Position numbers and translations under genes: made by a program
The notes under the pieces: generated by a model
What the model was told of the DNA's origin: nothing
What the model saw: only the letters and a program-made list of their open reading frames with translations
Databases searched by the model: none
Source of the DNA: Escherichia virus TH38
Direction: 5' to 3' (one strand)
Sequence record: MT446410.1
Length of the DNA: 64,000 bases
Shown: positions 1-64,000 of the stretch, in pieces
Layout: each line of letters begins with the position of its first letter
Position numbering within the stretch: the first letter of the stretch is position 1

Positions 1-915
1 ACCGACCTTCTCGGTGAAAGCGATGAGCTTAAGTTCGAAGATGAAGATGGTTGGGAAGATCATGAAGAGGAAGGCGAAGTCGAAGAAGATGAGGAAGAAT
101 TTGATGAATCAGACGAAAGCTCTGAAGCAGATGAGGACGACTCAAGCGATGCAGGATATGAAGATGATTCTGCTGACGGTGAAGGTGAAGTCTTTGATGT
201 AGACTACGAAACCGTTATCACCCTTCCTGATGGACGTGAGATGACTATTGAAGAACTTTCTAATGGCTATCTTACTGGTGCTGATATGACAGAACGAGAA
301 TCAACTCTTCAGCGTCATATGGAAGCATTCGAGGAACGTGTAGTAGGTTTGAAGGATGTATTAGAACTAGCGTCTTTAGAAGCAGACCGAGTAATTGAAG
401 ATTATAACGGTTTTGATTGGGACAAGCTTGCAGTAGAAGATCCTCAAGCGTATGTTGAAAACAAACGTTTCCTAGAGAAGTACACAGCTCGCCGTCAACA
501 GCTTGAACAGGCTCAGATGCGTGTTAAGCAGGAAGCAGCAGCTAAAGAGCAGGAAGCTTTCCAAGCCAAGAGCATTGAATGTGTTAATATTCTGAAACGT
601 GAGATTCCAAATTGGGATGAAAACTTATATCAAAACTTAATGCAATACGCAATTGACTTAGGTGCTACTGAAGAAGAAGTATTGAAGGAAAACCGTCCGT
701 CTATTTTCCTAGCTCTCCATAAAGCATACCAATTTGATAAAGGTAAGCAACAGGTGATGGCTAAGATTAAACGTCCCGGTGCTCCACGCAAGGTTGTGAA
801 GTCTGATGCTGCAAAGTCTCGCACTTCCAATAAGCCCGACAACGCTAAGGTTGCCAAGGCATTCGCAGAGGGTCGCGTTAGTCACGAAGATGCATTCAAA
901 TTCCTCGTAGATTAA
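1..915 (+). CDS. scaffolding protein, 5'-truncated at window edge
   Basis: Frame open from position 1 to stop at 913-915 (listed ORF 241-915 is its in-frame tail); very acidic Asp/Glu-rich N-part, helical A/Q/K-rich C-part; directly upstream of capsid gene. Confidence 0.55.
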   Translation, partial: TDLLGESDELKFEDEDGWEDHEEEGEVEEDEEEFDESDESSEADEDDSSDAGYEDDSADGEGEVFDVDYETVITLPDGREMTIEELSNGYLTGADMTERESTLQRHMEAFEERVVGLKDVLELASLEADRVIEDYNGFDWDKLAVEDPQAYVENKRFLEKYTARRQQLEQAQMRVKQEAAAKEQEAFQAKSIECVNILKREIPNWDENLYQNLMQYAIDLGATEEEVLKENRPSIFLALHKAYQFDKGKQQVMAKIKRPGAPRKVVKSDAAKSRTSNKPDNAKVAKAFAEGRVSHEDAFKFLVD

Positions 916-955
916 TCGACAAATTAATTATTAATAGTATAGGAGCTAACATAAC

Positions 956-2014
956 ATGGCTAATCCAACTTTATTTGTATCGTATGACCAGAATGGTAAA
1001 AAACTTTCTTTTGCTAACTGGATTTCTGTTCTGTCCCCTCAGGATACCCCGTTCGTATCTATGACCGGTAAAGAGTCTATCAACCAGACTATCTTTAGCT
1101 GGCAGACCGATGCACTGGCAAGCGTTGACGGTAATAACGCACACGTCGAAGGCTCTCGTGCTGAAGACGGCGAAATGAAACCGACTGTTATCAAATCTAA
1201 CGTTACTCAGATTCTGCGTAAGGTTGTTCGTGTTTCTGATACTGCTAACACCACCGCTAACTACGGGCGTGGTCGTGAACTGATGTATCAGCTGGAGAAG
1301 AAAGGTAAAGAGATCAAGCGTGACCTCGAGAAAATCCTTCTGTCCGGTCAGGCTCGTACCGATGTTCTGGCTGACCAGTATCTGACTAACTCGGCAACTG
1401 ATCCTGCTGTTGTTGGTCTGAATGACACCCATGCAGCTCGTAAGACTGGTGCATTCCAGTTCCTGTGTGCTCACGGTGGTCTGGCTGGTGGCGTTGTTGA
1501 CAAGACCAAGAATGGTCCTGCTGACCCGGATACTGGTGCAGTAACTGTTAAAGTTGCACAGAATGCTTCTAACCCGACCACTAACATTGGTTTCGACGAA
1601 GCTGATATCTTTGATATGACTCTGCAACTGTATACCGCTGGTTCTGAAGCAGATATCATCATGATTAACCCGGCTCATGCTAAGATCTTCGCTGGTCTGC
1701 AAGAAAATACTCAGGGTTCACGTAAGCGTATCTTTGAGAACACCAAGCAGTTCATCTACGAAGTTAACAGCATCACTGACCCGCTGGGCCAGAGCTACAA
1801 AATCATCGTTAACCGTTGGATGCCTACTGATGCAGTTTACTTCTTCCGTAGCGCTGACTGGACTCAGATGGTTCTGCGTGCTCCGAAACGTACTGAACTG
1901 GCTAAAGACGGTTCTTACGAGAAGTGGATGATTGAAATGGAAGTTGGTCTGCGTCACCGCAACCCGTATGCTTCCGGAGTTCTGTTCACTGCTGCGGGAA
2001 AGGTGGTGGCGTAA
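956..2014 (+). CDS. major capsid protein
   Basis: 352-aa ORF with RBS aggag upstream; position after scaffold; followed by in-phase Ig-like extension and strong terminator. Confidence 0.8.
   Translation: MANPTLFVSYDQNGKKLSFANWISVLSPQDTPFVSMTGKESINQTIFSWQTDALASVDGNNAHVEGSRAEDGEMKPTVIKSNVTQILRKVVRVSDTANTTANYGRGRELMYQLEKKGKEIKRDLEKILLSGQARTDVLADQYLTNSATDPAVVGLNDTHAARKTGAFQFLCAHGGLAGGVVDKTKNGPADPDTGAVTVKVAQNASNPTTNIGFDEADIFDMTLQLYTAGSEADIIMINPAHAKIFAGLQENTQGSRKRIFENTKQFIYEVNSITDPLGQSYKIIVNRWMPTDAVYFFRSADWTQMVLRAPKRTELAKDGSYEKWMIEMEVGLRHRNPYASGVLFTAAGKVVA
1996..2002 (+). promoter_or_regulatory. candidate -1 programmed ribosomal frameshift slippery heptamer G_GGA_AAG
   Basis: X_XXY_YYZ heptamer in capsid zero frame 12 nt before capsid stop; -1 frame is open from 1936 to 2538. 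Confidence 0.55.
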
Positions 2015-2538
2015 CAGTAGACAGTGTGACTGTTAGCCCTGCGTCTTTAGCAAGCCTAGAGACAGGGGCTACTCGGCAGTTCACTGCAAGCGCGGAGAAA
2101 AGTGATGGTTCTACCGAAACAACTGGCTTTACTTGGTCAGTGACAGGAGGTGGTTCTATCACTCAGTCGGGTTTGTATACTGCTCCGAGTGCGTCTCAAT
2201 CCACTGATGTATCCATTACTGCAACTTTAGAAGGTGTTTCTGGTACAGCAACAATTTCAGAAATTGTTGCTCCTGCTCCTACTATTGTAGCTAAGGGTCC
2301 TATTACGGGTAAAACTGGTGGTTCCTCCACTAATTTCACTACCATGTTTACTGTAACTAACTCTGCTGCTGCGGATTACACGTTTGTTGTAACTCCTAAA
2401 GAAGCCGGTACAGTAAGCGCCGCTGGTGCGTTAACCTTAGATGCTGCTGCAAGTGGCGAAGTTACTGTTCAAGCAAGTTTGACAGCTGACCCGTCCATCA
2501 ATGCAACATGCACTTTTACTGGTGTAACACCTGCTTAA
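2002..2538 (+). CDS. capsid C-terminal Ig-like (BIG2-type) extension, expressed as capsid fusion after -1 frameshift
   Basis: -1 frame open through 2538; translation is Thr/Ser/Ala/Val-rich with Ig-like beta-strand pattern; listed ORF 2026-2538 begins at GTG with no RBS at proper spacing. Confidence 0.55.
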   Translation, partial: GGGVTVDSVTVSPASLASLETGATRQFTASAEKSDGSTETTGFTWSVTGGGSITQSGLYTAPSASQSTDVSITATLEGVSGTATISEIVAPAPTIVAKGPITGKTGGSSTNFTTMFTVTNSAAADYTFVVTPKEAGTVSAAGALTLDAAASGEVTVQASLTADPSINATCTFTGVTPA

Positions 2539-2545
2539 AACTAGA

Positions 2546-2569
2546 CCCTGCCTTCGGGCGGGGTTTTTT
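2546..2569 (+). terminator. rho-independent terminator after capsid module
   Basis: Stem CCCTGCC/GGCGGGG with TTCG loop followed by TTTTTT. Confidence 0.75.
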
Positions 2570-2597
2570 CGTTTTAAGACCTATACAAGCCAGTGTG

Positions 2598-2606
2598 TAA
2601 TGTATA
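2598..2606 (+). promoter_or_regulatory. TAATGTATA motif, candidate phage-specific promoter element
   Basis: Exact 9-mer recurs upstream of several operons on both strands; 33 nt before ATG at 2640. Confidence 0.4.
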
Positions 2607-2639
2607 TTCTTTGTCTACATATAACAAGGAGGACAACCT

Positions 2640-3152
2640 ATGGCAATGCCAGATTTCAGAGGAGCTTTTACATATAACCCAAATACAGGGCATCTTTTCT
2701 GGTCTATGAGTAATATATTCAATAAACAGAAAGGGCAACGTGCTGGATGTATTAATAATAAGGGATATCGTGTACTAACCTTCAAGAAGAAATCATACCT
2801 AGAGCACAGGGTCATAGCTGAACTCTTTCTTCCTAAAGTAGAAGGGAAGGACTATGTCAACCATAAGAATGGAATAAAAGATGACAACAGGATTGAGAAT
2901 CTAGAGTGGTGTACTCAACAAGAAAACTGTGTACATGCTTATGAAACAAAACTCTCAACACCAAGGAATCTTGAGGATAACCCTAATTCCAAGCTTACTA
3001 AAGAACAAGTTCTTTTCTGTTTAGAGAACTATAAACCGAGGGACAGACAGTTCGGAGCTAGAGCTTTAGCTAGGAAGTTTGGAGTCTCTTCAAGTACAAT
3101 AAGCCTGATAATCAATGGCACAAACTGGAAGGAGGTATCCTATGTTGCCTGA
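2640..3152 (+). CDS. HNH homing endonuclease (HNH_3-type)
   Basis: Motifs GYRVL, YLEHRVIAE, VNHKNGIKDDNRIENLEW; RBS aaggagg; inserted between capsid and tail genes. Confidence 0.8.
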   Translation: MAMPDFRGAFTYNPNTGHLFWSMSNIFNKQKGQRAGCINNKGYRVLTFKKKSYLEHRVIAELFLPKVEGKDYVNHKNGIKDDNRIENLEWCTQQENCVHAYETKLSTPRNLEDNPNSKLTKEQVLFCLENYKPRDRQFGARALARKFGVSSSTISLIINGTNWKEVSYVA

Positions 3153-3891
3153 CGTTCAATACCCCATCAATACCTATGGGTGGCTAAAGAAGGCCGTGGC
3201 CCTCTGGGCAGATAGGGACGATGACGAATTTGTTAATCAAATTCCAAACTTTATTAACTTTGCAGAGAAAGAGATTTATCGTAACTTACGTATTCCTCCT
3301 CTGGAAAAAGAAGTGTATTTAGATATTAAAGATGGAGTAGCTTACATTCCTCCTGATTACTTAGAAGCTCAATGGATGATGAGAGCCAAAGATGGCACAA
3401 TCTTCCAAGTAACCTCTCCTGAAGAGATTAGCTATCGTAGACAGCATGGAACAATTAACCCATCTCACTGGAATAACCAACCTGTCAACTTTGCTCGTTT
3501 CGGTAGTCGTTTCATTTTCTACCCTAGCATCGAAGCAGATACTCCGTACTACCCTGATGATGGAAGCCCTTTGATTCCAGCAGAAAACTCAGTGATTCTT
3601 AGCTATTATGCAGACCCACCGGAATTCCATGAAGATACAGATACTAGTACTATTCTTACTATAGCACCAGAACTTCTTCTGTACTTCACCCTACGTCATG
3701 CTTGTCTCTTTGTTCAAGATGATAATGGTGTTCAGAAATGGTCAGCATTAGGAAAAGCTATCCTTGATGAAATGGTAGAACAGAATAAGAAACAAGAGTA
3801 CTCAGGTTCACCTATCGCAATTCCGAATAACATGACTCGACTTCAGAGCAGCTTGCCTGATATTTATGGTATTCGTACTTCTCGTGTATAA
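3142..3891 (+). CDS. virion structural protein (possible adaptor/tail tubular protein)
   Basis: Start moved to ATG 3142 with RBS ggaggt; position in structural operon; no recognisable catalytic motif. Confidence 0.45.
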   Translation: MLPDVQYPINTYGWLKKAVALWADRDDDEFVNQIPNFINFAEKEIYRNLRIPPLEKEVYLDIKDGVAYIPPDYLEAQWMMRAKDGTIFQVTSPEEISYRRQHGTINPSHWNNQPVNFARFGSRFIFYPSIEADTPYYPDDGSPLIPAENSVILSYYADPPEFHEDTDTSTILTIAPELLLYFTLRHACLFVQDDNGVQKWSALGKAILDEMVEQNKKQEYSGSPIAIPNNMTRLQSSLPDIYGIRTSRV

Positions 3892-3900
3892 GGAGATAAT

Positions 3901-6681
3901 ATGATCGTTTATAATAACCAAGCACCTGATGCAGTGAATAACGTTGGGCAGTTTGGTGCTACTGAAGGCTCTATTGGAGCTTATAAGCAAGCCGCAGAAT
4001 ATGCAGCTGACTCCAAATATTGGGCACTGTTAGCAGAGTCTAAGTTTGGTACAATTGATGACCTGATCGCTGAAGTAGAACGTTTGTATCAGCAAGGTGT
4101 TCTGATGAAGCAGGATATCGAAGATCTTAAGCAGGACTTTAAAGATCAAGATGCTCGTCTGATGAGTTTGATTGCTCAAACTAACGCAGCGGTATCAGAT
4201 GCGAATAATGCTGTAGCTCTAATTAATCAGAAACTTATTGAAGTCCAGAACCAGCTTGACGTTCTGTTAGGAATGTCCGTTGATGTAACCACACTTCCTC
4301 CGGGAACTCCGGCTACTGGCTCTTTTAATCCGAACACTGGTGTAATCTCTCTAGGTATCCCAGAAGGTGATCCCGGAAAGGATGGTTCTGTTAAGGATTT
4401 GGATACAGCACCTACCGGTGTTCCAGAGTTAGGTGACTTGGGTTTCTATGTTGACAAAGATGATAATACTGTCCACAAGACTACTCTAGAGAACATTGCC
4501 AACTTAATCCCGTCTATTCGTTCTGTTTCTATTAACGGTGGTCCAGCTCTTGATGGAGAGGTTGCCTTAACAATCAACAAAGAGACGGTAGGTTTAGGGA
4601 ATGTTCTGAACGTTGCTCAGTATAGCCGTCAAGAGATTAACGACAAGTTTGACAAAACTACCAAGACATACCAATCAAAAGCAGAAGCTGATGCTGACGC
4701 TCAGTATCGTCAAGTTGGTGAGAAAGTCTTAGTCTGGGAAGCTACTAAGTATGAGTTCTACACTGTTGCTGCTAACAAAACATTAACTCCTGTTAAAACT
4801 GAAGGTAGGATCCTTACTGTTAACTCCCGTTCTCCAGATTCCAGTGGTAACATTGACGTTACTATTCCAACAGGAAACCCTTCTCTGTATCTTGGTGAGA
4901 TGGTGATGTTCCCTTATGACCCAACGAAGAATATCTCCTATCCGGGTGTTCTTCCAGCTGACGGTCGTCTAGTATCTAAAGAATCTGCTTCAGACTTAGG
5001 TCCATCTCTTGTCAGTGGACAACTTCCTGTTGTTTCTGAAACTGAATGGCAATCTGGTGCTCGTCAATATTTCTCTTGGGGTAAGCTGGCTGATGGTATA
5101 ACTGATGCAGATTCTACTAACTTTATAAGTATCCGACTTCCTGACTGGACTGGTGGTGAGGCTATCAGGTCTCCTGATTCAGATAAAGATGCTAATTACA
5201 AAGGTCGTGTTCAATCTCAGATTCCTTACATTGTAACCGTAAACGGAAAAGCCCCTGATGACGCTAATGGTAATGTAGTCCTCACAGCTGCTAATGTTGG
5301 GGCAGCATCTTCAGGCGCTAACTCTGATATCACATCCCTTAGTGGATTGACTACCCCTCTTTCTGTTGCTCAGGGTGGTACAGGTGTTACCGATATTGGC
5401 TCGCTTCGTAGGTCGGCGTTGGTCCAGGGGGTTTTATGTAATGATCAGGCTGATCCTCAATCTTATAACAGTTATAGATCTCCTAACGGGGAGTATGCTT
5501 TCAAAGTGGATAACTCGGGACTTGTTGCTTCTATTAATGCAGGGACGGAAGAAGTTGTACCTTTTGCTATAGAATCAGGTGGTACGGGAGCAACCACATT
5601 AAACGATGCTCGAATTAGCTTAAATTTGGAGAGATTTTTACAGCCTAGCAATGAAACCATAGTTATGGCTCCTAGTAAATCTTCATATTTAACAATTTCA
5701 GACACCTCTTGGGGGGCTTATAGTTCTGCTGACTCAGCATGGAGAGCTTTAGGGGTAGGACAAGGTGGTACAGGAGCGACCTCTGAGGCTGCTGCTCGTG
5801 TCAATCTGAAGGTGGATAAGCTTGTTCAAAGTTCAACAGACACAAAACTGCTGGATGGTTCTGGAGAACATACCTTCTTTATTACAGATGCAGATTGGGG
5901 GTATTTCAATAACTCTGATTCTTCTAGAATAGCCTTGCCAGTAATAAGTGGTGGTACTGGAGGGAAAACACCAGCTGAAGGTTCTGAAAAATTAGGAGCC
6001 ATGCATTGTCAGTATGGTCAATCAACTTTTTATGGCAGTGAAGATTTACCAACAGGTATTGGGTTCTATAGTCAAGACGTTTCCCCTTTCCCCGGAGGTA
6101 ATGGAGCGCCTTATTCTTATGCAGAGATTATGACTATATCAGAAGGAGGTCGCGGTGGTAACTGGTCTCAGATTGGTTTCTCTACTATTACCAACCAAGC
6201 TCCTCGGTATCGTCAAAGAACCAATGACCCAGCTTTGATTACTAACTGGAGAGATTTCTTAGTACGGGACTTGAACACCACTGTAGATGTTAATGGTTTT
6301 GTTAAAATTGCATCCCCTATAGTCAAACTAAAATCTGACGGGTCTTCTGAAGCTAATGACCAAGCCCAAGGAGTGACAACCGAAAGATTAGATGTTGGTG
6401 TCTATAAAATCTCAGGAGTCTTAGGGTTTAACTCAGATGCCTCTTGGGGTGGTAATGACGGTGGTTTTTCTATTCCTCAGAACTCTAACGGATTACCTCT
6501 TCTTTGGGTTGATTATGAAGTTGATGAAGAAGGTGATATTACTCTGAAAACTTACCATCGAACTCACGAGGGAGTTCCTTCTTTTGCAAGTAATGTAATA
6601 GAAGGTGTGGTGGATGGTGAACCAATTGATATCCCTTCTGGAAGATGGATTGACCTTCGTGTTGAGATGCCTTCTAAATGA
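3901..6681 (+). CDS. tail fibre protein
   Basis: 926 aa; N-terminal coiled coil; repeated GGTG(A/V)T fibre-repeat motifs (QGGTGVTD, SGGTGATT, GQGGTGATS, SGGTGGKT). Confidence 0.7.
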   Translation: MIVYNNQAPDAVNNVGQFGATEGSIGAYKQAAEYAADSKYWALLAESKFGTIDDLIAEVERLYQQGVLMKQDIEDLKQDFKDQDARLMSLIAQTNAAVSDANNAVALINQKLIEVQNQLDVLLGMSVDVTTLPPGTPATGSFNPNTGVISLGIPEGDPGKDGSVKDLDTAPTGVPELGDLGFYVDKDDNTVHKTTLENIANLIPSIRSVSINGGPALDGEVALTINKETVGLGNVLNVAQYSRQEINDKFDKTTKTYQSKAEADADAQYRQVGEKVLVWEATKYEFYTVAANKTLTPVKTEGRILTVNSRSPDSSGNIDVTIPTGNPSLYLGEMVMFPYDPTKNISYPGVLPADGRLVSKESASDLGPSLVSGQLPVVSETEWQSGARQYFSWGKLADGITDADSTNFISIRLPDWTGGEAIRSPDSDKDANYKGRVQSQIPYIVTVNGKAPDDANGNVVLTAANVGAASSGANSDITSLSGLTTPLSVAQGGTGVTDIGSLRRSALVQGVLCNDQADPQSYNSYRSPNGEYAFKVDNSGLVASINAGTEEVVPFAIESGGTGATTLNDARISLNLERFLQPSNETIVMAPSKSSYLTISDTSWGAYSSADSAWRALGVGQGGTGATSEAAARVNLKVDKLVQSSTDTKLLDGSGEHTFFITDADWGYFNNSDSSRIALPVISGGTGGKTPAEGSEKLGAMHCQYGQSTFYGSEDLPTGIGFYSQDVSPFPGGNGAPYSYAEIMTISEGGRGGNWSQIGFSTITNQAPRYRQRTNDPALITNWRDFLVRDLNTTVDVNGFVKIASPIVKLKSDGSSEANDQAQGVTTERLDVGVYKISGVLGFNSDASWGGNDGGFSIPQNSNGLPLLWVDYEVDEEGDITLKTYHRTHEGVPSFASNVIEGVVDGEPIDIPSGRWIDLRVEMPSK

Positions 6682-6690
6682 AACAATAAT

Positions 6691-6706
6691 GCTCCCTTCG
6701 GGGAGC
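6691..6706 (+). terminator. intergenic hairpin (weak terminator/attenuator)
   Basis: GCTCCC-TTCG-GGGAGC hairpin, only short T tract. Confidence 0.35.
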
Positions 6707-6721
6707 TTTAAGGAGAAATAA

Positions 6722-8890
6722 ATGTCTAGAGAATTAATGCCCAAATCTGGCATAATGATGCCCCACGTAGTTGTGACCAGAGATGCGGCAGTTGTTGGTG
6801 TTTCTACAGTAGATGGTCAGGCAGGGGCTGTGAATCTGACTGATAAGTACTTACAGAAAACCGATGCAGCTGCTACATACCAAACTAAAACAGAAGGTGC
6901 ATCTAAGGACTACGTGTTAGATTCAATTCAACCTCTTATGTCTGGTGCTTTATTCAGAGCAGACCCTTGGGTTGTGAATGATACACCTTTCCGATCTACT
7001 GGTGCTAATGGTGTAGAGTCTGTGGATATGATGAAGGTTACTCCCGATAACTCAATCAAGATTGGTAGCTATGCCTCTTCAGTTCAAGGTGTAGAGATTC
7101 ATTCTGCTGGTCGTCTTCAAGTAGTAGACCAGAACGACTCTGGAGTAGAAACTAAATATCCGGTCTATTCTAAACGGTATCGTCCAGAGATTGAGGATTT
7201 GCCTTTTGCTGCAATTGGTTCTTATGTCAAAGATTCCAAAGGTCGGACTATTGGTGTTACTCGTACAGGGATTAACTCTGATATCAAACAACTTACCCAG
7301 AAGGTAACCTTCACTCAACCCGTTACTGTTCCTGATGCAGTTGGAGATTATGATGCGGTTACACTGAGACAGCTCCGAAATAGTGGTGGTGGTTCTGGTG
7401 GTCCTACCATGAGTGGTATTTCTAACTTTGGTATTGGTGATTTCCACTTACGTGATAGTCGAGCTTTCATCCCAGCTTTTGAGGTTGTGTCGGATGGGCA
7501 GCTTTTGAATCGTGCTGACTACCCAGATTTATGGGCTTATGCACAACTGCTATCCCCAATTGAAGACTCTCTTTGGTTGTCTAATATCTATCAGAGGGGT
7601 AGGTATTCTACCGGAAACGGTACAACAACTTTCCGTGTTCCTGACCGAAATGGCATCCAAGAGGGGTCACTGAGAGCTTTATATGGCCGTGGTGATGGTG
7701 GTAATTCTGCTGCAAACGGTCAAGTGTTTGATTCTGCTGCACCGAACATCACATATGCGTCCCCTCACACAATGGTAACACTAGCCTCCGCTCCTGGGCA
7801 GGTGGCGACTGACGGGGCAATTCAATCAATCACCTCTACAGACGATGTGGCTCCAGTGGGGACTGGAGGTAAATACATATCCACAAACTTTGACGCATCG
7901 CGTTCCAGTCCTATTTATGGTCGCTCCACTGAGGAGATTCTGACCCGTAACTTTGTAGGTGTTTGGACTATTCGTGCGCATGGTGGTTTTACTGCTGCTA
8001 ACACCTCTTGGTCAGTTATTAACAGTGATGCAAACCGTCCTGCTGGTGGAACTAGGGTAACTAGCGGTTCAGTTGTTTCTGAATATAAAATAGGTTCAGA
8101 AGTAGAAGCCTCTACTACGCTCCAAACTGATGCTTATATCGACGGAGCTTATTATGGGATTATCAATGTTTATAATAAAACCAAAGGAGTTACCAAGCAA
8201 TTAGCTTTTGACGATTCTGGAACCCTGAACTCTGATAGATATGTTGCTCGGTCTAGAACATTGATGTCTTGGAGTGAAACAGGAAGTCGCAGAGGGACGT
8301 TTTCTATAGACAACCAAGGGGTTGGTGCTAACTACTCTTTTAACTCTATACTGAGTGCTTCCCAAGCATCCCGAGGTGGATACAAAACTACTACCCATGT
8401 AGGGATGATTCACAATGATGCTGGATCTTTTGCTGATTCCTGTTGGCATGTTTTGGGAGATGAAGACAACAAATATGGTTGTCGTTTAACTCTCCGACCA
8501 AACAGGAACGAGATTTACTACTACACTTGGCAGCCAAGTTCAACCGGAACTTATACTCTTGCTATGAATCCTGTGTCAGATGAAAGGTTGAAACACAACA
8601 TTCAAGATCTCTCGCCTGATGAAGCAATTCGTGCGATTAAAGGTTTGGACTTCAAATCATTCGTGTACAACAATGACGAACAAGGAAGAACTCGTCGTGG
8701 TATTATCGCACAGCAAGCAGAAAAGGTAGAACCTCTTTATGTTAAGACTCGTAAGTTCCATGACAACGACGGTGTAGAACAAGAACAGAAAGAGCTAGAC
8801 TCAGCTCCAATGCTCCTCGACACCATGCAAGTTGTTCAAGACCTGTTGAAACGTATTGAAGTTCTAGAAGCTAAGTTAGCAGAGAAGTAA
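6722..8890 (+). CDS. tail fibre/spike with C-terminal intramolecular chaperone (peptidase S74-like)
   Basis: C-terminal SDERLKHNIQDL...GLDFKSFVYNNDEQGRTRRGIIAQQ matches autoproteolytic chaperone domain of endosialidase-type fibres. Confidence 0.75.
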   Translation: MSRELMPKSGIMMPHVVVTRDAAVVGVSTVDGQAGAVNLTDKYLQKTDAAATYQTKTEGASKDYVLDSIQPLMSGALFRADPWVVNDTPFRSTGANGVESVDMMKVTPDNSIKIGSYASSVQGVEIHSAGRLQVVDQNDSGVETKYPVYSKRYRPEIEDLPFAAIGSYVKDSKGRTIGVTRTGINSDIKQLTQKVTFTQPVTVPDAVGDYDAVTLRQLRNSGGGSGGPTMSGISNFGIGDFHLRDSRAFIPAFEVVSDGQLLNRADYPDLWAYAQLLSPIEDSLWLSNIYQRGRYSTGNGTTTFRVPDRNGIQEGSLRALYGRGDGGNSAANGQVFDSAAPNITYASPHTMVTLASAPGQVATDGAIQSITSTDDVAPVGTGGKYISTNFDASRSSPIYGRSTEEILTRNFVGVWTIRAHGGFTAANTSWSVINSDANRPAGGTRVTSGSVVSEYKIGSEVEASTTLQTDAYIDGAYYGIINVYNKTKGVTKQLAFDDSGTLNSDRYVARSRTLMSWSETGSRRGTFSIDNQGVGANYSFNSILSASQASRGGYKTTTHVGMIHNDAGSFADSCWHVLGDEDNKYGCRLTLRPNRNEIYYYTWQPSSTGTYTLAMNPVSDERLKHNIQDLSPDEAIRAIKGLDFKSFVYNNDEQGRTRRGIIAQQAEKVEPLYVKTRKFHDNDGVEQEQKELDSAPMLLDTMQVVQDLLKRIEVLEAKLAEK

Positions 8891-8894
8891 GATA

Positions 8895-8910
8895 AGCCCC
8901 TTCGGGGGCT
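8895..8910 (+). terminator. intergenic hairpin (weak terminator)
   Basis: AGCCCC-TTCG-GGGGCT hairpin then short T tract. Confidence 0.35.
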
Positions 8911-8982
8911 TTAGTAGTAAGTACCCTTAGTAAGTAATGAAACTAATATATCCCAAGAGGTTAATTTATAGGAGACACTCAA

Positions 8983-9201
8983 ATGAAAATGATGAAACAA
9001 GCTGTATATGGTTTAGTTTGTTTAGGTGCAGGAGTCGTGGTATCTACTGCAATCCCTGTAAGCGCAGTTCATCCATTAGTTACAGCACCTGCTCCAGTAG
9101 AGAAACTTAGTTCTCAATGTAAGCAGCGAACCATTCAAAATAATCTAGTTGTTATTTGTCCTGATGCTGAATCTAACGCTCTGAGAAAGATACTACCTTA
9201 A
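8983..9201 (+). CDS. small exported/membrane protein (signal-peptide-like N-terminus)
   Basis: 72 aa; hydrophobic N-terminus AVYGLVCLGAGVVVSTAIPVSA; RBS ataggag; immediately upstream of lysozyme. Confidence 0.4.
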   Translation: MKMMKQAVYGLVCLGAGVVVSTAIPVSAVHPLVTAPAPVEKLSSQCKQRTIQNNLVVICPDAESNALRKILP

Positions 9202-9230
9202 TTTAAAGGGACCACAAAAGGAGGTTAGAA

Positions 9231-9722
9231 ATGGATAACGCCGCATTGCCACCTGTACAACTAAACTTAAGCCCAGCTGGAATGGAATTCATCATGAAGC
9301 ATGAGGGTATGAGAACCAAGGCTTATAAAGATTCCGCAGGTATCTGGACTATATGTGTAGGGGCTACGCGCGATATGAATGGTTATCCGGTTAGACAAGG
9401 ATTAACGTATTCTATAGAGGATTGTCTAGCTCTGCTAGATAGAGACACACAAGACTCTGTTCGTGCTACTCAGAAGAACATAAAGGTTCCTTTACTAGTT
9501 CATGAGTTTGATGCACTCACTTCTTTCAACTTCAACGTTGGCAGTGGTGCTTTGAGCACATCTAAGTTAAGGAAAGTAATCAATGGAGATGTTAAGGGGG
9601 ATGTTTATTCCGAATTTCTTCGTTGGGATAAAATAACGGTCAAGGGAGAGAAGCAGAGAAGTCAGGGTCTTCATAATAGAAGAGTTGCAGAAGCTAATCT
9701 TTACACCGAAGGTAAATATTAA
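9231..9722 (+). CDS. lysozyme (GH24, T4/lambda-R-like muramidase)
   Basis: EGMRTKAYKDSAGIWTICVGAT catalytic region typical of phage GH24 lysozymes; RBS aaaggagg. Confidence 0.8.
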   Translation: MDNAALPPVQLNLSPAGMEFIMKHEGMRTKAYKDSAGIWTICVGATRDMNGYPVRQGLTYSIEDCLALLDRDTQDSVRATQKNIKVPLLVHEFDALTSFNFNVGSGALSTSKLRKVINGDVKGDVYSEFLRWDKITVKGEKQRSQGLHNRRVAEANLYTEGKY

Positions 9723-9734
9723 TGGAGGTGCCTT

Positions 9735-10538
9735 TTGGCTATCGAAACTAATGCGGTAGTTATTACCGATTTAAACCCACTCTATCCTAGAGACAGGGAT
9801 TACATCTACGAAGGGGCGGCTCAAATCCGCCTCATTAAACAAACACTACAGAACACATTCCCCAATGTCACAGAGCCAGTTGATATTGATTCTGACACCT
9901 TTAAGATTATGTCAGAGAAGCTCAAGTTTACTGGTGATGCAATGGATGTTGGTGGTCTTATGATCAAGAACGTTACTCCGGGAACTGGTGACAAGGACGT
10001 TGTCACTAAAGGTCAGATGGAAGCGTTCATGAAGAACTGGATGGAGAATAAGCTCTATCGAATTGGCTCTTACTACATCACTGAAGAAGATATTAACCCC
10101 GGTGATTCTATCTCCTTAGGGTTTGGTTCTTGGGCTAAAGTGACTGGTGTCATTATGGGTACTGGTGTAGTAAACCCTGATGGCTCTGTCCCTAATGCTC
10201 AGAGAGTTGAGTTCCAAGCAGGTGGTACTGGTGGTCGTGTCTTCAATACCATTCGAACAGAGAACGTACCTTTGATGACAGTTAATGGCTCCAGCTTCTC
10301 CTTATCCAGTAACACCCACAGTCACAATATGGTATTTGGTCGTGGAGATGCTAGTGGTCATAACAGCTCACCAAACTGGTATAGTCCGGGTGGTGGTTAC
10401 AGTCAGAGAACTGATAACGACACGCATACTCATACAATCTCTGGTAGTGTAAGTCTTGGTCGTGATGATATCTCTCGTCAACCTATTAACACTTTGCCAC
10501 CATTCAGAGCAGCTCACATTTGGAGACGTATTAGCTAA
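9735..10538 (+). CDS. tail fibre-like structural protein
   Basis: 267 aa; Gly/Ser/His-rich C-terminus with HxH motifs (HSHNMVFG, HTHTISG) as in short tail fibres. Confidence 0.45.
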   Translation: MAIETNAVVITDLNPLYPRDRDYIYEGAAQIRLIKQTLQNTFPNVTEPVDIDSDTFKIMSEKLKFTGDAMDVGGLMIKNVTPGTGDKDVVTKGQMEAFMKNWMENKLYRIGSYYITEEDINPGDSISLGFGSWAKVTGVIMGTGVVNPDGSVPNAQRVEFQAGGTGGRVFNTIRTENVPLMTVNGSSFSLSSNTHSHNMVFGRGDASGHNSSPNWYSPGGGYSQRTDNDTHTHTISGSVSLGRDDISRQPINTLPPFRAAHIWRRIS

Positions 10539-10547
10539 GGAGGAATT

Positions 10548-13500
10548 ATGGCGCTGTATCCAATAAAGTCATTAGGTGCTGTAGGCGTTATCGCTGATCA
10601 GGCTCCGACAGACTTAGCTCCTAATGCTTTCTCTAATGCTATAAATGCTCGGTTTGTTGAGCAGAGAGTATTTAAGACGGGGGGCAATGCCCCTCTTTCT
10701 TATGTAGATGAAGATAAGGATTTAACCCCTCTGTCTTTCATTTCTATGCCTTTCGATTATTATAGCGCAGGTAATAGCTTTCTTGTTGTAGGTACGGATA
10801 AGAAGTTATATAAACTGACAGATGAAAGCTTGACTGATATTAGCCGTAAGGTTGCTACAGTCACTAAAAAGGCTTCTGCCTCAATTAAGATTTATCCGGT
10901 TGTTTCTCAGATTGTTCCTAAAGAATCAACCATCTCAATGAACTTCAATCAGACCAAGAATCTAGAGGTTTCTCTTCTTCCTGCTGATGCCAACAATACT
11001 GATCTTGTTTGGGAGGTTAGTAACTCATCTTATGGAAGTATTACAGTAGACCCTAGTGACTCTAAACTTGCTACTCTAACATCTTTTGAGAAAGAGGGTA
11101 ATCTTGTAGTAACTATCTCTACTGCCAATGAATCCGTAGTGGCTCAGATTGCTGTTAATATCATAGATGGTGATTCAGGCATCTTCTTGAGTCAAGATAC
11201 TGTTACAATTCGTAAGGGAGGGACTACTACTCTCACGGCTGTTACTGGCAAGACTCCTGTAACTTGGTCCAGCAGTAACGCTTCTATTGTATCCGTAACC
11301 CCTAACGCCAACTCTTTAACTGCTGTCATTACAGCGAATGGAGAAGGTAATGTAACAATCACTGCTGATAACGGGACTAAGACTGCTTCTTGTGAGATTG
11401 TTTCTATCCCTCAGATTGATAGTATCTCTTTAAGCCAGTCAGATGTTACTGTGAGTAGAGGTTCTCAGTACATCTTAACTGCTACCCTTTCTCCTGCTAA
11501 CGCCCCTAATCAAAATATTACTTGGACCTCTTCTAATCCAAATATTGCAACAGTATCAGGGACTAGTACACAAGGGACGATCAACGCTCTACTTGCTGGT
11601 TTTACTGAGATTACAGCTACCACTGAAGAAGGTAACAGAGTTGCTGTCTGTATTGTACGTGTGGATTTAGCTGGAAGGACAATGAGAACAAGTGCTATGG
11701 CATTTGCCGCTCCTGTGTCAGAGTCAGTAGAAACTCAAGAGGAAGAAGTAGTAACTCCTCCTGAAAGTGAAGAGACGGTTTATTTTGCTGAGCCTACATC
11801 CGGTATTGATACGTCAGGGATGTATGAAGGTAACAACTTCTACGACTACTCTAACGTGAATGACATTGAAGGTTTTGCAAGAGCTTCTTTACTCGCAACT
11901 CCTTTGTCATCTGTCACCTTAGATATTGTCAGCGCTTCTCTTGATGTTGGTGAAGAGATTGTTGTTACAGCCACAGCTTCTCCGGAAGGTGAGTACTCCT
12001 ATCAGTGGTCTGTTGATAAGACTGGTTATGTTTCTACAACCTCAGTTACTGGTAAATCTATCAAACTGGTTGCTCTTCGTAAAGGAGAGATTAACGTAAC
12101 TTGTACTGTTAGTCAGATGACTCAAAAAGATTACGATGCTTTTGATGACTATCCTTGGTATCATGCTGTTATCTCTAACTGTGCAGTTGCTACAACTCAC
12201 TATGAAACTCCTCAGGTAAAAGAATTCGAATCAGAATACTTTGTAGATCTTCCGGGATGGGGTGAGCAAACAGTTGTGGATAATGATGGAAACCCTTCAG
12301 TCAAGAAGTTTAACTGGAAATGTGAGAGAGTGAGATCTTTTAACAACCGTCTTTTTGCTCTGAATATGAGAGAAGCTAATGCTTCTGGTGTTACCACTAA
12401 CTATCCGCTTCGTCTTCGTTGGTCTAACTTTGCCAATGAGAACAAGGCTCCTACACTGTGGGATGACTTTGCCTATGATCGAGTTGTGTCTTCGGACTTA
12501 GCTTCTAACATCGTAGGTCAGACTCAGGCTCTAGAGAATGGGTATGCTGGTTATATTGATCTAGCAGATTCTAATGGTAGCTTGATTGATATCCTACCTC
12601 TTAAAGATTACTTGTTCGTTTATACAGAGTTTGAAACGTATATTGGTTCTCCGACTAATAACACGTACCAACCTCTAATGTTCAAGAAGCTCTTTAACGA
12701 CTCTGGTATCCTTGCTCCTGAGTGCGTGGTTGAAGTAGAAGGTAGTCATTTCGTAGTTACTCAGAATGATGTAATCTTGCATAATGGTGCAACCAAGAAG
12801 TCAATTGCATCTAACCGTGTCAAGAATATGCTGATTAACGAGGTGTGTCTGGTTAACCCTCTAGCAACTCGAGTGCACTTGCATCAGGATAAGAAAGAAG
12901 TTTGGGTTCTCTATGTAGGACCGGGGGAGCCAAAAGAAAGCTTCGCTTGTACTAAAGCTGCTGTATGGAACTACGAGTTTGATACTTGGTCTTTCCGTAC
13001 TATACCATATGCTCAGTGTATTGGTCTGGTTGATCCTCCTGTTTTAGAAAGAGGTCCAATCTGGTCTGACTTCCAAGAAATCACTTGGGATGACCCATCT
13101 ATTAAAGAACTCGTTTGGAGAAAGGATGCAACAAACTTTAGACAGAGGGTTACGATAGTAGGTTCATTCTTGAAGGGATTCTATCAAGTGGATGTAGGTG
13201 CTCTTGATTATTTCTATGACAGGCTAAATGATGTTGTTATAGAGAAGCCTCTGGAAATGAGGTTGGAGAGGACTGGTATAGATTTTGATAATGTGACTAA
13301 TGAGTGGAATCAGAAGCATATTAACAGGTTCCGGCCTCAGACAACCGGTTCAGGTACTTACATATTTGAAGCTGGTGGTAGTCAATTCTCAAATGAATAC
13401 GGACACCCACACACATCGAAGACTTATACAATTGGTGTTGACAGGCATGTCTCGGTGAGACTGAACCATCCATACCTTTTCTATAATGTTATAGATAATG

Positions 13501-13565
13501 ATGTTAACAGTAATGCTGCTATCAATGGTTTAACGATAGAGTTTGCTGTTGGCGGGCGGAGATAA
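10548..13565 (+). CDS. large virion structural protein with Ig-like (BIG2) domains
   Basis: 1005 aa; repeated Ig-like segments (VTIRKGGTTTLTAV, ITADNGTKTASCEIV, TATTEEGNRVAVCIV). Confidence 0.55.
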   Translation: MALYPIKSLGAVGVIADQAPTDLAPNAFSNAINARFVEQRVFKTGGNAPLSYVDEDKDLTPLSFISMPFDYYSAGNSFLVVGTDKKLYKLTDESLTDISRKVATVTKKASASIKIYPVVSQIVPKESTISMNFNQTKNLEVSLLPADANNTDLVWEVSNSSYGSITVDPSDSKLATLTSFEKEGNLVVTISTANESVVAQIAVNIIDGDSGIFLSQDTVTIRKGGTTTLTAVTGKTPVTWSSSNASIVSVTPNANSLTAVITANGEGNVTITADNGTKTASCEIVSIPQIDSISLSQSDVTVSRGSQYILTATLSPANAPNQNITWTSSNPNIATVSGTSTQGTINALLAGFTEITATTEEGNRVAVCIVRVDLAGRTMRTSAMAFAAPVSESVETQEEEVVTPPESEETVYFAEPTSGIDTSGMYEGNNFYDYSNVNDIEGFARASLLATPLSSVTLDIVSASLDVGEEIVVTATASPEGEYSYQWSVDKTGYVSTTSVTGKSIKLVALRKGEINVTCTVSQMTQKDYDAFDDYPWYHAVISNCAVATTHYETPQVKEFESEYFVDLPGWGEQTVVDNDGNPSVKKFNWKCERVRSFNNRLFALNMREANASGVTTNYPLRLRWSNFANENKAPTLWDDFAYDRVVSSDLASNIVGQTQALENGYAGYIDLADSNGSLIDILPLKDYLFVYTEFETYIGSPTNNTYQPLMFKKLFNDSGILAPECVVEVEGSHFVVTQNDVILHNGATKKSIASNRVKNMLINEVCLVNPLATRVHLHQDKKEVWVLYVGPGEPKESFACTKAAVWNYEFDTWSFRTIPYAQCIGLVDPPVLERGPIWSDFQEITWDDPSIKELVWRKDATNFRQRVTIVGSFLKGFYQVDVGALDYFYDRLNDVVIEKPLEMRLERTGIDFDNVTNEWNQKHINRFRPQTTGSGTYIFEAGGSQFSNEYGHPHTSKTYTIGVDRHVSVRLNHPYLFYNVIDNDVNSNAAINGLTIEFAVGGRR

Positions 13566-13570
13566 CAACA

Positions 13571-13590
13571 AGGGGCTTCGTGCCCCTTTT
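13571..13590 (+). terminator. rho-independent terminator
   Basis: AGGGGC-TTCGT-GCCCCT followed by TTTT. Confidence 0.6.
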
Positions 13591-13608
13591 ATTGTTTTGG
13601 AGGAACTT

Positions 13609-14577
13609 ATGGGTGCAGGTGGTTTTCGTAAGAATACTGGTCGCAACAACACCACACTCCCGTACAACGTTGGGTTTCTCAATAATGTACAGGACACAGA
13701 AACATATAACGTAGCCGTGTATGATGAATTACAAAAAGTTAGCACAGCTACTAACCAAATGTTCCAAGCTATAGATGAAATTCACGAAGAGATTGATGTT
13801 CGTATTAAAGCTCTTAATGCAATGAATCTACAATTTGATGAGCTTGAGAATAGAATTACTACAGAGATAGAAACAGCTATTGCAGATATCCAAACCCAGA
13901 TGGGGAACCTGTCCACTGAGGACATTTGGGATAATTCTGTTCAACCCCCTGTGAAGCTAGAAAGCACTGTATCTGGTTTTAAGACCAGCATCGAAGGTAA
14001 CACAACTAAAATTCAGACAGTAGAAGGTATTGTTAACGATCAAGGTCAAGAGATTGCTCTTGTTCAGACAGAACTACAAAATATCAACGGAAGCCTTTCT
14101 CAGTATATGAAACTCTCTGAGTATGAAGCTACGTGGGGTATTAACTCTACAGTCAACGGAAGATATGCTGGGGTCAAGTTAACTAATAATGGTACAAACA
14201 GTCAATTCCAAGTAACAGCTAACAAATTTATTGTTGGTGATGGTAGCTCTGGGAATACTCCCTTCGTGTTTGAGGGTGGGCGAGCTAGGATGGAATTTGC
14301 TGATATAAAGAATGTCAATATCACAACAGCTCAGATTGCTAACGCTAGAATCCAATGGGCACAGATCGATAACGTATCCATCTCCAATGCTCAGATTCAG
14401 AACTTGTCAGCGGATAAGATTACTGCTGGCTCTATGTGGGGTTCTAACTGGAGACTTACTGTTGGTGGGGACTTTGTTATGGGTGGCACAGGTGGGGCAC
14501 AATTGTGGATGAATGGTAACAGAATAGACTTCTACGATGGAAGCGGTGCTCTGAGAATCAGGATAGGGAGTTGGTAA
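13609..14577 (+). CDS. tail fibre / tail tip protein
   Basis: Start at ATG 13609 after terminator with RBS ggagg; coiled-coil N-part; C-part repeats NITTAQIANARIQWAQIDNVSISNAQIQNLSADKITAG. Confidence 0.5.
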   Translation: MGAGGFRKNTGRNNTTLPYNVGFLNNVQDTETYNVAVYDELQKVSTATNQMFQAIDEIHEEIDVRIKALNAMNLQFDELENRITTEIETAIADIQTQMGNLSTEDIWDNSVQPPVKLESTVSGFKTSIEGNTTKIQTVEGIVNDQGQEIALVQTELQNINGSLSQYMKLSEYEATWGINSTVNGRYAGVKLTNNGTNSQFQVTANKFIVGDGSSGNTPFVFEGGRARMEFADIKNVNITTAQIANARIQWAQIDNVSISNAQIQNLSADKITAGSMWGSNWRLTVGGDFVMGGTGGAQLWMNGNRIDFYDGSGALRIRIGSW

Positions 14578-14578
14578 T

Positions 14579-15610
14579 ATGGCATACGGAATATGGACAC
14601 AACCAGTAGGGCCGGGGCCAGCAACCCCCGCTCCCTTATTTATTGATAGCGGAAGCACTTTCCCTCAGTTCAAGAATAGTATAAGAGGGAGTTTTAACTT
14701 TAATGGGGCTGGGAGATCTTTCCCTATTAGTGGATGGGATGGCAGTGGTCAGATAGTTATTGTTCCTACCGGTTCTTTATGTTGGCAATGGGAAGTCCCT
14801 CCTAACCTAGTTCCTGATGTTTATTGTGTGAATAATATCTACGTAGAAAACAGTTCCTCTTTTAGAGTTACTCTGAATCAGAACCCCGGCAGTAACCCCT
14901 TATTTGACTGTGGGTTCAACGTATATCAAATATGGCCTAGAGCGGATAGGAATTACGGAATTACCTTTTCTAATACAGCAGACTACTTCTCGATATCTGA
15001 TAGTGGGGTCGTCGGTCAATGTATTTGGGCTTGGCAGGGGACCATAAACAATGCCCTTCAGATACCAAATATCGGTGGGTTCAATATGACCAATGCTGTT
15101 GTGTTTGCTAATTGGTCTGATGGAGGGATAGGACTATCTTATACCTCTGATGACAGGGTTATTCGTGTTTATCAGAACAGACCTTACATAAACGGCAACA
15201 CTAATGAGGGTGGTTCTGTCTTTGCGAGGGTTGCCGTATTCTGTAACGGAGCTGGTGTTCCTGAGCATAATGGAGGTTTGAATATTTACTCTCCGGGTAC
15301 CACGCAATGTGTCTTCTCTACTAACAGAACACCTTTCACTGTTGATACTTTTATAGGCTCAGGAGGTGGTAACACAGGAATGGCATACCCCATGATACCT
15401 CTTACCTCTGGAATAGGTGCAATAAAAGGACAAGGCAGTGGATGGAGATATCAGCAAATGAGATCTCACACCATGAGTGGTTCTACGATAGGAACTGGCT
15501 ATGGAAGGTATCTGTTTCAGTGGGATCAAAATTACGACCTAGGAGCTGACACTGTAGTTAATTTATCAGTTCCTGTAATAAATGCAGCTAAGGTTTTTGC
15601 TGGACTATAA
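14579..15610 (+). CDS. virion structural protein (Gly/Asn-rich, receptor-binding-like)
   Basis: 343 aa; start overlaps preceding stop (taATGg); beta-rich composition. Confidence 0.45.
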   Translation: MAYGIWTQPVGPGPATPAPLFIDSGSTFPQFKNSIRGSFNFNGAGRSFPISGWDGSGQIVIVPTGSLCWQWEVPPNLVPDVYCVNNIYVENSSSFRVTLNQNPGSNPLFDCGFNVYQIWPRADRNYGITFSNTADYFSISDSGVVGQCIWAWQGTINNALQIPNIGGFNMTNAVVFANWSDGGIGLSYTSDDRVIRVYQNRPYINGNTNEGGSVFARVAVFCNGAGVPEHNGGLNIYSPGTTQCVFSTNRTPFTVDTFIGSGGGNTGMAYPMIPLTSGIGAIKGQGSGWRYQQMRSHTMSGSTIGTGYGRYLFQWDQNYDLGADTVVNLSVPVINAAKVFAGL

Positions 15611-15622
15611 CAAGGAGATATT

Positions 15623-16405
15623 ATGGCAATTAAAATGGGTATTGAAGAACTAGACCCAATGGTTCAACAGGCTTCAAAGAAGTATGGGATTCCTGCTGCT
15701 TTGATTCATGCTGTAATCCAAAGGGAGTCTAGTGGTCGTCCTACAGTGGCTTCTGGAACTGGTCCTGTAGGTTTAATGCAGATCAGTAAAGGGTTGGCTA
15801 AAGACTATGGTTATAAGCTGGAAGATAGACTTGACCCAGCAAAGAATATCGATATGGGTGCTCGTTACATAAGAGATAACCTGAAAGCTTTCAATGGTGA
15901 TGTTAAGAAGGCAATGGTAGGTTACTCAGAAGGAACCGGTGGTGCTAAACAAATGTTCGCTGGTAAGAAAGGGTTTACTCCACAAGCTCTTGACTCCATG
16001 AACAATAAACACTTTCTTCCTTTCTACGGTGATGCAGCTTCTCAGATTGCTAACCCTATTGGAGCTTTGCAAGCTGTTCAACCAGTCAACCAATTTAGTC
16101 CTGATACTCTTGATAGAGAGAAGGCTGCTCAAGCTCCAACTCAGGCAGAAATTGCTGCTTCTAAGACTGGTGCTTTAGGTGGTAATCCAGTAGAGTTTTA
16201 CTCTGATGAAGTGCAGGAAGGGGAAGATCAGAAGCCTCAGCAGAACTTTGGTAATGCAGTATTAGGAGTAGCTGCTATGCTTGCTGGTAAACCTCCTACT
16301 TCTCAAACAGTTCAGAGGGCAAGTGCACCACATGCAGCAGGTTCTCAGTACAGTCCACAAACACAAGCAGTGCTCAGGCGTTTGGCTAGCATTGGTATAA
16401 AGTAA
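15623..16405 (+). CDS. lytic transglycosylase (SLT domain) virion protein
   Basis: IHAVIQRESSGRPTVASGTGPVGLMQI...MGARYI motif set of SLT domain. Confidence 0.8.
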   Translation: MAIKMGIEELDPMVQQASKKYGIPAALIHAVIQRESSGRPTVASGTGPVGLMQISKGLAKDYGYKLEDRLDPAKNIDMGARYIRDNLKAFNGDVKKAMVGYSEGTGGAKQMFAGKKGFTPQALDSMNNKHFLPFYGDAASQIANPIGALQAVQPVNQFSPDTLDREKAAQAPTQAEIAASKTGALGGNPVEFYSDEVQEGEDQKPQQNFGNAVLGVAAMLAGKPPTSQTVQRASAPHAAGSQYSPQTQAVLRRLASIGIK

Positions 16406-16424
16406 TAATCTTTAAGGAGGACTT

Positions 16425-17477
16425 ATGTCTTTATTTGGAAAATCAGCTTCTAGCAAAACCACAGTGGCCCCTTCCTCTCAGGTTGATGCCCTGCTGAAGC
16501 AGATTGTTGCTAATGCTCAGAATATGCAGAACAACGATCCGGGATTCATCTCCCAACAGCTGGCTGGGTTTAATGGCAATCAACAAGGTGCTCTGAACAA
16601 CTTAGCAGCTTCTACTACTCAGAAGCAATTGGCTGATATGTACACGCCTCGTACACAGCAAGGGTTAGACCAATTAAACTCTCTTGCACAGCAGTATCAG
16701 AATATTGTCAACGGTGGTGGTTTAACTGCTGATGGTGTTAATAACTTCAGTAAAGGATTGAATAGCTCGGCTCTTGCTCAAGCGACCAGTAAGGCAGCTT
16801 CCAATGTATCTCTCGGAAATGGTTCTGATTCAGGCTCTCTCCGTAGAGCTGCTGCTCAAGGTGCTGCTCTGAACAGTGCTAATACAAACTTAGCTCGTAC
16901 TATCAGTGGCAAGAATATGGGAATCAGTGCTCTTCAACAAGACCAAAACTTCCAGAGAGGTTTACTTGGTGCTCAGTCAGGATTGGCTGGACAGAATCTC
17001 AACCTAGGTGCTCAAGGTGTTCAGGCAACTCAACAAGCTATCCAGAATCAACTCATGGCTGGTAATCTACAACAGCAACAAGCCCAAGCTCAAGCTGATA
17101 TTAATTGGCAGAACGCTATTGGCTCTCAGCAGTATGGGTGGAATCAGCTTAACAACCAACTTAATGTATTAAATAGTGTAAGCCCAATGGCTGGGTATAC
17201 AATTAAGAATGCTGCTCCGGGTGTTAATACTGGACAACAGCTCCTAGGTGCTGGTATCACTGGTTTAGGTATTGCAGGTCGTATGGGTGCTTTCTCTCCT
17301 AATCAACAGACTCAGAATGCTTGGAGTTCCTATAACAACTCAGGTGGGCAATCTGGAATGGCTGGACCTATGATTGGAGGTTCTAATCTTTCTCAACAGA
17401 GAGGTCAGTCTAACTGGTTATCCACAGCAGGTAGTAATATCTTAGGTGGTGTCTTAGGGGCATTTGGAGCAAACTAA
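16425..17477 (+). CDS. internal virion protein, Q/N-rich, glycine-zipper C-terminus
   Basis: 350 aa low-complexity Gln/Asn-rich; paralogous to next gene (shared GFN.NQ..ALNNLA motif). Confidence 0.45.
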   Translation: MSLFGKSASSKTTVAPSSQVDALLKQIVANAQNMQNNDPGFISQQLAGFNGNQQGALNNLAASTTQKQLADMYTPRTQQGLDQLNSLAQQYQNIVNGGGLTADGVNNFSKGLNSSALAQATSKAASNVSLGNGSDSGSLRRAAAQGAALNSANTNLARTISGKNMGISALQQDQNFQRGLLGAQSGLAGQNLNLGAQGVQATQQAIQNQLMAGNLQQQQAQAQADINWQNAIGSQQYGWNQLNNQLNVLNSVSPMAGYTIKNAAPGVNTGQQLLGAGITGLGIAGRMGAFSPNQQTQNAWSSYNNSGGQSGMAGPMIGGSNLSQQRGQSNWLSTAGSNILGGVLGAFGAN

Positions 17478-17489
17478 AGGAGATTTGAT

Positions 17490-18458
17490 ATGGGACTTTT
17501 CGGAGGCGGGGGTAGTAAAACTACTTCCCAAATGATTCGCCCTGAATACATTCAACAGTATATTGACCAGCTTAACCAGCAGATCGGTAATACTAGTTCA
17601 GGGGATTATGTTTATCGAGATAATGTAGGGTTTAATAATAATCAGACAGAGGCACTTAACAACCTAGCACAATCTGGCGCTTTGGGCACTCTCTCACAGC
17701 AATACATGGATGCAGCAGGTCAAGGCTTGGGTTATCTAGATAATGCCTATAAAGGCTATCAGAGCCTCTCTGGACAAGGTGGGATTACTGGAGAACAGAT
17801 TGGTGCTCTCGCTGGTCAACTGTATGATGATGACGCTGTGCAAGCAGCCATTACAGCTAATAATGAACAGGTTCAACAGAACTTGGCACGTAATGCTCTT
17901 CCTCAGTTAGCTCAACAGTTTGCTGGTCAACAAGGTTCAGGTGCTCGTATGGCTAAATCTTTTGCCCAAGGTGATGCTCTGAATCAGATGCAAGGCCAAG
18001 CAACAGATATTACCAATAGTGCCTATAACTCGGCTATTAGCCAAGCTGAAAGCATCCTCTCTGGTAATCGACAGAATCAGGCAGCTGCTCTCTCTGGTCT
18101 TTCTAATATTGGTTCTAACCTTTCTAACCTAGGTCAGCAGGGTGCTAATTTGTCTCAACAGCAAATAATGAATCAATGGAATGCAGGGTTGCAGCAACAA
18201 CAGCAACAACAGAATGAATATGATAATGCCTACCAGAATGCTCAGAACGCAGCTAATTGGGGATGGCAAGATATCAATAACCAACTCGGTGCAGCAGGTG
18301 TACTTAACGGTGCTCTCGGACAAACTACAACTACTAAAACATCTGGTGGCAAAGGTGGTTTCCTTGGTGGAGCTATGAGTGGTGCAGCAGCTGGCTCTTC
18401 CTTTGGGCCTTGGGGTGCATTAGCTGGGGGTGTAATCGGTGGGTTGGCTAGTACTTAA
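17490..18458 (+). CDS. internal virion protein, Q/N-rich paralog
   Basis: 322 aa; shares N-terminal motif and Gly-rich hydrophobic C-terminus with 16425-17477. Confidence 0.45.
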   Translation: MGLFGGGGSKTTSQMIRPEYIQQYIDQLNQQIGNTSSGDYVYRDNVGFNNNQTEALNNLAQSGALGTLSQQYMDAAGQGLGYLDNAYKGYQSLSGQGGITGEQIGALAGQLYDDDAVQAAITANNEQVQQNLARNALPQLAQQFAGQQGSGARMAKSFAQGDALNQMQGQATDITNSAYNSAISQAESILSGNRQNQAAALSGLSNIGSNLSNLGQQGANLSQQQIMNQWNAGLQQQQQQQNEYDNAYQNAQNAANWGWQDINNQLGAAGVLNGALGQTTTTKTSGGKGGFLGGAMSGAAAGSSFGPWGALAGGVIGGLAST

Positions 18459-18471
18459 TTAGGAGATAAAT

Positions 18472-20121
18472 ATGCAACAGACAACTTACGCTCAGGTCAG
18501 AAGTCGTGACCCGAGAAATACTTTCTATGGTGTTAATCCGGGAGCGGCTTCGGCCTCTCCTTATATGGCTAGACCAACTCAGACAGCAGATATTTCTATG
18601 TATCAACGTCCTGCTATACCTGCTGGGCTTTCCTCTCTTGTAGGTCAAACTTCAGTAGATTATCAGAATATGTTGAATCCTGTTCAGAGTAATGGTCTTC
18701 CTTCTGATATCCCAAATGATGTACAACCTCAAGCACAACAGGATGTAACTCTTCCTGAGTTTGAGAATCAAGAAACCATGCAAGCTGCTGGACTTTCTCC
18801 TTCTTCTATTCCTCCAGAATCAGAACCTCTTCCGGTAACACCTCCTACTAAACCGTTAGAAGCTGGTCCTATGGAGTTTACTCCTTCTCAGGTTGAACAG
18901 GCACAAGGTGTGATTAATACTCTTGCTCAAGGACAAGACGCTGGTGATGGAATGACTGCTGCTACTCGTGCTAAAGATCAGGAACGTGTTAACAACGATA
19001 TCTTGCAAGTTGCGAAAGCTAAAGACCCTTCGGAAGCTTGGAACAAACTACAGAAAGAACCATTCTATCAGAACTCTAGTTTCTACACAGGTTTGATGGG
19101 TGTAGGTCTTTCCATTATGTCAGGTAAGTCTCCTATTGAAGCTTTCCAGATTGGTCAGGGAATGGCTAATCAAGATGAGACTAAGAAGCAACTTGAAGCT
19201 AACCGTGATGCTCTGATTGAACAAGGCTTCTCTCAAGACTCGATCGCAGCTGCTATTGCTAACGGAGACCCATCTCTACTGAAGATGAGAGCTGTAGACC
19301 CTGCTCAGAAAGAAGCACTGTATGCTGCTCGTGAAGAACGACAAAATGCTGAATGGGATAGACGTCAACAGATTCAAGAGCAAACTATGCGTGAGCGTGC
19401 TGATGAAACTCGTCGTGCCGCTGAAGAAAGGGCTAACATGAACTTTGAACGTCAGAAAGAGTTGATTGGTTATCGTGATAAGGTTAAGGCTGAACGTGCT
19501 GAGCAAGCTGCTCAGAGTTTTAACTTTAACCCGAAAGAAGTTCGTCTTGCTCAGAACACAGCTGAAGGTACGGTTGCTAAGCAGTGGGCAGAGAAAGGTG
19601 GCCTGTTTAACCAGTCTAACAAAGACTTGGATTTGGCTGATAAGGCTGTTAAGGATAAAGACTATCAGACAGCTCGTTCTGCTTACATGCAGGCTATCAT
19701 GAACTCCGCAAGGGCTGAAATCGGTGCTACTCGTTCTCTTACCGAAGAAGACTTAGGGCACTTTGCAGAAGACCCATCAATCTTCGTTCGTGTTGGCAAC
19801 AAGTTTGCACTGAAATCTGGATGGCGTCCTACTGACTCTGCTCTTGCTTATGCTCGTAAGCAAGCTAACGTTGGTCACACCTCTGCAATGAAAGGTGTTG
19901 CTGATGCTAAGAGAGCTACGATTGAAGCTTACATCGGTTCTGGTATGGATAAGAAGAGAGCTACTGCATTGGTTAACCGTGCAATCCCTTCTGGTGGTTT
20001 CTATGACCCTCTAGGTGTTTTCTCTGAACAAGCAGAAGAAGCAGTTGGTGGTGCAGCAACCAATCCTAAGCTTAATGGTGCTTTATCAGCTGTCGAAGAC
20101 ACTAGCTGGTTTACTCAATAA
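18472..20121 (+). CDS. internal virion protein (coiled-coil)
   Basis: 549 aa; Pro/Gln-rich N-part, charged helical C-part; structural operon. Confidence 0.45.
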   Translation: MQQTTYAQVRSRDPRNTFYGVNPGAASASPYMARPTQTADISMYQRPAIPAGLSSLVGQTSVDYQNMLNPVQSNGLPSDIPNDVQPQAQQDVTLPEFENQETMQAAGLSPSSIPPESEPLPVTPPTKPLEAGPMEFTPSQVEQAQGVINTLAQGQDAGDGMTAATRAKDQERVNNDILQVAKAKDPSEAWNKLQKEPFYQNSSFYTGLMGVGLSIMSGKSPIEAFQIGQGMANQDETKKQLEANRDALIEQGFSQDSIAAAIANGDPSLLKMRAVDPAQKEALYAAREERQNAEWDRRQQIQEQTMRERADETRRAAEERANMNFERQKELIGYRDKVKAERAEQAAQSFNFNPKEVRLAQNTAEGTVAKQWAEKGGLFNQSNKDLDLADKAVKDKDYQTARSAYMQAIMNSARAEIGATRSLTEEDLGHFAEDPSIFVRVGNKFALKSGWRPTDSALAYARKQANVGHTSAMKGVADAKRATIEAYIGSGMDKKRATALVNRAIPSGGFYDPLGVFSEQAEEAVGGAATNPKLNGALSAVEDTSWFTQ

Positions 20122-20141
20122 GACCTAAGTCCTGCCTTCTA

Positions 20142-20150
20142 TAATGTATA
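20142..20150 (+). promoter_or_regulatory. TAATGTATA promoter motif
   Basis: Exact 9-mer 38 nt upstream of ATG 20189. Confidence 0.4.
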
Positions 20151-20188
20151 TAGGGGGTAGGACATTTTTATTTATAAAAGGAGACGTT

Positions 20189-23100
20189 ATGGCTAACATT
20201 AAACCGTGGGAAGAAGCTTCCAAAGCTCCTGCGTATCTGAATGCCTCTCCGGAGCAACAAGCTCAAATGAGAGAACAATATAAGGCAGCAGGTGGCTCTA
20301 TTCCTGAGGAACAACCAGTAGCACAACCACAACAAGAAGAACGTGGTGCTATAGGTGAGTTTGCTCAAGGTGTGTCAAATGCTCTTCAATCTGGTGGTGC
20401 AAATATTGCAGCTAGTGCTGCTAAAGGTATTGGTGGTTTAGTTGAGATTGGTGAGAATCTAGCTGGAGCACAAACTAGTTATGGTAAGCGTATCCAAGAG
20501 AACTCTCAGAACCTTCTGAAAGAACGTATGGATAAGATTGAGGATGGGATTGGTAAAACTGTCGGTCAGTATGCTGGCGTTGCTGGTGATATCGGTTTGA
20601 CAGTTGCTAACCCATTGGCTGCTGCTGCTATCATCGCAGGTCGTGAGACAGGTCGTGCATATGCAGACCAAACCCCTGAAGAGGGAGAAGATAAGTCTAT
20701 TCTAGATGCAGCCTTAGTTGGTGGTGCTAACTATGCGGCTCAGAGAATCCTTCCAGGTGCTGTCGGTACAGCTGAGTCCACACTTGGACGTATTGGTCAG
20801 AACGTTGCTAGTAACGCAGTGGCTGGTGCTAAAGGTGGTGCTCTTGTGGGTGCTGCTGAAGCTCAGAATAAGCACGGAGATGACACAACCTTTGCCAATG
20901 TATTAGAAGGTGCTATCGAAGAAGGTGCTATGGGTGCTGCATTCGGTGGTGCAGTTGGTGGGGTTCATGGTTTGATTAGCCGTCCGGATTCTGCTGTCTT
21001 CAAGAATACTCCAGAGTATGCGAAGACTGATATTGCTGCTGATGATGAACTAATTCGTAGTGCTAAGAATATTGATGAACTGAAAGAAGCTTACTCTAAA
21101 GCTGAAACTGCTAACGCTGCTTCTGCTCTTAACCTTCTGGATGAGAATGGATTCCGTATTACAGATGCTGTTGCTGTAGATTCTCCTGCTGCTCAGCGTA
21201 TTCTTAATACTGACCAAGTTCGTGCTGAGAAAGCTGCTTCTGTTCAGAAAGAACATTCCAACATTCCGGGCCTTAATCCTTTAGCTTCTCCTGCTAAGAC
21301 TCGTGGTAAAGCATTTGCTGATAATGAGCACAACCAGAAGCAGGCTGTTGCTATGAAGGATGCAATGGCTGACTACACCAAAGACAACACGAAAGCTCTT
21401 ACAGATGTTCTAGATAACCTAGACCGTGAATTAACTTCTCTCCGAGCTTCTGGTGATTTTACTGGTAGTCCGATTGATATTAAGAATCGTACACAAGCTG
21501 ACCGTGATTTCATTGATGCTTACAAGACTTTCTACAATGAAGCAAATCGATTCAAAGCTCGTGAAGGTGAAGATTTTAATAACTTTGTAGAGAAAGCTAC
21601 TGAACTACAGAAGATGGCTGATAATGTTTCTCCAGAGATGAAGAAAGCTATCGGTGGGTTGAAGAAACTGAAAGGTATGCCTGAAGGTTTTAATCCTATT
21701 CAAGATGCTTACACTCTGAACAATACAGCTAAATTCATGAGCAACCAAGATCGTGGTTGGACTTCCTTGACTGATGATGGATTCCGTGAGGCTTCTTCTC
21801 CTAGTCTGGTGATGAACACTCTCGGTGCTGCTAAATATGCTCTGAATCGCTTCTCTTCTCAGCGTGCCCGTTCTCAACGTGTTAAGCAACAAGAGTCTAA
21901 TAGTGAAGCTATCCGCTCTCTGGCTCGTGGTGATTTGGAAGTTGCTCGTGCTAAATCTACTGCTGATGAAGCTCGTGCTAAGATGGAAGAAGAACCAGTT
22001 GTTGATGACATTAAATTTAAGACGCAAAATGACGTGGAAACCGAACCGGTTCGGGAGCCTTCTTCTAGTACTGTGACGGAAGAAAATCTTCCTTCTTCTA
22101 CTCCTCAAGAAACCCCTCTCACAGCTCGTGATTTAGTTGCGCAAAGACGCGCTATCCGTCAGGCTGAACAGCGTCGCGCTGAAGAAGAGGCAGCAGCAGC
22201 TCAAGAAGCTCCGGTCGAACAAGCTCCACAGGCTGAACCTCTCCCTGCTCGTAACCCTCTAGAGGAGCGTCGTGCAATGGAACAGCAACGTGCTCAAGAA
22301 GAGGCCGCACAGGCTCCAGAACCAACCGTAGAGGAACCAACAGTCAAAGCTGAGCCATTACCTGCTCGTGCTCCTAAAGCTCCTAAGGAAGCTGTACAGG
22401 ACGTTAAACCGGCAAGTGGTGTAGAACGTTTAGCTGCTATGTCTAGTGCTGCTCGTCAGGCTACTAAAGATCGTGCAGAACGCTTTGCTCGTTCTCTGTA
22501 CTCTAAGGCTGCTAAAGCTAAAGCTACTGCTGAAAACTTCTTGGCTTATAAAGGCGATCCTAAGGAACTGATGCGTCGTATTCGTCAGGAAGATAATGCT
22601 ATCAACACTGAACGTCATGAAGAAATGGCTCGTAACCAGCTGGCCTCTCAGCAAGGTATTGCTACTGCTAAGAACAACACTGTACGAACTAATTTTGCTG
22701 AATGGGTTAAAGAACGTGGTCTGCCAGAAGACATTGCTACTAAGGCATTACGTGCTGAAGAGAAAGGTTTAGGTGGGAACGTAACTAACTTGGATAGTCT
22801 GAAACGTCGTGCTGAAAGGTTGTATCAGAAGCAGCGTGAGGATGAGTTTGATAGACTGTACCAACAAGCTCTAGAAGAGAACAAAGCTTTCGATAAGAAA
22901 GATGCTCCTAAACTGGTTGATCAGAAGAAAGAGCTTCAGTCTGAGATTGATGCTTTGATTGATTCAGAACCTTTACGTCCTGCTCAGAAAGATGCTATGC
23001 GTAAGCTGATGAATGACTTTGTAGATGGGAAGTTTAAATCTTCAGAGAAGGCTGGTAGGGAAGAGGCTTTGGAAGTTGGTCAGATGAAGGATATTTGGGA

Positions 23101-24610
23101 TGGGTTTATTAACACCTACAACAGAGAAGTGAATGCCTTCAACAAAGCTAACAAGAACTCTCAGTACGAAGCTGCTGCTAAGCACTTACAGGCTCGTGAA
23201 GAACGTCTTGCTACTCTGAAAAACAAAGCTCAGGCTCGTTCAGATGCTAAGGCTGCTGTTGAGAATGAACGTAAAACTCTAGAGGCTATTGCAGCTCAGA
23301 AGAGTGAGATTGAGAAGATGATGGAAGGTTTACCTAAACCTGTTCGTGAGGCTCAGGAATCTCGTACATTGAAACAGTTGGCTGCTCACCATGACAAGAA
23401 CTCTCCAGTTCCTCCAGAGAAGTTCCGTAGTTACATTGAACGTATCCACAACGCCGAGTCAGATTACCTTGATCGTCAGCGTCGTTTAACTGATGCAGAG
23501 GAAGATGCTCGTCAGGCCAAGTGGAACAAGATGTATGAGCAAGCGGAAGAAATGAACCGTAAGTTTGATGTGGACAAGAGAGTTAAGCGCAGTGAAGAGC
23601 TTAAAGCGGCCCAAGAGCGTGAGAATGACCTTATGGCAGTACAACGTCAACGTGATGACATTCATCGCCGCCTGATGCGTACTATGGAAGATAAGGGCAT
23701 ATCTAGAGAGGATGCTGAAGCATTTGCTGGTTCCTATATGGATAACCGTTATGCACTTCTTGAGAAGCCTATGACTCCTACTGAACATCAGAATGCTCGT
23801 TCTCGTATCGAAGCTGATGTTGAGAAGTTTGCTAAGAAGTATGAATCAATGACCCCTATCGAGAAAGAGATTGTTAAGGTTACTGGAGATACTGAAGGTA
23901 AGCTTGATAACTTGGATGCGGATACCAGGAAGGCTATTGAGGAGGCTCAGAAGGTTGACTCTGATATTAAGAAACTGCAAGAGGAAGAGTTGGAGATGGA
24001 GAAGATTCGTTCTGCTCTGCCTGATGATGAAAGATCTCAAGCAAATTCTGATATCTTGGAAAGCATTAAACAACAGGAAGAGGTCTTTGCTGATAAAGTA
24101 GAGAAAGCTTTCTTGAGTGGGAAAAGCTTGGATGAGTTGGTTAGTGTGGCTGAAGTTTTAGACAGGGTTCATGGTGCAGATAAGGCTGGTAACAACCGTC
24201 GCTTTGTACGTGCATTGCAGACTGCTGCTGAAAACAAGAAGAAGTATGGTGATAATCCAGTAGCTTGGTTTAGTGCTGATGATTACTCTGCCATTGCTAA
24301 ACTTGGTGCTTCTTCCGCAGGTGGTAACAAATCCAGAGCACTGGAGAAAATCTTTGGTTCTACAGCTGAACAGGCTAAGAGTAAGTTGCTTGGTAGGGAT
24401 GATGTAGCGAAGATGAGACGTGTAATTGAAGAGAACCCTGATATTAAGATTCCTTCTTACAAGACAACCAATCGTACTGAGTACTTGCAGTTCTTGGAGA
24501 AGTTTAATGACGAAGGGAAGCCGAAGATTAAACGTGGCTCATTGTCAGAGAAGCTTGAACGCAGTAAGCGTCAATCGAGACTCCGTGTAAGAGTTCGACC
24601 TAAGGAGTGA
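20189..24610 (+). CDS. giant internal virion / ejection-type protein
   Basis: Start moved to ATG 20189 with RBS aaaggag; ~1473 aa, E/K/A/R-rich coiled coil with short repeats (AEPLPAR x2); last gene of + block. Confidence 0.55.
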   Translation: MANIKPWEEASKAPAYLNASPEQQAQMREQYKAAGGSIPEEQPVAQPQQEERGAIGEFAQGVSNALQSGGANIAASAAKGIGGLVEIGENLAGAQTSYGKRIQENSQNLLKERMDKIEDGIGKTVGQYAGVAGDIGLTVANPLAAAAIIAGRETGRAYADQTPEEGEDKSILDAALVGGANYAAQRILPGAVGTAESTLGRIGQNVASNAVAGAKGGALVGAAEAQNKHGDDTTFANVLEGAIEEGAMGAAFGGAVGGVHGLISRPDSAVFKNTPEYAKTDIAADDELIRSAKNIDELKEAYSKAETANAASALNLLDENGFRITDAVAVDSPAAQRILNTDQVRAEKAASVQKEHSNIPGLNPLASPAKTRGKAFADNEHNQKQAVAMKDAMADYTKDNTKALTDVLDNLDRELTSLRASGDFTGSPIDIKNRTQADRDFIDAYKTFYNEANRFKAREGEDFNNFVEKATELQKMADNVSPEMKKAIGGLKKLKGMPEGFNPIQDAYTLNNTAKFMSNQDRGWTSLTDDGFREASSPSLVMNTLGAAKYALNRFSSQRARSQRVKQQESNSEAIRSLARGDLEVARAKSTADEARAKMEEEPVVDDIKFKTQNDVETEPVREPSSSTVTEENLPSSTPQETPLTARDLVAQRRAIRQAEQRRAEEEAAAAQEAPVEQAPQAEPLPARNPLEERRAMEQQRAQEEAAQAPEPTVEEPTVKAEPLPARAPKAPKEAVQDVKPASGVERLAAMSSAARQATKDRAERFARSLYSKAAKAKATAENFLAYKGDPKELMRRIRQEDNAINTERHEEMARNQLASQQGIATAKNNTVRTNFAEWVKERGLPEDIATKALRAEEKGLGGNVTNLDSLKRRAERLYQKQREDEFDRLYQQALEENKAFDKKDAPKLVDQKKELQSEIDALIDSEPLRPAQKDAMRKLMNDFVDGKFKSSEKAGREEALEVGQMKDIWDGFINTYNREVNAFNKANKNSQYEAAAKHLQAREERLATLKNKAQARSDAKAAVENERKTLEAIAAQKSEIEKMMEGLPKPVREAQESRTLKQLAAHHDKNSPVPPEKFRSYIERIHNAESDYLDRQRRLTDAEEDARQAKWNKMYEQAEEMNRKFDVDKRVKRSEELKAAQERENDLMAVQRQRDDIHRRLMRTMEDKGISREDAEAFAGSYMDNRYALLEKPMTPTEHQNARSRIEADVEKFAKKYESMTPIEKEIVKVTGDTEGKLDNLDADTRKAIEEAQKVDSDIKKLQEEELEMEKIRSALPDDERSQANSDILESIKQQEEVFADKVEKAFLSGKSLDELVSVAEVLDRVHGADKAGNNRRFVRALQTAAENKKKYGDNPVAWFSADDYSAIAKLGASSAGGNKSRALEKIFGSTAEQAKSKLLGRDDVAKMRRVIEENPDIKIPSYKTTNRTEYLQFLEKFNDEGKPKIKRGSLSEKLERSKRQSRLRVRVRPKE

Positions 24611-24617
24611 TAAAAGA

Positions 24618-24649
24618 AAAGCCCTCAAGGAGAAATCCAAGAGGGCTTT
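24618..24649. terminator. bidirectional terminator at convergent junction
   Basis: Stem AAAGCCCTC/GAGGGCTTT with 14-nt loop, T/A-rich on both flanks; between last + gene and first - gene. Confidence 0.55.
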
Positions 24650-24975
24650 ATTTGTTTCTAAGTTTTAAAAACCATCAAATTCGTCATACATCCCAATTCT
24701 CTTCAGAAGTCTGGATGTTCATCTTCAAAGCATCCTGAGATGCCTCCGTAGAACCAATCTGATTTACTTCCAAGAATAACAACTTCTTCATTCATATAAC
24801 TCCCCCTAGATTGTGTTTATAAAATTAGTAAGTTTCTCTTCACTTTCATCAAAAGCTTTTCCAGCTGCTTCCATCTCCCAAGTATCGGCATTGTCAATAA
24901 AGCTCTGAGCTTCTAGTAGGTCATGGATTAAGTCGAAGAGTTTATTTTTATCTGCTTGTGTGATCATGTCAGTTC

Positions 24976-25203
24976 CTAGATTAAATCATAATACTGAATA
25001 ATGTCAGAGAGTTTGAATTCTCGAATCTCATCTTTCTCTACATCTATTGCTGTCATAATCCAACAAGGTTTGCCACCGTTATGAAAACGGGAGCTAGCAA
25101 CGGAGGTTCGGAGTGGAATAACGGACCGGTCAGAAACCTCGCCTCTCCAATTGCGATAGCGAAAGCGAAGCACTTGTTGCGTAGATTTTTGATCATCACT
25201 CAT
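24976..25203 (-). CDS. hypothetical protein
   Basis: Start taken at internal ATG (MSDDQ...) overlapping upstream stop; 75 aa. Confidence 0.4.
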   Translation of the reverse strand: MSDDQKSTQQVLRFRYRNWRGEVSDRSVIPLRTSVASSRFHNGGKPCWIMTAIDVEKDEIREFKLSDIIQYYDLI

Positions 25204-25597
25204 TTCCTTTTTTGAATTGTTTTCTTGCATCATTCTCTTCTTTTGTTTTAATCTTATGACAAGGGTCTTTACACAGAACCTGAAAACCTTCTTTCTCACA
25301 CAGAGCACGAGAGATGATCTCATCCCAAGTTGCTTCGTGGTCAAGAGGAACTATAGGTTCTATGTGGTCAATAGCCATATCCTTTACAGGGTGGTCAGAA
25401 CCACACATGGCACACTTAAAGTGCATTGCCAGTCTACCTGTCTTTGGATTAATCTTCTGCTCTGTCTTGGCGTCTGCTAGTGCATCGAACATGGGCTTCC
25501 ACTTTCTAGTCAGAGAACGAATCCCTGACTTGATGAAAGAGTTGTAACGAGCTTCAGTCCACATTCCACTACAGCGAGTCTTCTCAGACTTCGCCAT
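25196..25597 (-). CDS. HNH endonuclease
   Basis: CAMCGSDHPVKDMAIDHIEP...CHKIK zinc/HNH motif. Confidence 0.75.
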   Translation of the reverse strand: MAKSEKTRCSGMWTEARYNSFIKSGIRSLTRKWKPMFDALADAKTEQKINPKTGRLAMHFKCAMCGSDHPVKDMAIDHIEPIVPLDHEATWDEIISRALCEKEGFQVLCKDPCHKIKTKEENDARKQFKKGNE

Positions 25598-25763
25598 AAT
25601 CAGCTTCTTCCCAAACTCGTTTGTTTACACGATGGCTCACCTTACCCTCACGAGGAATACGACCAGTTCTCTGATCAAACAGTTGATGTTTAATCTTTTG
25701 GTCTTTACGAGATTCACGGTTGGAGTAGTTTTCATCATATGAACGATAATCAAATTTACCCAT
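25584..25763 (-). CDS. small hypothetical protein (59 aa)
   Basis: ORF below 60-aa cutoff found by eye; overlaps HNH start by 14 nt. Confidence 0.3.
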   Translation of the reverse strand: MGKFDYRSYDENYSNRESRKDQKIKHQLFDQRTGRIPREGKVSHRVNKRVWEEADYGEV

Positions 25764-25776
25764 TATAATATCCTTA

Positions 25777-26619
25777 TTACCAAGATTTATCTAACCATGT
25801 CCAGTCGAACAGGTCTTCAGGAGTCTGACCAACAAAGAGCAGCCGCGCATTCTCAAGCATCTTCTCTTCATCTTCAGTATCGAACTTCTTATAATATTCC
25901 ATTCGTACTATATGATACATGGTCCACTTATCTGTAACACCAGCTAGTAATTTAGCTGCTGCCTTCTTCCCTACTCCTTGACGTCGAAGCTGAAGCTTAC
26001 CACCCCACATGACTTCTTCACGTTCCCCACATCCGGGAATATTATCCGTACCGTCTCCAATCAACATTTGATAGAAGAAGTTTTGCCATGAGACTAAATC
26101 AGATACATAGTGAGGAGGGACTTCTTTCTGCCTTTCTCCACAAGCCCAGCGATAATGCCATCCGGGAGTTATCAACAAATCCTTGTCTCTGGTACAGATG
26201 ATAGTATTCTTATCCCTACGTTGCCTTTCAGCTAGTGCATCATCAGCTTCTCTCCCAAAGACCTCAATGTATTCGTACTTGGCTTTAATGTAATCACCAA
26301 CGTTTTGCCAATGAAAAGGTCTTTCTCCGGGAGGTCTGTTTGCCTTGTAGTCTTGTTGCTTAGCAACATCGAAACGGAAGTTACCACCTTCGCTGAAGTA
26401 GAATACAACCTTACTGCAACCTGAGCGAGATATGATCGTATCAATCTTGTACTGAAGTCGTTCAATCATGAAATTGTAATCAACTGGAACACGTCCTGTG
26501 TCAAGAAAAGGATGCTCCTGAGTAAGAGCACCCACTTCATATCGAAGAACGTCAGCATCCACTAGAGCAACTTCAGGGAGCTTAACTTCTTCCATAAATA
26601 TCATCCCGAGCTTGATCAA
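25777..26619 (-). CDS. 5'-3' exonuclease / flap endonuclease
   Basis: Motifs YKANR, GREADDALA, DKDLLI, IGDGTDNIPG; true start may be internal ATG at 26595. Confidence 0.75.
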   Translation of the reverse strand: MIKLGMIFMEEVKLPEVALVDADVLRYEVGALTQEHPFLDTGRVPVDYNFMIERLQYKIDTIISRSGCSKVVFYFSEGGNFRFDVAKQQDYKANRPPGERPFHWQNVGDYIKAKYEYIEVFGREADDALAERQRRDKNTIICTRDKDLLITPGWHYRWACGERQKEVPPHYVSDLVSWQNFFYQMLIGDGTDNIPGCGEREEVMWGGKLQLRRQGVGKKAAAKLLAGVTDKWTMYHIVRMEYYKKFDTEDEEKMLENARLLFVGQTPEDLFDWTWLDKSW

Positions 26620-27183
26620 TAATCCAATCTAGATCTAACACTGCTGATTCAACAGTTGAGTCATTATACAGTAGATATGTTTTTCTCTGCTCACCTTCAA
26701 TATATGAGCGAGAATCTCCCTCAAAAGAGCAACCATCTCTAAGAACTTGGACAACTTGGACATGGAAATTCTTTTCTAGTTCTCGTACCTCTGCATCAAA
26801 ACCTCCGTCAGTAAACACGACAATATCATCCTGACCTAGCCCTTCTTGTTTGATGCTCTTTACAGCAAGAGTCCCCATATGATTATTGCCAAACATAGGT
26901 TTTAAGAAGTCTTCACTTGTAGAAATCATCAGATCTCTTACAGACTTCCCTCCCCATTCTGATCTAGGTTTTTCTTTCCATTCACGATCTTCATAGCGTG
27001 CTAGAAAGTTTTCTAGAGGTATGCCTAGTGCAGCAGCAGCTACCTTATACATTGGCTCCTTGAAGGATTTGGTTAAATAGCCATGATGGTAAGAGTGTGC
27101 ATTTACCCAAGCACTAGCTATCGTATCTTTACCACAACCCGGAGGTCCATTGAGAATTACTACTAAGGGTTTAGACTCACTAA

Positions 27184-27193
<10 letters not shown>
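26582..27193 (-). CDS. P-loop kinase (dNMP/nucleoside kinase-like)
   Basis: Walker A GPPGCGKDT near N-terminus; size ~200 aa. Confidence 0.55.
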
Positions 27194-28679
<1,486 letters not shown>

Positions 28680-28680
<1 letters not shown>

Positions 28681-28940
28681 TATTTTATTCCACGCTCTTT
28701 CAGAGCTTCTAACAATCCATTGTGATTAGCAGCACATTCTGTGTACTGGTCCTGATACCACTCCAACGTAGTGGCTAGTGCCTTTCCTTGAGCACTCTCT
28801 AAAAGAGGTAGGTCAACCCTACATTCAGCTTTTAGGTTTGTTGGTAAGGGCATTGATTGCCTGCTGTTGTCGCTCATTGAACAAGCTGACATACTCATCA
28901 CTAGCGCAGACATTATAAAAAACTGGTTTAGTTTTCTCAT
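28680..28940 (-). CDS. o-spanin-like lipoprotein
   Basis: Start at internal ATG (MRKLNQFFIMSALVMSMSAC...) with signal peptide and Cys; start lies inside 3' end of the i-spanin-like ORF. Confidence 0.45.
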
Positions 28941-29175
28941 AATGCATCTCTTTATAAACGGTTTCCGTGTTCTTCTTCCAGTTAGATATACCGGTAAGAA
29001 CCCTCTGAGCAACTTCATCAGCTGCCCTACTTCTTTCAATCTCTAACTCTTGCTGGTGCTTCTCTTTGTCCAGATTACTGCTATCTGTTCTGTACTCATT
29101 AAACTTCATACCACCAAAGAATACAAGAGCTGAGAAGATAACAAATCCTAGATTATCACTTAAAGTGCTTTGCAT
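28825..29175 (-). CDS. i-spanin-like protein
   Basis: N-terminal TM (LGFVIFSALVFFGG) plus charged coiled-coil; start set to ATG 29175 after terminator. Confidence 0.45.
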   Translation of the reverse strand: MQSTLSDNLGFVIFSALVFFGGMKFNEYRTDSSNLDKEKHQQELEIERSRAADEVAQRVLTGISNWKKNTETVYKEMHYEKTKPVFYNVCASDEYVSLFNERQQQAINALTNKPKS

Positions 29176-29188
29176 ATTGACTCCAACG

Positions 29189-29211
29189 AAAAAAGCCACC
29201 CGGAGGTGGCT
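29189..29211 (-). terminator. rho-independent terminator (- strand) after SSB gene
   Basis: AGCCACC-TCCG-GGTGGCT followed by TTTTT on - strand. Confidence 0.65.
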
Positions 29212-29232
29212 AAGCTATAACAAGGAGAGTTA

Positions 29233-29979
29233 TTAGAATGGGCTATCGTTGTCGTCTTCGTAAGTAGAAGCAGGCTCTTTATCAATCGTAGGGATTGAAG
29301 GAGTAGCTTCTTTCTGCTCTGTTTCAGAAGCACGAGTAATTTCACGACCAGCCAGAGGCATGTTCTTAGCGTCATTAGCTTGAGTAAGCAGGTTGCGCTG
29401 GAACGGGAACATCAGTTGATAGGATGCTACGTTCTCATCGGTTTCAGCATACGGTTCGAAGAATACCAGAGGACTACGAGCTTCACCAACTGCTGCACGA
29501 TATTTGGTTGGGATTGGAGAAATGGTCTTGATGGAGTTTTTAACTTCACCAGCTTTGTTAGTGTAAGAGTTAACCAGAATGTTAACAGGCTGACCTAACA
29601 GAACATCCTTGAACCAAGACAGATCACCTTTCAGTGCTTGAATACTTGGGTCAATCATCTTGCAAAGATCAAGAATACCAGAGTTCTTAGCTCGTGGGTT
29701 TACATCATAGCTCTTGAACTGGCAAGCCGGACGTGGTTCTAATGCCTTACCATCGGAATCTTTACCAGTAGCATCAACACCAATCAGCTCGAAAGCTAAA
29801 TCCATACGGAAAGCCGGATTCTTAGGAGTTACTGCTTTGGTCTTCGGGTCAATCCAAGGGTCACGATTGTGAACACCCAAACCTACCACACGAACGATAC
29901 GTGCTTCGTATTCACCATCAGGGATTACATCGTAGTTGGATTTACGGGAAGCAGTTGCGATAGTTGGAATCATAGACAT
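29233..29979 (-). CDS. ssDNA-binding protein (T7 gp2.5-like)
   Basis: 248 aa with acidic C-terminal tail ending ...EDDNDSPF (terminal Phe), hallmark of gp2.5-type SSBs. Confidence 0.55.
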   Translation of the reverse strand: MSMIPTIATASRKSNYDVIPDGEYEARIVRVVGLGVHNRDPWIDPKTKAVTPKNPAFRMDLAFELIGVDATGKDSDGKALEPRPACQFKSYDVNPRAKNSGILDLCKMIDPSIQALKGDLSWFKDVLLGQPVNILVNSYTNKAGEVKNSIKTISPIPTKYRAAVGEARSPLVFFEPYAETDENVASYQLMFPFQRNLLTQANDAKNMPLAGREITRASETEQKEATPSIPTIDKEPASTYEDDNDSPF

Positions 29980-30038
29980 ATTTTAATTTCCTTATTTAAT
30001 TTGAAAGATTGTTGCTCTCTTTGAGCGGTTATGTATAG

Positions 30039-30047
30039 TATACATTA
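30039..30047 (-). promoter_or_regulatory. TAATGTATA promoter motif (- strand)
   Basis: Exact motif on - strand upstream of SSB operon. Confidence 0.35.
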
Positions 30048-30110
30048 CGCTTATACCGATAAGAGTACTATATAATATAAGTATCTTTGGTAGTAGATAT
30101 AACACACTAG

Positions 30111-30119
30111 TAATGTATA
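30111..30119 (+). promoter_or_regulatory. TAATGTATA promoter motif (+ strand, divergent)
   Basis: Exact motif on + strand in same intergenic region, pointing away from SSB gene. Confidence 0.35.
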
Positions 30120-30216
30120 TATTGTATAGCTGATAAAGTTATTGCAGGCTTGTATATTGGGCAATTCACAGAATCCCTTGCAAGTACCGAAGGGCAGGAG
30201 CCACCTGCGAGATAAA

Positions 30217-30280
30217 AATAGAGAATTAAGGAATCCTTGATTTAGGTTGTAGGGACTCCTAGGGACTTTGATTCTCTATT
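30217..30280 (+). repeat. 10-bp perfect inverted repeat (AATAGAGAAT / ATTCTCTATT) enclosing two AGGGACT direct repeats
   Basis: Read directly in 415-bp AT-rich intergenic region. Confidence 0.5.
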
Positions 30281-30395
30281 TAAAAGAATATTAATTACTT
30301 ATTACCTAAATAATTAACTAACTTACTTAAACCAAATTCAAGAATAATAGATAAAAAGATTATTCCTAAGAAAGCTAAAAAGTAAAGGATATAAG

Positions 30396-30560
30396 TTACC
30401 ATTCTAGTAAACCTTTAAAGTTAGTTTGTTCTACTATCCTCTGATAACGAAGATTAGAATCAGCTTGTTTCTTTAACATCTCATTATATTGATCTCTGAT
30501 AGAGTCTTTATGTACTACAGGTTCTTTAAATAATGAGATCTTGTTCTTTTCTTCTTTCAT
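30396..30560 (-). CDS. hypothetical protein (54 aa)
   Basis: Internal ATG start after phosphoesterase stop. Confidence 0.35.
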   Translation of the reverse strand: MKEEKNKISLFKEPVVHKDSIRDQYNEMLKKQADSNLRYQRIVEQTNFKGLLEW

Positions 30561-31029
30561 CAAAGACCTTCCTAATCTCTTGCAGAGAAACAGCTTTATA
30601 GTTAATTTGCTCCATTGATGTACAGAAATATCTCCAATCATCAATTACATGGTTATGAGTATGAGCATAAATATTAAACTTCCCTCTCATTTCATCAGTG
30701 TGAATAGGAATATGAGTTACCCAAAACTCTTTATATTTATAATCACCAGAGATTCTACGGAAGACTTTCATCATATCAGGGAGAAGTTCTAACCTGTCAT
30801 GGTTCCCTAAGACTAGATGCTTCTCTCCTTTTACTTCAGCGATGATATCAAGGGCATACTTTTCAAACACCCAATCACCGGTAAAGAAGATTTTGTCTCG
30901 CTTAGTTACATGATCAAATGCAGCTAGAATTGCTTTGTCATGTTCTTCGATGGTTTTAAATTGCTTACGAAAACTACAGATGTTGCGATGACCTAAGTGA
31001 CCATCTCCTGCAAAATAAACTTCAGCCAT
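30526..31029 (-). CDS. metallophosphoesterase (calcineurin-like)
   Basis: GDGHLGH, FTGDWV, LGNHD, HTHNH motifs. Confidence 0.75.
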   Translation of the reverse strand: MAEVYFAGDGHLGHRNICSFRKQFKTIEEHDKAILAAFDHVTKRDKIFFTGDWVFEKYALDIIAEVKGEKHLVLGNHDRLELLPDMMKVFRRISGDYKYKEFWVTHIPIHTDEMRGKFNIYAHTHNHVIDDWRYFCTSMEQINYKAVSLQEIRKVFDERRKEQDLII

Positions 31030-31038
31030 AAAGACCTC

Positions 31039-31254
31039 TTAGATAGTACACCCATCACAAGTTAAGTCACCTAGCAGGGACAGGGAAAGTAATCTGGATT
31101 GCTCATCGCTGTATAGTTGATCAATCTCTTCTTTAAGTTTTGCCAACTCCATAAAGTTAATGAGCTGACCATGTTCGAGGCAGTCTGTTTTTAGTACGAA
31201 CAAAACTTCAGCGTTGGTTGAGTCTTCGCTTGAGTATTTATCGATATATTCCAT
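31039..31254 (-). CDS. hypothetical protein
   Basis: 71-aa acidic ORF in operon. Confidence 0.4.
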   Translation of the reverse strand: MEYIDKYSSEDSTNAEVLFVLKTDCLEHGQLINFMELAKLKEEIDQLYSDEQSRLLSLSLLGDLTCDGCTI

Positions 31255-31270
31255 TTTACACTCCCTATCA

Positions 31271-31414
31271 TTATGACCAAGATTTAGCTTTTACTTCAAC
31301 ATATGTTTTAACTTCACCTTTCAATACTTCCTGAGAGGCATTTGCACTTTCTTCAGAGTGATGTACAACGGTGATCTCTTTCTTTCCAATCTTATAAGTG
31401 TGAATCCAAATCAT
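31271..31414 (-). CDS. small hypothetical protein (47 aa)
   Basis: By-eye ORF with RBS gaggaagagg; ATGA overlap with upstream stop. Confidence 0.3.
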   Translation of the reverse strand: MIWIHTYKIGKKEITVVHHSEESANASQEVLKGEVKTYVEVKAKSWS

Positions 31415-31578
31415 ACCTCTTCCTCATATTCCCAATTTCTTTCATAATACCCAGAGTTGTAGTTTAGGGCGCACTTCTCGGCCTCTTCTATGTCGTCAGT
31501 GTTTAGGATATTTACCCATCCTCCAACTTCATCAAAACCTTCTTCTACTTCGTTAAACCATACACTATACTTTTTCAT
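31411..31578 (-). CDS. hypothetical protein (55 aa)
   Basis: Start at internal ATG (MKKYSVWF...) overlapping upstream stop (ATGA). Confidence 0.35.
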   Translation of the reverse strand: MKKYSVWFNEVEEGFDEVGGWVNILNTDDIEEAEKCALNYNSGYYERNWEYEEEV

Positions 31579-31751
31579 CGAGAAGTTCTTCCCCAATCTT
31601 TTACATAGCATCGACCGTTAACCCACTTTGTCTCTGACTTAAATTCCTGAGACAATCTCACCTCACAGTCTTCTCTACTGGCATCTCCTCCGATATCAAT
31701 CAGATACAGGAATAGAGCTATACCTAAAGCCCAAAGAATTATCTTCTTCAT
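31575..31751 (-). CDS. small membrane/secreted protein (58 aa)
   Basis: By-eye ORF MKKIILWALGIALFLYLIDIGG...; ATGA overlaps at both ends. Confidence 0.35.
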   Translation of the reverse strand: MKKIILWALGIALFLYLIDIGGDASREDCEVRLSQEFKSETKWVNGRCYVKDWGRTSR

Positions 31752-32140
31752 CGAATCACCAAAGGCTCTTCAGAGTACACAGGAGCGGCTATTTCTACAG
31801 GAGGTGCTGCCCTAAGGTCATTAAGTCTTACGCCCTTCAGCATACCGTCTAGGTGGTCCTTTTTGGGGATTCCAACAGGGAAGTCGTCAATCCAAACATC
31901 GACGAAGAAACCTAGCTGTCGACAGACCTCATCCTTCTGTACACCATTACAAAAGATAATAGGAATCTGCAAACACTCTGCATCAATCTTAATGTCGTGG
32001 TTATCGTACCCATTAGGCTCTGCAAAGCGATAAGTTACAAAGCGTACATCGTAGCCCTTTTCTTGCATTAATGCCACCACAGAGCGCCACAGCTTTTTAT
32101 CTGAGGTGTAAGTGTCATCGTAATCTAAACCAATATTCAT
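31748..32140 (-). CDS. HAD-superfamily hydrolase (nucleotidase-like)
   Basis: N-terminal MNIGLDYDDT (DxD motif); start set at ATG 32140 with RBS aaagga. Confidence 0.45.
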   Translation of the reverse strand: MNIGLDYDDTYTSDKKLWRSVVALMQEKGYDVRFVTYRFAEPNGYDNHDIKIDAECLQIPIIFCNGVQKDEVCRQLGFFVDVWIDDFPVGIPKKDHLDGMLKGVRLNDLRAAPPVEIAAPVYSEEPLVIR

Positions 32141-32159
32141 GTCAAATCCTTTAGACAAG

Positions 32160-32185
32160 AAAAGCCGCCCGAAGGCAGCTTCTTA
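32160..32185 (-). terminator. rho-independent terminator (- strand)
   Basis: AGCTGCC-TTCG-GGCGGCT followed by TTTTCTT on - strand. Confidence 0.55.
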
Positions 32186-32186
32186 T

Positions 32187-32363
32187 TTAACTGTTCACTT
32201 TAGCTTCAAGTGTTTCGTTTTCAATACTCAAGTCAATCACTACACCAGTAAGCTCAACGACTGCTTGGCGAAGGGCATCTTTACCCATAGAGTGTACTTG
32301 AGATAAGAAGAAAGCTTTACCTTCTTCAGTGGAGAGGGTTTCTTTTAATTCAGAAGCAGTCAT
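32187..32363 (-). CDS. small hypothetical protein (58 aa)
   Basis: By-eye ORF MTASELKETL... ending just before terminator. Confidence 0.3.
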   Translation of the reverse strand: MTASELKETLSTEEGKAFFLSQVHSMGKDALRQAVVELTGVVIDLSIENETLEAKVNS

Positions 32364-32372
32364 TGATATTCC

Positions 32373-32567
32373 TTATGCTATGTTATAAATTCGCATGATT
32401 GTACCACCATTGGCTTCAATAGCAGCAACCATTTGGTTTCGTTCTTCATCCGTGTAAACTAACACACTTCTAAACTCGCCTGTTGCATCAGTATAAAGGA
32501 TGTTATATTTTGGAGGCGGTTTACGGTAAATACCTTCCATCACTCTTTCTCCTCTCGTTCTTTCCAC
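32373..32567 (-). CDS. hypothetical protein
   Basis: 64-aa ORF in operon. Confidence 0.35.
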   Translation of the reverse strand: MERTRGERVMEGIYRKPPPKYNILYTDATGEFRSVLVYTDEERNQMVAAIEANGGTIMRIYNIA

Positions 32568-32723
32568 AGTTCGGCTAGCTCTAGATAGAACTCAGCCTCA
32601 TCAGGACGACCTTGTTCATTACAGATGGCGCTCTGACGATAACACCAATCCGATGGCATCTCTTCCACTTCAATCTCCTTGTTACGAACCAATCAATAAG
32701 AATAGTTCATTCGTCTTATTTAT

Positions 32724-32918
32724 TCACTCTACCAATGCAGGTACTTCTATCCTTTTAACTGTGAATGTCTTGTTTGGAAACTTTCGAACTAGCTCTGCTG
32801 CTTTGGTTATTGCTAAGTTCTCTGTCTCAAAGATACACAGTTGACCATTTAATGCTACGAGAGTGGAGCCACCGCTGAAGACGGCCCAAGATTCATAATA
32901 ACCACGAACACTCATCAC
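32724..32918 (-). CDS. hypothetical protein
   Basis: 64-aa ORF; stop overlaps next start. Confidence 0.35.
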   Translation of the reverse strand: MMSVRGYYESWAVFSGGSTLVALNGQLCIFETENLAITKAAELVRKFPNKTFTVKRIEVPALVE

Positions 32919-33283
32919 TCAACCTCAATACTGTATAGAGTTTTCAGTGTATCTTTAATCCAAGCCCGTCGTTTTGGATTCTTATGATGTGCCCCGTTTT
33001 CCCTATCTCTAAAATATTGATCACATCCGAATGGGTATGTTGGGTCCAAAAACTTTTCTTGATTAAACATATTCTTCATGTCGTCAATATCTAAATGCTT
33101 TGTGAAATAGTAATACCTCTTATAACAGCGAAAGTTGAAGCATAATCCGTGATCTTCACTAAACCATTTTGGATAAATTCCAGTCTTAGTTATTTCATAA
33201 TATTGGAGGAGGAAATCCTCCATCCCCCTCTCTTTAGCTAAACATCTCAATGTTCTGTAGATGATATTGGTTTCTTTCATCAC
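32915..33283 (-). CDS. hypothetical protein
   Basis: 122-aa ORF immediately downstream of DNA polymerase gene. Confidence 0.4.
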   Translation of the reverse strand: MMKETNIIYRTLRCLAKERGMEDFLLQYYEITKTGIYPKWFSEDHGLCFNFRCYKRYYYFTKHLDIDDMKNMFNQEKFLDPTYPFGCDQYFRDRENGAHHKNPKRRAWIKDTLKTLYSIEVE

Positions 33284-33288
33284 TCACC

Positions 33289-35133
33289 TTAGTGTGTATG
33301 CATCCAGTTAAGTCCAATCTGACAATCAGATGCCAGAGGACATTCCATGTTCAGATACTCGCCAGCTTTCTTAACACAAAGCTCAGTGTGCTCTTTGAGT
33401 TTCTGTACATCATTACGGTTTACTGAGAATTGACCTTCATCGTGCATATCAATTACCTTAGCACAACGAACCTTATCTTTCTCAATCCACTTGTTAAGGA
33501 ACATCATAGCATATTTCATAACAACAGCACCAGCACATTGCAGGAGTGTGTTAAGGGCTTTATGAACCATAACCTTACCAGTGGCATCCCGTCTCATTGT
33601 AATCTTACGACCATCAACTCCAATCAAGTATCCTTGAGCAGCTTTCTCTGTCATACGATCAATGAGGATTGCAATACATGGGTTCTCTGCTAAGAAACGT
33701 GCTCGCATCACTGAACCTTCGTCAGCCCCACCACCTACAATTGAACCAAGCTTAGCATCGCCAGCACCGTAGTTGAATGCATAGATAAATGTCTTAGCGT
33801 TGTCACGAGTAGGAAGACCAGCAAGTTTCTGGTTGTGGGAGTGGATATCACCTTCAAGGAGAATATCACGATACATAATAGCAGAAGCTAAACCACGTTC
33901 TGCCAGAGCTTTCTTAGCTGGGTTGTTCTCTTCAATTGCTTCAGCAAGCATATCCCTACACTCTTTAATGAGGTAGTGAGCGAGCATACGAAGTTCCAGT
34001 CCAGAACCATCATACCCTAAGAATACTTCTTTACCAGCGGGTATGTAATATTTGTAAGCGCCTACAGGTTTGTCTTTCTTCCCCGGCTTACCTTTCTCGT
34101 AAATTACGTTAGTACCTTTTCGTATATAACAACCATCAGGAACAACGTTAGTAATAACGAAAGGACGAGAGTGATCACTGTCTGAGTTATAGTCAGACTC
34201 AAACAAACTGCGACACTCGTGACCAAACAGACCACGGGAGGGAATATTAACCACGATACGATGTTTGAATCGAAAAGTCGGCGTAGCGCAGCTGTTAGCT
34301 TCTGCCGAAAGTTTACCATCTTCGCGTTCCTTTGCTATGAGTCCACTGATAAGACCTAGCCTGTGAGCCGCCACAACGCGTCTCTTAAGCAAACTTCCGA
34401 CACTCCCTAGCTCACCCCCTAACCCTTCTTCAAGAGTCTCCTCGAGGTTTGTAGGAGCTGTAGGCCACTTGTTTGATGTGGCTAGTGCTTTCTTAATCTC
34501 ATCAAACGTTACAGGATTACGGCGATTAGGGTTTAATCCCAAACCAAATACGTAAGCCTTCATATAATTCTTAGTTTTAAACCTGAAATGCTTTTCTAAG
34601 AACTTCTTAATATCAGCGTCAACCATCTCGGCTGTCTGCTTCTGCTTAGCATTGCCTCGCATCCAAGCAGTATACCATGCTTGGTATGTTCCATACTTTC
34701 TCATATCTTTCTTAATTTCGAAAGTATTCCAAGGCTTCTTAGATACGTTAAACTCTGGAGGAAGAAAGCCCTCATCCATAAGAGCTTCTTTAACTCGTGC
34801 ATCTTTCGATGGGTCAAAGTCTACGTATTCGACACAGGTGAAAGCTCCACCAATATCTTCTCTCTTCAGCCCAACCCTATCACAATAGGATTGAGGCCAC
34901 TTCTGTAAAGCTCCAGACTTCTTAAATGGCTTCATATAAGTAGAGCCATCTAATCTCATCTTAGGTAAGAGAGGAATCAGTTCTTTGTCAATATTAACAA
35001 TAATCTCTTTAAGGAGGTGAACATACCACCGAGCATTTCTTCGGTTGAAACTCACTCCGTGCTTCGCTTGCTTAGAGATTATATCAGCGACAGTCATCTC
35101 TGTCAAAAATGGGAGAGCGTCCGGGTTGCTCAC
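33289..35133 (-). CDS. DNA polymerase, family A, polymerase domain only
   Basis: Motif A DGSGLELR, motif B KTFIYAFNYGAG, motif C VIDMHDEGQ; no 3'-5' exonuclease motifs in this ORF. Confidence 0.85.
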   Translation of the reverse strand: MSNPDALPFLTEMTVADIISKQAKHGVSFNRRNARWYVHLLKEIIVNIDKELIPLLPKMRLDGSTYMKPFKKSGALQKWPQSYCDRVGLKREDIGGAFTCVEYVDFDPSKDARVKEALMDEGFLPPEFNVSKKPWNTFEIKKDMRKYGTYQAWYTAWMRGNAKQKQTAEMVDADIKKFLEKHFRFKTKNYMKAYVFGLGLNPNRRNPVTFDEIKKALATSNKWPTAPTNLEETLEEGLGGELGSVGSLLKRRVVAAHRLGLISGLIAKEREDGKLSAEANSCATPTFRFKHRIVVNIPSRGLFGHECRSLFESDYNSDSDHSRPFVITNVVPDGCYIRKGTNVIYEKGKPGKKDKPVGAYKYYIPAGKEVFLGYDGSGLELRMLAHYLIKECRDMLAEAIEENNPAKKALAERGLASAIMYRDILLEGDIHSHNQKLAGLPTRDNAKTFIYAFNYGAGDAKLGSIVGGGADEGSVMRARFLAENPCIAILIDRMTEKAAQGYLIGVDGRKITMRRDATGKVMVHKALNTLLQCAGAVVMKYAMMFLNKWIEKDKVRCAKVIDMHDEGQFSVNRNDVQKLKEHTELCVKKAGEYLNMECPLASDCQIGLNWMHTH

Positions 35134-35149
35134 TTTATACTCCTTTAAA

Positions 35150-35572
35150 TTATTGGTAAAGTAAATCTGTAAATGCTTGGTTATCTTCTATCACATCTAA
35201 CACGGTAGCTTCATAACTGTAAGCCCTAACCGCCCCGTTAACAACTATCCGAGGAGTAGGTGGAGGTGGTGCATGATTAGCCCTAGCTTCACGAGGTTGC
35301 TCTCGTACTAAATGAGCCACAACCCTTTGGTTAGCGACTTCTTCTCTTTCTCGGATAGCTCTCTGGATATAAGCCAACTTCATACCCCAAGCTTCTTCAA
35401 ACTCTTGAGGGTGCTTATCACTGATAACTACATACTGACGTTCAGAGATACCAGATCGAATTTCTGATAAAAGTTCATGGAACAAGTCCAGTTCATGTTC
35501 AGTGAGATTCATTTCAATATCATCCCACTTTAGAACTAGGAAACGGTTTTGGTGTCTAGCTGGTAATGGCAT
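35150..35572 (-). CDS. hypothetical protein
   Basis: 140-aa ORF. Confidence 0.4.
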   Translation of the reverse strand: MPLPARHQNRFLVLKWDDIEMNLTEHELDLFHELLSEIRSGISERQYVVISDKHPQEFEEAWGMKLAYIQRAIREREEVANQRVVAHLVREQPREARANHAPPPPTPRIVVNGAVRAYSYEATVLDVIEDNQAFTDLLYQ

Positions 35573-35575
35573 AAC

Positions 35576-35860
35576 TCAACCTCTTGGGAATGGCATCAAA
35601 AATTCCACAGCAGATTTAATTTCATTATTGATTCTTGAATCACGATAAGAGATAAACTTACCTTTGCTATCACGTAACATCACATTAGTTCTGGCTGTTT
35701 TGTGAGGGAGTAATGTGACACTAGTTGGAATAGTATCAATCCCTACAGCGTATTTGTCAATAGTCTTACTTTCAGCCAACAGATAAGACCAAGTACGCGG
35801 TTTCTGCTCCGGGCGGTTAGGGTATGTGTCCCGAATTTGAACCATAGCTAACTTATTCAT
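35576..35860 (-). CDS. hypothetical protein, tandem paralog A
   Basis: Shares ARTNV.LR...GKFISY...A.E.L.PFP.G with next gene. Confidence 0.45.
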   Translation of the reverse strand: MNKLAMVQIRDTYPNRPEQKPRTWSYLLAESKTIDKYAVGIDTIPTSVTLLPHKTARTNVMLRDSKGKFISYRDSRINNEIKSAVEFLMPFPRG

Positions 35861-35861
35861 A

Positions 35862-36116
35862 TTAAACTCCTTTAGGGAATGGGATGAGATTTTCTACTGC
35901 AACACGGAAAGATTTTTCTACGTTCTTATTCTTATAAGAGATAAATTTTCCATCAGCTCCGCGAAGGAGTACGTTAGTGCGAGCTGTATTTGGGTTTTGT
36001 TGAATCATAGAACGAATGATGTTCTCTGAACCTCTATGCTTATTGGTGAATTTCCAACTGATAGTTTTACCGGTACGAGTTACATCAATAATATTTACAA
36101 TTTTTACAATAGACAT
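35862..36116 (-). CDS. hypothetical protein, tandem paralog B
   Basis: Paralog of 35576-35860. Confidence 0.45.
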   Translation of the reverse strand: MSIVKIVNIIDVTRTGKTISWKFTNKHRGSENIIRSMIQQNPNTARTNVLLRGADGKFISYKNKNVEKSFRVAVENLIPFPKGV

Positions 36117-36150
36117 ATTTATTACCTAAGAAATTTAATTTGGTTTATAT

Positions 36151-36180
36151 AAAAGAAAAGGCCACCCATTTGGGTAGCCT
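36151..36180 (-). terminator. rho-independent terminator (- strand)
   Basis: 9-bp stem (1 mismatch) then TTTTCTTTT on - strand. Confidence 0.6.
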
Positions 36181-36184
36181 CATA

Positions 36185-36502
36185 TTACGATGAGCTTAAA
36201 GCTCCTTTGCGTGCTCCAGCTGCTTTTCCAGCTCGATCACCACTTTTGCCGCCGTTTGAACGGTTTGAGCTGACTGATTCAACACGTAAGTTGCTTGACG
36301 CATTAGAACCTCCAGACTTGACAGCTCGTTTGTGTCCAACGTCTTTACCTCTGACAGCAGCTTTTCCATCGCGCTTTTCAACGATGCGACGTGCACGGTG
36401 GCGCTGAGCATCTCCGCTCTTGCTCCCAACGCCTGTCTCACCACGGGCAATTGCGGTACGTCTTTCTTGTGCATAATCTCTCTTTCCTACATGATCTGCC
36501 AT
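36185..36502 (-). CDS. small basic Gly/Ser/Lys/Arg-rich protein (stress-protein/KGG-like)
   Basis: Strong RBS aaggag 6 nt before ATG; TAATGTATA motif 37 nt upstream; low-complexity basic composition. Confidence 0.45.
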   Translation of the reverse strand: MADHVGKRDYAQERRTAIARGETGVGSKSGDAQRHRARRIVEKRDGKAAVRGKDVGHKRAVKSGGSNASSNLRVESVSSNRSNGGKSGDRAGKAAGARKGALSSS

Positions 36503-36538
36503 TTAAAACTCCTTAATATATCAGTGTACACTAAGGAG

Positions 36539-36547
36539 TATACATTA
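36539..36547 (-). promoter_or_regulatory. TAATGTATA promoter motif (- strand)
   Basis: Exact motif 37 nt upstream of ATG 36502. Confidence 0.4.
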
Positions 36548-36558
36548 TAAGTTACTGT

Positions 36559-37296
36559 TTAAGCTTTCTTTTCCATTGCTTTAACAATCGCCTTACAGAA
36601 ACCAGAACGAACAATATCATCTGATTCACCATCTACAATCTCAGCAAACTCATACAGATCATGTTCATCAATAAAGTTAGTAGCCCAAGTAAGACCACTC
36701 TCACGACCACGCATATCATGCTGGTTAGTATCACCCATGCAGAACAGCTGAGAGGTTTCTCCCAATCGAGTCATGATCGAGAAGGCTTCATCTTTAGTGG
36801 TGTTCTGGAATTCATCAACAATAACAATAGCATCATTGAAAGAACGACCACGGAGATATTCCAGAGGTACGAACTCAATGTTACTATTACCGAGCTGGCA
36901 TTCATAGAACCCCTTACCATATCGCTGAGTAATAACATCAATTATAGGCATCAGGTAAGGTTCAAACTTCTCACGCATTCCTCCCGGAAGTAACCCAAGA
37001 GAATTGCCCATGCCAACTGAAGGGCGACTCAGAATGATCTTCTGAATCTTACCGCTCTTCAGTGCATCAATAACTGTGGAAGTGATTACAAAGGTCTTAC
37101 CACAGCCCGCAGGAGCGTCTGTGAACACAACTTGTTTAGTCTTGATAGCATTGAGTAGCTCAGACTGAAACTGGTTCTGAGGGACTACAGGCTTTGCTAA
37201 AACCACCTCTTCATACTCTCGCTTACCCTTACGAGTAACAAGTGCTTCTCGACGAAGGTCTTTCCGTGATTCTTTCCGTGATTGACGACGACTCAT
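36559..37296 (-). CDS. phoH: PhoH-like ATPase
   Basis: Walker A DAPAGCGKTF plus LGLLPGGMREKFEPYLMP PhoH signature. Confidence 0.8.
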   Translation of the reverse strand: MSRRQSRKESRKDLRREALVTRKGKREYEEVVLAKPVVPQNQFQSELLNAIKTKQVVFTDAPAGCGKTFVITSTVIDALKSGKIQKIILSRPSVGMGNSLGLLPGGMREKFEPYLMPIIDVITQRYGKGFYECQLGNSNIEFVPLEYLRGRSFNDAIVIVDEFQNTTKDEAFSIMTRLGETSQLFCMGDTNQHDMRGRESGLTWATNFIDEHDLYEFAEIVDGESDDIVRSGFCKAIVKAMEKKA

Positions 37297-37478
37297 TTAC
37301 GCTCTCCAATTTCTTCGTAATGACACTCAGTAGTTAAACAGTCTTTACAGATTGCTGTATAAACCCTGACGTTAGTAAATCGTTTGTTCTTCCCTTTGGT
37401 TGGAGAGCCTTTGGCAAGCTCTCTGATAATCTTGTTACTTAAATGAAGGTTTGTTCCTTCACATTTAGAGCACTTCAT
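37293..37478 (-). CDS. small zinc-ribbon protein
   Basis: CSKCEG ... CKDC cysteine pairs. Confidence 0.4.
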   Translation of the reverse strand: MKCSKCEGTNLHLSNKIIRELAKGSPTKGKNKRFTNVRVYTAICKDCLTTECHYEEIGERK

Positions 37479-37794
37479 GGTTCATATCTTTATGAATCCT
37501 GTAAACAGCTGTCGCCATACAAGCAACAGCCTCATTGTGTGGGAGATGCATTCCTGTAGAACCATCCCAATCTTTGAACTCATTGTCAAAGACTCCGGTA
37601 GGCTCTGGATACAGAGCTTGCAGCTCCACTAGATCATTAGCAACTTGTTGCCATTTATCATCAGACCAGATAGGGTCATCCAACCAGTAATACAAATAGG
37701 AATGGATGATCAATTGCCTTCTATGCCGATTGATTACTTCAGCGGGACTTATTTCACTTCCATTTGAAGTCCTAAATGTATTACTGTCAATCAT
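37465..37794 (-). CDS. standalone protein resembling NAD-dependent DNA ligase domain Ia
   Basis: RQLIIHSYLYYWLDDPIWSDDKWQQVANDLVELQALYPE matches LigA N-terminal helix pattern (L..H...YY..D.P.ISD..YD.L..EL..LE..YPE). Confidence 0.4.
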   Translation of the reverse strand: MIDSNTFRTSNGSEISPAEVINRHRRQLIIHSYLYYWLDDPIWSDDKWQQVANDLVELQALYPEPTGVFDNEFKDWDGSTGMHLPHNEAVACMATAVYRIHKDMNHEVL

Positions 37795-37976
37795 TTCACA
37801 ACCTTAAATTTGAATGTTGTTGGGTGATAATAATGCAATCTATTGATAGTGTGTTTTGTTTCAAGATATATCCTGCAAGAGTGGCACATGACATGGGTCA
37901 GACCAGTTACAGGATTAGGTTTAAAGTTGGCGACAGTCTTCTCTTTATTACAGAAGCTACAGACTTTCTTTTCCAT
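37791..37976 (-). CDS. small zinc-ribbon protein
   Basis: Start at internal ATG (MEKKVCSFC...); CSFC ... CHSC. Confidence 0.35.
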   Translation of the reverse strand: MEKKVCSFCNKEKTVANFKPNPVTGLTHVMCHSCRIYLETKHTINRLHYYHPTTFKFKVVK

Positions 37977-38190
37977 CTTTTCTCCAGTGGTCAACGAATT
38001 GCTGAAACACTTTACGATCAAATGTGAAATTACGAGCAATTCCGCATTCTCTAAAAGTGGCAGGCATATAATCTACATCACCTTCAGATGTATGACCATA
38101 GACTTGAATAAGCTTCTTAATCTTATCTTTCTCTCTTCGAGGAAGCATTCTAAATGCCTCCTGAATATCTGTAATATGTTTTATCTTCAT
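37957..38190 (-). CDS. hypothetical protein
   Basis: 77-aa ORF. Confidence 0.35.
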   Translation of the reverse strand: MKIKHITDIQEAFRMLPRREKDKIKKLIQVYGHTSEGDVDYMPATFRECGIARNFTFDRKVFQQFVDHWRKDGKESL

Positions 38191-38202
38191 AAGGAATTCC
38201 TG

Positions 38203-38337
38203 CTAATCCTCTGAGTTGTGGGAACAGCAATATTCACATACTCCGCAACATGGACAAATTTCTACACTTGGGTCATATGCATCATCAACTGTCATCCCAC
38301 ACTTGGTGCAGAACACATCGTCGTCTTCTTCCAACAT
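38203..38337 (-). CDS. small Cys-rich protein (44 aa)
   Basis: By-eye ORF MLEEDDDVFCTKCGMTVDD...CPCCGVCEYCC; start overlaps upstream stop (TAATG). Confidence 0.35.
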   Translation of the reverse strand: MLEEDDDVFCTKCGMTVDDAYDPSVEICPCCGVCEYCCSHNSED

Positions 38338-38585
38338 TAATTCTCCAAACAAGAATCATTCATCAGTAGCTCCAAACTATCAAGTGTGTAGTAATAACCA
38401 AAGAATGGGGCTGTTGACTTGGAAACCTTTTTATCAAAAAGAGATTGAGAAAGATTTATTTCTACTCCAGCATCTTCAAGCTGTTGTTTTGTGGGGTATG
38501 TAATGAAAGAGCAAAGCACTTCTGTGTACTCCCCTCTGTCTGTCTCTTCAACACGACTCAGAATCCAAATACTTTTACTAGCCAT
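38337..38585 (-). CDS. hypothetical protein
   Basis: 82-aa ORF. Confidence 0.35.
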   Translation of the reverse strand: MASKSIWILSRVEETDRGEYTEVLCSFITYPTKQQLEDAGVEINLSQSLFDKKVSKSTAPFFGYYYTLDSLELLMNDSCLEN

Positions 38586-38586
38586 T

Positions 38587-39243
38587 TTAACTCTCCAAAG
38601 TTTTCTTCAGAGCTGCCCACGAGATTGGGTAGAGTTTAGCCATCTCTTCATCTAGAGATTTAGCAAACACTCGAACTTCATATTGAGCGTGAGAGGAGAG
38701 TCGCTGACGGCACAACTCAAACCAGCCATACAAAGAACCAGTCCACACCCACTCAGTGATCATCCCCTGAGGAAGAACAAATCGAGCTTGCTCTGGTGCA
38801 ATAAATTCAATCAACTTGTCATATGCTGCTAGAGAAGCTTCATATGCATCATTAATCAACATTAATGCTTCAGCTCGCTCTCCGTCGAGGAGTTGAATCC
38901 CTGAACCTGCATGGAGGTCCGAAGGTCTCGCAAAAATCTCTTTAGGGATGAAGACTTCAACTGCTCCATCTTTATACCGCCGGGACATTTCGTTCCACGA
39001 GAATCCAACCTGATGCTTGCCCAACTGTCTCGCAATTGCGATAGGTGCTTTGCATCGGAAACTGACTTGCGGGTGTCGGAATGGAGTACAGTGTTTTTCC
39101 CGTGCAAGGAAGTTGATAAGTTTTGTGTCTCTCTCATTTAAGTCGCCTTCTCGAACAACACCGAAAGATACTCTAGCTGCATTGACTACAGATTTGTCAC
39201 TACCCATTGCTTCAATCAGTGTTGCTTGTAGTTGTTCGTTCAA
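38587..39243 (-). CDS. thyX: flavin-dependent thymidylate synthase (ThyX-like)
   Basis: ThyX-like core (HCTPFRHPQVSF...ARQLGKHQVGFSWNEMSRRY); canonical RHR motif appears as KHQ. Confidence 0.65.
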   Translation of the reverse strand: MNEQLQATLIEAMGSDKSVVNAARVSFGVVREGDLNERDTKLINFLAREKHCTPFRHPQVSFRCKAPIAIARQLGKHQVGFSWNEMSRRYKDGAVEVFIPKEIFARPSDLHAGSGIQLLDGERAEALMLINDAYEASLAAYDKLIEFIAPEQARFVLPQGMITEWVWTGSLYGWFELCRQRLSSHAQYEVRVFAKSLDEEMAKLYPISWAALKKTLES

Positions 39244-39682
39244 TTAAAAGTTCCTTTTTTCGATTCATGTAAACTTGATGAGCTTCTTCGGCAGTTCCAT
39301 ACATACCTAGATGTATATCTACTTTATCAATACAAATAACAGCCCTATATCTGATAGTTCCTGATCTGTATTTGACAACCTTAACACCTTGAAGCCCTGT
39401 TTCCTTGTTTGATACTCTAGCCCCGAACTGGTTGTGGCAGTTTGTCGAGGTGTCCACCAATCTCAAGTTCTGTATTGAGTTGTTCTTCTTATTTCTATCG
39501 ATATGATCTATCTGAGAAGAAGGCCATTCTCCATAATAAAAGAACCATGCCACTTTATGAGCTTTGTGTACTTTCCCTTTAAACCGCAGGGTTATGTACT
39601 TACTTCGAGTTCCTCCTAATTTCTTACCTTTTCGAAAGAACTCTCCAGTCTCAGGGATATACTCTAAATCATCGATTACCAT
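39212..39682 (-). CDS. HNH homing endonuclease with AP2-like DNA-binding domain
   Basis: KAHKVAWFFYYGEWP...IDHIDRNKKNNSIQNLRL HNH_3 motif and AP2-like YRAVICID...LGMYGTAEEA; inserted between thyX and thioredoxin. Confidence 0.7.
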   Translation of the reverse strand: MVIDDLEYIPETGEFFRKGKKLGGTRSKYITLRFKGKVHKAHKVAWFFYYGEWPSSQIDHIDRNKKNNSIQNLRLVDTSTNCHNQFGARVSNKETGLQGVKVVKYRSGTIRYRAVICIDKVDIHLGMYGTAEEAHQVYMNRKKELLIERTTTSNTD

Positions 39683-39947
39683 TCAGAGCTGTATCTAAAA
39701 ATGCTTTCAGGTTTGCTTCAGTCTGCATACCAGAGAGGCTGTAGTGTGTACCGCTGTTACGGTCAGGCACAACGAAAGCAGGGATACTTCGTACACCATA
39801 CTTAACAGCTTGTTCACGACCATCACCTTCAAGGATGTTAATCTCTTCCACTTCTACATCAAACTCCTTAACAACCTTCTCAAAGGTAGGAGCCATTGCT
39901 TTACATGGAGCACACTGATCGCTATAAAACTTAATTACTTTAGACAT
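39669..39947 (-). CDS. thioredoxin
   Basis: CAPC active site in thioredoxin-fold context (FYSDQCAPCKAMAP). Confidence 0.85.
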   Translation of the reverse strand: MSKVIKFYSDQCAPCKAMAPTFEKVVKEFDVEVEEINILEGDGREQAVKYGVRSIPAFVVPDRNSGTHYSLSGMQTEANLKAFLDTALNGNR

Positions 39948-39955
39948 GTAAATCC

Positions 39956-40135
39956 TTATGCAGTCAAGAGGTGAAGCAGGAACGGGATAACAACAGCTAC
40001 GATAACCATGATAGTTGATGCTGTTTGAATCTCACCTTTCTTATCAGGAGTTTCTTCAATAAGCTTACCAGAAGCCCAATAAATACCACCACCAATAAAG
40101 ATAGCCCAAATACCCCATACGATTGCTGATAACAT
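39956..40135 (-). CDS. small two-TM membrane protein (59 aa)
   Basis: By-eye ORF MLSAIVWGIWAIFIGGGIYWASGKL...MVIVAVVIPFLLHLL; RBS aagga. Confidence 0.4.
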   Translation of the reverse strand: MLSAIVWGIWAIFIGGGIYWASGKLIEETPDKKGEIQTASTIMVIVAVVIPFLLHLLTA

Positions 40136-40195
40136 ATATCTATATCCTTATAAATAAGTTCTCCCCACCTCGGGTTAGGAGACAGGGCGGAGGTT

Positions 40196-49003: not shown

Positions 49004-51034
49004 TTAACCTCTATTCAATGAACATTTAGGAGAATTACAATAAACTTGATTCATAGAACCAAGCGTACAACTTTCAGCATCGCGCCACGGAATCTGCTTA
49101 AAACACTCTGAGCAGTATCCGAGGGTTGACCACATGGCTTTGGTGAAGTCAGTGCTTCGGTTTCCGTCGAAGCTGACAACAGTTTTGCGGAGAGCTGTTC
49201 GTGATTCAGGAAACACACCTGCTTTCTCAGCAGGTTCCTCCTTTTTTGGCTTAGTTGAGATTGCAAAAATACTGTTGCTACGTTTCTCAACATAAGCATC
49301 AACAACATCCTCCAGAGTGATGCCTGTCTGTTTCGCTGAGGAAGGTAATACAGTCATACGACCGATCATTTCTTCAGTTACACGTAAAGCAAACTCAGGA
49401 CGACGGGCGTTTGTTGTATCTGTTGCTTTAATCCAGACATAACCATCTTTGATTGTAGCATTAGATACTTTCTTCTTTACTTCTACAGCGCAGGTTTTAC
49501 AGATATCTTCACCACGAAGACGACTAAGTTCATCATCGAACTCATTTTCTGTTTTAACTTCACCGCAGATTTCACAAACACCAATAGGAGTTTCCTCCTC
49601 CTCTTCCTCTTTAGGTTTAGTCAAACCTTCCAGACATTCAGGATGCCAATAGCACTGATATGCGAAGACTGCTTTAGGTGCATCCTTCCAATCAATGTGC
49701 TTGTCACAACCACCACAATCACCATGAGAGTGTGCTTCCCAGAATTTACGAGTGATAGTAACGCCATTCTTGTTGACGAAACTATCATTCATATCAAAAG
49801 GGATATCATCATCGAAGTCAGCAGTAGTTGACTCAGGCTCCTTTTTCTCCAGAGATGGGTCAACAAAACGACCTGCTGTGATCACTAAACGGACCATAGC
49901 ATTGACTTCGGAGATGCAGGATACTGTCCCACGGTAAACAATTTTAGGGTCTTTCAGTGCATCCTGATAAGCCTTAATGTCTACGTTATGAACATCACCT
50001 TCGATGTACTCTTGAGACTTCTCATCGTAGATATAGCCAATCATCTTACCACGAGAAGGAACAGCACCAGCAGTTGCATAAGGAACAAACTCATGCGGAG
50101 TGATTTCCACAGTCATATCGCGGCGAATATCAATGTTTCGATCGCTTGCGATTTTGTTTTGACTTACCACTGCGTTTCTTCGACGAACGTCTGCCGCTGT
50201 CACTCCCGGCTTCGTGTCGTAAGGATTGCTTGTACTGCTTTTTGAGGAACTTTGATAATTGCTTTGGCTGTAGTTGTTCGAGTAGTAATTGCCCCAACGA
50301 TTGATTACCGTAAAAACCGGAAGCTCGTGGGCGACCTCTTCAACTAGAGTCATACTGTTGTTTGACATGTCAAAGATATACTCTGTACCAACTTTACATT
50401 CAAAGTGCTCGTCAATTCGGTTTTTGTGAGACTTAGAACGCTTCAGAATCCACATCAACATATCTTCTTCAGAAGCACCAAACCAATCTCTGTTACAACG
50501 TGCGAGATGGAAAGGACGCTCTTCGTTACGGATGATATGAAGACGGTTGTCAGAAGCATCATGCCAGATTAAGGTGAAAGCACCATCCAGCTTTTGAATA
50601 GTCTCTGCTGCACCAATAGTGTTAATAGAGTGGCAGATGTTCTCACTGTCTACCTCGAAGTTTTTGCTGTCAGGTAACAGATCTTGGTCCATCAAGGTTC
50701 CGTTATGAACCAGAGTGATGTTACCATGTTGGAAAGGATGGGCGTTCTTGGCGTTAACTGCACCTTTCGTTGCATGACGGCTGTGACCAACAATCCATGA
50801 AGGCGCTACAGTGTACGCTGTTTCACCAGTGGTATGCTTCTTGTACTCATCTTGTAGGATGAATGCGAAAGAAGGAAGAGCTTCTTTATAAGTGAAGACT
50901 TCCTTAGTGCTTTTACGCTGACCAAAGATACCGGAGGAATGTTGTCCTCGGAATACTCCAGCATAAAAGAGTTGGTTGAATACGTCTAAATCAGTGCTTG
51001 ACAGATTACCGCCAGCTAATACGATGCCACAAAT
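49004..51034 (-). CDS. class-II glutamine amidotransferase (Ntn) fused to Cys-rich C-terminal domain; probable ATT start
   Basis: Frame open 113 codons upstream of listed TTG start to in-frame stop at 51038-40; translation begins (ATT)-CGIVLAGG...RGQHSSGIFG...GHSRHATKG...NAHPF...VHNGTL = GATase-II motif set with Cys directly after initiator; RBS AGGTGG 8 nt upstream of ATT. Confidence 0.6.
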   Translation of the reverse strand: MCGIVLAGGNLSSTDLDVFNQLFYAGVFRGQHSSGIFGQRKSTKEVFTYKEALPSFAFILQDEYKKHTTGETAYTVAPSWIVGHSRHATKGAVNAKNAHPFQHGNITLVHNGTLMDQDLLPDSKNFEVDSENICHSINTIGAAETIQKLDGAFTLIWHDASDNRLHIIRNEERPFHLARCNRDWFGASEEDMLMWILKRSKSHKNRIDEHFECKVGTEYIFDMSNNSMTLVEEVAHELPVFTVINRWGNYYSNNYSQSNYQSSSKSSTSNPYDTKPGVTAADVRRRNAVVSQNKIASDRNIDIRRDMTVEITPHEFVPYATAGAVPSRGKMIGYIYDEKSQEYIEGDVHNVDIKAYQDALKDPKIVYRGTVSCISEVNAMVRLVITAGRFVDPSLEKKEPESTTADFDDDIPFDMNDSFVNKNGVTITRKFWEAHSHGDCGGCDKHIDWKDAPKAVFAYQCYWHPECLEGLTKPKEEEEEETPIGVCEICGEVKTENEFDDELSRLRGEDICKTCAVEVKKKVSNATIKDGYVWIKATDTTNARRPEFALRVTEEMIGRMTVLPSSAKQTGITLEDVVDAYVEKRSNSIFAISTKPKKEEPAEKAGVFPESRTALRKTVVSFDGNRSTDFTKAMWSTLGYCSECFKQIPWRDAESCTLGSMNQVYCNSPKCSLNRG

Positions 51035-51113
51035 TTTCTAATCCACCTGAAGGGTAAACCCTTTCATCTAATTAACCTTTAAATTGTGCCCCTTTATCAG
51101 AGGCACCCATTGA

Positions 51114-52217
51114 TTACAGCGCTTGCTCTAACTGATTTTCCAGATGGTCTGGAATGTACCCTGTGATATTGCTATCACTGTGACCTGACTCACGTAGTAA
51201 GTCAAAAATAGCACGGATACGCTGTTCTGGAGCGTGTCTTACTTGAGATAGGTCTGCTGTACGAAGCATAACCAGAATCTCTTGGTACAAATTGTTAGCG
51301 TTCCCTCGGACATATCCAAGGAATCCGTAGAAGTCTGACATATGACGTAAGTCAACAAGAACATCTCCGTTGGAGTTAGTTCTACGTAAACGAATACGAC
51401 CAGACTGTTCTACTTCATGAGAACGGCAATACAAAACATCACGGGCCATACAATACCCTGAATGCAAATCAGATTCATCCAGATTGTAATCTAGAGGAAG
51501 ATAAGGAAGCATTGGGGCGAATCGTACAGTATTTAAATGCTCAACAAACTGATCGTTGCTCATATCTGCGTTATCTAAAGCCAGCTTCTTCAACATCAAG
51601 AATCGGTTAACCAGATTGAGAAGTTGACCACGTTTCCACTTAGGCTCGCTGATACGGAACTCAATCGAACCGTATTGGGCAAGTGGCAGAAGGTTCAGGG
51701 ATGTATACTTATCCCATGAACGAACCAGACGGTTGAAGAACTCTTCACCATCGTAGTTAAATGCGTCAGAGGCATTCATTACCTGTGCTTGTACCACTGC
51801 AAATGCAGGGCAGAAGTTGCTACGGTAACGATGGTAGCCTGAACACTTGAACAACATCTTTTCATAGAAGGTCCAAGCGAGAATGGTTTTCTTGAGGATA
51901 TTACTATCAGCATCCCTCATATCCATATGAACGTGAGTAGAGCAACGCCAAGTCCCCTCGGCGTGCGATTCAGCTACTGCTTCACTCAGGTTGTTGATAG
52001 CGTCTAACAACTCCTGTCCGTTGTAAGGTCGTGAACATACCATTTCACAACCGTTACGCAGGGAACCATCCTCTGTGCAATCCCACATATCTGCTTCGAT
52101 ATGTTCAGAACCTTCGAGTTCAAGTTCAATACCGACACCGCACTGAAGTGCAATTGAACTATGCGCCTCAGTTAAACGACCTTCTCGATATCCAAAAGTT
52201 TGCGCTACAGTTGTCAT
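51114..52217 (-). CDS. GS-like amidoligase (COOH-NH2 ligase family) candidate
   Basis: GVGIELELEG (GxExExE) and EDGSL motifs; 367 aa. Confidence 0.4.
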   Translation of the reverse strand: MTTVAQTFGYREGRLTEAHSSIALQCGVGIELELEGSEHIEADMWDCTEDGSLRNGCEMVCSRPYNGQELLDAINNLSEAVAESHAEGTWRCSTHVHMDMRDADSNILKKTILAWTFYEKMLFKCSGYHRYRSNFCPAFAVVQAQVMNASDAFNYDGEEFFNRLVRSWDKYTSLNLLPLAQYGSIEFRISEPKWKRGQLLNLVNRFLMLKKLALDNADMSNDQFVEHLNTVRFAPMLPYLPLDYNLDESDLHSGYCMARDVLYCRSHEVEQSGRIRLRRTNSNGDVLVDLRHMSDFYGFLGYVRGNANNLYQEILVMLRTADLSQVRHAPEQRIRAIFDLLRESGHSDSNITGYIPDHLENQLEQAL

Positions 52218-52831
52218 AACGAATCCACCAACGTAATATTATAATTGCTAAGGTTTTCAGAGATGTGATGAAAATGTTCCAGAAGTCGCATCGGTTGTTG
52301 ACCGTAAGAGTCACGAGGCGCTTCCAGATCTACCTGACCTACCAGTGCACCTTTATAATGCACTTTACCATCTGTAGGATTGATGTAAATATAACGAGTA
52401 ACCAATCCATCAAATTCAGGATTGAACAGACTGTAAACCATTTCACCAGAGATCGAACGACCAATCCCCGGAGCGTTTCGAATCTTGTTACCCATCAAAC
52501 CCTTCGCTCTCTGACGAACAGGATTGATATGAGTCCAGCTTACAGTGTTACCGTTATGGAACAGATAACCAACATCAGGTGATTCGAGAATCAAGGTTGG
52601 GTCGAACACTGGAATATTCATCGTAGTGTTTCGGAGATTCCCATGCTCGTTCTTGTACCACTGCTCTACAACAAAGTACAGAGCCTGTTCTGCTTCATGT
52701 GAGAAGTCATCGCTGCGGAAGTTACCGCTCTGCTCAACACCAATCACAAAACACGGAAGGTTGATATTACCTGCTCGTTTAGCAATCCATGTACCATTAT
52801 AGTAATGAGAAAAATCAGCTATTAAGCTCAC
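52214..52831 (-). CDS. hypothetical protein in ligase operon
   Basis: 205-aa ORF, start overlaps upstream stop. Confidence 0.4.
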   Translation of the reverse strand: MSLIADFSHYYNGTWIAKRAGNINLPCFVIGVEQSGNFRSDDFSHEAEQALYFVVEQWYKNEHGNLRNTTMNIPVFDPTLILESPDVGYLFHNGNTVSWTHINPVRQRAKGLMGNKIRNAPGIGRSISGEMVYSLFNPEFDGLVTRYIYINPTDGKVHYKGALVGQVDLEAPRDSYGQQPMRLLEHFHHISENLSNYNITLVDSL

Positions 52832-52840
52832 GATAACCTC

Positions 52841-53647
52841 TTATGCTACCTGAAGGAGTTTGATCTGCTGGTCCGCTTCTTTAACGTTGTTGCCGTTAAT
52901 GATTTCATGAAGCTTCTCAATCGGAAGGCGAGAGTGCAATGCCATCAGAGTGGACATATCACACTGCTGAACAACCTTGTCAACCTGATCGTAAACAAAC
53001 TTACGGTTTTCACGATCACTAATCCAGAAGTTAGACAGTGAACGGTATTCAATACCATAGTCTTTATAACGGATTGCAGAAGCTTTGCCGTACAGTTCTT
53101 TACGGCGAGTATCTTTATCCATAATAACTGCTGGGAGTGACAGGAAGTAGTCACACAGCACACCCAGCATCATCTGAGTTTGCAAAGTGATATCCAAAGC
53201 ACCAACTACGCCAAGATGTACGTGACCACCGGCAGTACGAAGCCCTTTATTCTGAGAAGTCGGGGATGGATTCTTCTGACCAGTGAAAGCGTTAAAATCA
53301 GGAGTGCATCCGAAGATGAACGCTGATTCATTGAAAGTCTTCATCTCTTCTTCAGTGAAGATGTGAGAGCTAACACCCGGAGCTGTTTCCATGTCCAGTT
53401 TGTTCAGGACATTGTTGGTGAGATCGATACCACGTTGCATGTTATCGTTAAACGCTTCAAAACCGCTCTGTGGGTCAATATCAAACTCAGCCAGTACATT
53501 GTCCTCTTGAAGACGAACATCCTTAGCCAGAGTGATCTTATCATCCTTAGAACAACCTAACAGACCAGCTACAGAGGTGATAATACCATTACTGGTACGA
53601 ACAAACATTTCAGGGTCAGAGCCGATAAGGAATTTGCGCTTAGTCAT
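52841..53647 (-). CDS. possible second amidoligase-like protein
   Basis: N-terminal FLIGSDPEMF resembles G-x-E-x-E strand; otherwise unassigned. Confidence 0.3.
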   Translation of the reverse strand: MTKRKFLIGSDPEMFVRTSNGIITSVAGLLGCSKDDKITLAKDVRLQEDNVLAEFDIDPQSGFEAFNDNMQRGIDLTNNVLNKLDMETAPGVSSHIFTEEEMKTFNESAFIFGCTPDFNAFTGQKNPSPTSQNKGLRTAGGHVHLGVVGALDITLQTQMMLGVLCDYFLSLPAVIMDKDTRRKELYGKASAIRYKDYGIEYRSLSNFWISDRENRKFVYDQVDKVVQQCDMSTLMALHSRLPIEKLHEIINGNNVKEADQQIKLLQVA

Positions 53648-54611
53648 TGTAATACTCCACTAGTTCAGAAAAGAGAGATGAGATTGTGTTACCAACTTCT
53701 TCAAGAGTAAGACCGGAATCTGCTCCAGTTCTTTGAATCAGTCGGGCTGTAAAGTTTTGTACTGTAATGTTTCCCAACTTGTCGTCTATTGCTTCACGTT
53801 TGTGACCATAACAGTTGGACCAGAGTCTTAACCACTCTGACATTGTTTCATACTCGTCCGGGTCTTGATCTTTAGCACGAGCAAATCTTCGTAAGGCATC
53901 TTGGTTATGGTTACGAACATAACCGTTCTCGTTGTCGCCAACACCGAAGGGGTTTTGAACCCATACTTGCTTCGTGTATTCATCAGAGTCTACAACCAAA
54001 GGAAGGAATGCTGCTGCTGACATATTGTTGTTAATAACAATAGAGGTGCTCTCACTACTCCCATTGGCTCTTCCTCGTTGAGACCATCCACCGAAGAAGT
54101 CACGACCCAACCCAGCTAACACTAGAGCGATGCCGATGCGTTTACGCTTCAGCCACTCTTCCCTGTCTTCAATTCCTTCTGCTAGGAAATCCATTCCACG
54201 ATATTGCCCTTCCAGAATACTACGAAAGAGCATAAGTCCTGTGAAGATCTGATCTGCTGGATGCTCACGAAGGTTGACAGCAACACTATTCGCTGAAGTG
54301 ATCGTAAATACGTTACGATAGCAAGACATAGAGTTCATAACGTCTGCTGTTTCAACCAACCTCTCTTCAATATCAGATGTATCATAACCGTGAAAAGAGT
54401 GAGTCCAGTAATTCAACATCTCCAGCTGCAAGTTGATATCACGGTTGAAGCGTCTCCAACGCCCATCTTCCGAGATAACTTCACCATTAATGTCATTTAC
54501 ACACTGGCCTTGCATGTAGTTGTGGATACCGAAGCACCCACGACCTAAGAACTTCTGTTCCCCTAAATCCTGTTGAAGATTAAGAGGTACGATCGTTGTG
54601 GAGATTGACAT
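53640..54611 (-). CDS. hypothetical protein in ligase operon
   Basis: 323-aa ORF. Confidence 0.4.
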   Translation of the reverse strand: MSISTTIVPLNLQQDLGEQKFLGRGCFGIHNYMQGQCVNDINGEVISEDGRWRRFNRDINLQLEMLNYWTHSFHGYDTSDIEERLVETADVMNSMSCYRNVFTITSANSVAVNLREHPADQIFTGLMLFRSILEGQYRGMDFLAEGIEDREEWLKRKRIGIALVLAGLGRDFFGGWSQRGRANGSSESTSIVINNNMSAAAFLPLVVDSDEYTKQVWVQNPFGVGDNENGYVRNHNQDALRRFARAKDQDPDEYETMSEWLRLWSNCYGHKREAIDDKLGNITVQNFTARLIQRTGADSGLTLEEVGNTISSLFSELVEYYND

Positions 54612-54621
54612 AACTAACCTT

Positions 54622-55815
54622 TTATTTTCCTAAAAATAATCCGCTCATAACACCATCCCACTCAGAGGATGGAATCACTGAATACTCCGAACTTTGGTCC
54701 AGAGTTCCGCTACTGAATCGCTGAACAATATTATAAATATTGAACATATCTTTAGTCTCAGCGCGATAAGCGTAGACTAATCTGTCAGCTGTTCTTTCAT
54801 CTTTAGATACCCGACGAGCAAAGGTAACCAGAAGGTTGTCACCTTTGAGTATTTCTGACTCATCTTTTACTAGATCAGGGTGCATAACCGGCAAGAACAT
54901 TGAGTTGTTCACTCGTAACTCTGCTGTTTCGTCGTTCTCATAATGAATCCACTTAAAATCTTCATCACGAAAGTGACCGCATCCATCTCTGTATGACTGT
55001 TGACGCCAAGGAACTTGAAATGCTTCAGCGTATTTATCAGCCATGCCGACTGTAAACAGCGACGCTGGGAAGATACAAGCATCCCAATCGTTACCAACCA
55101 GAGTTGCTTTCGTTTCCCCTAAGAGGTTAGTGTAAGTACTAACCATTCGTGAGTAAACGTAAGCCTGAAGAATTGTCCAGCCTTCAACCAACCATTTATG
55201 GAGGAAGGTTTCAACTTGACTCTCTTCATCTTCACAATAGAAGGTTCGGTCTAACATCAAATAGAACAGACAGCGATCAGCAGGGATGTTCTCAGTTGCT
55301 ACCCCCATAAAACCTTTTTCGTGCCAGCGTAAACAGGAGGGACGATCTTTGTCCACAAATGCTTCCATAGCTTCCAGTACAGCACGAGGTGTGGTTCGAT
55401 GTTCAGGGTTTTTGTCGTTCCAATGTTCGATGTTATTTTTAAGCTCGCCTTCGTAATCAATAGCACCCCAACCTAAAGCTGCGGATACAGGTTTTTCGTC
55501 ACGCCAACGTCTAAAACCTAACATCTTCATGTGAGTTCCGGAGTTCCAGATATGCTTGATTTTACACATATCCATCTCTCTGCTTAGCAGGAACTCTTCC
55601 CCATCAGCACTACGAACGTTAGCTTCTTCGTGCCACACTCGAACGTGCATATTCCATCCATGAGTTGCCTCATACATGTTAGGGTCGAAGTATTCATCTT
55701 CGTCATCATCTTCATCAACGCCACCATTATAGTTGCGAAGTTGAAGGAACCCATAACAAGGAGGGTTGACCGTTAAAACATTACCTTCAGTATCTTCTAA
55801 TGTTACTGGAAACAT
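54622..55815 (-). CDS. hypothetical protein in ligase operon
   Basis: 397-aa ORF, first large gene of operon. Confidence 0.4.
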   Translation of the reverse strand: MFPVTLEDTEGNVLTVNPPCYGFLQLRNYNGGVDEDDDEDEYFDPNMYEATHGWNMHVRVWHEEANVRSADGEEFLLSREMDMCKIKHIWNSGTHMKMLGFRRWRDEKPVSAALGWGAIDYEGELKNNIEHWNDKNPEHRTTPRAVLEAMEAFVDKDRPSCLRWHEKGFMGVATENIPADRCLFYLMLDRTFYCEDEESQVETFLHKWLVEGWTILQAYVYSRMVSTYTNLLGETKATLVGNDWDACIFPASLFTVGMADKYAEAFQVPWRQQSYRDGCGHFRDEDFKWIHYENDETAELRVNNSMFLPVMHPDLVKDESEILKGDNLLVTFARRVSKDERTADRLVYAYRAETKDMFNIYNIVQRFSSGTLDQSSEYSVIPSSEWDGVMSGLFLGK

Positions 55816-55826
55816 TATACCAACCT

Positions 55827-56189
55827 CTATTGGTTTTTAATCAACTCGATCGATTTACGGATATAGAGAATATCTCGGAAGTTTCGATAGTTGTTCATAA
55901 ATTGATGCTTCTGGAACTCAGCTTCTTCCAGAGCTTTCTTTGCTTCTGCGTAGTTTTTACGGGCAAGATGTACAACCCGCTCTGGTAACACGTTTGCACG
56001 ATGGATTAGGTACTTATGAGCTTTCATGTTACTTTGCTCACGAGCAATCTTACCTTTAGCAACCTTGATACCATTTGCAATCCAAGCAAGTTCTTGCTCA
56101 AGCTCATCGTTGGACATTCCACCGAGGTTTGATGCAACCTTGTTCAGAGTTTCAATATTAACGTTGCCCTTGATGGGACGTGTATTCAT
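55827..56189 (-). CDS. hypothetical protein
   Basis: 120-aa basic helical ORF with RBS aggag. Confidence 0.4.
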   Translation of the reverse strand: MNTRPIKGNVNIETLNKVASNLGGMSNDELEQELAWIANGIKVAKGKIAREQSNMKAHKYLIHRANVLPERVVHLARKNYAEAKKALEEAEFQKHQFMNNYRNFRDILYIRKSIELIKNQ

Positions 56190-56191
56190 AC

Positions 56192-56344
56192 TTACTCCTG
56201 TTGTTTACACTCGTCAATAACCCACTGATAAGTGGATTGCCCAGAAAAGAAACACTGAATAAATCCAGATGTTCTCTGCGTTACCAGTGCTAGTGCACAA
56301 ATCACTACCGCTGCTGCTAGCAGTTTTAAATCTAATTTAGACAT
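56192..56344 (-). CDS. small membrane/secreted protein (50 aa)
   Basis: By-eye ORF MSKLDLKLLAAAVVICALALV...; RBS gagg. Confidence 0.3.
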   Translation of the reverse strand: MSKLDLKLLAAAVVICALALVTQRTSGFIQCFFSGQSTYQWVIDECKQQE

Positions 56345-56361
56345 ATTTCCTCTCGTTGAAT

Positions 56362-56388
56362 TTAAAAAAGGACTCTCCGAAAAGAGTC
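56362..56388 (-). terminator. rho-independent terminator (- strand)
   Basis: GACTCT-TTTCGG-AGAGTC then TTTTTT on - strand. Confidence 0.7.
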
Positions 56389-56575
56389 AAGCTTTAAATA
56401 CAAAAAGATATTACCCAATATCTGTGGATAACCTGCTCTTAAAATATCTATCCGACGGATGTTCGAGGAATATTCCTCTCCCTAGCATCGGCCCCATACG
56501 GGAAATATATTAAGATTAGGTTAGTTGAGTCAGAATAACTCATATAGCCCTCCGAAGAAGGCTATAGATGTTACT

Positions 56576-56818
56576 CTATTTATTCCCACCAAATGCGAGA
56601 TAAGCATCCTTGATCTCAGTAACCTGTGAATCAGGTTTGAATGCAGATAGGTGTCCTGTGTTCAGGTTAACTGCGTTGGCAGGGATGATGCAACCCTCTA
56701 CTTTAGTGTCAGGGATTTTCATGTAGTAACTTGAAAAGTGCTCTGCTGAGAAAACTTCCCCAATAGAGATATCACTAATCTTCGCTAGAACATCCTTAGT
56801 TGGTTGCCCTATTTTCAT
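56576..56818 (-). CDS. small protein, GDVF-family paralog
   Basis: ISIGEVFSAEH motif shared with paralogs. Confidence 0.4.
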   Translation of the reverse strand: MKIGQPTKDVLAKISDISIGEVFSAEHFSSYYMKIPDTKVEGCIIPANAVNLNTGHLSAFKPDSQVTEIKDAYLAFGGNK

Positions 56819-57051
56819 TACTCACCTTTCTTAGCACGATCTTTGGCAGTTTTGCCAGTTCGGATGCGATGGGAAACGTTAACCAGAGTGCCACCTTCAA
56901 CAATGGTAACGCTCTTGTTCTTGGCAATGTCAAACACAGTTTTCTCTGTACCGCCCAGACGAATCTGTTTAGGTTCGCTGAAGGTTTGGGTTGATTTGGA
57001 TTGGAACTGGAACGGCTGGCGGATTTCATCGATTGCGCTTACTTTAGACAT
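56818..57051 (-). CDS. hypothetical small protein
   Basis: 77-aa ORF. Confidence 0.35.
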   Translation of the reverse strand: MSKVSAIDEIRQPFQFQSKSTQTFSEPKQIRLGGTEKTVFDIAKNKSVTIVEGGTLVNVSHRIRTGKTAKDRAKKGE

Positions 57052-57078
57052 AGGGGAAATTCCTTAAAAAGTTATGGC

Positions 57079-57102
57079 TGCGTAGAGGGAATTCCCTACG
57101 CA
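57079..57102 (-). terminator. palindromic hairpin / terminator
   Basis: TGCGTAGAGGGAATTCCCTACGCA perfect palindrome, T-run on - strand side. Confidence 0.5.
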
Positions 57103-57285
57103 AATTGGGACGCCCACAGAGAGGCGTCATAGTACTAAAAGAGGTACAGAAACAGGGGTTATTTAGCTACCTTTTTCTGTCCGTTTATGAACCAGATAAT
57201 TGAACCGTCAGGCTGTCGTTGACCGAAGCCTTTCTGGTTAATCATATCGTCATAAGAATATGCTTTACGTCTCATTTGTTTTCCC

Positions 57286-57531
57286 TTACATTGGAGTTAA
57301 GATGATCTCTGCTTTGGCAAACTTCTCACCGACTTCGAGAGTATCAGCAACAGGACGAGGTACACCAGTACCCAAACAAACAGCCCTTCGATACCCACCA
57401 GATGCAGTCATCATCAAATAAATGACCTGATTATCATCTTCTTTTAAAGTGAAGATATCAGCGATTGACAGGTCTTTAACAAAGAGTTTCTTTTCTTCTT
57501 TGTGACGAACCTTGATATGTATTGTGCTCAT
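57286..57531 (-). CDS. small protein, GDVF-family paralog
   Basis: LSIADIFTL motif. Confidence 0.4.
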   Translation of the reverse strand: MSTIHIKVRHKEEKKLFVKDLSIADIFTLKEDDNQVIYLMMTASGGYRRAVCLGTGVPRPVADTLEVGEKFAKAEIILTPM

Positions 57532-57533
57532 AC

Positions 57534-57821
57534 CTACTCCTGAACCACAGACATACGAATCATTTCCACCGGAGTGTCACCCTTCATAACACCCAGCACA
57601 CCAGTAAGTAGATTAACTGTAGTAATCCAACCCTCTTCTACAGAGATCTTGTTGGACACGTTATTAACACGCATATAATACTGAGGTGATGCCGTGCCCC
57701 GCTGAACTACGAAAGGGTTTCCGGGGATGATGGTATCTAGTGGATACGTGTTATCTTTAATCTTAGGGATAATTTTCATATTATTTACCCTGAATAATAA
57801 GTTTGGATTCGAATAGCTCAA
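57534..57821 (-). CDS. hypothetical protein
   Basis: 95-aa ORF. Confidence 0.35.
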   Translation of the reverse strand: MSYSNPNLLFRVNNMKIIPKIKDNTYPLDTIIPGNPFVVQRGTASPQYYMRVNNVSNKISVEEGWITTVNLLTGVLGVMKGDTPVEMIRMSVVQE

Positions 57822-58011
57822 CAGTATTGGTCAGAGGAACTGGAAAGAAAATATCTTTAGAGTTCCGAACACCCATTGCAGAGTGATCCCCTGTTTTTAT
57901 CCAGAATTTAGCGATTACGTCGTTACCAGTAAAACGGAAAACATCTCCATTCTCTAGGTCAGAGAAAGTCTTGGAGGGTGCTTTGCTTTTTGGTACTAGC
58001 TCAAAGTTCAT
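57781..58011 (-). CDS. small protein, GDVF-family paralog
   Basis: LENGDVFRF motif. Confidence 0.4.
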   Translation of the reverse strand: MNFELVPKSKAPSKTFSDLENGDVFRFTGNDVIAKFWIKTGDHSAMGVRNSKDIFFPVPLTNTVELFESKLIIQGK

Positions 58012-58019
58012 ATTGATTC

Positions 58020-58331
58020 CTATTTAAGTTTGAGGCTAATGTTAAGGTGCATACATGCCCTGTTCTGTACAGCAGCATAACTTCTACCGAGCATGTCTGC
58101 CATTCTCTGAATAGGCATGAACCCAGCATTACGGATAAGGAACTGGTCTTCTTCTTCAGACCACTTAACTCGGATTGAAGCTCTTGATATTCCGAATTTA
58201 GTGCAAGCTGTGTTAACAGCATTCTCCGTTACATTCATAATCTGAGCAACTTCTTGAACCGAGTACTCTTTGATTAGTCTCCGAAGATTTTCAATCTGCA
58301 TCGGAGTCCATATAGTTCTTCGAGCTTTCAT
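58020..58331 (-). CDS. HTH DNA-binding protein (putative transcriptional regulator)
   Basis: Two HTH-like segments (YSVQEVAQIMNVTENAV; MADMLGRSYAAVQNR). Confidence 0.45.
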   Translation of the reverse strand: MKARRTIWTPMQIENLRRLIKEYSVQEVAQIMNVTENAVNTACTKFGISRASIRVKWSEEEDQFLIRNAGFMPIQRMADMLGRSYAAVQNRACMHLNISLKLK

Positions 58332-58621
58332 ACATCCTCCAATTAAATATTTATGTAAGACTTGCTTAGATAAAGATTCAATAAAATAGGGGGAGGGGAC
58401 GAATCCTCCCTTATCCTATTAGTTAATATTGCATGTAAGATCTAACAATCGGTTGCCTTTGTAGGAATAAGCGTAAAGCCAATCCAGCACTAAACTCCCG
58501 CCCCCTTAGTGGGCTGGGTTATTAAAGGGTAACGCCCTTATGGGCTAGTTACATGAATGTTAGTTTGATAGGAGATCTGAAGTCCTATCTCAAAGGACTC
58601 TCGTAAGAATCCTTCACGATA

Positions 58622-58879
58622 TTACTTAAAGATAAAATGCATAACTGCGTCATATGCTTTAAACAGAAGCCAACCTATTGGATAAAAAACTCCTGCCAGT
58701 ATTGAGATAGGCCACAACACAATTAAGAGCACAACCATCATCTCATCAGGTTCAGAGCTGGTAGACCCTGTTGTAATGACCCCTTTTAGTAGACCTTTCT
58801 TGTATAGCAGTTTCAGCACTAAAACAGAAAGGAATACTCCAATAAAGTAAACTGAGATAAAAATATCAAGTAAACCCAT
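58622..58879 (-). CDS. small membrane protein (2 TM)
   Basis: Hydrophobic segments FISVYFIGVFLSVLVLKLL and VVLLIVLWPISILAGVF. Confidence 0.45.
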   Translation of the reverse strand: MGLLDIFISVYFIGVFLSVLVLKLLYKKGLLKGVITTGSTSSEPDEMMVVLLIVLWPISILAGVFYPIGWLLFKAYDAVMHFIFK

Positions 58880-59031
58880 TTAATCGTCTCTTACTTATTC
58901 ATCTCTCGTCGGCTATCTCTCCAAGCCAACCAAGTGTAGGTTTTCAGTTCTTCAAAGTCTTCTGGAGAGAAGAGATAATCTTTGAAGGTGTCCCCAAACC
59001 ACTCTAAAAATTCTTCAGTCATAAGATTCTC

Positions 59032-59205
59032 TTAACAAGATTGATCACAAGGCTGATCTCCACATGTTTTACAGATCACTGGTGAGTAACTACAGGCAGG
59101 ATATACTGACACCCCATCAAATGTCTCACACCCACAATCAGGGCATGTACCGTTGGATTCCATGTCATCATCGTCATCTACTTCACCGCCACCAAAACAA
59201 CTCAT
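59032..59205 (-). CDS. small Cys-rich zinc-binding protein (57 aa)
   Basis: By-eye ORF with strong RBS aaggag; MSCFGGGEVDDDDD...CPDCGCE...CKTCGDQPCDQSC. Confidence 0.4.
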   Translation of the reverse strand: MSCFGGGEVDDDDDMESNGTCPDCGCETFDGVSVYPACSYSPVICKTCGDQPCDQSC

Positions 59206-59214
59206 ACAGGCTCC

Positions 59215-59505
59215 TTAGTAAACTAAACCTACAACCTTTGCGTTGGATTGAGGAGTGACTTCAGCGGCTGGACGAAATCCGTCAACAACGCCGTTGCAGA
59301 TGTTGATGCAGGTAATATACCCTCCAACCTCTTGGTCGCCCTTAATCCAAAAACCATTATCATGTCTAAAAGCACTCCCACTAAGAAGTGTAGACAAAGG
59401 AACTACTGGTAATGTTTGCTTAGCTTCAAATAACATAATAACCTCAATTATCGTAGCATGTATCCCAATACATGTAGTTAACATATGTTCTCGGTTTGAG
59501 TCCAT
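59215..59505 (-). CDS. hypothetical protein
   Basis: 96-aa ORF; overlaps next ORF so true start may be internal. Confidence 0.3.
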   Translation of the reverse strand: MDSNREHMLTTCIGIHATIIEVIMLFEAKQTLPVVPLSTLLSGSAFRHDNGFWIKGDQEVGGYITCINICNGVVDGFRPAAEVTPQSNAKVVGLVY

Positions 59506-59698
59506 ATATGATGAAGTGAGTCTTCTTAATCCTTTCTTTCAAGGTATAATAAAGTCCATCACTGAAGTTACCAATCTTTACTTGGAAACGTAAAGAGCGG
59601 GCATCCATTCGAAGCATGGAGTTTAACTGGAACTTACTACCCCCAGCCATCTCTTCAAGAAGCTTCTTTGTATTCCAATAATGAGCTGTCATATACAC
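59444..59698 (-). CDS. hypothetical protein
   Basis: 84-aa ORF. Confidence 0.3.
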   Translation of the reverse strand: MYMTAHYWNTKKLLEEMAGGSKFQLNSMLRMDARSLRFQVKIGNFSDGLYYTLKERIKKTHFIIYGLKPRTYVNYMYWDTCYDN

Positions 59699-59862
59699 CT
59701 CAATGTCTTAGGGTTACTGATGAAAGATCTCCTACTGAGTACTCAAGAACCTCTTTCACAGGGTATTCATTCCCTGAAGGTTCTTCGATGTAGACGATAG
59801 CATCTGGACCACAAGTAACAGATAAGTTTTCAAGAGTTCTAATGAGTTCTTCAATAGTCACA

Positions 59863-60162
59863 TTACCACTCCTTACCGGTTGTTGTTACAGAACCGCCAC
59901 ACCACAACGCTGTATCGATCACAACATTGTCTGGCGTAGACTTCTCTTCGTTGATAGAAGGGTTAGCATTAGAGCAGGTTGCCCCGTTGTAGCGCATATC
60001 AATATCACCACTAGGAATCTTGTTTCCTGAATGCCAGCGAGATACACAAATACCATCCACTGCTACTGCACACCACCCATCAGGGCGGCTCTGTACGCAG
60101 CCTGTAAGGGCCACACAGACAAGGAAGATACAGATTAAGGATATTACACCACCCCAACTCAT
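59863..60162 (-). CDS. Cys-rich lipoprotein
   Basis: Signal peptide with lipobox LTGC (ISLICIFLVCVALTGC); 99 aa. Confidence 0.5.
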   Translation of the reverse strand: MSWGGVISLICIFLVCVALTGCVQSRPDGWCAVAVDGICVSRWHSGNKIPSGDIDMRYNGATCSNANPSINEEKSTPDNVVIDTALWCGGSVTTTGKEW

Positions 60163-60182
60163 AATTAACTCCTATTAGATTT

Positions 60183-60260
60183 GGTGGACTATCTGGAATC
60201 GAACCAGAAGCTCACTAAGAAAGTAATTCCCACTGTTATAAAAGCACTTGCCTCAACAGG
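60183..60260 (-). tRNA. tRNA-like element (T-arm plus acceptor 3' strand plus CCA); full cloverleaf not resolved by eye
   Basis: - strand TCTGG-TTCGATT-CCAGA T-arm and ...CCACCA 3' end; no matching 5' acceptor strand found by hand. Confidence 0.25.
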
Positions 60261-60303
60261 GATACACTAACTCTGGTGCCGCACCCATACTAGCCCTAAA
60301 TGT

Positions 60304-60380
60304 GGTGCGCCCTACAGGACTCGAACCTGTAACCAATAGCTTAGAAGTAAAGTTTCTATCCTTGTAATGAAGTTTTCATT
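60304..60380 (-). tRNA. tRNA-like element / possible degenerate tRNA-Arg copy
   Basis: - strand ACAGG-TTCGAGT-CCTGT T-arm, acceptor AGGGCGC-A-CCA, anticodon-loop-like CTTCTAA identical to neighbouring tRNA-Arg; 5' half does not fold. Confidence 0.25.
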
Positions 60381-60381
60381 G

Positions 60382-60456
60382 TGGCGTTCCCTCGTGGAAT
60401 CGAACCACGAATAAGAGCTTAGAAGGCTCCAGTTATATCCGTTTAACTAAGGGAAC
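60382..60456 (-). tRNA. tRNA-Arg (anticodon UCU)
   Basis: Hand-folded cloverleaf: acceptor GTTCCCT/AGGGAAC, D-stem GTTA/TAAC, anticodon stem GGAGC/GCTCT with loop CTTCTAA, T-arm CGTGG-TTCGATT-CCACG, encoded CCA. Confidence 0.7.
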
Positions 60457-60462
60457 ATTACA

Positions 60463-60813
60463 ATGAAAACTTGCACAACCTGTCACACCCAAAAGGAAGA
60501 TTCAGATTTTTACAAGAAAGGAGATCGACTTCATTCTATGTGTAAACAATGCTTCAATGCCTACTGTATTGAACGTTGGAGACAAAGAAAGACTCAAGCG
60601 GTTAAAGATTTCGGAGGTAAGTGTCATGACTGCAACCAAGAGTACCCAGATGCAGTCTTTGATTTCCACCACCTAGATCCCTCTGAAAAAGATTTTGATT
60701 GGAATAAACTTAGACTCCGATCTATTGACTCTATCAGAGAAGAGTTAAGCAAGTGCGTAATGCTCTGTGCTAACTGCCACCGTATTCGTCACATTGATTG
60801 CTCTGTCCATTGA
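60463..60813 (+). CDS. HNH endonuclease
   Basis: CTTCH...CKQC zinc finger and FDFHHLDP...CANCHRIRH HNH motif; only + strand gene within - strand block, next to tRNAs. Confidence 0.7.
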   Translation: MKTCTTCHTQKEDSDFYKKGDRLHSMCKQCFNAYCIERWRQRKTQAVKDFGGKCHDCNQEYPDAVFDFHHLDPSEKDFDWNKLRLRSIDSIREELSKCVMLCANCHRIRHIDCSVH

Positions 60814-60833
60814 GCTAAGGGTGCTAGATTTGT

Positions 60834-61043
60834 TTAACTAAAGATACGAATGGCTACATCGTGACCAATATGACCGGGAACTTTATGCTGTTCTATTTTC
60901 AAACAGTGTTTACAGATACGAGATACACGAGATTCTTTTCTCTCGACCGGAGTGTCTTTAGCGTGGGTGATATGTAGGTTCTCAGTGATCACCCACTCAT
61001 GTTTGCACTCAGAATCTTTGGGCTTTTTCTTACGAAAGAACAT
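60834..61043 (-). CDS. small zinc-ribbon protein, tandem family member
   Basis: Start at internal ATG (MFFRKKKPKDSECKHEW...ICKHC). Confidence 0.4.
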   Translation of the reverse strand: MFFRKKKPKDSECKHEWVITENLHITHAKDTPVERKESRVSRICKHCLKIEQHKVPGHIGHDVAIRIFS

Positions 61044-61051
61044 AACACCCC

Positions 61052-61216
61052 TTAGATCAGATCTGTTTTCTTGTGCAGACCACACACTTTACAGCGAGAG
61101 TAGATACGCAACCCTTGTCGCTCTCTGTCAGTAAGTTTATTTGTGATCGTCAGTTCATAAGTATGAAGATCTTCCCACTCATGGAAATGAAATAGACGTT
61201 TGAACCGTTTAATCAT
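61052..61216 (-). CDS. small zinc-ribbon protein, tandem family member (54 aa)
   Basis: By-eye ORF MIKRFKRLFHFHEW...CKVCG; RBS aagga. Confidence 0.4.
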   Translation of the reverse strand: MIKRFKRLFHFHEWEDLHTYELTITNKLTDRERQGLRIYSRCKVCGLHKKTDLI

Positions 61217-61225
61217 AATGATTCC

Positions 61226-61387
61226 TTAGATTACATCACGATGACTAACATCACCACACACCTTACACTGGATAATGTAACGTGTGCCCTTGTCATTGTT
61301 CCCATCTGAATCTGTATAGACCAGAGGACGGGTGTTAATAATCTTCCAATCATGACAATGGAAGACACGCTTTAGCCACTTGAACAT
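61226..61387 (-). CDS. small zinc-ribbon protein, tandem family member (53 aa)
   Basis: Start at internal ATG (MFKWLKRVFHCHDW...CKVCG). Confidence 0.4.
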   Translation of the reverse strand: MFKWLKRVFHCHDWKIINTRPLVYTDSDGNNDKGTRYIIQCKVCGDVSHRDVI

Positions 61388-61394
61388 ATTAACC

Positions 61395-61646
61395 TCAAGC
61401 ACAAGCAGGGAGAGTGATGATTTTATACTGACCTTCGAACTCTCCAAACAAACCCAAGAATGTAGGACTGTAAGTACCAGTACAAACAAACTCATCAAAC
61501 AGTGCGTTATAACTAGGCTTGATCTTCCAAGCCCATACATAGCCCATCTTGTCAATTGCAATGTAACGAGTGTTCAGAGGAACAGTCATCATTACACCGT
61601 CAACTTCGATCACTTTAGTGATTGGTGCAGCTTGAAAGTTTTTCAT
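61395..61646 (-). CDS. hypothetical protein
   Basis: 83-aa ORF. Confidence 0.4.
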   Translation of the reverse strand: MKNFQAAPITKVIEVDGVMMTVPLNTRYIAIDKMGYVWAWKIKPSYNALFDEFVCTGTYSPTFLGLFGEFEGQYKIITLPACA

Positions 61647-61819
61647 ACTTTACCTTTAATAAAAATATCATTGCCACAGACACAGCATGAACGAACAACA
61701 GTAGCGCCACGCTGAACGATACGAACCTCTTCTTTAACCAGATTAACACGAGCACCGCAGCAAGGGGAGTTGACATAAGAGTAACCAGCTTGCGTATGTT
61801 TGATTGTTTGCTTAGACAT
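61643..61819 (-). CDS. small zinc-ribbon protein (58 aa)
   Basis: By-eye ORF ...SPCCGARV...SCCVCGND; stop overlaps next ATG. Confidence 0.35.
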   Translation of the reverse strand: MSKQTIKHTQAGYSYVNSPCCGARVNLVKEEVRIVQRGATVVRSCCVCGNDIFIKGKV

Positions 61820-61873
61820 TTTAGCTTCCTCTTGTTAGTTTAAGTAAGAGTTGTCCCTTAATTAAAACAACAA

Positions 61874-61893
61874 AGGCCGCCCGAAGGCAGCCT
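61874..61893 (-). terminator. rho-independent terminator (- strand)
   Basis: AGGCTGCC-TTCG-GGCGGCCT then T-rich tract on - strand. Confidence 0.6.
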
Positions 61894-61897
61894 CTCT

Positions 61898-62149
61898 TTA
61901 TTGACTCACACCACGAATCAGATGATTCTGTAGCGTACCGTCTTCTGCATTATACAGGAATGCGAACATCAACTCCTTAGCCACATCTCTTGAGCAATTA
62001 AGACACTTAGAGATTTGAGTTAGTTGCATGTTACGTTCAGTGTGTTCCATCAAGGCAATGCGAATGATCTCTCGCATACCTATTACATGAACTGTTTTAA
62101 CCGGCATAGGTCCAATTACCTTGCTTGTTACGAATGGCTGACATTGCAT
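61898..62149 (-). CDS. hypothetical protein
   Basis: 83-aa ORF. Confidence 0.4.
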   Translation of the reverse strand: MQCQPFVTSKVIGPMPVKTVHVIGMREIIRIALMEHTERNMQLTQISKCLNCSRDVAKELMFAFLYNAEDGTLQNHLIRGVSQ

Positions 62150-62595
62150 GAATCCAGAAGCCTTCCAGTTTCAGAGCACCGTTAGCTACTGCATCCATAC
62201 GTTCAGGGCGGTTCATACGTTTGGTTGATACTTTCATACCTATCTCTCTTTGTTAGTGGAGGCATTATTGCCAGTTGATATAAGGGATAGCCCTAGTCAG
62301 TAGACTAATCCTGACCGCGTACTCATTGCCGACCCTCTCTGCCTAAGAGTTCAGGTTCTAGAGCTATCTCTTATTCCAACTGGTGAAGACTCCCTACCCC
62401 TAGGAAGTCTCCTGAATCCCAAACTAATACGTACCCCTACATATCAGAAAGTCTTTCGAAAATTAACAGGTTTTAGTCTAGCACCGGATGTTCGAGCAAG
62501 CTCTCCCTAGCGGTGTGGCATATGCCTGAATTAATAAGTTAATGAGGAACACCCTCACATAGCCCTCTGATAAACACAAGGGCTATAAGTCGGTG

Positions 62596-62814
62596 TTACT
62601 TTTGGGATAAACACAGATCGGGACGTGGCATAACAGTGGTTGATAGACCGAAGACTTCAACATAACCACTGCTCAAGTTAGCAGCCTTACACAAACCATC
62701 AGGGGTTTTATCTTCTAGCATCAGCCAGAAACGTTTATCGTAAGAGAAAACATCACCACCTTTAACATCTTCTGCATTTGCATATTTAGGATAATCAACT
62801 ACTTTAATTTCCAT
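62596..62814 (-). CDS. small protein, GDVF-family paralog
   Basis: VKGGDVFSY motif. Confidence 0.4.
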   Translation of the reverse strand: MEIKVVDYPKYANAEDVKGGDVFSYDKRFWLMLEDKTPDGLCKAANLSSGYVEVFGLSTTVMPRPDLCLSQK

Positions 62815-62824
62815 CTACTTACCT

Positions 62825-63043
62825 TTATTGATTGATGGTTAGATGAACTAACTTATTAACATGGGCGAAGTTAGGAAGGATTTGCATCTCGTTGTTAAGG
62901 ATATTAAAACAACGAACCCCGCCCTCTACAGCATAGGCAGATTTCTGAAACAAGCTACCTCTCCACACAAATACATCATGTGTTTCAAGAGATCGCAACT
63001 GAACAGCTTCATCATCAATCTTTTTCTCAATGTTCATATTCAC
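62825..63043 (-). CDS. small protein, GDVF-family paralog
   Basis: LETHDVFVW motif. Confidence 0.4.
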   Translation of the reverse strand: MNMNIEKKIDDEAVQLRSLETHDVFVWRGSLFQKSAYAVEGGVRCFNILNNEMQILPNFAHVNKLVHLTINQ

Positions 63044-63294
63044 TTCCGATTAGTAATAACAACGTCATGAAGAAGAACAACCTTGCTTTTCGAGCTAAGT
63101 TTAAGGACTTGCTTATTTGTCAGACTAAGGACGACACAACCCCCATCAGAAGGCTTGGTCTCTTCAATCTGTGAGGTAAATAGCTGAACAACCATGTAGA
63201 AATCTGCTCGTGTTTCCCTGATTTGGAATACATCCCCAAGTTTGAGATCACCAACACACAAAGACGGTTCATTTACTTCAAGATTAATCTTCAT
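63040..63294 (-). CDS. small protein, GDVF-family paralog
   Basis: LKLGDVFQI motif. Confidence 0.4.
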   Translation of the reverse strand: MKINLEVNEPSLCVGDLKLGDVFQIRETRADFYMVVQLFTSQIEETKPSDGGCVVLSLTNKQVLKLSSKSKVVLLHDVVITNRK

Positions 63295-63544
63295 CTTTAG
63301 CCTCTATGTTGGTTATATGGAGATCACTGCGTACTTGGCAAACTTCATCCCGTTTAAAAGGCATGAGCTTTCCAGTTACCACATCAACACAGTTGACATA
63401 ATTGTCTGCGTACAATGTGTCGGTTCTGATGTAAAGGGATTCTTTACGCTCAAACAGAACCCCCGGCTTCATGTTATTTAATCGAAGCATTGTACGATCA
63501 GATTTAATATTAACTTTCACTGTTAATCTCCTGCTGCTTAGCAA
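63284..63544 (-). CDS. small protein, GDVF-family-like paralog
   Basis: MKPGVLFER motif (divergent). Confidence 0.35.
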   Translation of the reverse strand: MLSSRRLTVKVNIKSDRTMLRLNNMKPGVLFERKESLYIRTDTLYADNYVNCVDVVTGKLMPFKRDEVCQVRSDLHITNIEAKDED

Positions 63545-63806
63545 TAGCTACTCGCAAGTCTTCATTAGCACGAGCAAGTCGTAATACTTCATGGTTGAGG
63601 TTCTGAAGACGCTCATTTCTGTCTTCAACTTGCATAATAAGATCATTAAGTGTTACTTTAACTTTCTCATTATACATCTCATCCACTCGGACTAGAGATT
63701 TATACATTCTCTCCCAGCTTGCTGCTTTGTTTCTGAGAACAATAAACCCTATAACGCTGATAGTTAAACAGCTTACAAAAAGGAATTTATATACCTCTAA
63801 AGTCAT
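63510..63806 (-). CDS. small membrane-anchored coiled-coil protein
   Basis: N-terminal TM (FLFVSCLTISVIGFIVL) followed by charged helix. Confidence 0.4.
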   Translation of the reverse strand: MTLEVYKFLFVSCLTISVIGFIVLRNKAASWERMYKSLVRVDEMYNEKVKVTLNDLIMQVEDRNERLQNLNHEVLRLARANEDLRVAIAKQQEINSES

Positions 63807-64000
63807 ATTATTTACCCTTTATCAGAGATTAAAAGTAATATTATTTAAGTAAGTTATATTTAGTAAACTTATTTTCTAAGAAATTTTCAAAGGGTCTATA
63901 TACAGAGCATTACCCATAGTCCCAGAATACTACCATCTTTTTCAATAAATTTACTAAGTGGTTGGTTTATAAAGGAATTTAGTTTGTCAAATCTGGCACT

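Follow-up and report, generated by a model that had tools for sequence, protein, structure and literature searches.

The question raised by this locus is where translation of a phage gene begins. The gene lies in a 64,000-nt stretch of Escherichia virus TH38 (MT446410.1), here called the window, which is a Kuravirus sequence 99.8% identical to phage TH06. In the ORF listing it spans 49004..50695 on the minus strand and encodes 563 aa from a TTG start. The frame is open, on the same strand, from a TAG at 51040-51038 to the TAA at 49006-49004. A reading made from the sequence alone had noted that it continues 113 codons upstream of the TTG at 50695, and re-reading of the frame bore this out: 114 codons separate the TAG from the listed TTG (AAA, ATT and 112 more), or 113 when counted from the ATT. 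The extension translates as K-I-CGIVLAGG...RGQHSSG...GHSRHATKG...NAHPF...VHNG and contains the class-II amidotransferase motifs recognized in that reading (RG.HSSG, GHSRHATKG, NAHPF, HNG). Before codon 114, the frame downstream of the TAG at 51040-51038 contains neither ATG nor GTG nor TTG. The only near-cognate start between this TAG and the Cys codon is an ATT (51032..51034, minus strand), which, as had also been noticed, is the sole codon before the TGT and follows AGGTGG (51048-51043) at 8 nt. The sequence-only reading left three explanations: a genuine ATT start as in E. coli infC, a sequencing error, or a pseudogenised start. With the ATT as initiation codon, the coding sequence, an ortholog of phiEco32 phi32_83, occupies 49004..51034 on the minus strand (ATT 51034-51032 to TAA 49006-49004; 676 codons plus the TAA). 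Its product has a mass of 76.2 kDa, compared with 63.9 kDa for the TTG-start ORF, and PHROG 4736 matches the full-length product over residues 2-517 (E 3e-202).

The nature of the extension was assessed by Pfam, by a family profile searched against the PDB, and by AlphaFold and Foldseek, which assign residues 2 to about 235 (50330..51031, minus strand) to a class-II (Ntn) glutamine amidotransferase/amidohydrolase domain. The HMM search that had been suggested as a check on the extension found this domain: GATase_6 matched residues 76-176 (E 1.1e-14; 55 bits against a cut-off of 27), GATase_7 scored 27.4 bits against a cut-off of 25, and GATase_4 matched as well. A single-sequence search of the PDB gave no match and the family profile was needed; it matched GlmS, PurF and AsnB, with M-C-G-I-V aligned to GlmS residues 1-5. 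The AlphaFold model of the domain, predicted with the use of database homologs, had a pLDDT of 91 and a pTM of 0.90, and together with Foldseek it gave the four-layer alpha-beta-beta-alpha Ntn fold. The GlmS glutaminase domain 1xff was retrieved from the PDB with an E value of 2.4e-13 and TM scores of 0.69/0.69, and PurF, EgtC and AsnB were also found. The Cys codon TGT (51029..51031, minus strand) encodes residue 2 before Met removal, the N-terminal nucleophile; it is invariant in alignment A2 and aligns to the Cys of GlmS M1-C2, and the first beta-strand of the model begins at residue 3. R86, N111, G112 and D129 are likewise invariant in alignment A2, and the glutamine-site residues align to GlmS HTRWATHG, VHNG and ETDTE (equivalent to GlmS Arg73, Asn98-Gly99 and Asp123). 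Cys2, R86 and N111-G112, that is, four of the five glutamine-site residues, all lie upstream of the listed TTG, and codons 2-113 hold 6 beta-strands of the modelled fold.

The C-terminal region of about 440 residues is phage-specific and Cys-rich, with four CxxC motifs. Judged from sequence and model, the gene probably encodes an N-terminal-nucleophile (class-II) glutamine amidotransferase or gamma-glutamyl amidohydrolase domain fused to this Cys-rich part. The name used in RefSeq, L-glutamine-D-fructose-6-phosphate aminotransferase (GlmS; also in PHROGs), is unsupported: Pfam detected no SIS domains in the product, and the GlmS equivalog HMMs scored below their cut-offs (PRK00331, 43 bits against 381; TIGR01135, 35.8 against 418), with only residues 2-197 aligned. 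No fused synthase (acceptor) domain was recognized in the product. The neighbouring genes encode an Amidoligase_2 protein (51114-52217) and an ATP-grasp-like protein (47358-48560; weak Pfam hits), and the annotations of phiEco32 in this cluster include a COOH-NH2 ligase and a gamma-glutamyl cyclotransferase. The adjacent amidoligase genes are candidate acceptor partners of the glutaminase domain.

The region in front of the ATT has an unusual composition. The Shine-Dalgarno (SD) sequence AGGTGG (51043..51048, minus strand; 8-nt spacer to the ATT) has an anti-SD duplex energy of −5.9 kcal/mol, against a phiEco32 gene median of −6.0, and lies within codons 7-9 of a short upstream ORF (51038..51067, minus strand; ATG AAA GGG TTT ACC CTT CAG GTG GAT TAG, encoding MKGFTLQVD*). 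This 9-codon ORF, which the sequence-only reading did not mention, is invariant in all clades and in frame with the main ORF, and its TAG lies 3 nt before the ATT. At 8 nt upstream of its ATG is AAAGG (51076..51080, minus strand), an ancestral SD by comparison with the sister lineage L105 (see below); its duplex is weak (−3.4 kcal/mol, rank 109 of 128). These elements are contained in a 55-nt block (51027..51081, minus strand; columns 263-317 of alignment A1) that is unchanged across the Kuravirus, KBNP1711/Bas89 and SU7/ECBP2 (Suseptimavirus) types; no other invariant run in A1 exceeds 14 nt. All 47 non-coding nucleotides upstream of the ATT are invariant, versus 20% of nearby third-codon positions (naive probability ~4e-33). 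The exact match to SU7 at the leader is 58 nt, the second-longest between positions 40 and 60 kb in the window, and the next longest within the 47-56 kb gene cluster is 36 nt; genome-wide the 58-nt match is not extreme, given recombinant patches that reach 650 nt. Another invariant intergenic block is found at 58565-58628, in the same early region.

RNA structure and regulatory signals were searched for in the leader. A small hairpin, AAGGG-TTTA-CCCTT (51050..51063, minus strand), is located inside the upstream ORF, starts 2 nt past its AUG and lies directly 5' of the AGGTGG; it is no more stable than shuffled sequence. An 8-bp hairpin (51086..51106, minus strand) between the amidoligase stop codon (TAA 51116-51114) and the leader has a single compensatory substitution, U-A to C-G, in the SU7/ECBP2 clade and was not scored as an intrinsic terminator by the terminator scan. 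Two alternative small hairpins are possible, as is long-range pairing of the 5' end of the leader with codons 4-8, none of them supported statistically or by covariation; z-scores of the leader against shuffles ranged from +0.13 to −1.9, none significant. The lack of variation in the leader leaves no signal of covariation, or of coding selection on the upstream ORF, to read. Searches of the leader against Rfam yielded chance-level hits only, far below the gathering scores. The phiEco32 gp36 promoter consensus tAATGTAtA (PMC8948821) is absent from the leader, as is any sigma-70-like site on the gene strand; the one antisense sigma-70-like match (50998-51025, plus strand) was discarded because its conservation does not extend to the SU7 clade. 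Neither the leader nor its 33-nt segment described below recurs elsewhere in the window, and E. coli genomes hold no copy.

The history of this arrangement can be read from a sister lineage (L105/P0001; 72% identical) in which the gene starts with ATG. The L105 leader is AATTTAAAGG-AAAAGATA-ATG-TGT, and the spacing is thus AATTTAAAGG-8 nt-ATG-TGT, compared with AATTTAAAGG-8 nt-ATG-33 nt-TGT in the window. The additional 33-nt in-frame segment, AAAGGGTTTACCCTTCAGGTGGATTAGAAAATT (51032..51064, minus strand), is absent from the sister lineage; the small hairpin, the SD and the string TAG-AAA-ATT all fall within it. From this leader comparison and the phylogeny, the ATG of the upstream ORF looks like the ancestral gene start, cut off from the Cys codon by an insertion with which the stop, a new SD and the ATT would have arrived; an insertion of 33 nt (11 codons) explains why the upstream ORF and the main ORF share a frame. 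More distant orthologs start ATG-TGT, and all ATG-type homologs begin directly with Met-Cys. Alignment with orthologs had been proposed as a means to recognize an error at the ATT. It showed that the ATT is fixed inside the clade and that the distant ATG-TGT orthologs differ in their leader and come from other lineages, so that an error is not indicated.

An ATT directly before the Cys codon was also found in three further lineages, each supported by one or two metagenome contigs. One of them is represented by the separate viral contigs L129 and L130, in which the SD is AGGAGG, a TAG lies four codons upstream and no canonical start intervenes. The other two, L049 and L104, each have a sister with ATG, L051 and L029 respectively. 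Over the survey as a whole, the codon before the Cys is ATT in four lineages, GTG in one and TTG in two. L104 and L049 contain an in-frame GTG or TTG 3-5 codons upstream of the ATT with no stop between, and for these two a short propeptide is an alternative. An exact-pattern search of IMG/VR returned no further members of the L104 and L049 lineages.

Conservation of the ATT, selection on the extension (see below), the modelled fold, the geometry of the junction and the sister-lineage comparison point to the first of the three explanations. We consider it likely that this is an intact, expressed early gene translated from the AUU at 51034-51032 with initiator fMet-tRNA, since the ATT is the sole possible start for a Cys-first protein. 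Deformylase and methionine aminopeptidase would then remove the Met and leave Cys as residue 1, the catalytic nucleophile, with CGIVLAGGNLSSTDLDVFNQLFYAGVFR as the predicted mature N-terminal peptide; this step is what the established behaviour of Ntn hydrolases and methionine aminopeptidase leads one to expect. The initiation region would read, in order, AAAGG, 8 nt, the AUG of the 9-codon upstream ORF, the hairpin, AGGUGG, 2 nt, UAG, AAA and AUU. Part of the initiation at the AUU would occur de novo via the AGGUGG, and another part would come from ribosomes that translate the upstream ORF, stop at the UAG and are repositioned by the SD 6 nt downstream. The weak AUU, discriminated against by IF3, may keep the output below that of an AUG and make it dependent on the state of the host initiation factors. 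Coupling is supported indirectly, in that the ancestral SD, its 8-nt spacer and the AUG persist at the upstream ORF, though that SD is weak and the hairpin begins 2 nt after the AUG. Some observations speak against this explanation as a whole: AUU is a poor start codon and its SD is of median strength, yet the protein is well detected in the proteomics of phage SU10, and the leader structures are no more stable than shuffles. The invariance of the leader could also reflect another function, for instance as the binding site of a regulator.

The last point leads to the alternative that survives best, namely that the AUU is used by de novo initiation only, that the upstream ORF is an untranslated relic, and that the leader is invariant for another reason, for example as an element of RNA processing or stability or as a site bound by a translational regulator of phage or host. 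The weak SD of the upstream ORF and the hairpin abutting its AUG would fit such a relic. In addition, the spacers of the leader are invariant too, which a minimal coupling model does not require, and the same early region holds the second invariant intergenic block. Against it, the infC junction is reproduced both in the 3 nt from stop to AUU and in the 2 nt from SD to stop, the ancestral unit of SD, 8 nt and AUG is still intact, and the leader has no Rfam family, no significant structure and no motif repeated elsewhere in the window. We regard de novo initiation alone as possible but rather unlikely.

Alternatively, translation could start at the AUG of the upstream ORF (51067) and proceed by readthrough of the UAG, after which a 12-residue propeptide, MKGFTLQVD-X-KI, would be cut off autocatalytically. 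The common frame of the two ORFs would agree with this, and propeptide processing is established for some class-II amidotransferases, B. subtilis PurF being a propeptide-bearing Ntn amidotransferase; the in-frame GTG or TTG codons of L104 and L049 also make short propeptides conceivable in the family. The common frame is, however, accounted for by the 11-codon insertion. The UAG is fixed in 96/96 genomes, and wild E. coli hosts normally lack amber suppressors. A scan of the window for tRNAs yielded a single tRNA-Arg(TCT), which is not a suppressor, and other ORFs in the window are not interrupted by in-frame TAGs, so that a suppressor tRNA or amber recoding was rejected. Moreover, the ATG-type homologs begin directly at Met-Cys, and L129/L130 have the ATT and a stop four codons upstream with no start between them. 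Readthrough is therefore very improbable. A survey for further long conserved regions without a canonical start turned up nothing but the known capsid/Ig-like frameshift region.

The third alternative is that the N-terminal 113 codons are not translated and that the protein starts at TTG114 or ATG115, the amidotransferase domain being a decaying remnant. Gene finders and most GenBank records call the TTG (50693..50695, minus strand), and a mass of 63.8 kDa is given for the SU10 protein, though this value was computed from the annotation and not measured (PMC4281155). The same study detected the protein by mass spectrometry with 9 peptides (23.7% coverage), among the better-detected non-structural proteins; the search used the truncated 63.8-kDa sequence and is uninformative on the N-terminus (PMC4281155). 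The pattern of substitution argues strongly against decay. For codons 2-113 the dN/dS was 0.098 relative to the KBNP1711 clade, equal to that of the downstream part, at synonymous sites that are saturated (pS 0.65-0.75 relative to the KBNP1711 and ECBP2 clades). No frameshift or stop was found in the extension across three clades, and the catalytic residues are invariant. The TTG is embedded in the conserved HNGTLMDQ core, TTG114 and ATG115 both sit within the beta-strand region of the model, and the SD of TTG114 is weak (anti-SD duplex −3.5 kcal/mol, rank 109 of 128). The TTG at codon 114 is not the real start, and a pseudogenised start is contradicted by a dN/dS of ~0.1 at saturated synonymous divergence; we give this alternative hardly any weight.

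A misread or misassembled ATG in place of the ATT, an idea for which nothing but the rarity of ATT starts can be said, is practically eliminated by the 55-nt ATT-containing core, matched at ≥99% identity by 96/96 related, independently sequenced phage records of the phage collection (0 of the 96 reached 99% when the query carried ATG instead) and by the presence of the ATT in 7 independent metagenome assemblies as well.

As an annotation the ATT start is not new. The phiEco32 gene phi32_83 (ABY52884.1/YP_001671828.1; EU330206, NC_010324), in GenBank since 2008, was annotated from the same ATT, a fact missing from the sequence-only reading, and it is the sole ATT start among the 128 CDS of phiEco32. 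The two genes are 98.4% identical over 2.4 kb with an identical leader, and nothing of substance differs. Among the 55 annotated records listed, at least 46 have no CDS over the first codons, and most other records truncate the gene; no close full-length relative was found in protein databases built from gene callers. The public truncated version lacks the catalytic Cys and three more of the five glutamine-site residues, and structural, functional or proteomic work on this phage module would begin from the wrong protein. Beyond annotation, an AUU start is fixed here in a whole phage subfamily, at an infC-like junction whose history can be read from sister lineages. It would offer a compact and genetically tractable system for the cooperation of AUU, SD and terminating ribosome, and possibly a case of phage use of IF3-dependent start discrimination. 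Should the recurrence of ATT in the other lineages be borne out, phages may use non-canonical starts more often than their annotation would indicate.

The product can be compared with known glutaminases. The glutaminase domains of GlmS, PurF and AsnB and the stand-alone EgtC have in common with the phage domain the Ntn fold, the N-terminal Cys and the Arg/Asn-Gly/Asp site. Identities are 13-19%, and the phage protein has no sugar-isomerase, PRTase or synthetase partner domain; its C-terminal region of ~440 residues stands where GlmS, PurF and AsnB carry theirs. Phage clusters of an amidoligase, an ATP-grasp ligase, a GATase-II and a gamma-glutamyl cyclotransferase were reportedly described by Iyer, Abhiman, Burroughs and Aravind (2009). 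The neighbourhood of the present gene appears to match this type, a likeness that bears on the role of the enzyme and not on its translation.

For translation, the closest known systems are the natural AUU starts, which to our knowledge are very rare and in E. coli comprise infC and pcnB. The likeness to infC goes further than the sequence-only reading could tell, because the stop-3 nt-AUU geometry matches: the junctions are GGAGG-AA-TAA-GGT-ATT in infC (NC_000913.3) and GGTGG-AT-TAG-AAA-ATT in the phage. In both, an AUU is found where the protein must begin and no canonical alternative exists, with an SD at working distance that lies inside the preceding ORF, 2 nt before a stop which is itself 3 nt upstream of the AUU. 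According to Osterman et al. (PMC3592434), who also discuss the 3-nt gap between stop and AUU, expression from an AUU is 6-8 times lower than from AUG and GUG, and at an infC-type junction re-initiation and de novo initiation have about equal shares. Tentatively, and by analogy, the leader might be seen as a phage-borne version of the infC principle, in which ribosomes that terminate on a mini-ORF with the old start AUG are passed to an AUU 3 nt farther on, and as one instance of a recurrent, selected adoption of AUU in phage Ntn-amidotransferase genes. If so, the amidotransferase would be made in proportion to the initiation-fidelity state of the host (IF3/ribosome balance) in early infection. 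The family would also be a natural reporter of the frequency of non-canonical starts in phages, because the catalytic Cys fixes the beginning of the protein. The resemblance to infC is architectural, with no sequence homology between the leaders. infC is preceded by a full gene, thrS, whereas the phage gene follows a 9-codon mini-ORF; and the infC product is a translation factor whereas the phage product is not, so that the phage gene has no autoregulatory loop. For pcnB, which encodes poly(A) polymerase I and is given as the second chromosomal AUU-start gene of E. coli (Binns and Masters 2002, as cited in PMC3592434), the parallel is an enzyme whose expression is held down by an inefficient AUU start, as we propose for the phage gene.

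The amidotransferase frame on the minus strand of the window is listed mechanically from TTG 50695, and 114 further codons are open upstream in the same frame, up to a TAG stop (51040-51038, minus). Around this point the minus strand reads AGGTGG AT TAG AAA ATT TGT GGC ATC GTA, with ATT (51034-51032, minus) directly preceding the TGT cysteine codon (51031-51029, minus), as claimed in the sequence-only reading. When the frame was scanned from the upstream stop, no in-frame ATG, GTG or TTG was found before codon 114. The Shine-Dalgarno (SD) sequence of the ATT is of median strength (-5.9 kcal/mol) and lies at a working distance. Judged from the sequence, a Cys-first enzyme could begin nowhere but at the ATT; the observation is real and was correctly interpreted.

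The amidotransferase domain is real; the extension (the codons between the ATT and TTG 50695; residues are numbered from the ATT) encodes half of it, including Cys2, the arginine of HSRHATKG and the oxyanion pair of HNG. The HMM search, named beforehand as a possible refutation of a GATase-II N-terminus, did find the domain (Pfam GATase_6 above threshold, 55 bits vs 27), and, in the PDB, a profile built from 10 family members matched GlmS, PurF and AsnB and placed MCGIV on GlmS residues 1-5. The AlphaFold model of residues 1-240 (pLDDT 91, pTM 0.90) has six beta-strands within residues 3-111; Foldseek matched it to the GlmS glutaminase domain 1xff (E 2e-13, TM 0.69), PurF, EgtC and AsnB. Residues C2, R86, N111, G112 and D129 are invariant family-wide and correspond in the profile alignment to GlmS Cys1, Arg73, Asn98-Gly99 and Asp123; four of these five glutamine-site residues are encoded upstream of the TTG. 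GlmS itself was rejected: the RefSeq/PHROG name 'L-glutamine-D-fructose-6-phosphate aminotransferase' (49004-51034, minus) is an unsupported over-annotation, because SIS domains are absent and the NCBIfam GlmS models score 36-43 bits, about one tenth of their cut-offs (381-418). Fold and residues would fit either a gamma-glutamyl amidohydrolase like EgtC or a glutaminase that supplies the neighbouring ligases with ammonia. The C-terminal two thirds (residues 241-676; 49007-50314, minus) opens with a Ser/Asn/Tyr-rich linker (residues ~245-275), contains an acidic EEEEEE stretch and has no Pfam match. Four CxxC motifs in the C-terminal 440 residues (positions 440, 487, 512 and 641) suggest zinc ribbons; the sole match of this part was PHROG 4736, covering the protein up to residue 517.

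The conserved ATT and the infC-like junction argue for rare ATT initiation, as in infC, over error or pseudogene. Readthrough of the UAG, yielding a cleavable 12-residue propeptide, is unlikely, given the fixed stop, the absence of a suppressor tRNA and the Met-Cys start of the homologs. A pseudogenised start or a truncated protein made from the TTG is refuted by selection on codons 2-113. When the window is compared with the clades of KBNP1711 type and ECBP2/SU7 type, the synonymous sites of these codons have reached saturation (pS 0.65-0.75), with a non-synonymous divergence of 0.13-0.16; wherever dS was computable, dN/dS is ~0.1, as it is downstream of the TTG. The extension is therefore translated. 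A sequencing error is refuted, since a 55-nt core including the ATT occurs at >=99% identity in 96 of 96 phage records carrying the gene (>=80% protein identity), and the ATT also in seven metagenome assemblies, whereas the core with ATG instead matched no record at >=99%.

The gene is the ortholog of phi32_83 of phage phiEco32 (Kuravirus, Gordonclarkvirinae). Over 2.4 kb around it the window is 98.4% identical to phiEco32 and 99.8% to Escherichia virus TH06, and 97 phage records match this region. As an annotation the ATT start is not new: GenBank has carried it for phiEco32 since 2008, with phi32_83 starting at the same ATT in both records (EU330206, 2008; NC_010324), as the single ATT among 128 CDS (112 ATG, 13 GTG, 2 TTG). 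Among the 60 records listed, 9 cover the ATT, 5 are unannotated and 46 lack annotation over the first codons; the SU7 record places the start at an ATG in codon 11. For phiEco32-like phages, the majority of GenBank records give a truncated protein without the catalytic Cys, starting at TTG114 or ATG115. No close full-length relative turned up when 5.8 billion predicted proteins were searched with the N-terminal 240 residues, probably owing to truncation by gene callers. Mass spectrometry of SU10 (PMC4281155) detected nine peptides of the protein; these are silent on the N-terminus, because the search sequence was the truncated 63.8-kDa annotation (full length, 76.2 kDa).

The gene is part of a conserved early module (47358-52831, minus; phi32_77 to phi32_88 in phiEco32), which comprises an ATP-grasp-like protein (47358-48560, minus, downstream of the gene; weak Pfam hits), two small ORFs, the amidotransferase, an Amidoligase_2 protein (51114-52217, minus, upstream), more 'COOH-NH2 ligase' genes and a gamma-glutamyl cyclotransferase. 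In SU10 the ATP-grasp protein, the amidotransferase and the cyclotransferase-like protein were detected by mass spectrometry (PMC4281155). Elsewhere, an ORF at 1936-2538 (plus), equivalent to the Ig-like domain gene that follows the major head protein, has 30 codons before its first canonical start that are 93% conserved with SU7; they seem to be the known capsid frameshift extension, because a ribosomal slippage product, gp9+10 (55.4 kDa), was reported there in SU10 (PMC4281155).

Seven genomes from three clades, when aligned, share 55 consecutive invariant columns around the ATT, TAAAGGTTAATTAGATGAAAGGGTTTACCCTTCAGGTGGATTAGAAAATTTGTGG (51081-51027, minus); the second-longest invariant run is 14. 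Flanking third-codon positions are only 20-24% invariant, which argues that the 47 unchanged non-coding bases of this leader (naive P ~4e-33) are not neutral. The leader matches SU7 exactly over 58 nt, the second-longest such match in window 40-60 kb; in the 47-56 kb gene cluster the next longest reaches 36 nt, and longer recombinant patches occur in other parts of the genome. The longest in 40-60 kb is a 64-nt intergenic block (58565-58628, minus) just downstream of an ORF ending at 58622. Two hairpins, GAAGGATTCTTACGAGAGTCCTTT and GATAGGACTTCAGATCTCCTATC, could form in this block, which is possibly a terminator, small RNA or processing site. Within the leader lies a 9-codon upstream ORF, MKGFTLQVD (ATG 51067 to TAG 51038, minus), with a stop directly 5' of its ATG. 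It is in frame with the main ORF, its codons 7-9 contain the SD of the ATT, and its stop is 3 nt from the ATT. Between the amidoligase stop and the leader is an 8-bp hairpin (51086-51106, minus) in which U-A is replaced by C-G in the SU7/ECBP2 clade, a compensatory change; the hairpin is without a proper U-tract and was not called in a terminator scan. A sigma-70-like match (50998-51025, plus; TTGACA, 16 nt, TACGAT; 10/12), antisense to codons 4-13, would yield RNA complementary to the leader, and is probably a chance match because TTGACA is not kept in the SU7 clade.

Distant homologs in Proteus, Salmonella SE131, Aeromonas LAh_9, Vibrio, LUZ24, RIO-1, JB8 and Arthrobacter phages begin ATG-TGT (MCG...), as do many metagenome contigs, which argues that the ATT is derived and fixed in the phiEco32-like subfamily. 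The closest ATG-start lineage (L105/P0001; 72% identical, sister in the tree) has the leader AATTTAAAGG-AAAAGATA-ATG-TGT-GGA-ATC-GTA-TTA; that of the window is AATTTAAAGG-TTAATTAG-ATG-[33 nt]-TGT-GGC-ATC-GTA-TTA. The SD and its 8-nt spacing to an ATG are common to both. On the simplest reading, the upstream-ORF ATG would be the former start codon, and a 33-nt (11-codon) insertion (51064-51032, minus) would have brought a small hairpin, the new SD, the stop, AAA and ATT; an in-frame insertion would also explain why the upstream ORF shares the main frame. No second copy of the 33 nt was found in the window. ATG-start relatives of 88-92 kb (L014/L031, L015/L033, L005, L113 and L114) conserve TTTAAATGTAAA 25-45 nt upstream of the ATG, which matches the core of the phiEco32 gp36 promoter consensus tAATGTAtA (PMC8948821); at the equivalent place the phiEco32-like sequence is TTTAAAGGTTAA, which fails to match the consensus. 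TTTAAATGTAAA may be a promoter that the phiEco32 lineage lost or never had.

The codon before the Cys codon was scored for 114 loci in 51 clusters (80% identity), giving ATG in 46, ATT in 4, GTG in 1 and TTG in 1, the mixed L029/L104 cluster being counted under both ATG and ATT. ATT is thus the commonest non-ATG start in the family, even with the TTG of PA11, sampled apart from these clusters, as a second TTG case. The metagenome scan was keyed on internal motifs and hence unbiased for the start codon; one of two viral-contig patterns contained [MI]CGIV, and L129 and L130 lie outside it. These two viral contigs, from different samples, have ATT at position 401, SD AGGAGG with an 8-nt spacer, and a TAG four codons upstream with no canonical start between; a sister lineage was not identified. 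L049 (one contig, position 601; SD GAGGAGAAGG) and L104 (one contig, position 1720; AGGTGA-CTAAA-ATT-TGT) have ATG-start sisters, L051 (71% identical) and L029 (84%), respectively. An in-frame TTG five codons upstream in L049 and GTG three codons upstream in L104 make a short propeptide an alternative to the ATT start there. All three lineages have a good SD; the apparent recurrence of ATT, in few contigs each, needs confirmation.

The AUU would be initiated by fMet-tRNA, and deformylase and MetAP would then expose Cys1. Output would be below that of AUG and IF3-sensitive; in a typical context AUG and GUG give 6 to 8x higher expression than UUG and AUU (Osterman et al., PMC3592434). Ribosomes ending the mini-ORF could add re-initiation, with the SD drawing the 30S subunit to the AUU from its position at GAU/UAG; re-initiation requires initiator tRNA and is lowered by excess IF3 (Yoo and RajBhandary, PMC2268962). 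Counted against coupling are the weak SD of the mini-ORF (-3.4 kcal/mol), a hairpin beside its AUG, the lack of significant predicted structure in the leader and the invariant leader sequence, which offers no covariation to read.

The gene joins the few natural AUU-initiated genes. As far as we found, the infC-like junction, the demoted ancestral AUG, the invariant leader and the ATT recurrence have not been described, and these features give the case moderate interest. The thrS-infC junction of E. coli K-12 reads TTGGAGGAATAAGGTATTAAAGGC. The SD is GGAGG in infC and GGTGG in the phage gene, the spacer to the stop AA and AT, the stop of the preceding ORF TAA and TAG, and the stop-start gap GGT and AAA, respectively; the start codon is ATT in both. 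In sequence, the junction geometry is identical to that of infC, whose 3-nt gap was singled out by Osterman et al. (PMC3592434), and where re-initiation contributes about as much as de novo initiation.

Follow-up and report, generated by a model that had tools for sequence, protein, structure and literature searches.

The window analyzed here is the whole 64,000-nucleotide stretch of Escherichia virus TH38 (MT446410.1), a phiEco32-like phage (Kuravirus, Gordonclarkvirinae). At positions 58332-58621, a 290-bp gap separates two genes on the minus strand, and the other neighboring genes lie on that strand as well; the gap is 100% identical to that of Escherichia virus TH06 and 97.6% identical to that of phiEco32. 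Downstream, at 58020-58331 (minus), is the gene for a 103-aa helix-turn-helix (HTH) protein that matches Pfam Sigma70_r4_2 (E = 3.7e-7; 30.1 bits against a cut-off of 25.7 bits) and whose relatives are annotated as “transcriptional regulator, D5-like.” Upstream, at 58622-58879 (minus), is the gene for an 85-aa hydrophobic protein for which no Pfam match was found, and its stop codon (TAA, 58624-58622) abuts the element described below. The list of open reading frames (ORFs) holds no minus-strand ORF of at least 25 aa within the gap, and the plus strand has a single 39-aa ORF (58270-58389) that touches only the gap edge. The window's single tRNA gene, for tRNA-Arg (anticodon TCT; 60382-60456, minus), is found 1.8 kb upstream from the element and points in the same early direction. 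The block around the gap corresponds to the early region of the literature, in which sigma-70 promoters are located far upstream (SU10 paper).

A sequence-only reading of this DNA had described the gap as poor in ORFs, with a GGGAGG...CCTCCC inverted repeat, and had suggested that it could hold early promoters or operators for the adjacent regulator or, instead, a small RNA. The description was borne out: the repeat occupies 58410-58391 on the minus strand (GGGAGGattcgtccCCTCCC then CCTATTTTAT) and is flagged as terminator-like by a scan, and RNAfold predicts further G+C-rich hairpins at 58497-58518, 58529-58552, 58567-58589, and 58592-58615. Evidence from the single sequence is weak, only marginally above chance, with two terminator-like sites found against 1.4 expected in 2 kb and a folding z-score of about -2.7 to -2.9 on the minus and plus strands alike. 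The region exceeds chance because of what comparison reveals, namely, extreme conservation and compensatory base changes.

Querying with the 290 bp matched 132 phage records, with identity of at least 95% in 75 and coverage of at least 80% in 99 of the 132. A query with the surrounding 3 kb reached at least 80% coverage in 7 of 108 records, at identities of mostly 80 to 95%, as is seen with a mosaic flank. The same block is found between differing flanking genes in phiEco32, SU10, PAS59, 4E8, NJ01, ECBP2, SU7, and IME267, and the position of the upstream gene (here 58622-58879) is taken by unrelated genes in other phages. In gene-strand alignments the edges are sharp. Conservation starts with TATCGTG right after the stop codon of the upstream gene, whichever gene that is, and stops a few bases past a 3′ hairpin; the next 53 bp, up to the HTH start, vary with the downstream gene. 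These conservation edges define a non-coding element of ~237 nt (58385-58621, minus strand, read from 58621 to 58385), the 5′ edge of which abuts the stop codon and the 3′ edge of which is the foot of the terminal hairpin.

The element is also carried by an unrelated family, the N4-like coliphages of the genus Gamaleyavirus (Schitoviridae), including G7C, PhAPEC5, PhAPEC7, ECBP1, pSb-1, phi G17, and others. There, the copies lie in a long gene-free, tRNA-rich stretch between the homologues of N4 gp47 and gp48, on the same strand as the genes and tRNAs and usually just upstream of tRNA or tRNA-like genes. A BLAST search with a Gamaleyavirus copy returned 155 phage records, all from Gordonclarkvirinae or Gamaleyavirus, and scans of viral and metagenome contigs yielded further variants. 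The element was absent from 5,426 complete E. coli genomes, the plasmids searched gave no match, and 185,579 bacterial and archaeal species genomes gave none except one mis-binned Kuravirus contig; a host origin was rejected on these grounds. That contig (CALKAR010000070.1; 8 kb; our locus L057) is filed under an “uncultured Peptococcaceae” metagenome-assembled genome (MAG) and is a Kuravirus fragment with the element and HTH gene arranged as in the window, so placed most likely by a binning error. In a 2,088-nt metagenome contig (OERT01002574.1; L038), the 5′ two thirds of the element are of the Gamaleyavirus type and the 3′ end and flank are of the Kuravirus type; this reflects either natural recombination inside the element or chimerism of the assembly.

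Other small non-coding features accompany the element. A second shared module, absent from the window, comes after it in PhAPEC7-type Gamaleyaviruses and in certain phages of Kuravirus and Suseptimavirus. This module consists of an ~85-nt long-stem tRNA-like hairpin (CUAUCGGAGAGUG...ACUCCCCGAUAG) located at about 484-596 of L012 (SU10), at about 1385-1495 of L003 (PhAPEC7), and in NC-B and IME267. Since this module is common to both families, non-coding cargo seems to move between them in modules. NJ01-type phages (L015, L021, and L035) have an extra small hairpin just 5′ of the element, with compensatory changes among phages (CACCuauaaagGGUG, CACGCUcaaAGCGUG, CAUGAUcaaAUCGUG). The tRNA-like genes downstream of the Gamaleyavirus element (L004, L017, L036, L060, and L062) have unusual anticodons (Ala-CGC, Ile-AAT, and Cys-ACA, with one undetermined), and in several Gamaleyavirus records, that of G7C included, no tRNA-like gene was called in the same ~1.2-kb gene-free region.

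We rejected a protein-coding gene or small ORF as the explanation for the conservation. Besides the lack of a minus-strand ORF of at least 25 aa in the gap, no frame is conserved: among the 40 copies compared, the longest run of codons without a stop (median, 34) falls in differing frames and on differing strands. Length differences among copies are not multiples of three. GenBank records nonetheless draw a “hypothetical protein” across the element (KF562340 PhAPEC7_53p1, PV933157 Gp51, and several Kuravirus records are among the affected entries), and in one Klebsiella phage entry a “tail spike protein” pseudogene covers it; reading-frame conservation supports none of these calls.

For structural comparison, the 40 distinct copies were read 5′ to 3′ on the gene strand. 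RNAalifold run on the raw alignment recovered part of the structure. Because the MAFFT alignment mis-registers the first hairpin (H1), a variable core, and variant 3′ hairpins, we counted pairs on anchored segments and applied the pair-counting tool to well-aligned helices only. H1 (58592-58615, minus), identified from RNAfold and from pair changes, is a 10-bp hairpin (GAAGGAUUCU/AGAGUCCUUU) with a UACG tetraloop, and it can be extended by pairing of UAUC (58621-58618) with GAUA (58589-58586). Among Kuraviruses, one H1 pair occurs as U.G, C-G (PAS59 and L042), and U-A (L043), and in the basal helix, G.U/A-U and U.G/C-G alternations separate clades. Gamaleyaviruses have a shorter hairpin with a variable loop in the same place. 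H2 (58567-58589, minus) has a 7-bp stem, GAUAGGA/UCCUAUC, capped by a 9-nt loop that hardly varies, CUUCAGAUC (58582-58574). The Gamaleyavirus stem is GAUAAGG/CCUUAUC, so that two pairs are altered on both sides between clades: one is G-C in 18 sequences and A-U in 22, and the other is A-U in 18 and G-C in 20. The helix is 99.3% paired across copies. The 5′ domain can adopt two exclusive folds, as the UAUC-GAUA pairing excludes H2; their predicted energies are -15.9 versus -15.8 kcal/mol in Gamaleyavirus and are 2.7 kcal/mol apart in the window phage. In phage ZQ2, one pair of the H1 extension has gone from U-A to C-G through a double change that at the same time leaves H2 with a G.U pair.

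Beyond the 5′ domain, CUAAC (58559-58563) and GUUAG (58442-58446), both on the minus strand, are invariant in 40/40 copies and always complementary. They are predicted by RNAfold in several clades to form a long-range helix, P3, which shows no covariation and which would close the variable core (58447-58558, minus). P3 would surround two or three hairpins whose positions are kept and whose sequences are replaced; in the window these are H3 (58529-58552), H4 (58497-58518), and H5 (58464-58485). At least six different stem versions occur at the position of H5. At H4, a GCCC/GGGC core is retained with several loop versions, except in the G7C clade, which has lost the hairpin. The H3 of Kuravirus is replaced by GCUCA..UGAGC in other clades, and Suseptimavirus and Gamaleyavirus have an alternative to H3 in a long-range helix, AUGYUG/CARCAU, in which U.G, U-A, and C-G are seen and C.A never is. 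A nearly invariant linker, RUCUUACAUGYAA (58429-58441, minus), follows P3. Its first four bases (58441-58438) are complementary to AGAU in the H2 loop (58578-58575), with standard pairs in 40/40 copies and one position that is U.G in 26, U-A in 13, and C-G in 1 (PhAPEC5); a pseudoknot between the H2 loop and the linker is therefore possible.

The element ends in a two-tier 3′ hairpin (58385-58420, minus) composed of a lower stem, AAUAGG/CCUAUU, a 4-nt bulge, and an upper stem, GGGAGG/CCUCCC, with the loop AUUCGUCC; UUAUU follows the hairpin. The upper stem (GGGAGGauucguccCCUCCC, 58410-58391) has 6 pairs, 5 of them G-C, and is preserved by compensatory changes in other phages: 24-32N has GGAGGG/CCCUCC, which amounts to two double changes, and other variants are AGAGGG/CCCUCC and GGGAG/CUCCC. 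These were described by inspection, the automatic registration being unreliable owing to C runs. The lower stem (AUAGG/CCUAU) is invariant.

In the well-aligned helices, standard pairs fill 99.7% of cells, compared with 23 to 46% when partners are slid by one to three columns, and the covariation score was reached by 0 of 500 shuffles, a control that ignores the relatedness of the phages. Structure-preserving compensatory or wobble-mediated changes occur in H2, H1, the H1 extension, and the 3′ hairpin. They go back to a small number of independent events, chiefly the separation of the two families plus a handful of single-phage changes; P3, the lower 3′ stem, and most of the pseudoknot never vary, so these pairings are predicted rather than proven. 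In H1, H2, and the pseudoknot, 87 G.U pairs were counted versus 7 A.C mismatches. Because the opposite strand turns every G.U into an A.C mismatch, the selected structure is the one on the gene strand. The element therefore qualifies as a structured non-coding RNA in the generic sense, having helices maintained by compensatory substitutions, with few independent events among them. Of the earlier suggestions, the small RNA is supported by the comparison of copies, in which an RNA fold of the gene strand is conserved, and we are fairly confident that the element is a functional RNA structure under selection.

It matched no known RNA family. Rfam 15 gave no gathering-level match in the element; the best sub-threshold scores were 13.7 to 16.6 bits against thresholds of 50 to 93, and a permissive search (E up to 10) returned only noise (MESTIT1, CssrA, and rydB), so known RNA families were set aside. 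Rfam likewise found nothing inside the element in four Gamaleyavirus loci, and ARAGORN and Rfam found no tRNA or tmRNA in it, here or in the Gamaleyavirus loci. A CsrA-type sponge was rejected, GGA motifs being neither enriched nor conserved by eye, and a CRISPR-repeat or ToxI-like decoy was set aside, there being no tandem repeats and no evident likeness to such sequences. Hfq-dependent base-pairing small RNAs have a terminator with a long 3′ U tail and a conserved single-stranded seed complementary to target mRNAs; in the element, the U tail is short and partly paired, and a conserved linker is present. No complement of at least 12 nt to the element was found within the window, and targets inside the phage were rejected, since only 11-mers occur, in about the number expected by chance. 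The literature that we searched on phiEco32-like or G7C-like phages, a search with the two primary phiEco32 papers outside it, holds nothing on this region.

Some described RNAs resemble the element in part. CpxQ, SroC, and DapZ are enterobacterial small RNAs cut from 3′ untranslated regions or from inside operons. Like RNAs of this type, the element starts right behind a stop codon, lacks its own conserved promoter, ends in a hairpin, and would be released from a longer transcript; unlike them, it is far larger and more structured (~237 nt, at least 6 helices), has a weak U tail and no seed-target pairing that we could find, and is phage borne and common to phage families. The tRNA cluster of phage T4 contains the stable RNAs C and D (species 1 and 2), which are phage-encoded non-tRNA RNAs beside tRNA genes. 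The Gamaleyavirus element is likewise just upstream of tRNA or tRNA-like genes, but it has no sequence similarity to the T4 RNAs, BLAST matches being confined to Gordonclarkvirinae and Gamaleyavirus, and the window's only tRNA gene is 1.8 kb away. Conserved intergenic phage RNAs with covariation and of unknown function are also reported in a catalogue of candidate viral structured RNAs drawn from IMG/VR, many of them tRNA-like or terminator containing (Fremin et al. 2023, PMC10690425). Going by the description of that catalogue, its candidates are 29 to 151 nt long, compared with ~237 nt for the element, parts of which may already be in it, unnamed. As a class, the element fits a phage-encoded structured non-coding RNA; none of the sequence and model tests matched it to a described family.

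The element could instead act in cis. As in Rho-independent terminators, its G+C-rich hairpin precedes T-rich sequence on the gene strand, and the terminator scan is passed in Kuravirus (the window phage) and Suseptimavirus (ECBP2), where the U-rich tract required by the scan is present (in the window, CCTATTTTAT). It differs from such terminators in that four non-U bases stand between the upper stem and the U run, itself short and in part taken up by lower-stem pairing, and in that the G7C copy lacks the tract and fails the scan. In G7C, a strong 13-bp terminator ~800 nt downstream of the hairpin closes the non-coding cluster, and in ShWW44, pSb-1, and ECBP1, a tRNA-like gene begins a few bases past the hairpin. 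Given the scan failure in G7C, the distant terminator, and the adjoining tRNA-like genes, the conserved role of the hairpin appears to be structural, in forming or protecting a 3′ end; in the window phage it may be, at most, a leaky terminator. A terminator alone does not explain the 200 nt of conserved structure upstream. Elsewhere in the early region are stronger terminator-like hairpins at 61895-61872 (minus), with a 10-bp stem and a UUCG loop followed by GTTGTTTT, and at 56388-56371 (minus), with a 7-bp stem followed by CTTTTTT.

An explanation that takes in the upstream structure is a cis-acting attenuator or leaky terminator, in which the folded domain and 3′ hairpin would set how much early transcription continues into the genes beyond, in this phage the HTH regulator; the switch would be the two-state 5′ domain or a bound factor, riboswitch-like or protein dependent. 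We consider this, the main rival, unlikely. It agrees with the terminator-like hairpin at the 3′ end in Kuravirus and Suseptimavirus, with the conserved multi-helix domain that precedes it, with the two nearly isoenergetic 5′ conformers of Gamaleyavirus and the one compensatory change that fits both, and with the position of the element within a long operon in which no promoter is found nearby. Invariant junctions, variable peripheral stems, and alternative folds are also shared with riboswitches and leader attenuators. However, the downstream genes vary among phages and are tRNA-like genes in Gamaleyavirus, the hairpin of G7C has no U tract, different RNA polymerases are presumed to transcribe the region in the two families, inspection by eye revealed no conserved antiterminator that would pair with the hairpin's 5′ arm, and there is no Rfam riboswitch match.

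To a second alternative, a DNA-level element, we give only a small chance. The element would then be a junction for homologous recombination between gene modules or a replication or packaging signal. Flanking genes are indeed exchanged exactly at its edges, contig L038 joins a Gamaleyavirus-type 5′ part to a Kuravirus-type 3′ part, and adjacent hairpin modules travel between phages as well. However, recombination leaves unexplained both the structure-preserving double substitutions and the tolerance of G.U but not A.C, and the status as a junction may result from conservation rather than cause it. The replication and packaging machineries of Kuravirus-type and N4-like phages are, moreover, unrelated.

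The remaining alternative is the other half of the sequence-only reading, a promoter or operator for the adjacent HTH regulator, with the hairpins and TCTTACAT motifs serving as protein-binding DNA sites. A scan for hexamers 16 to 18 bp apart found no sigma-70-like site on the gene strand in 58332-58621. Only the variable junction to the HTH gene (58332-58384, minus; 53 bp that differ with the downstream gene, with the ribosome binding site [RBS] GGAGGA at 58340-58335) could hold a promoter or operator for that gene, and a weak one at best; its best candidate, TTGAAT-N17-TTACAT (58381-58353), agrees at 7/12 positions, below the scan threshold. The promoter recognized by the phage sigma factor of phiEco32, gp36, is a single element, tAATGTAtA (PMC8948821). 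We found no motif of this type (TAATGTATA) within 8 kb of the gap, and of the 19 matches in the window with at most one mismatch, 0 lie between 49983 and 63701. The five exact copies of TAATGTATA, at 2598, 20142, and 30111 (plus) and at 30039 and 36539 (minus), are as expected for middle and late promoters, and two of them are divergent, ~70 bp apart, near 30.0 to 30.1 kb. A phage-sigma promoter within the element was rejected, as its ATGTAA-containing motifs deviate from tAATGTAtA at key positions and the pattern search gave no match nearby. On the plus strand, a sigma-70-like site inside the HTH gene (58213-58241, TTAACA-17-CATAAT, 10/12) is directed into the element and, if active, would produce an RNA antisense to it.

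The linker motif recurs in part as GUCUUACAUAAAUAUUU (58361-58345; compare AUCUUACAUGCAAUAUU at 58425-58441) directly upstream of the RBS of the HTH gene; this partial copy is present only in phages with this junction and occurs in a number at chance level. A repeated regulatory motif was rejected, as two occurrences of TCTTACAT..AATATT equal the chance expectation and a repeat finder returned only short chance families. The promoter or operator is very improbable: the HTH gene does lie directly downstream of the gap, the two TCTTACAT..AATATT copies are 80 bp apart with one beside the RBS of that gene, and the linker variant TTACATGTAA of some Gamaleyaviruses is a perfect palindrome, but the gene strand has no promoter-like site or phage-sigma motif, the single-base variants TTACACGTAA and TTACGTGTAA each destroy the palindrome, and the excess of G.U over A.C favors RNA over duplex DNA. 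The block recurs beside different genes and has no adjoining regulator in phiEco32, ECBP2, SU7, or any Gamaleyavirus; because it is present without the HTH gene adjoining and in phages lacking that gene, it is not an operator for the HTH protein.

A functional phage RNA is probable, rather than a promoter or operator, because two unrelated families share the element almost unchanged. We lean, somewhat, toward a horizontally exchanged structured RNA module that would be co-transcribed with early genes, accumulate as a stable small RNA, and act on the host in trans. Lacking its own conserved promoter, the element would be transcribed as part of the long early operon or, in Gamaleyavirus, as part of the non-coding tRNA cluster, there presumably by a different polymerase. 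N4-like phages are presumed to use a different RNA polymerase for this region than phiEco32-like phages do. Stable 5′ and 3′ hairpins could shield the RNA from nucleases, and a discrete small RNA could accumulate after partial termination at the 3′ hairpin, nuclease trimming, or both. No conserved promoter was found preceding the element, and for this reason it may never exist as a separate RNA.

The released RNA would act on something common to E. coli infections, and a protein or RNA partner would most likely make contact at the invariant H2 loop and linker. The invariance of this loop and linker, the restriction to phages of E. coli and close relatives, and the movement between families point to a host-directed function in trans. 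In a bolder version, the element would be the founding member of a new class of small RNAs that is exchanged among virulent coliphages of unrelated families because it acts on an E. coli-specific factor, with the H2 loop and linker binding and the two-state 5′ domain switching. We regard this as possible but doubtful. For such a target, one possibility is a role as decoy or inhibitor against a host defense or RNA metabolism protein.

Lytic phages carry tRNAs and a few stable RNAs, and we know of very few structured non-coding RNAs with a known role in virulent coliphages. The element is nearly universal in phiEco32-like and G7C-like phages, groups that are used in therapy and in the BASEL collection, and annotation pipelines have overlooked it or labeled it “hypothetical protein.” Its crossing between phage families argues for a portable, host-directed function. 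If it is only a leaky terminator or stabilizer, the element marks an early-operon boundary that the temporal maps now available for phiEco32-like phages do not include. An expressed element would deserve an Rfam family and, as one that can feasibly be deleted, would be a compact and testable entry point into RNA-based host takeover or anti-defense, with its natural variants as ready-made compensatory mutants.

What the first reader, a model, noticed from the sequence alone, without database searches (positions are those of the whole stretch)
59863..60162. Early-region Cys-rich lipoprotein: candidate superinfection-exclusion or receptor-masking factor
The ORF has a signal peptide and lipobox (VALTGC) followed by a ~75-aa Cys-rich mature domain. 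It is encoded among early genes rather than in the lysis cassette. Some phages use early lipoproteins to block their own receptor; that is the basis of the suggestion.
Basis: inference. Interest (0 to 1): 0.4.

Follow-up and report, generated by a model that had tools for sequence, protein, structure and literature searches.

The report
Early phage lipoprotein that likely blocks LptD
This small early gene of a phiEco32/SU10-like E. coli phage encodes a lipoprotein of the Rtp45 family, whose solved member binds the essential outer-membrane LPS exporter LptDE, so it most likely shuts that receptor on infected cells, and a relative of the matching LptD-binding tail protein lies elsewhere in the same window.

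Summary
ORF 59863-60162 (minus strand, 99 aa) has a hydrophobic signal peptide, the lipobox L-T-G-C (Cys22) and a 78-residue mature part. It lies in the early, leftward gene cluster and equals phiEco32 gene 106 and SU10_0104. It is not part of the lysis genes.

It is a full-length member of Pfam PF24052 (E 4e-34). Its only real PDB relative is 9RPS chain D, Rtp45. Rtp45 is the superinfection-exclusion lipoprotein of siphophage Rtp, solved bound to the periplasmic side of LptDE. The Rtp45 disulfide pair and the hairpin that enters the LptD lumen are conserved (51% identity in the core).

The window also encodes the other two parts of the siphophage LptD module:
- The tail needle carries a gpJ-type tip domain.
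- The next gene (14579-15610, SU10 gp19) is a DUF6453 protein. Its model matches one PDB fold, the LptDE-bound receptor-binding protein of phage Oekolampad.

No held paper names the terminal receptor of these podophages. LptD is now a testable candidate, although gp19 was not detected in SU10 virions.

The lipoprotein is a new member of a known family. No experiment has tested its function in this group.

The parts
59863..60162 (-). Coding sequence of the lipoprotein precursor (99 aa plus stop). It equals phiEco32 gene 106 and SU10_0104.
   Evidence: ORF list and sequence. Pfam PF24052 E 4.1e-34 over residues 3-99, and phrog_4281. Synteny. Purifying selection.
60169..60172 (-). Ribosome-binding site GGAG, 6 nt upstream of the ATG.
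   Evidence: Read directly from the sequence.
60100..60162 (-). Signal peptide, residues 1-21 (MSWGGVISLICIFLVCVALTG). It has an uncharged n-region, a very hydrophobic h-region and the lipobox L-T-G. Cys22 is encoded at 60097-60099.
   Evidence: PROSITE-type pattern scan and hydrophobicity. Invariant in the close relatives. Cys22 aligns with the lipobox Cys of every family member.
59983..60087 (-). Conserved family core, residues R26-G60 (RPDGWC...C...W..G..IP.G.ID.RY.G). It contains the C31/C39 pair, which equals the Rtp45 Cys30-Cys38 disulfide. It also covers the stretch that aligns with the Rtp45 region from which I infer the lumen-inserting hairpin comes.
   Evidence: Alignment with 9rps_D. 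Family alignment with C22, G29, C31, C39 and G60 invariant. 51% identity to Rtp45 in this stretch. Structural description in PMC12685063.
59899..59976 (-). Variable-length insertion bracketed by C63 and C88, a probable second disulfide. Rtp45 and most family members lack it.
   Evidence: Alignments A1 and A2. The Cys pair is invariant in the close relatives, while loop length differs between alleles of 93, 99 and 108 aa. The disulfide is inferred.
14579..15610 (+). Candidate cognate receptor-binding protein (343 aa, equals SU10 gp19). It is a DUF6453 homologue of Rtp44 and of the LptDE-bound receptor-binding protein of Oekolampad.
   Evidence: - tblastn with Rtp44: E 3.4e-10.
- PDB 9rpt_C: E 2.8e-9.
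- Pfam PF20051: E 1.9e-23.
- hhalign: probability 98.4%.
- AF2 model: pLDDT 85.6.
- Foldseek: a single significant hit, 9rpt_C, E 2.3e-13, TM 0.82.
13543..14577 (+). Tail needle (equals SU10 gp18). Its C-terminal domain is of the gpJ 'Phage_Tail_Tip' type, the domain found at the C-terminus of the J-like tail-tip protein, to which the receptor-binding protein is thought to attach in small siphophages.
   Evidence: PDB 7z4b_EA E 1e-210. Pfam PF09327 E 5.7e-27. The same domain is at Rtp43 residues 971-1099. BLAST to the Rtp43 and T1 gpJ C-termini.

Best explanation
The gene encodes an Rtp45-family superinfection-exclusion lipoprotein that acts on the LPS translocon LptDE. The proposed steps are:

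1. Host RNA polymerase transcribes the gene early, as part of the leftward early cluster. This is inferred by synteny with phiEco32.
2. The precursor is exported and lipidated at Cys22. Because residue +2 is Val, it is sorted to the inner leaflet of the outer membrane. This is inferred from the sequence.
3. Cys31 and Cys39 form the disulfide seen in Rtp45. Cys63 and Cys88 probably close an extra loop. This is inferred.
4. Like Rtp45, the protein docks on the periplasmic rim of LptD next to LptE. It pushes its conserved beta-hairpin up the barrel lumen and displaces extracellular loop 4. Receptor-binding proteins that need LptD can then no longer bind. This is shown for Rtp45 and inferred here.
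5. Infected cells and their debris stop adsorbing LptD-dependent phages. These would include the phage's own progeny if the DUF6453 protein next to the tail needle is its receptor-binding protein. Competing small siphophages would be excluded in either case.
For: **Family membership**
- PF24052 scores E 4.1e-34 and 116.8 bits over the whole profile. Rtp45 scores E 1.3e-37 in the same family.
- phmmer against the PDB finds 9rps_D (Rtp45) at E 7.5e-14 as the only genuine hit.
- PMC12685063 reports the cryo-EM complex LptDE(M)-Rtp45, its Cys30-Cys38 disulfide, the lumen hairpin and the 20 A displacement of loop 4.

**Conservation of the working parts**
- The lipobox Cys, G29, C31, C39 and G60 are invariant across 21 family members. 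The W..G..VP.G.vD.RY.G hairpin motif and the C-terminal G-S-V...KEW are present.
- The query is 48% identical to Rtp45 over the mature part and 51% over the core. Rtp45 and the Oekolampad protein, both from LptD-dependent phages, share only 43% and 46%.

**Association with LptD-dependent phages**
- Phages in the hit list whose receptor the cited papers report or predict are all assigned to LptD: JeanPiccard and Oekolampad (shown) and Rtp (predicted) (PMC8594841; PMC12685063).
- T1, which uses FhuA, has no DUF6453 gene. Its Cor protein is below the PF24052 cutoff (17.7 against 27 bits) and reaches only 29% hhalign probability against the profile of the close relatives.

**The rest of the module is in the same genome**
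- The tail needle has the gpJ tip domain and the next gene is a DUF6453 protein.
- Lipoprotein and DUF6453 homologues occur in about the same number of related podophage records: 89 and 91 at 60% identity or more, against 99 records with the major capsid protein at 80% or more. Neither hit list shows the more distant Aeromonas, Proteus or Salmonella prolate podophages.

**It is a real gene, and an early unlinked position has a precedent**
- Purifying selection is evident.
- In Webervirus the homologue also lies among DNA-metabolism genes, about 10 kb from the receptor-binding protein gene.
Against: - No experiment exists for any podophage member.
- For Rtp45, the paper passages I read show binding and a structural rationale. 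I saw no plating assay in them, and the 2006 Rtp paper is not held.
- The n-region of the signal peptide has no positive charge, so export and lipidation efficiency are unproven.
- The protein carries a 25-residue Cys-bracketed insertion that Rtp45 lacks. This could change the docking or the target.
- The gene is 45 kb from the putative receptor-binding protein gene, unlike the adjacent arrangement in Rtp and Oekolampad.
- The AF2 model of the lipoprotein is unusable (pLDDT 41), so no structural comparison was possible.
- Whether LptD is this phage's own receptor is unknown. SU10 gp19 was not found among virion proteins (Supplementary Table 1 of PMC9509320).
Confidence: 0.68

Rival explanations
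1. The lipoprotein binds LptDE as Rtp45 does, but it only excludes competitors. The podophage itself would not use LptD. It would finish adsorption on LPS core or another structure through its short tail fibres, and the lipoprotein would keep LptD-dependent small siphophages out of the infected cell.
For: - SU10 gp19 (the DUF6453 protein) is marked 'no | no' among virion proteins.
- The needle map was fitted with the needle alone (PMC9509320).
- The published models assign terminal recognition to the short tail fibres.
- Lipoprotein and DUF6453 alleles do not co-vary. phiEco32 and Bas91 carry a DUF6453 protein 98-100% identical to the window's, but a lipoprotein only about 73% identical.
Against: - A late-cluster DUF6453 gene directly after a needle that carries the gpJ tip domain is hard to explain if it is not a tail-tip receptor-binding protein.
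- That gene is hypervariable (45-100% identity) in genomes whose capsid protein is 93% identical or more, as host-range genes are.
- One to three copies of a 343-aa protein would co-migrate with the 352-aa major capsid protein and could be missed when only major gel bands are analysed.
- Lack of co-variation is expected, because the lipoprotein binds the periplasmic side and the receptor-binding protein the surface loops.
Confidence: 0.15
2. The protein keeps the family fold but has been retargeted. It would either bind a different outer-membrane protein, or bind LptDE to alter LPS export as a host-takeover function, rather than block adsorption.
For: - The C63-C88 insertion and its length variation (alleles of 93, 99 and 108 aa) are specific to this clade and a few metagenomic relatives.
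- The gene sits among host-takeover-type early genes.
- Identity to Rtp45 is only about 50%.
Against: - The part that aligns with the LptD-contacting strand and the lumen hairpin of Rtp45 is the best conserved. The variable part is the insertion, which Rtp45 does without.
- The family is small and compact: 17 clusters at 50% identity among 1.84 billion representatives, two of them spurious. Every member from a phage whose receptor the cited papers report or predict comes from an LptD-assigned phage.
- No alternative receptor module was seen in the window.
Confidence: 0.12
3. It is a lysis protein: an o-spanin or a unimolecular spanin.
For: It is a small outer-membrane lipoprotein, as spanin components are.
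Against: - The window has its own spanin pair. An Rz-like i-spanin (28825-29199, phrog_1152, E 1.6e-36) overlaps a lipoprotein ORF at 28680-28940.
- The phiEco32 group is listed with a two-component spanin (PMC6139136).
- This ORF has no adjacent i-spanin and no C-terminal transmembrane segment, and it lies in the early cluster.
Confidence: 0.02

Closest known systems
Rtp45 of Escherichia phage Rtp (PDB 9RPS chain D; Pfam PF24052 'Phage lipoprotein family')
   Same: - Same Pfam family at full length.
- Lipobox Cys, the Cys30-Cys38-type pair, the hairpin motif and the C-terminal KEW are all shared.
- 48% identity over the mature part and 51% over the core.
- The genome also carries a DUF6453 protein and a gpJ tip domain.
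   Different: - The host virus is a prolate podophage, not a T1-like siphophage.
- The gene is in the early cluster, 45 kb from the DUF6453 gene, rather than directly upstream of it.
- It has an extra Cys63-Cys88 insertion of about 25 residues.
- Its n-region is uncharged (MSWGG), against MTNLIK in Rtp45 and MK.. in most other members.
- There are no binding or exclusion data.
Oekolampad (Bas18) lipoprotein bas18_0026 with receptor-binding protein bas18_0025 (PDB 9RPT chain C)
   Same: The lipoprotein family is the same (34% mature identity). The window's 14579-15610 protein is a sequence and fold homologue of that receptor-binding protein.
   Different: Oekolampad's LptD dependence is shown genetically and structurally (PMC8594841, PMC12685063). 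For the podophage nothing has been tested. Identity between the two receptor-binding proteins is only about 17-22%.
Llp of phage T5 and the Cor lipoproteins of T1, phi80 and N15 (FhuA blockers)
   Same: The logic is the same: a small outer-membrane lipoprotein with a disulfide binds the receptor from the periplasmic side and makes it unusable from outside. Llp is also expressed early, according to the title of Decker et al. 1994 as cited in PMC8948821.
   Different: - These are different families and a different target.
- T1 Cor is below the PF24052 cutoff and reaches 29% hhalign probability.
- No Llp chain appeared in the PDB sequence search at E up to 10.
- Llp works by long-range allostery in a TonB-dependent transporter. 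Rtp45 works by physically displacing a loop.
Webervirus (Klebsiella Drexlerviridae) PF24052 lipoproteins, for example in vB_KpnS-VAC8
   Same: Same family (50% mature identity). The gene is also unlinked from the DUF6453 gene, lying among DNA-metabolism genes about 10 kb away.
   Different: These are siphophages. They lack the Cys-bracketed insertion, and I know of no reported receptor.
Pseudomonas phage DEV (Schitoviridae): O-antigen first, then LptD through gp54 on a gpJ-like fibre
   Same: It is a precedent for a podophage that uses O-antigen as primary and LptD as secondary receptor, with a gpJ-like carrier (PMC12892993).
   Different: The virus family and host are unrelated. The passages I searched mention no DUF6453 or PF24052 component, and I did not compare the DEV proteins. 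The resemblance is functional only.

Membership tests
PF24052 / Rtp45-type superinfection-exclusion lipoproteins | The profile HMM match is above the curated cutoff over the full length. | tested here: met
   116.8 bits against a cutoff of 27, profile positions 1-80 of 80. phrog_4281 E 4.2e-34.
PF24052 / Rtp45-type superinfection-exclusion lipoproteins | A type II signal peptide with a lipobox Cys. | tested here: inconclusive
   The PS51257 pattern and the position of the Cys are met, and the h-region is strongly hydrophobic. There is no K/R in the first 7 residues. Cys22 aligns with the lipobox Cys of all members. SignalP and LipoP were not available.
PF24052 / Rtp45-type superinfection-exclusion lipoproteins | A conserved Cys pair equal to the Rtp45 Cys30-Cys38 disulfide. 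| tested here: met
   C31 and C39 align with it and are invariant in 21 sequences. Bond formation itself was not tested.
PF24052 / Rtp45-type superinfection-exclusion lipoproteins | The conserved hairpin region (W..G..VP.G.vD.RY.G) and the C-terminal G-S/T-V...KEW. | tested here: met
   Alignment A2. 18 of 35 core positions are identical to Rtp45.
PF24052 / Rtp45-type superinfection-exclusion lipoproteins | The protein binds the periplasmic rim of LptDE and displaces extracellular loop 4. | not testable with these tools
   This is known only for Rtp45 (PMC12685063). The AF2 model of the query is unusable, and that paper reports that AF3 predictions of the complex are wrong.
PF24052 / Rtp45-type superinfection-exclusion lipoproteins | The gene lies next to the DUF6453 receptor-binding protein gene, by the gpJ gene. 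| tested here: not met
   The DUF6453 gene is at 14579-15610 and the lipoprotein gene at 59863-60162. Adjacency holds in Rtp and Oekolampad but is also absent in Webervirus, so it is typical rather than defining.
PF24052 / Rtp45-type superinfection-exclusion lipoproteins | A DUF6453 receptor-binding protein is present in the same genome. | tested here: met
   Record counts are similar across the related podophages.
Cor family (T1, phi80, N15; FhuA) | Detectable sequence or profile homology to Cor. | tested here: not met
   hhalign of the close-relative profile against T1 Cor gives 29% probability, largely over the signal peptide. T1 Cor scores 17.7 bits, below the cutoff of 27, on PF24052.
Llp (phage T5) | Sequence homology to Llp, which is present in the PDB in complex with FhuA. 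| tested here: not met
   No Llp chain appeared among the PDB hits at E up to 10.
o-spanin / u-spanin | The gene is embedded in or next to an i-spanin gene (o-spanin), or the protein has a C-terminal transmembrane segment (u-spanin). | tested here: not met
   The spanin pair lies at 28680-29199. The C-terminus ...SVTTTGKEW is polar.

The most novel reading that the evidence does not exclude
LptD is the so-far unidentified terminal receptor of the phiEco32/SU10-like podophages (Kuravirus, Gordonclarkvirinae).

These phages would have taken over the whole LptD module of small siphophages and split it in two:
- The gpJ tip domain is fused to the tail needle. The DUF6453 receptor-binding protein (SU10 gp19) is encoded directly after it and would sit on the needle tip.
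- The cognate exclusion lipoprotein has moved to the early region, so that the receptor is closed soon after infection.

In that case the needle tip, rather than or in addition to the short tail fibres, would make the contact that commits the phage to infection.
Probability: 0.45. Interest if true: 0.75.

Novelty: new member of a known kind. Interest (0 to 1): 0.5.

Why it matters
**An open receptor question becomes testable.** The receptors of SU10-type phages are described as not yet identified (PMC10743462). These phages are described as depending on O-antigen, with the final receptor unknown (PMC11990801). They have broad plating host ranges and resist restriction-modification systems, which makes them of practical interest.

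A conserved Rtp45-type lipoprotein, together with a DUF6453 protein behind the tail needle, gives a concrete hypothesis: LptD, an essential and conserved protein. LptD would be missed by knockout collections, and O-antigen loss dominates the resistant mutants reported for the related phage ES17. In January 2026, phage DEV was called the first podophage proposed to use LptD. If the hypothesis holds, this would be a second, independent case and the first in E. coli.

**The lipoprotein itself is useful.** It is a naturally evolved periplasmic ligand of the LPS translocon, with an extra disulfide-closed loop. That is relevant to work on LptDE inhibitors.

**If the hypothesis fails,** the gene is an ordinary member of a known exclusion family.

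Tried and rejected
1. **AF2 model of the lipoprotein.** With 10 close homologues it reached mean pLDDT 41, too poor for any fold search. PMC12685063 also reports that predictions for this family are unreliable.
2. **Word-indexed homologue search.** It returned only 9 close relatives. The exhaustive profile search found 17 clusters. Two of them (P0014, P0025) are repetitive, eukaryote-like sequences and are spurious.
3. **Designed armadillo-repeat proteins in the PDB search** (E down to 1e-10). I rejected these because each repeat scores E of 58 or worse on its own. The total only sums weak matches over tandem repeats.
4. **The search for related loci.** With the family alignment it failed for lack of a conserved stretch. 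With Rtp45 it returned only 9 Rtp-like siphophage contigs and added nothing.
5. **Promoter and terminator scan of 58-64 kb.** There were fewer promoter-like sites than in shuffles, so it gives no information on expression.
6. **Rfam scan around the gene.** It found only tRNA-Arg.
7. **NCBIfam.** No hit.
8. **The original Rtp paper (PMC1367250)** is not held. What it showed about Rtp45 rests on citations in other papers and on my memory: a predicted lipoprotein with a proposed function.
9. **Spanin reading.** Rejected.
10. **Cor or Llp membership.** Rejected.
11. **Conservation of LptD-contacting residues in the receptor-binding protein.** I did not try to map this. The interface list is in a figure that is not held.

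Full report
**What is at the coordinates.** The ORF is on the minus strand, 60162 to 59863, and encodes 99 aa: MSWGGVISLICIFLVCVALTGCVQSRPDGWCAVAVDGICVSRWHSGNKIPSGDIDMRYNGATCSNANPSINEEKSTPDNVVIDTALWCGGSVTTTGKEW. A GGAG site lies 6 nt before the ATG. Residues 1-21 form a very hydrophobic signal peptide. L19-T20-G21-C22 is a lipobox that fits the PROSITE PS51257 pattern. The n-region has no Lys or Arg, so the additional PROSITE rule is not met. This oddity is invariant in all close relatives. Residue +2 is Val, which by the classical +2 rule (my knowledge) predicts sorting to the outer membrane. The mature part has four further cysteines: C31, C39, C63 and C88.

**Which phage this is.** The 3-kb surroundings match about 100 E. 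coli and Shigella podophages of 75-78 kb, including MN05, EK5, TH06, Bas91, NJ01 and KBNP1711.
- The window's tail needle and nozzle proteins match the SU10 chains 7z4b_EA (E 1e-210) and 7z47_G (2257 bits) over their full length.
- The capsid protein is 98.9% identical to that of SU10.
- Plus-strand genes up to 24.6 kb are the late structural genes. All large genes from 25.8 kb onwards are on the minus strand.
- The ORF corresponds to phiEco32 gene 106 'putative phage lipoprotein', SU10_0104 'putative lipoprotein' and Bas91_0098. As in this window, the phiEco32 and Bas91 genes lie just downstream of a tRNA-Arg; none is annotated there in SU10.
- In phiEco32 the promoters that depend on the phage sigma factor stand before genes 6, 13, 26, 40, 58 and 68. 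The remaining leftward cluster is the early class (PMC8948821). Early expression here is an inference from synteny.

**It is not a lysis gene.** A scan of all ORFs for lipoboxes found two convincing ones. One is this ORF. The other is 28680-28940 (minus), which overlaps an Rz-like i-spanin at 28825-29199 (phrog_1152, E 1.6e-36). That fits the two-component spanin listed for this phage group (PMC6139136). Holin and lysin are SU10 gp14 and gp15 in the late cluster.

**It is a real gene.**
- It scores 116.8 bits on Pfam PF24052 and hits phrog_4281.
- Homologues at 60% identity or more occur in 89 phage records.
- Against the phiEco32 allele dN/dS is about 0.38. phiEco32 and Bas91 differ by six synonymous and no non-synonymous changes.

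**What family it belongs to.**
- A phmmer search of all PDB chains gave one genuine hit, 9rps_D 'Phage lipoprotein' (E 7.5e-14, query residues 6-66). The other hits are designed armadillo repeats in which only the sum over tandem repeats is significant. I reject them.
- According to that paper, Rtp45 binds closed LptDE at the periplasmic membrane interface near strands 5-8, sandwiched between LptE and LptM. Its residues 30-35 form a beta-sheet with LptD residues 318-323. It has a Cys30-Cys38 disulfide and sends a long hairpin up the LptD lumen. It displaces extracellular loop 4 by up to 20 A, which is incompatible with binding of the phage receptor-binding protein.
- In the alignment with Rtp45, these features map onto query C31-D36, C31/C39 and roughly residues 39-60.
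- Across 21 family members the lipobox Cys, G29, C31, C39 and G60 are invariant. The hairpin motif and the C-terminal G-S/T-V...KEW are shared.
- The query is 48% identical to Rtp45 over the mature part and 51% over the core. That is closer than Rtp45 is to the Oekolampad lipoprotein (43% and 46%), and both of those come from LptD-dependent phages.
- The family is small: 17 clusters at 50% identity in 1.84 billion representatives, two of them spurious.

**How this member differs.**
- Relative to Rtp45 it has an insertion of about 25 residues bracketed by C63 and C88. Both cysteines are invariant in the close relatives. Loop length varies, giving alleles of 93, 99 and 108 aa.
- A second disulfide closing a variable loop is the natural reading, but it is inferred.
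- Only a few metagenomic relatives share this Cys pair (P0010, P0011, P0020).

**Specificity of the family.**
- Phages in the hit list whose receptor the cited papers report or predict are all assigned to LptD. JeanPiccard is assigned through resistant lptD mutants. Oekolampad is assigned through Maffei et al., as cited in PMC12685063, and through the cryo-EM complex. Rtp is predicted (PMC8594841; PMC12685063).
- T1, which uses FhuA, has different genes after gpJ and no DUF6453 homologue.
- T1 Cor is below the PF24052 cutoff (17.7 against 27 bits). It reaches only 29% hhalign probability against the profile of the close relatives.
- T5 Llp did not appear in the PDB search.
- This ORF works like Llp and Cor but is not a member of those families.

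**The lead beyond the coordinates.** In Rtp and Oekolampad the lipoprotein gene lies directly upstream of the receptor-binding protein gene, beside the gpJ gene. I therefore searched the window with Rtp44.
- It hits ORF 14579-15610 (plus strand, 343 aa) at E 3.4e-10 over 307 residues.
- That ORF is Pfam DUF6453 (E 1.9e-23). Rtp44 scores 1.4e-113 in the same family.
- It hits PDB 9rpt_C, the Oekolampad receptor-binding protein bound to open LptDE (E 2.8e-9).
- A profile of 30 homologues aligns to that protein with 98.4% probability over 277 columns.
- An AF2 model (pLDDT 85.6, pTM 0.87) has exactly one significant neighbour in the PDB: 9rpt_C (E 2.3e-13, target-normalised TM 0.82).
- The gene immediately upstream (13543-14577) is the SU10 gp18 tail needle. 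Its C-terminal part carries Pfam PF09327 'Phage_Tail_Tip', the same domain as the C-terminus of Rtp43 and of T1 gpJ. In small siphophages the receptor-binding protein is thought to attach non-covalently to the J-like tail-tip protein (PMC8594841).
- All three Pfam families of the siphophage LptD module are therefore present. The lipoprotein gene is moved 45 kb away, into the early region.
- Unlinking has a precedent. In Webervirus the lipoprotein lies among DNA-metabolism genes, about 10 kb from the DUF6453 gene.

**Distribution.**
- Capsid homologues at 80% identity or more occur in 99 records. The lipoprotein at 60% or more occurs in 89, and the DUF6453 protein at 60% or more in 91, with further members at 45-59%.
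- The more distant prolate podophages of Aeromonas, Proteus and Salmonella (capsid 55-57% identical) do not appear in the organism tallies of either hit list.
- These are counts per search, not a per-genome table.
- The DUF6453 protein is hypervariable (45-100% identity) among genomes whose capsid protein is 93% identical or more. This is typical of host-range genes.
- Its alleles do not co-vary with lipoprotein alleles. That is expected if one binds surface loops and the other the periplasmic rim.

**What speaks against the wider reading.**
- In the SU10 structural study, gp19 (343 aa, 'Hypothetical Protein') is marked 'no | no' in the table of structural proteins. It is never mentioned in the main text.
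- The 10-15 A needle map was fitted with the needle alone.
- Only major gel bands were analysed. One to three copies of a 343-aa protein would run with the 352-aa capsid protein, of which there are 715 copies. I consider the negative result weak, but it is the only direct evidence available.

**State of the literature.**
- Reviews state that SU10's receptors are not identified and that the tail needle apparently contacts the cell surface and triggers tail rearrangement (PMC10743462).
- The BASEL study finds strict O-antigen dependence and names no terminal receptor. It annotates the DUF6453 proteins as 'membrane protein'.
- No held paper links Kuravirus to LptD.
- Phage DEV of Pseudomonas was called the first podophage proposed to use LptD (PMC12892993).

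**Verdict.**
The likely target is LptDE.
- As a gene it is a new member of a known family, already labelled 'putative lipoprotein' in phiEco32 and SU10.
- Its value is as one half of a split LptD module. That module makes the terminal receptor of these podophages directly testable.

Noticed in passing
window 14579-15610 (+): This is a DUF6453 protein (SU10 gp19), a homologue of the LptD-binding receptor-binding proteins Rtp44 and Oekolampad bas18_0025, encoded directly after the tail needle gene. Public records call it 'membrane protein' or 'hypothetical protein'. PHROGs files it under 'moron, auxiliary metabolic gene and host takeover' (phrog_1265), which looks like a propagated misannotation.
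   Followed up: yes
window 14942-14998 (+), residues 122-140 of the DUF6453 protein: The only low-confidence stretch of the AF2 model (pLDDT about 40) overlaps part of the most conserved sequence motif of the family (YGITFSNSAD.FSISDSGVVGQC). A conserved but unstructured loop could be a contact site for the needle or the receptor.
   Followed up: no
window 60182-60247 (-), and 60296-60330: Between the intact tRNA-Arg(tct) (60382-60456) and the lipoprotein start lies a degenerate 66-nt tRNA-Arg(tct)-like element, found only with relaxed ARAGORN settings. A further stretch looks like a tRNA 3' half. In phiEco32 the tRNA lies 22 nt from the lipoprotein gene, so this spacer looks like tRNA gene decay or duplication.
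   Followed up: partly
window 60463-60813 (+): An HNH endonuclease ORF (116 aa) lies on the opposite strand to all its neighbours, directly beside the tRNA-Arg. Bas91 has a 'homing endonuclease' at the same place on the other strand, which suggests independent insertions at a hotspot.
   Followed up: no
window 28680-29199 (-): The spanin pair (an Rz-like i-spanin with an overlapping lipoprotein ORF) sits in the leftward, minus-strand gene block, next to the phage sigma factor gene (27573-28220). It is about 19 kb from the lysin (9231-9722) and the holin expected just upstream of it (SU10 gp14), which lie in the late cluster. The lysis genes are split.
   Followed up: partly
window 59032-59205 (-): A 57-aa early ORF is very rich in Cys (10 residues, in CxxC-like spacing) and starts with an acidic run (EVDDDDDME). 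It may be a small zinc-binding host-takeover protein.
   Followed up: no
window 58622-58879 (-): An 85-aa early ORF has two clearly hydrophobic segments, so it is probably a small inner-membrane protein. It could be a second, injection-level exclusion factor.
   Followed up: no
window 59700-59861 (-): The next gene downstream starts with GTG one base after the lipoprotein stop codon. Its AAGGAG ribosome-binding site is formed by the lipoprotein's last codons (K-E-W), which suggests translational coupling.
   Followed up: no

Follow-up and report, generated by a model that had tools for sequence, protein, structure and literature searches.

The tRNA locus of Escherichia virus TH38 (MT446410.1) was analysed in a window of 64,000 nucleotides, which is the whole stretch of DNA considered here. 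The genome is of the Kuravirus type (phiEco32/SU10-like E. coli podophages), and the region is matched by about 98 related phage records with 80–99% identity. Phages of this type carry one tRNA-Arg(UCU) gene just 5′ of a lipoprotein gene; in the window the tRNA features are on the minus strand and include three elements with T-loops. The components of the locus, beginning at the 5′ end of the tRNA strand, are:

60799..60824, minus strand: 5′ fragment of the resident tRNA-Arg(UCU) gene, tRNA positions 1-26 (GCACCCTTAGCTCAATGGACAGAGCA)
60348..60798, no strand assigned: whole insertion (HNH gene, cassette tRNA and spacer), 451 bp, replacing tRNA positions 27-31 (GTAGC)
60463..60813, plus strand: HNH endonuclease ORF, 116 aa, antisense to the tRNAs (PHROG phrog_2255)
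60382..60456, minus strand: intact cassette tRNA-Arg(UCU), which replaces the resident tRNA (ARAGORN; Rfam, 59.3 bits)
60348..60381, minus strand: spacer of 34 nt within the insertion (CAATGAAAACTTCATTACAAGGATAGAAACTTTA), shared almost unchanged by the four carriers
60303..60347, minus strand: element 2, the 3′ fragment of the resident tRNA-Arg(UCU) gene, tRNA positions 32-76, 45 nt
60182..60297, minus strand: element 3, a predicted non-canonical tRNA-like RNA gene, 116 nt

The clustering of T-loops is real and non-random. The motif GGTTCRANTCC occurs three times in the 64 kb, with all copies inside 60195-60406 and thus within 210 bp, whereas 0.21 copies are expected in shuffled sequence and none of 100 shuffles contained three or more. 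Across the entire window ARAGORN makes a single call, a tRNA-Arg(tct) at 60382-60456(-), and this segment scores 59.3 bits against Rfam RF00005 (gathering score 29), covering model positions 1-71 and forming a full cloverleaf; no other Rfam family reaches threshold in the window. The first-pass annotation, which described one intact tRNA-Arg(UCU) accompanied by two incomplete tRNA elements, is thus correct on this point, with both programs giving exactly one tRNA rather than three standard tRNAs or none. Its description of the two extra segments is also borne out: the T-loop motifs of element 2 (GGTTCGAGTCC, at 60317-60327) and element 3 (GGTTCGATTCC, at 60195-60205) are perfect, each is followed by an acceptor 3′ strand and CCA, and the CTTCTAA loop of the middle segment is found at 60347-60341. 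The last CCA, however, ends at 60182, one position beyond the end that had been given (60183).

No sigma-70 promoters or intrinsic terminators are predicted around the tRNA locus, and no copy of the widespread D-armless tRNA-like gene is present anywhere in the window. Because AGA accounts for 20% of the arginine codons in the long ORFs of the window (10.9 per 1000 codons), a tRNA that reads it is plausibly of benefit to the phage.

An interrupted tRNA-Arg(UCU) gene

Element 2, taken alone, with or without the adjoining spacer, gives no default ARAGORN call, and it has no Rfam hit even at E≤10; positions 1-31 of a tRNA are absent and a full cloverleaf is not formed. The relationship of this segment to the rest of the locus emerges from comparison with relatives that have an intact 76-nt tRNA-Arg(UCU) gene at the same site (SkaterBoy_Bas90, SGF2, IME267 and 101114UKE3), located directly upstream of either the lipoprotein gene or element 3. 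The site is filled in the window and in Ptacy1532, Ptacy1479 and JacquesWildberger_Bas92, and alignment with the empty-site relatives defines exact boundaries for the fragments of 26 nt and 45 nt and for the 451-bp insert between them. The 5′ fragment contains the acceptor 5′ strand, the D arm and nucleotide 26, aligns with the first 26 nt of the intact SGF2 and SkaterBoy tRNA-Arg genes at the same locus, and is of the SGF2/IME267 allele type. The 3′ fragment contains the anticodon loop, the 3′ strand of the anticodon stem, the variable loop, the T arm, the acceptor 3′ strand and CCA, matches the intact SkaterBoy_Bas90 tRNA-Arg over its last 45 nt without a difference (45/45), and is of the SkaterBoy allele type. 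The 5′ acceptor strand, reported in the first-pass annotation as having no match, is therefore present for element 2 at 60824-60818, 451 nt upstream; it was missed because it lies beyond an ORF and outside the segment then reported.

The insertion is between tRNA nucleotides 26 and 32, and the five nucleotides lost (GTAGC) are the 5′ strand of the anticodon stem. When the two fragments are joined with GTAGC restored ARAGORN calls a tRNA-Arg(tct), but nothing is called when they are joined directly or through the spacer. The resident gene is thus in two dead pieces, 60824-60799 and 60347-60303, and the cassette-borne tRNA-Arg is the only functional tRNA-Arg of the phage. We regard this split-gene anatomy as very well supported.

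The position of the insertion in the anticodon arm raises the question as to whether the split tRNA still functions, with the 451-nt insert acting as an intron or with the halves being rejoined at the RNA level, and it is general knowledge that group I introns with endonuclease ORFs occur in the anticodon loops of bacterial tRNAs. The details of the insertion make this very improbable. Five nucleotides of the anticodon stem are gone, leaving exons whose direct joining yields no recognizable tRNA; the insert fits none of the models of group I and group II introns, whether at the Rfam gathering threshold or at E≤10; the ORF is antisense; and the insert includes an entire tRNA. Moreover, the combination of an SGF2-type 5′ fragment with a SkaterBoy-type 3′ fragment gives an A3xC70 mismatch, which the acceptor stem of a rejoined tRNA would contain.

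We consider it very improbable too that element 2 is a decayed copy arising from tandem duplication of a tRNA-Arg gene, with the endonuclease gene no more than an unrelated neighbour. Two adjacent sequences derived from tRNA-Arg(UCU) and sharing an anticodon loop are what such a duplication would leave, but the intact tRNA matches a Klebsiella myophage tRNA (91% identity) better than it does the allele of the fragment (only 69%), the missing 5′ part is found on the far side of the HNH gene, and the HNH ORF terminates within that 5′ part. Judged on these sequences, duplication and decay is already contradicted by the alignment of empty and filled sites. The earlier suggestion that element 2 is a degenerate tRNA copy was roughly right in that the segment is a non-functional tRNA remnant, but it is the 3′ piece of a split resident gene and not a decayed duplicate.

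The HNH endonuclease gene and the cassette tRNA

The HNH ORF matches phrog_2255 ('HNH endonuclease') with E=3.4e-31. It is intact and contains the catalytic beta-beta-alpha-metal motif, and in alignment the pattern DFHH...N...CH...H and four CxxC pairs are conserved across the FelixO1, EF202P1 and KP12 homologs. The match of the protein to the Pfam HNH model PF01844 is not significant (E=0.82), and no homolog with a solved structure was found by sequence. Its counterparts in Ptacy1532, Ptacy1479 and Bas92 share 97-99% identity with it, and identity elsewhere does not exceed 53%, the closest homolog outside the group being ORF45 of FelixO1 (∼52%), which is located in the FelixO1 tRNA cluster. 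The last 15 nt of the gene (the stop codon and the last four codons) overlap the resident 5′ tRNA fragment, only 6 nt separate the ORF from the cassette tRNA, and the putative ribosome-binding site (AAGGGAA) is the antisense of the 5′ acceptor strand of that tRNA. No sigma-70 promoter is predicted for this antisense gene. The 34-nt spacer on the other side of the cassette tRNA includes a D-loop-like sequence, ACAAGGATAGA.

Compared with the resident alleles, the cassette tRNA has 69% identity to the SkaterBoy type and 64% to the SGF2 type. It is found with 100% identity only in Ptacy1532, Ptacy1479 and JacquesWildberger_Bas92, which carry the same HNH gene, and it is 90.7% identical to a tRNA-Arg of the Klebsiella myophage KP12 (Vequintavirinae). 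By these similarities the cassette tRNA is foreign to this group of phages. The KP12 tRNA-Arg also adjoins an HNH gene of phrog_2255, which is unannotated, and both are situated inside another split tRNA-like gene, the uninterrupted form of which is present in ∼40 related Klebsiella phages. Because the KP12 and window HNH proteins are only 31% identical (E=2e-11), and their genes are in opposite orientations relative to the shared tRNA, the history is more mosaic than that of a single cassette moving whole.

Variation of the locus among related phages

Beyond the window the cassette is found in three of the ∼98 related records. In the four carriers the block bounded by the left junction and by the CCA that ends the 3′ fragment is at least 97% identical, and the left junction, after tRNA nucleotide 26, is the same in all four filled genomes, so that filled and empty sites constitute a presence/absence polymorphism. 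To the left of the junction the 5′ fragments are of three alleles: SGF2-type in the window, SkaterBoy-type in Ptacy1532 and Bas92, and L011-type in Ptacy1479. The upstream gene of the window also differs from that of the other carriers. All carriers thus have a donor-type 3′ fragment as against three 5′-fragment alleles, a pattern drawn from genome comparison. Because ordinary recombination following one insertion event would rarely break a few nucleotides from the junction three times, the sequences fit better with repeated invasion of different resident alleles, in which the 3′ side would have been co-converted to the donor sequence.

The same locus has been entered on at least one further occasion. 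In Bas91 the first 19 nt of the resident tRNA are kept, followed by an unrelated endonuclease of the HNH_3 type (phrog_14913) and a tRNA-Arg(UCU) of a third kind, an arrangement that we interpret, from its sequence, as an independent second endonuclease invasion; TH42 has relics only, with no callable tRNA. Taken across these phages, the locus contains no fewer than five alleles of tRNA-Arg(UCU), along with endonucleases of two families and several scars. Variation among the resident alleles is greatest in the anticodon stem, where all ten of the ten stem columns vary and do so always with compensation, while the loop is invariant. This most variable region is also the position of the insertion, and its variability would fit with selection to escape cleavage.

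A predicted tRNA-like RNA gene

The remaining element, of 116 nt, is quite different in character. It has a 6-bp acceptor stem formed by GGGCUA (60296-60291) and UAGUCC (60191-60186), followed by A73 and by CCA at 60184-60182, together with a canonical T arm (UCUGG-UUCGAUU-CCAGA). For this segment too a 5′ acceptor strand had been reported as missing, but it is found as GGGCTA at 60296-60291. The 82-nt interior is not tRNA-like, and with pairing of the acceptor and T arm imposed it forms one small hairpin and a second that is long and imperfect. The tRNA-like fold (-32.1 kcal/mol) is 5.6 kcal/mol above the unconstrained minimum free energy (-37.7 kcal/mol), and the thermodynamic z-score is only -2.0.

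Element 3 resembles no known class of RNA by the searches that we used. It gives no default ARAGORN call, with only poor partial models appearing at an 80% threshold, and it matches no Rfam family even at E≤10. As a tRNA with an intron or insertion it yields only implausible models in the ARAGORN intron mode and at relaxed thresholds, and as a tRNA disrupted by a simple insertion it fails in that none of 2703 single-deletion variants is called (0/2703, compared with 0 to 15 calls in interior-shuffled controls). A tmRNA is likewise rejected, as ARAGORN -m reports 0 genes even at a relaxed threshold and there is no Rfam tmRNA-clan hit. An origin of the interior as an endonuclease remnant was considered because the pattern GAGTTAG..TA.CCCT is also found where the endonuclease ORF of Bas91 begins, but the match is not significant (p=0.16-0.25), and comparison with T4 rnaC/rnaD, with the KP12 region and with the window cassette reveals only a generic T-loop match. 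A host origin is rejected, as blastn finds no match among 5,426 E. coli genomes. Searches for divergent copies returned none from IMG/VR (two patterns) and none from JGI metagenomes (36-mer), and a degenerate 24-mer search gave one unrelated hit.

The element is present in 29 Kuravirus/Suseptimavirus records with at least 97.6% identity, has no copy elsewhere in the collections searched, and is absent from ∼70% of relatives. In six phages compared in detail it is always 116 nt long and 97.4-100% identical, while the 330-nt flanks on each side are 70-95% identical; the difference has Fisher p values of 1e-5 to 1e-9 in 6 of 7 comparisons, the exception being TH42 vs UKE3 (p = 0.17). Between the window and IME267, for example, divergence is 1.7% in element 3 vs 19.4% in the flanks (Fisher p=1.5e-7). 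Identity falls exactly at both ends of the element, which is kept beside four upstream arrangements and two different downstream genes. Only three SNPs are found among its carriers and none form compensatory pairs (0), so that covariation offers no support for any fold. On this sequence evidence the conservation would point to a constrained RNA or to a very recently spread module, and would be unlike that of a free-running pseudogene; the near-identity could instead reflect recent lateral spread. It also bears on two of the descriptions offered in the first-pass annotation. With paired ends and conservation far above its flanks, element 3 is not simply a mimic of a tRNA 3′ half, and the same two properties indicate that it is no decaying copy. 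Description as a real tRNA of unusual structure comes closer, in that an unusual structured tRNA-like RNA fits best, but the element fails every tRNA test that was run.

The closest competitor to a functional RNA is a functionless scar, a dead tRNA gene, the middle part of which was destroyed in the past by insertion and deletion. Such scars abound at the locus, the ends of element 3 resemble the tRNA-Gln of T4-like phages (the 3′ 28 nt match a Jiaodavirus tRNA-Gln at 27/28 aligned positions, allowing a single gap), the element is recognised by none of the tRNA finders or Rfam models, and it is missing from ∼70% of relatives. A scar is nonetheless hard to reconcile with a sequence that is about ten-fold less diverged than both of its flanks, has no indels, and loses identity at its exact ends. 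Nor does any single internal deletion restore a tRNA (0/2703 variants, with shuffled-interior controls giving 0 to 15), and neither the endonuclease genes nor their leaders are significantly similar to the interior. We consider this origin to be unlikely, if not negligibly so.

Conservation could alternatively operate at the DNA level, with element 3 being a site at which a homing endonuclease binds or lands, a recombination hotspot, or a phage-specific promoter or operator of the downstream lipoprotein gene. Enzymes of the SegB type do recognise the T-loop motif in DNA (PMC2330249), and the element borders a recombination hotspot, with flanks that differ on both sides. But the conservation coincides with a unit whose tRNA-type ends pair and which encodes ACCA, 116 invariant nucleotides are more than a protein site would need, and no sigma-70 promoter was found. 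The motif TAATGTATA, which we take to be the phiEco32 gp36-type promoter consensus, is not present in element 3 within one mismatch and occurs at chance frequency in the window, such that a gp36-type promoter in the element is rejected. A role in DNA alone thus seems to us rather improbable.

Interpretation of element 3 as a functional RNA is accordingly the best reading, albeit an unproven one. Counting back from the encoded ACCA, the acceptor contains the pairs G1-C72, G2-C71 and G3.U70, invariant in all carriers, and A73; the helix has 6 bp, and in another possible register, of 7 bp, the G.U would become pair 4:69. A G3.U70 pair together with A73 is the identity set of alanyl-tRNA synthetase, and the apparent match of the acceptor end to this set provides a lead.

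A proposed homing mechanism

We propose that an HNH/tRNA cassette split the resident tRNA-Arg gene by homing, and that element 3 is a separate, constrained tRNA-like RNA; we assign this reading as a whole a probability of about 0.72. Homing is strongly suggested by the comparative data and by precedent. The free-standing HNH homing-endonuclease gene and the foreign tRNA-Arg(UCU) would constitute a mobile cassette that entered the anticodon stem of the resident gene. During co-infection, the HNH enzyme would cut or nick the intact tRNA-Arg gene of a cassette-free relative, and repair off the cassette-bearing genome would copy the HNH gene into that relative along with the replacement tRNA and donor 3′ fragment. 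We infer cutting of relatives' tRNA-Arg genes by analogy with established homing endonucleases that cut tRNA genes. The T4 enzyme SegB recognises a T-loop motif and cleaves the tRNA genes of segB-less relatives, leading to preferential inheritance of the region with co-conversion (PMC2330249), and SegB homologs are strongly enriched beside tRNA genes, with co-localisation of endonucleases and tRNAs being widespread (PMC13096335). HNH enzymes are encoded in phage tRNA clusters as well, as with F-TflI/II/IV of T5 (PMC2330249 citing Akulenko 2004).

The carrier genome would be immune to its own HNH enzyme, the target there being interrupted and the functional tRNA differing in sequence. For the replacement tRNA immunity is only assumed, since a 13-nt sequence, AGCCTTCTAAGCT, is common to the cassette tRNA and a resident allele. 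The replacement tRNA would also cancel the fitness cost of destroying the tRNA that reads AGA. As for element 3, it would be transcribed together with the tRNA and trimmed by tRNA-processing enzymes to give a stable small RNA under strong sequence constraint; by analogy, transcription and trimming as for the T4 RNAC and RNAD species is most likely.

A bolder extension, which we regard as a long shot, is that element 3 represents a new class of phage tRNA-like RNA, charged with alanine and acting in trans, and that the anticodon stems record an arms race with endonucleases. In that event maturation would be by RNase P and the 3′-end machinery, charging with alanine would depend on G3.U70/A73, and the RNA might, for example, serve as decoy or competitor towards a host defence that targets tRNAs or towards an enzyme that binds them, while the variable but fully compensated anticodon stems of the resident alleles would be the record of endonucleases cutting exactly there. 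Were this true, element 3 would be a tractable stand-in for T4 RNAC/RNAD.

The insertion of a cassette into a resident tRNA gene has broader implications. Homing endonucleases in phage tRNA clusters, and the association of endonucleases with tRNAs, are already known. The novelty lies in an endonuclease cassette that splits a tRNA gene and brings the substitute with it, and in the conserved tRNA-like RNA alongside, each a variation on a known theme; in our literature search neither a split tRNA with a replacement cassette nor element 3 was found described. Orphan 'half tRNAs' in phage genomes can be seen as footprints of homing-endonuclease invasions, and annotators can recognise them by seeking the other half across an endonuclease gene. 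The locus illustrates how a selfish element may compensate for its own damage by importing a substitute tRNA, and how tRNA genes, being alike across unrelated phages, offer portable landing sites through which endonucleases and tRNAs could pass between families, those linked by such movement here being Kuravirus, Vequintavirinae and Felixounavirus. It also provides a compact natural system for the co-evolution of endonucleases and their targets.

Comparison with known systems

The HNH genes F-TflI/II/IV of T5 and those of FelixO1 are similar to that of the window in being free-standing HNH-type genes interspersed in phage tRNA clusters, but they sit between tRNA genes. In FelixO1-like phages the HNH homolog begins 14 nt after a tRNA-like gene, and no host tRNA gene has been interrupted or exchanged. 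A gene broken in two has a parallel in Aeromonas phage Aeh1, in which, according to what Friedrich et al. reportedly described in 2007, the free-standing HNH gene mobE splits nrdA into 'genes-in-pieces'. In both systems a free-standing HNH gene breaks a phage gene into two pieces; the difference is that the nrdA protein pieces reassemble and are functional, whereas the RNA pieces in the window are dead and an imported second copy supplies the function.

When its acceptor is read in the 6-bp register, element 3 shares with the tRNA-like domain of tmRNA, and with tRNA-Ala, a G.U as third acceptor pair together with A73, CCA and a canonical T arm, and, like the former, it lacks a normal anticodon arm. 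It is unlike tmRNA in being only 116 nt long, with no pseudoknots, no credible tag frame and a 6-bp acceptor.

The closest overall resemblance is to the segB region of T4, where a free-standing endonuclease gene is beside a tRNA-Arg(UCU) gene followed by genes for non-tRNA stable RNAs of ∼120-140 nt. The order in the T4 tRNA region is segB, tRNA-Arg, rnaD (119 nt) and rnaC (139 nt, with a T arm), the same as that of the window locus. The two nevertheless differ in several respects. The window enzyme is an HNH protein of phrog_2255 while SegB is of the GIY-YIG type, and its gene is on the opposite strand and inside a split tRNA gene, whereas segB is between intact tRNA genes. In addition, a whole replacement tRNA travels with the window endonuclease, for which cleavage is putative.

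RNAC and RNAD of T4 ('species 1 and 2') are small RNAs encoded directly 3′ of tRNA-Arg within the tRNA transcription unit, and rnaC has a canonical T arm, GGTTCGAATCC; their roles are still unknown (PMC3014915). Element 3 has no detectable sequence similarity to rnaC or rnaD (local alignments are within the range of shuffles, p=0.27-0.36), T4 is not among its blastn matches, and it differs in having a 6-bp acceptor with G3.U70/A73 and an encoded CCA. It is like them in its position, its similar size and its tRNA-like 3′ domain, which in element 3 is known from sequence. Elucidating the role of element 3, in coliphages that are easily handled, could therefore illuminate that of T4 RNAC and RNAD, which has been unexplained for 50 years.

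Variation and exchange at the tRNA-Arg locus

Among Kuravirus relatives (sequence segments L001, L004, L010-L013, L016 and L017), whose identity elsewhere is about 90%, the tRNA-Arg locus holds no fewer than five tRNA-Arg(UCU) alleles that differ greatly from one another, all in the same slot. Every position of the anticodon stem differs among these alleles with pairing always kept (GTAGC, GCGAC, TCGGA, ATTTC, GATTT), and there is no variation in the loop or in most of the T arm.

The cassette that splits the resident tRNA-Arg(UCU) gene in the window includes a short spacer.

60348-60381 (-), 34-nt spacer, with the cassette tRNA on one side and the resident 3′ tRNA fragment on the other

Within it is ACAAGGATAGA, which is similar to TCAATGGATAGA, the D loop and stem of the resident tRNA, and whose spacing from the anticodon loop is roughly what a D loop and stem would have. 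This sequence may have arisen as a copy of the target region that then mutated, or the similarity may be due to chance.

Comparison of window positions 60182-60303 with segments L002, L004 and L003 from other phages locates the boundary between presence and absence of element 3, the 116-nt tRNA-like RNA gene. This boundary is flanked by a direct repeat, CACCA, to which the tRNA and element 3 each contribute their 3′ end, and Ptacy1479, another cassette carrier, has a 249-nt ORF in place of element 3. The site directly past the CCA of the tRNA is therefore one at which modules are swapped.

Upstream of the tRNA locus in the window are three consecutive small ORFs.

60834-61085 (-), small ORF
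61052-61216 (-), small ORF
61226-61561 (-), small ORF

All three carry the motif F(K/R)W(F/L)KR.FH.H.W in their N-terminal part and have a zinc-ribbon-like C-terminal end, C(K)xCG...(D)xI, and they look like paralogs; the number and version of these ORFs beside the tRNA vary among relatives.

Two Kuravirus relatives, Bas91 and TH42, have further versions of the locus.

L014 640-1200, Bas91
L015 1040-1200, TH42

In Bas91 the initial 19 nt of the resident tRNA are followed by a second, unrelated endonuclease (HNH_3, phrog_14913, 140 aa) that overlaps a tRNA-Arg of a third type. In TH42 (an 'UNVERIFIED' record) no tRNA can be called, and the tRNA-Arg slot is taken by a D-armless element bordered by a 10-bp inverted repeat (AAAGCTCTTA/TAAGAGCTTT); TH42 also has a 3′ piece, 27 nt long, of the type of tRNA found in Bas91.

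A D-armless tRNA-like gene, and HNH ORFs of other phages

The D-armless tRNA-like gene is widespread and about 82 nt long, with the acceptor followed by UA and UCUCA, and without a D arm.

L015 1059-1137, Kuravirus TH42
L019 408-489, Klebsiella phage Seu621
L020 ~700-781, Felixounavirus EF202P1
L021 499-580, Salmonella jumbo phage 7t3

The loop CUUCUAA (UCU) is invariant and the anticodon stem covaries (ACGGG/CCCGT, GCGGT/ACCGC, ACGAG/CTCGT, CCCGT/ACGGG); the T arm is normal, and the long variable region contains GGAG-N3-AUG. Its 5′ 50 nt are matched in 178 phage records spread over T5-like, rV5-like, jumbo and FelixO1-like phages. Annotation pipelines label it 'tRNA-OTHER', 'tRNA-TERM' or not at all. 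ARAGORN makes no call on it at default settings, and no copy was found in the window.

Further observations concern HNH ORFs of other phages.

L007 1092-1514 and 606-680, features of Klebsiella phage KP12
L008 1456-1848, FelixO1 HNH ORF45; also L020 from 795 onward

KP12 has an intact 140-aa HNH ORF, without annotation in the record, whose final codons overlap the 5′ end of a tRNA-Arg, and ARAGORN's calls for the same cluster include an odd 'tRNA-???' whose anticodon has 2 nt. In FelixO1, the annotated N-terminus of ORF45 (MRVRVLPPRP...) is translated from part of the D-armless gene, namely its T arm and acceptor; the AUG in the variable region of this RNA shares its reading frame with the HNH ORF, whose start otherwise lies 14 nt past the CCA. 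Either the ORF45 start is mis-annotated, or an RNA gene and an endonuclease leader genuinely overlap here.

Follow-up and report, generated by a model that had tools for sequence, protein, structure and literature searches.

A tandem array of small genes for predicted zinc-ribbon proteins in a kuravirus-type coliphage

What are the three very short genes that lie side by side in the rightmost gene cluster of Escherichia virus TH38, do their products belong to one family, and what might a phage do with several of them in a row? The window, i.e. the whole stretch of DNA analysed here, comprises 64,000 nucleotides (sequence record MT446410.1) and is that of a Kuravirus-type (phiEco32-like) coliphage. 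The original prediction placed three genes, here called A, B and C, on the minus strand and described them as a tandem array of zinc-ribbon proteins; the genes are found where it placed them and with the translations it gave (Table 1). Gene A reads MFKWLKRVFHCHDW...CKVCG, gene B reads MIKRFKRLFHFHEW...CKVCG and gene C reads MFFRKKKPKDSECKHEW...CKHC. The pattern [HC]xHxW-(15-50)-CxxC occurs exactly three times in the six frames of the 64-kb window, each time in one of these adjacent genes, against a mean of 0.01 and a maximum of 1 in 200 shuffles. The region 60400-62200 is 94-96% identical to that of the Escherichia and Shigella phages MN05, SGF2 and EK5 and of about 90 other records of phiEco32-like podoviruses, which here comprise Kuravirus and Suseptimavirus of the subfamily Gordonclarkvirinae.

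Table 1. Array genes, their signals and neighbours, and other Cys-rich ORFs of the window
Feature	Position	Strand	Description
Gene A	61226-61387	-	53 aa; HxH...CxxC predicted zinc-ribbon protein; array slot 1
Gene B	61052-61216	-	54 aa; paralogue of A; array slot 2
Gene C	60834-61043	-	69 aa; CxH...CxxC, conserved C-terminal extension; array slot 3
RBS of A, GAGG	61393-61396	-	overlaps stop codon of upstream gene; read from sequence
RBS of B, AAGGA	61223-61227	-	overlaps TAA stop of A; read from sequence
RBS of C, AAGGGG	61048-61053	-	overlaps TAA stop of B; read from sequence
83-aa gene	61395-61646	-	phrog_1972; between 58-aa gene and A; counterpart phi32_108
58-aa Cys-rich gene	61643-61819	-	CC...CCxC; phrog_18461, E 7e-44; outside array
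Terminator-like hairpin with T-run	61872-61895	-	between gene 61898-62149 and 58-aa gene
HNH homing-type endonuclease	60463-60813	+	phrog_2255, E 3e-31; between C and tRNA-Arg
tRNA-Arg(UCU)	60382-60456	-	ARAGORN; directly downstream of array
CPxCG...CxxCG ORF	59032-59205	-	phrog_13157, E 4e-31; size and position as phi32_103, MN05_00094
64-aa ORF	59064-59258	+	antisense to CPxCG...CxxCG ORF; presumably spurious
Cys-rich ORF	38203-38337	-	phrog_16989, E 4.5e-16; annotated as SU10 gp062
Same ORF, longer reading	38203-38352	-	44-49 aa
Next ORF	37957-38190	-	same frame as preceding ORF

Coding evidence and genomic setting

The genes of the array are separated by gaps of only 9 nt (A-B) and 8 nt (B-C), and these short distances, together with the overlap of each ribosome-binding site with the preceding stop codon, are compatible with translational coupling of A, B and C. 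None of the three is a new discovery: about 90 GenBank phage records already list them as hypothetical proteins. All three carry this label in MN05 (MN05_00100-00102) and EcoN5 (gp108-110), with MN05_00102 and EcoN5 gp110 as the counterparts of A and MN05_00101 as that of B; other orthologues so annotated are found in phiEco32 (gp107), SU10 and NJ01. In the deposited genomes of SU7 (locus L016, 1501-1662), ECBP2 (locus L013, 1501-1644) and YW01 (67235-67393), array members are intact and unannotated, and the ECBP2 orthologue of C is annotated from an internal Met, as a protein of 52 aa instead of 69.

Genes that are very short and without known function, in an array of unstable copy number and with an HNH gene inserted beside them in the window, might be ORFs that arose by chance, duplicates in decay, or sequences carried along by the HNH or tRNA genes. 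Selection and conservation argue so strongly against a non-functional or passenger origin that it is effectively excluded. For orthologues from 14 Gordonclarkvirinae loci, pooled pN/pS is 0.10 for A (8 sequences), 0.33 for B (8 sequences), 0.11 for C (11 sequences) and 0.31 for the other alleles of slot 1 (5 sequences). These sets contain many synonymous differences (dozens), and ratios of 0.10-0.33 show that selection at the protein level has been purifying. About 90 phage records have undisrupted reading frames, and the ligands are nearly invariant in 138 distant clusters of relatives, as described below; the threefold occurrence of the motif is likewise far above chance. As far as sequence data can tell, A, B and C are real coding genes, as originally predicted.

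A dependence of the array on its neighbours can also be rejected. The HNH gene, whose neighbours all lie on the other strand, is missing from the C/tRNA site in MN05, EcoN5 and IME267, and the array exists without it in these phages and in EK010 and Bas86. In Ptacy1532/1479 an HNH gene is present at the C/tRNA junction, and in O18-011 it is there in the other orientation, so the junction looks like an insertion hotspot for mobile homing endonucleases. The tRNA-Arg occupies the same position downstream of the array in the Gordonclarkvirinae relatives. Relatives outside this subfamily have no adjacent tRNA; a single one of their loci has a tRNA-Lys, at a distance of about 2 kb.

Genes A, B and C sit inside a long, leftward-transcribed block of small genes. 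In phiEco32, SU10 and YF01, the leftward small-gene block forms the early class transcribed by the host sigma-70 RNA polymerase; the functions of its genes are unknown, and a role in host takeover is considered likely (PMC8948821; PMC4281155; PMC9965538). The early block of SU10 comprises CDS 69-125 (PMC4281155), and the early class of phiEco32 includes the block that is syntenic with the array (PMC8948821). The position of the array corresponds to phi32_107 and SU10_0105, both of which lie inside the published early blocks, and in phiEco32-like phages the transcripts of this rightmost, leftward-transcribed cluster come first. These correspondences give good support to early expression of A, B and C. 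The terminator-like hairpin inside the early cluster is strong and has a 10-bp stem, a TTCG loop and a T-run; no sigma-70-like promoter was found after it.

Putative ligands, predicted fold and kinship of the products

With 37% identity to each other (BLASTP E 3e-11), and with matches to phrog_8294 over positions 1-56 of its 56 profile positions (A with E 3e-25, B with E 4.6e-16), A and B are clear paralogues. The family to which they belong is much wider. An exhaustive profile search over 1.84 billion cluster representatives, with a cut-off of E <= 1e-3, yields at least 138 clusters, mostly metagenomic, whose members almost all have 47-60 aa. In a MAFFT alignment of 134 sequences (numbering of A), position 10 is His in 116 and Cys in 13, position 12 is His in 131 and Cys in 2, and the Cys pair on which the original prediction relied is conserved, with C41 in 133 and C44 in all 134. 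Trp14 (122), Gly34 (118), Gly45 (128) and Asp51 (92) are the other conserved positions. The four putative metal ligands, [H/C]-x-H...C-x-x-C, are thus nearly invariant, and a metal ligand would be expected to show just this exchange of His and Cys at one position while the other three do not change. The predicted binding of zinc by proteins of the A/B type is well supported by this pattern. In the C family, 8/8 sequences have the first-knuckle His and the two Cys of the second knuckle without exception; the Cys of the first knuckle is also present in 8/8, shifted by one position in F1M1E (CxxH).

The AlphaFold2 model of gene A (pLDDT 88.4) has a helix at residues 3-8 and strands at residues 14-25, 31-41 and 47-52. 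The predicted fold is a helix with a three-stranded antiparallel sheet, in which a hairpin lies between the two knuckles, and it is of the zinc-ribbon type. For A and B, the ligands and this model give good support to the zinc-ribbon assignment made in the original prediction; for C the assignment is plausible.

Column entropy in the family is low at the ligands and at Trp14, Gly34 and Gly45, and it rises to 3.3-3.9 bits in the distal half of the hairpin (residues 18-33), the stretch in which A, B and the remaining array alleles also diverge most from one another. Members of the family are typically basic, with a median pI of 9.26, a net charge of +4 and a pI above 8 in 89% of its members. One relative of 182 aa (P0086; metagenome contig SRR12266079_669186, locus L005, 2917-3465) is a fusion in which Pro-rich linkers connect three copies of the HxH/CxH...CxxC domain; it lies in a series of overlapping small ORFs, none with a Pfam hit, and a tRNA-Lys is found about 2 kb upstream. 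Basic charge, variable hairpin and triple fusion all fit a Zn-stabilised 'finger', that is, a binding module with a variable tip. Two other long matches, P0101 and P0112, are not informative as fusions, their similarity being restricted to the surroundings of one CxxCG knuckle, and P0156 and P0160, which fall in the cluster of A, are unrelated membrane proteins and clustering artefacts.

Searches of general collections assign none of these proteins to a described family. A, B and C have no Pfam hit above the gathering threshold and no NCBIfam hit at E <= 1, and among 119 relatives any one Pfam family is matched by at most 3 at E <= 0.01. Families such as Ogr_Delta, Lar_restr_allev, the DUF1660-type small prophage Zn proteins and the CPxCG zinc fingers are covered by this negative result. 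The best match in a PDB sequence search has E 0.2, with no covering family, and the weak matches found there are all zinc ribbons (aIF2-beta, eS26 and uS14). Searches for homologues by word index retrieve only 4, 5 and 2 near-identical proteins for A, B and C, respectively, none of which has a functional name. The A/B family is an uncharacterised one, without a Pfam or NCBIfam model, of a well-known fold class and with an unusual HxH knuckle.

The position of C is less clear. It matches phrog_13426 (E 1.3e-36) and not phrog_8294. The shared motifs of the original prediction hold for C only in part, since the N-terminal M.K..KR.F is common to A and B, and C shares with them just the CxHxW and CKxC knuckles. 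The C-terminal extension of C, in which E51, V55, G57, I59, A64 and I67 are invariant in 8 sequences, is lacking in A and B, and the phylogenetic range of C differs in that it includes Vequintavirinae. The hhalign probability for C against the A/B family is only 10%, and a search of the window with an HMM of the C family misses both A and B (E 1.9 for B). These features would be expected if C were unrelated to A and B, so that the array would be a pair with a neighbour and the CxHxW...CxxC pattern convergent. We regard this as a serious possibility, though one that falls clearly short of even.

Several comparisons speak for kinship. An A/B-family HMM built from 132 distant relatives, with A and B left out, was run against the 1032 stop-to-stop ORFs of the window; it ranks A first (E 7e-26), B second (E 2e-18) and C third (E 8e-4), with the next ORF at E 0.2. 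The weak match to C recurs in every relative tested and is fainter for the orthologues of C in Vequintavirinae. By BLASTP, C matches B with E 1e-3 and A with E 9e-3. The hhalign alignment of C with the A/B family (E 0.003) extends over 40 columns with both knuckles in register, against 6-13 columns and probabilities below 1% for the controls P2 Ogr and E. coli NrdR. Members of the A/B family with Cys as the first ligand, such as those with 'SCKHEY' in Acinetobacter phage ME3 and 'SCDHEW' in P0118, resemble the 'ECKHEW' of C; they give the best matches to the C-family profile and bridge both families. A Foldseek search of BFVD with the model of A finds a 78-aa protein of Cronobacter phage CR3 (TM 0.66), similar in length to the C-family member of that phage. 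The ligands of C are arranged as in A and B, and its fold is probably the same. Its common ancestry with them is likely, though the sequence evidence is weak and does not establish it.

The original prediction also pointed to a fourth Cys-rich gene, of 58 aa, and to two isolated Cys-rich micro-ORFs. The 58-aa gene is conserved, with the same size and position as phi32_110 and MN05_00105, but it is unrelated to A and B, its score with the A/B-family HMM (E 0.2) not being significant. The two micro-ORFs are likewise conserved and are annotated in relatives; neither is matched by this HMM. All three represent separate Cys-rich families outside the array. The micro-ORF that belongs to phrog_16989 is in the same frame as the next ORF, with one TAA and 12 nt between them, and in its longer reading it matches only positions 2-38 of the 122-position profile. 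That family is labelled 'membrane protein', yet the ORF has no hydrophobic segment. The RefSeq entry of SU10 has two separate genes at the counterpart of 37957-38352, the second of which is labelled 'anti-restriction nuclease', and the arrangement may reflect a split gene or simply loose annotation.

Array mosaic and distribution

Among the 14 Gordonclarkvirinae genomes compared, the array has one to three members, which are combined in mix-and-match fashion. Slot 1, the first array gene and the place of A in the window, has at least four alleles: A, a short A' of 48 aa, the phiEco32-gp107 type and the SU10 type. The A-B-C arrangement of the window is also present in MN05, EcoN5 and IME267, A'-B-C in Bas86 and ECBP2, and phiEco32-type-B-C in EK010. 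Two-member arrays are A-C (NJ01, O18-011), SU10-type-C (XT73) and B-C (SU7), and phiEco32, SU10 and Ptacy1532 have a single member. Kuravirus and Suseptimavirus both include phages with the A type and phages with the phiEco32 type, so cassettes have been exchanged between the genera. By tblastn, 90/90 Gordonclarkvirinae records carry at least one A/B-type gene, and the 140 matching places in 107 records imply that some records carry two; C is found at >= 80% identity in 47 records.

In cultured phages the A/B family is essentially confined to Gordonclarkvirinae. Elsewhere, isolated members are found in Acinetobacter phage ME3, in Synechococcus phages from fresh water and in Pseudomonas phages (ventosus, UAVern and Bruynoghevirus TL). 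The C family is shared between Gordonclarkvirinae and Vequintavirinae myoviruses, the latter having one copy. The loci outside Gordonclarkvirinae (eight IMG/VR loci and those of cultured phages) have single copies in unrelated contexts, among them RusA/replication genes in temperate-looking contigs and the small-ORF blocks of large phages, with GC contents from 38 to 60%. Since members elsewhere are single, tandem multiplication is a feature of Gordonclarkvirinae. No conserved neighbour gives a clue to function. The contigs of P0015, P0017, P0022 and P0026 are too short to show gene context, and an exact-sequence lookup with the window's variant of B found no contig.

The member in Pseudomonas phage TL is unannotated (locus L004, 3426-3665; HG518155, about 3703-3942; HMM E 4e-12). 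Its sequence, '...GCFFGVHDYKII...LQCKVCGDVKRK', overlaps the 3' end of the annotated gp08 in another frame, and its first ligand is apparently a Cys five residues before the His. The first 9 kb of its relative LUZ24, which were checked in view of the published LUZ24 early-ORFan screens, contain no homologue. In IMG/VR UViG_3300042914_003164 (locus L039, 4974-5075) a member that looks like a pseudogene ends at a stop codon behind the first strand ('...YGHVHEWEIIKTGRLP*').

Possible function and comparison with known zinc proteins

The observations on which a functional reading can be built are the paralogy, conservation, purifying selection and copy-number mosaicism of the genes and their predicted fold. 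Since their products come from an early cluster transcribed by host RNA polymerase, they most likely bind and modulate host macromolecules. Our preferred reading, which we hold tentatively and at a little less than even confidence, is that A, B and probably C are early, Zn-stabilised binding modules that target host macromolecules in the service of takeover or counter-defence. The target and the direction of the effect are speculative. In each of these tiny basic proteins, one Zn2+ would be held by the [His/Cys]-x-His and Cys-x-x-Cys knuckles and would clamp a long beta-hairpin against the third strand and the short N-terminal helix, which gives the zinc-ribbon fold. The zinc site, helix and C-terminal strand would provide a constant frame, while the distal hairpin (about residues 18-33), hypervariable across the family and between paralogues, would set the target of the single-domain module. 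The array would have been born by duplication and reshuffled by recombination, with the result that related phages carry one to three different versions, and it would supply several specificities.

The basic character of the family also fits the main alternative, a role as sequence-specific nucleic-acid-binding regulators comparable to P2 Ogr, Mu Com or the NrdR ribbon, which would tune transcription or translation through phage or host DNA or RNA and would not inhibit host proteins. The best PDB structural match of the A model is the DNA-binding zinc ribbon of NrdR, the natural three-domain fusion resembles tandem zinc-finger readers of nucleic acids, and a variable hairpin could read different sequences. 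Sigma-70-like sites are rarer than expected in 59800-64000 (2 observed against 9.9 +/- 3.1 expected), so that regulation is not obviously local. We nevertheless consider such a role rather unlikely. Profile similarity is absent, with hhalign probabilities of 0.6% for P2 Ogr and 0.9% for NrdR, Pfam searches give no hit to a DNA-binding zinc family, and a look for operator-like sites revealed no repeated ones. Copy numbers between 1 and 3 in phages whose genomes are otherwise almost the same are also unusual for core regulators.

The reading as binding modules can be extended to the whole family. In this doubtful extension, HxH/CxxC mini zinc ribbons would form a widespread, unrecognised family of counter-defence or takeover 'fingers', in which the hypervariable hairpin picks the host defence or enzyme to be blocked and the Gordonclarkvirinae array is a cassette arsenal that possibly contributes to the resistance of these phages to restriction-modification (RM) systems, for which no explanation is known. 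If A, B and C do bind host or defence targets, they would be natural scaffolds of small size (about 50 aa) in which the specificity loop can be exchanged, and they might help to explain why kuraviruses, phages employed in phage-therapy work, have such broad RM resistance and host range. For annotation, the at least 138 clusters lacking a Pfam or NCBIfam model, with their unusual His-x-His first knuckle, are of value even without a known function. The array is otherwise an ordinary accessory gene family in one more uncharacterised early block, and its immediate significance is modest; this would rise substantially only if a specific target, for example a defence system, were shown. The kuravirus literature calls the array genes hypothetical, and no experimental work was found on any member of PHROG 8294 or PHROG 13426, nor any paper that mentions either.

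Compared with what is catalogued, A and B are members of PHROG 8294 and C of PHROG 13426, both of which lack a functional or structural description. Compared with known folds, A resembles the zinc ribbons of the NrdR N-terminal domain and the aIF2-beta C-terminal domain, in which two knuckles also flank a beta-hairpin and a third strand is present; further points of likeness are the CxxCG second knuckle and the basic/aromatic strand before it. Phages are known to encode small zinc proteins in which about 50-70 residues provide four Cys/His ligands, namely P2 Ogr / P4 Delta, Mu Com and Rac Lar, and these act by binding RNAP, RNA or restriction enzymes. A, B and C are like them in size and in having four putative Cys/His ligands, whereas the ligand spacing and the HxH knuckle of A and B differ, and neither A, B and C nor the 119 relatives have a hit to the Pfam families of Ogr/Delta, Com or Lar. 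A precedent for a counter-defence role is Enki, encoded by Vibrio autolykivirus 1.080.O, a predicted zinc ribbon of 52 aa for which neutralisation of AbiH and of a retron has been shown by experiment (bioRxiv 10.1101/2024.06.14.598830). Enki is a phage accessory protein of the same size class and the same predicted fold class as A and B. Likened to them by description and not by sequence, it is a precedent for the function class only and lends the counter-defence reading circumstantial support.
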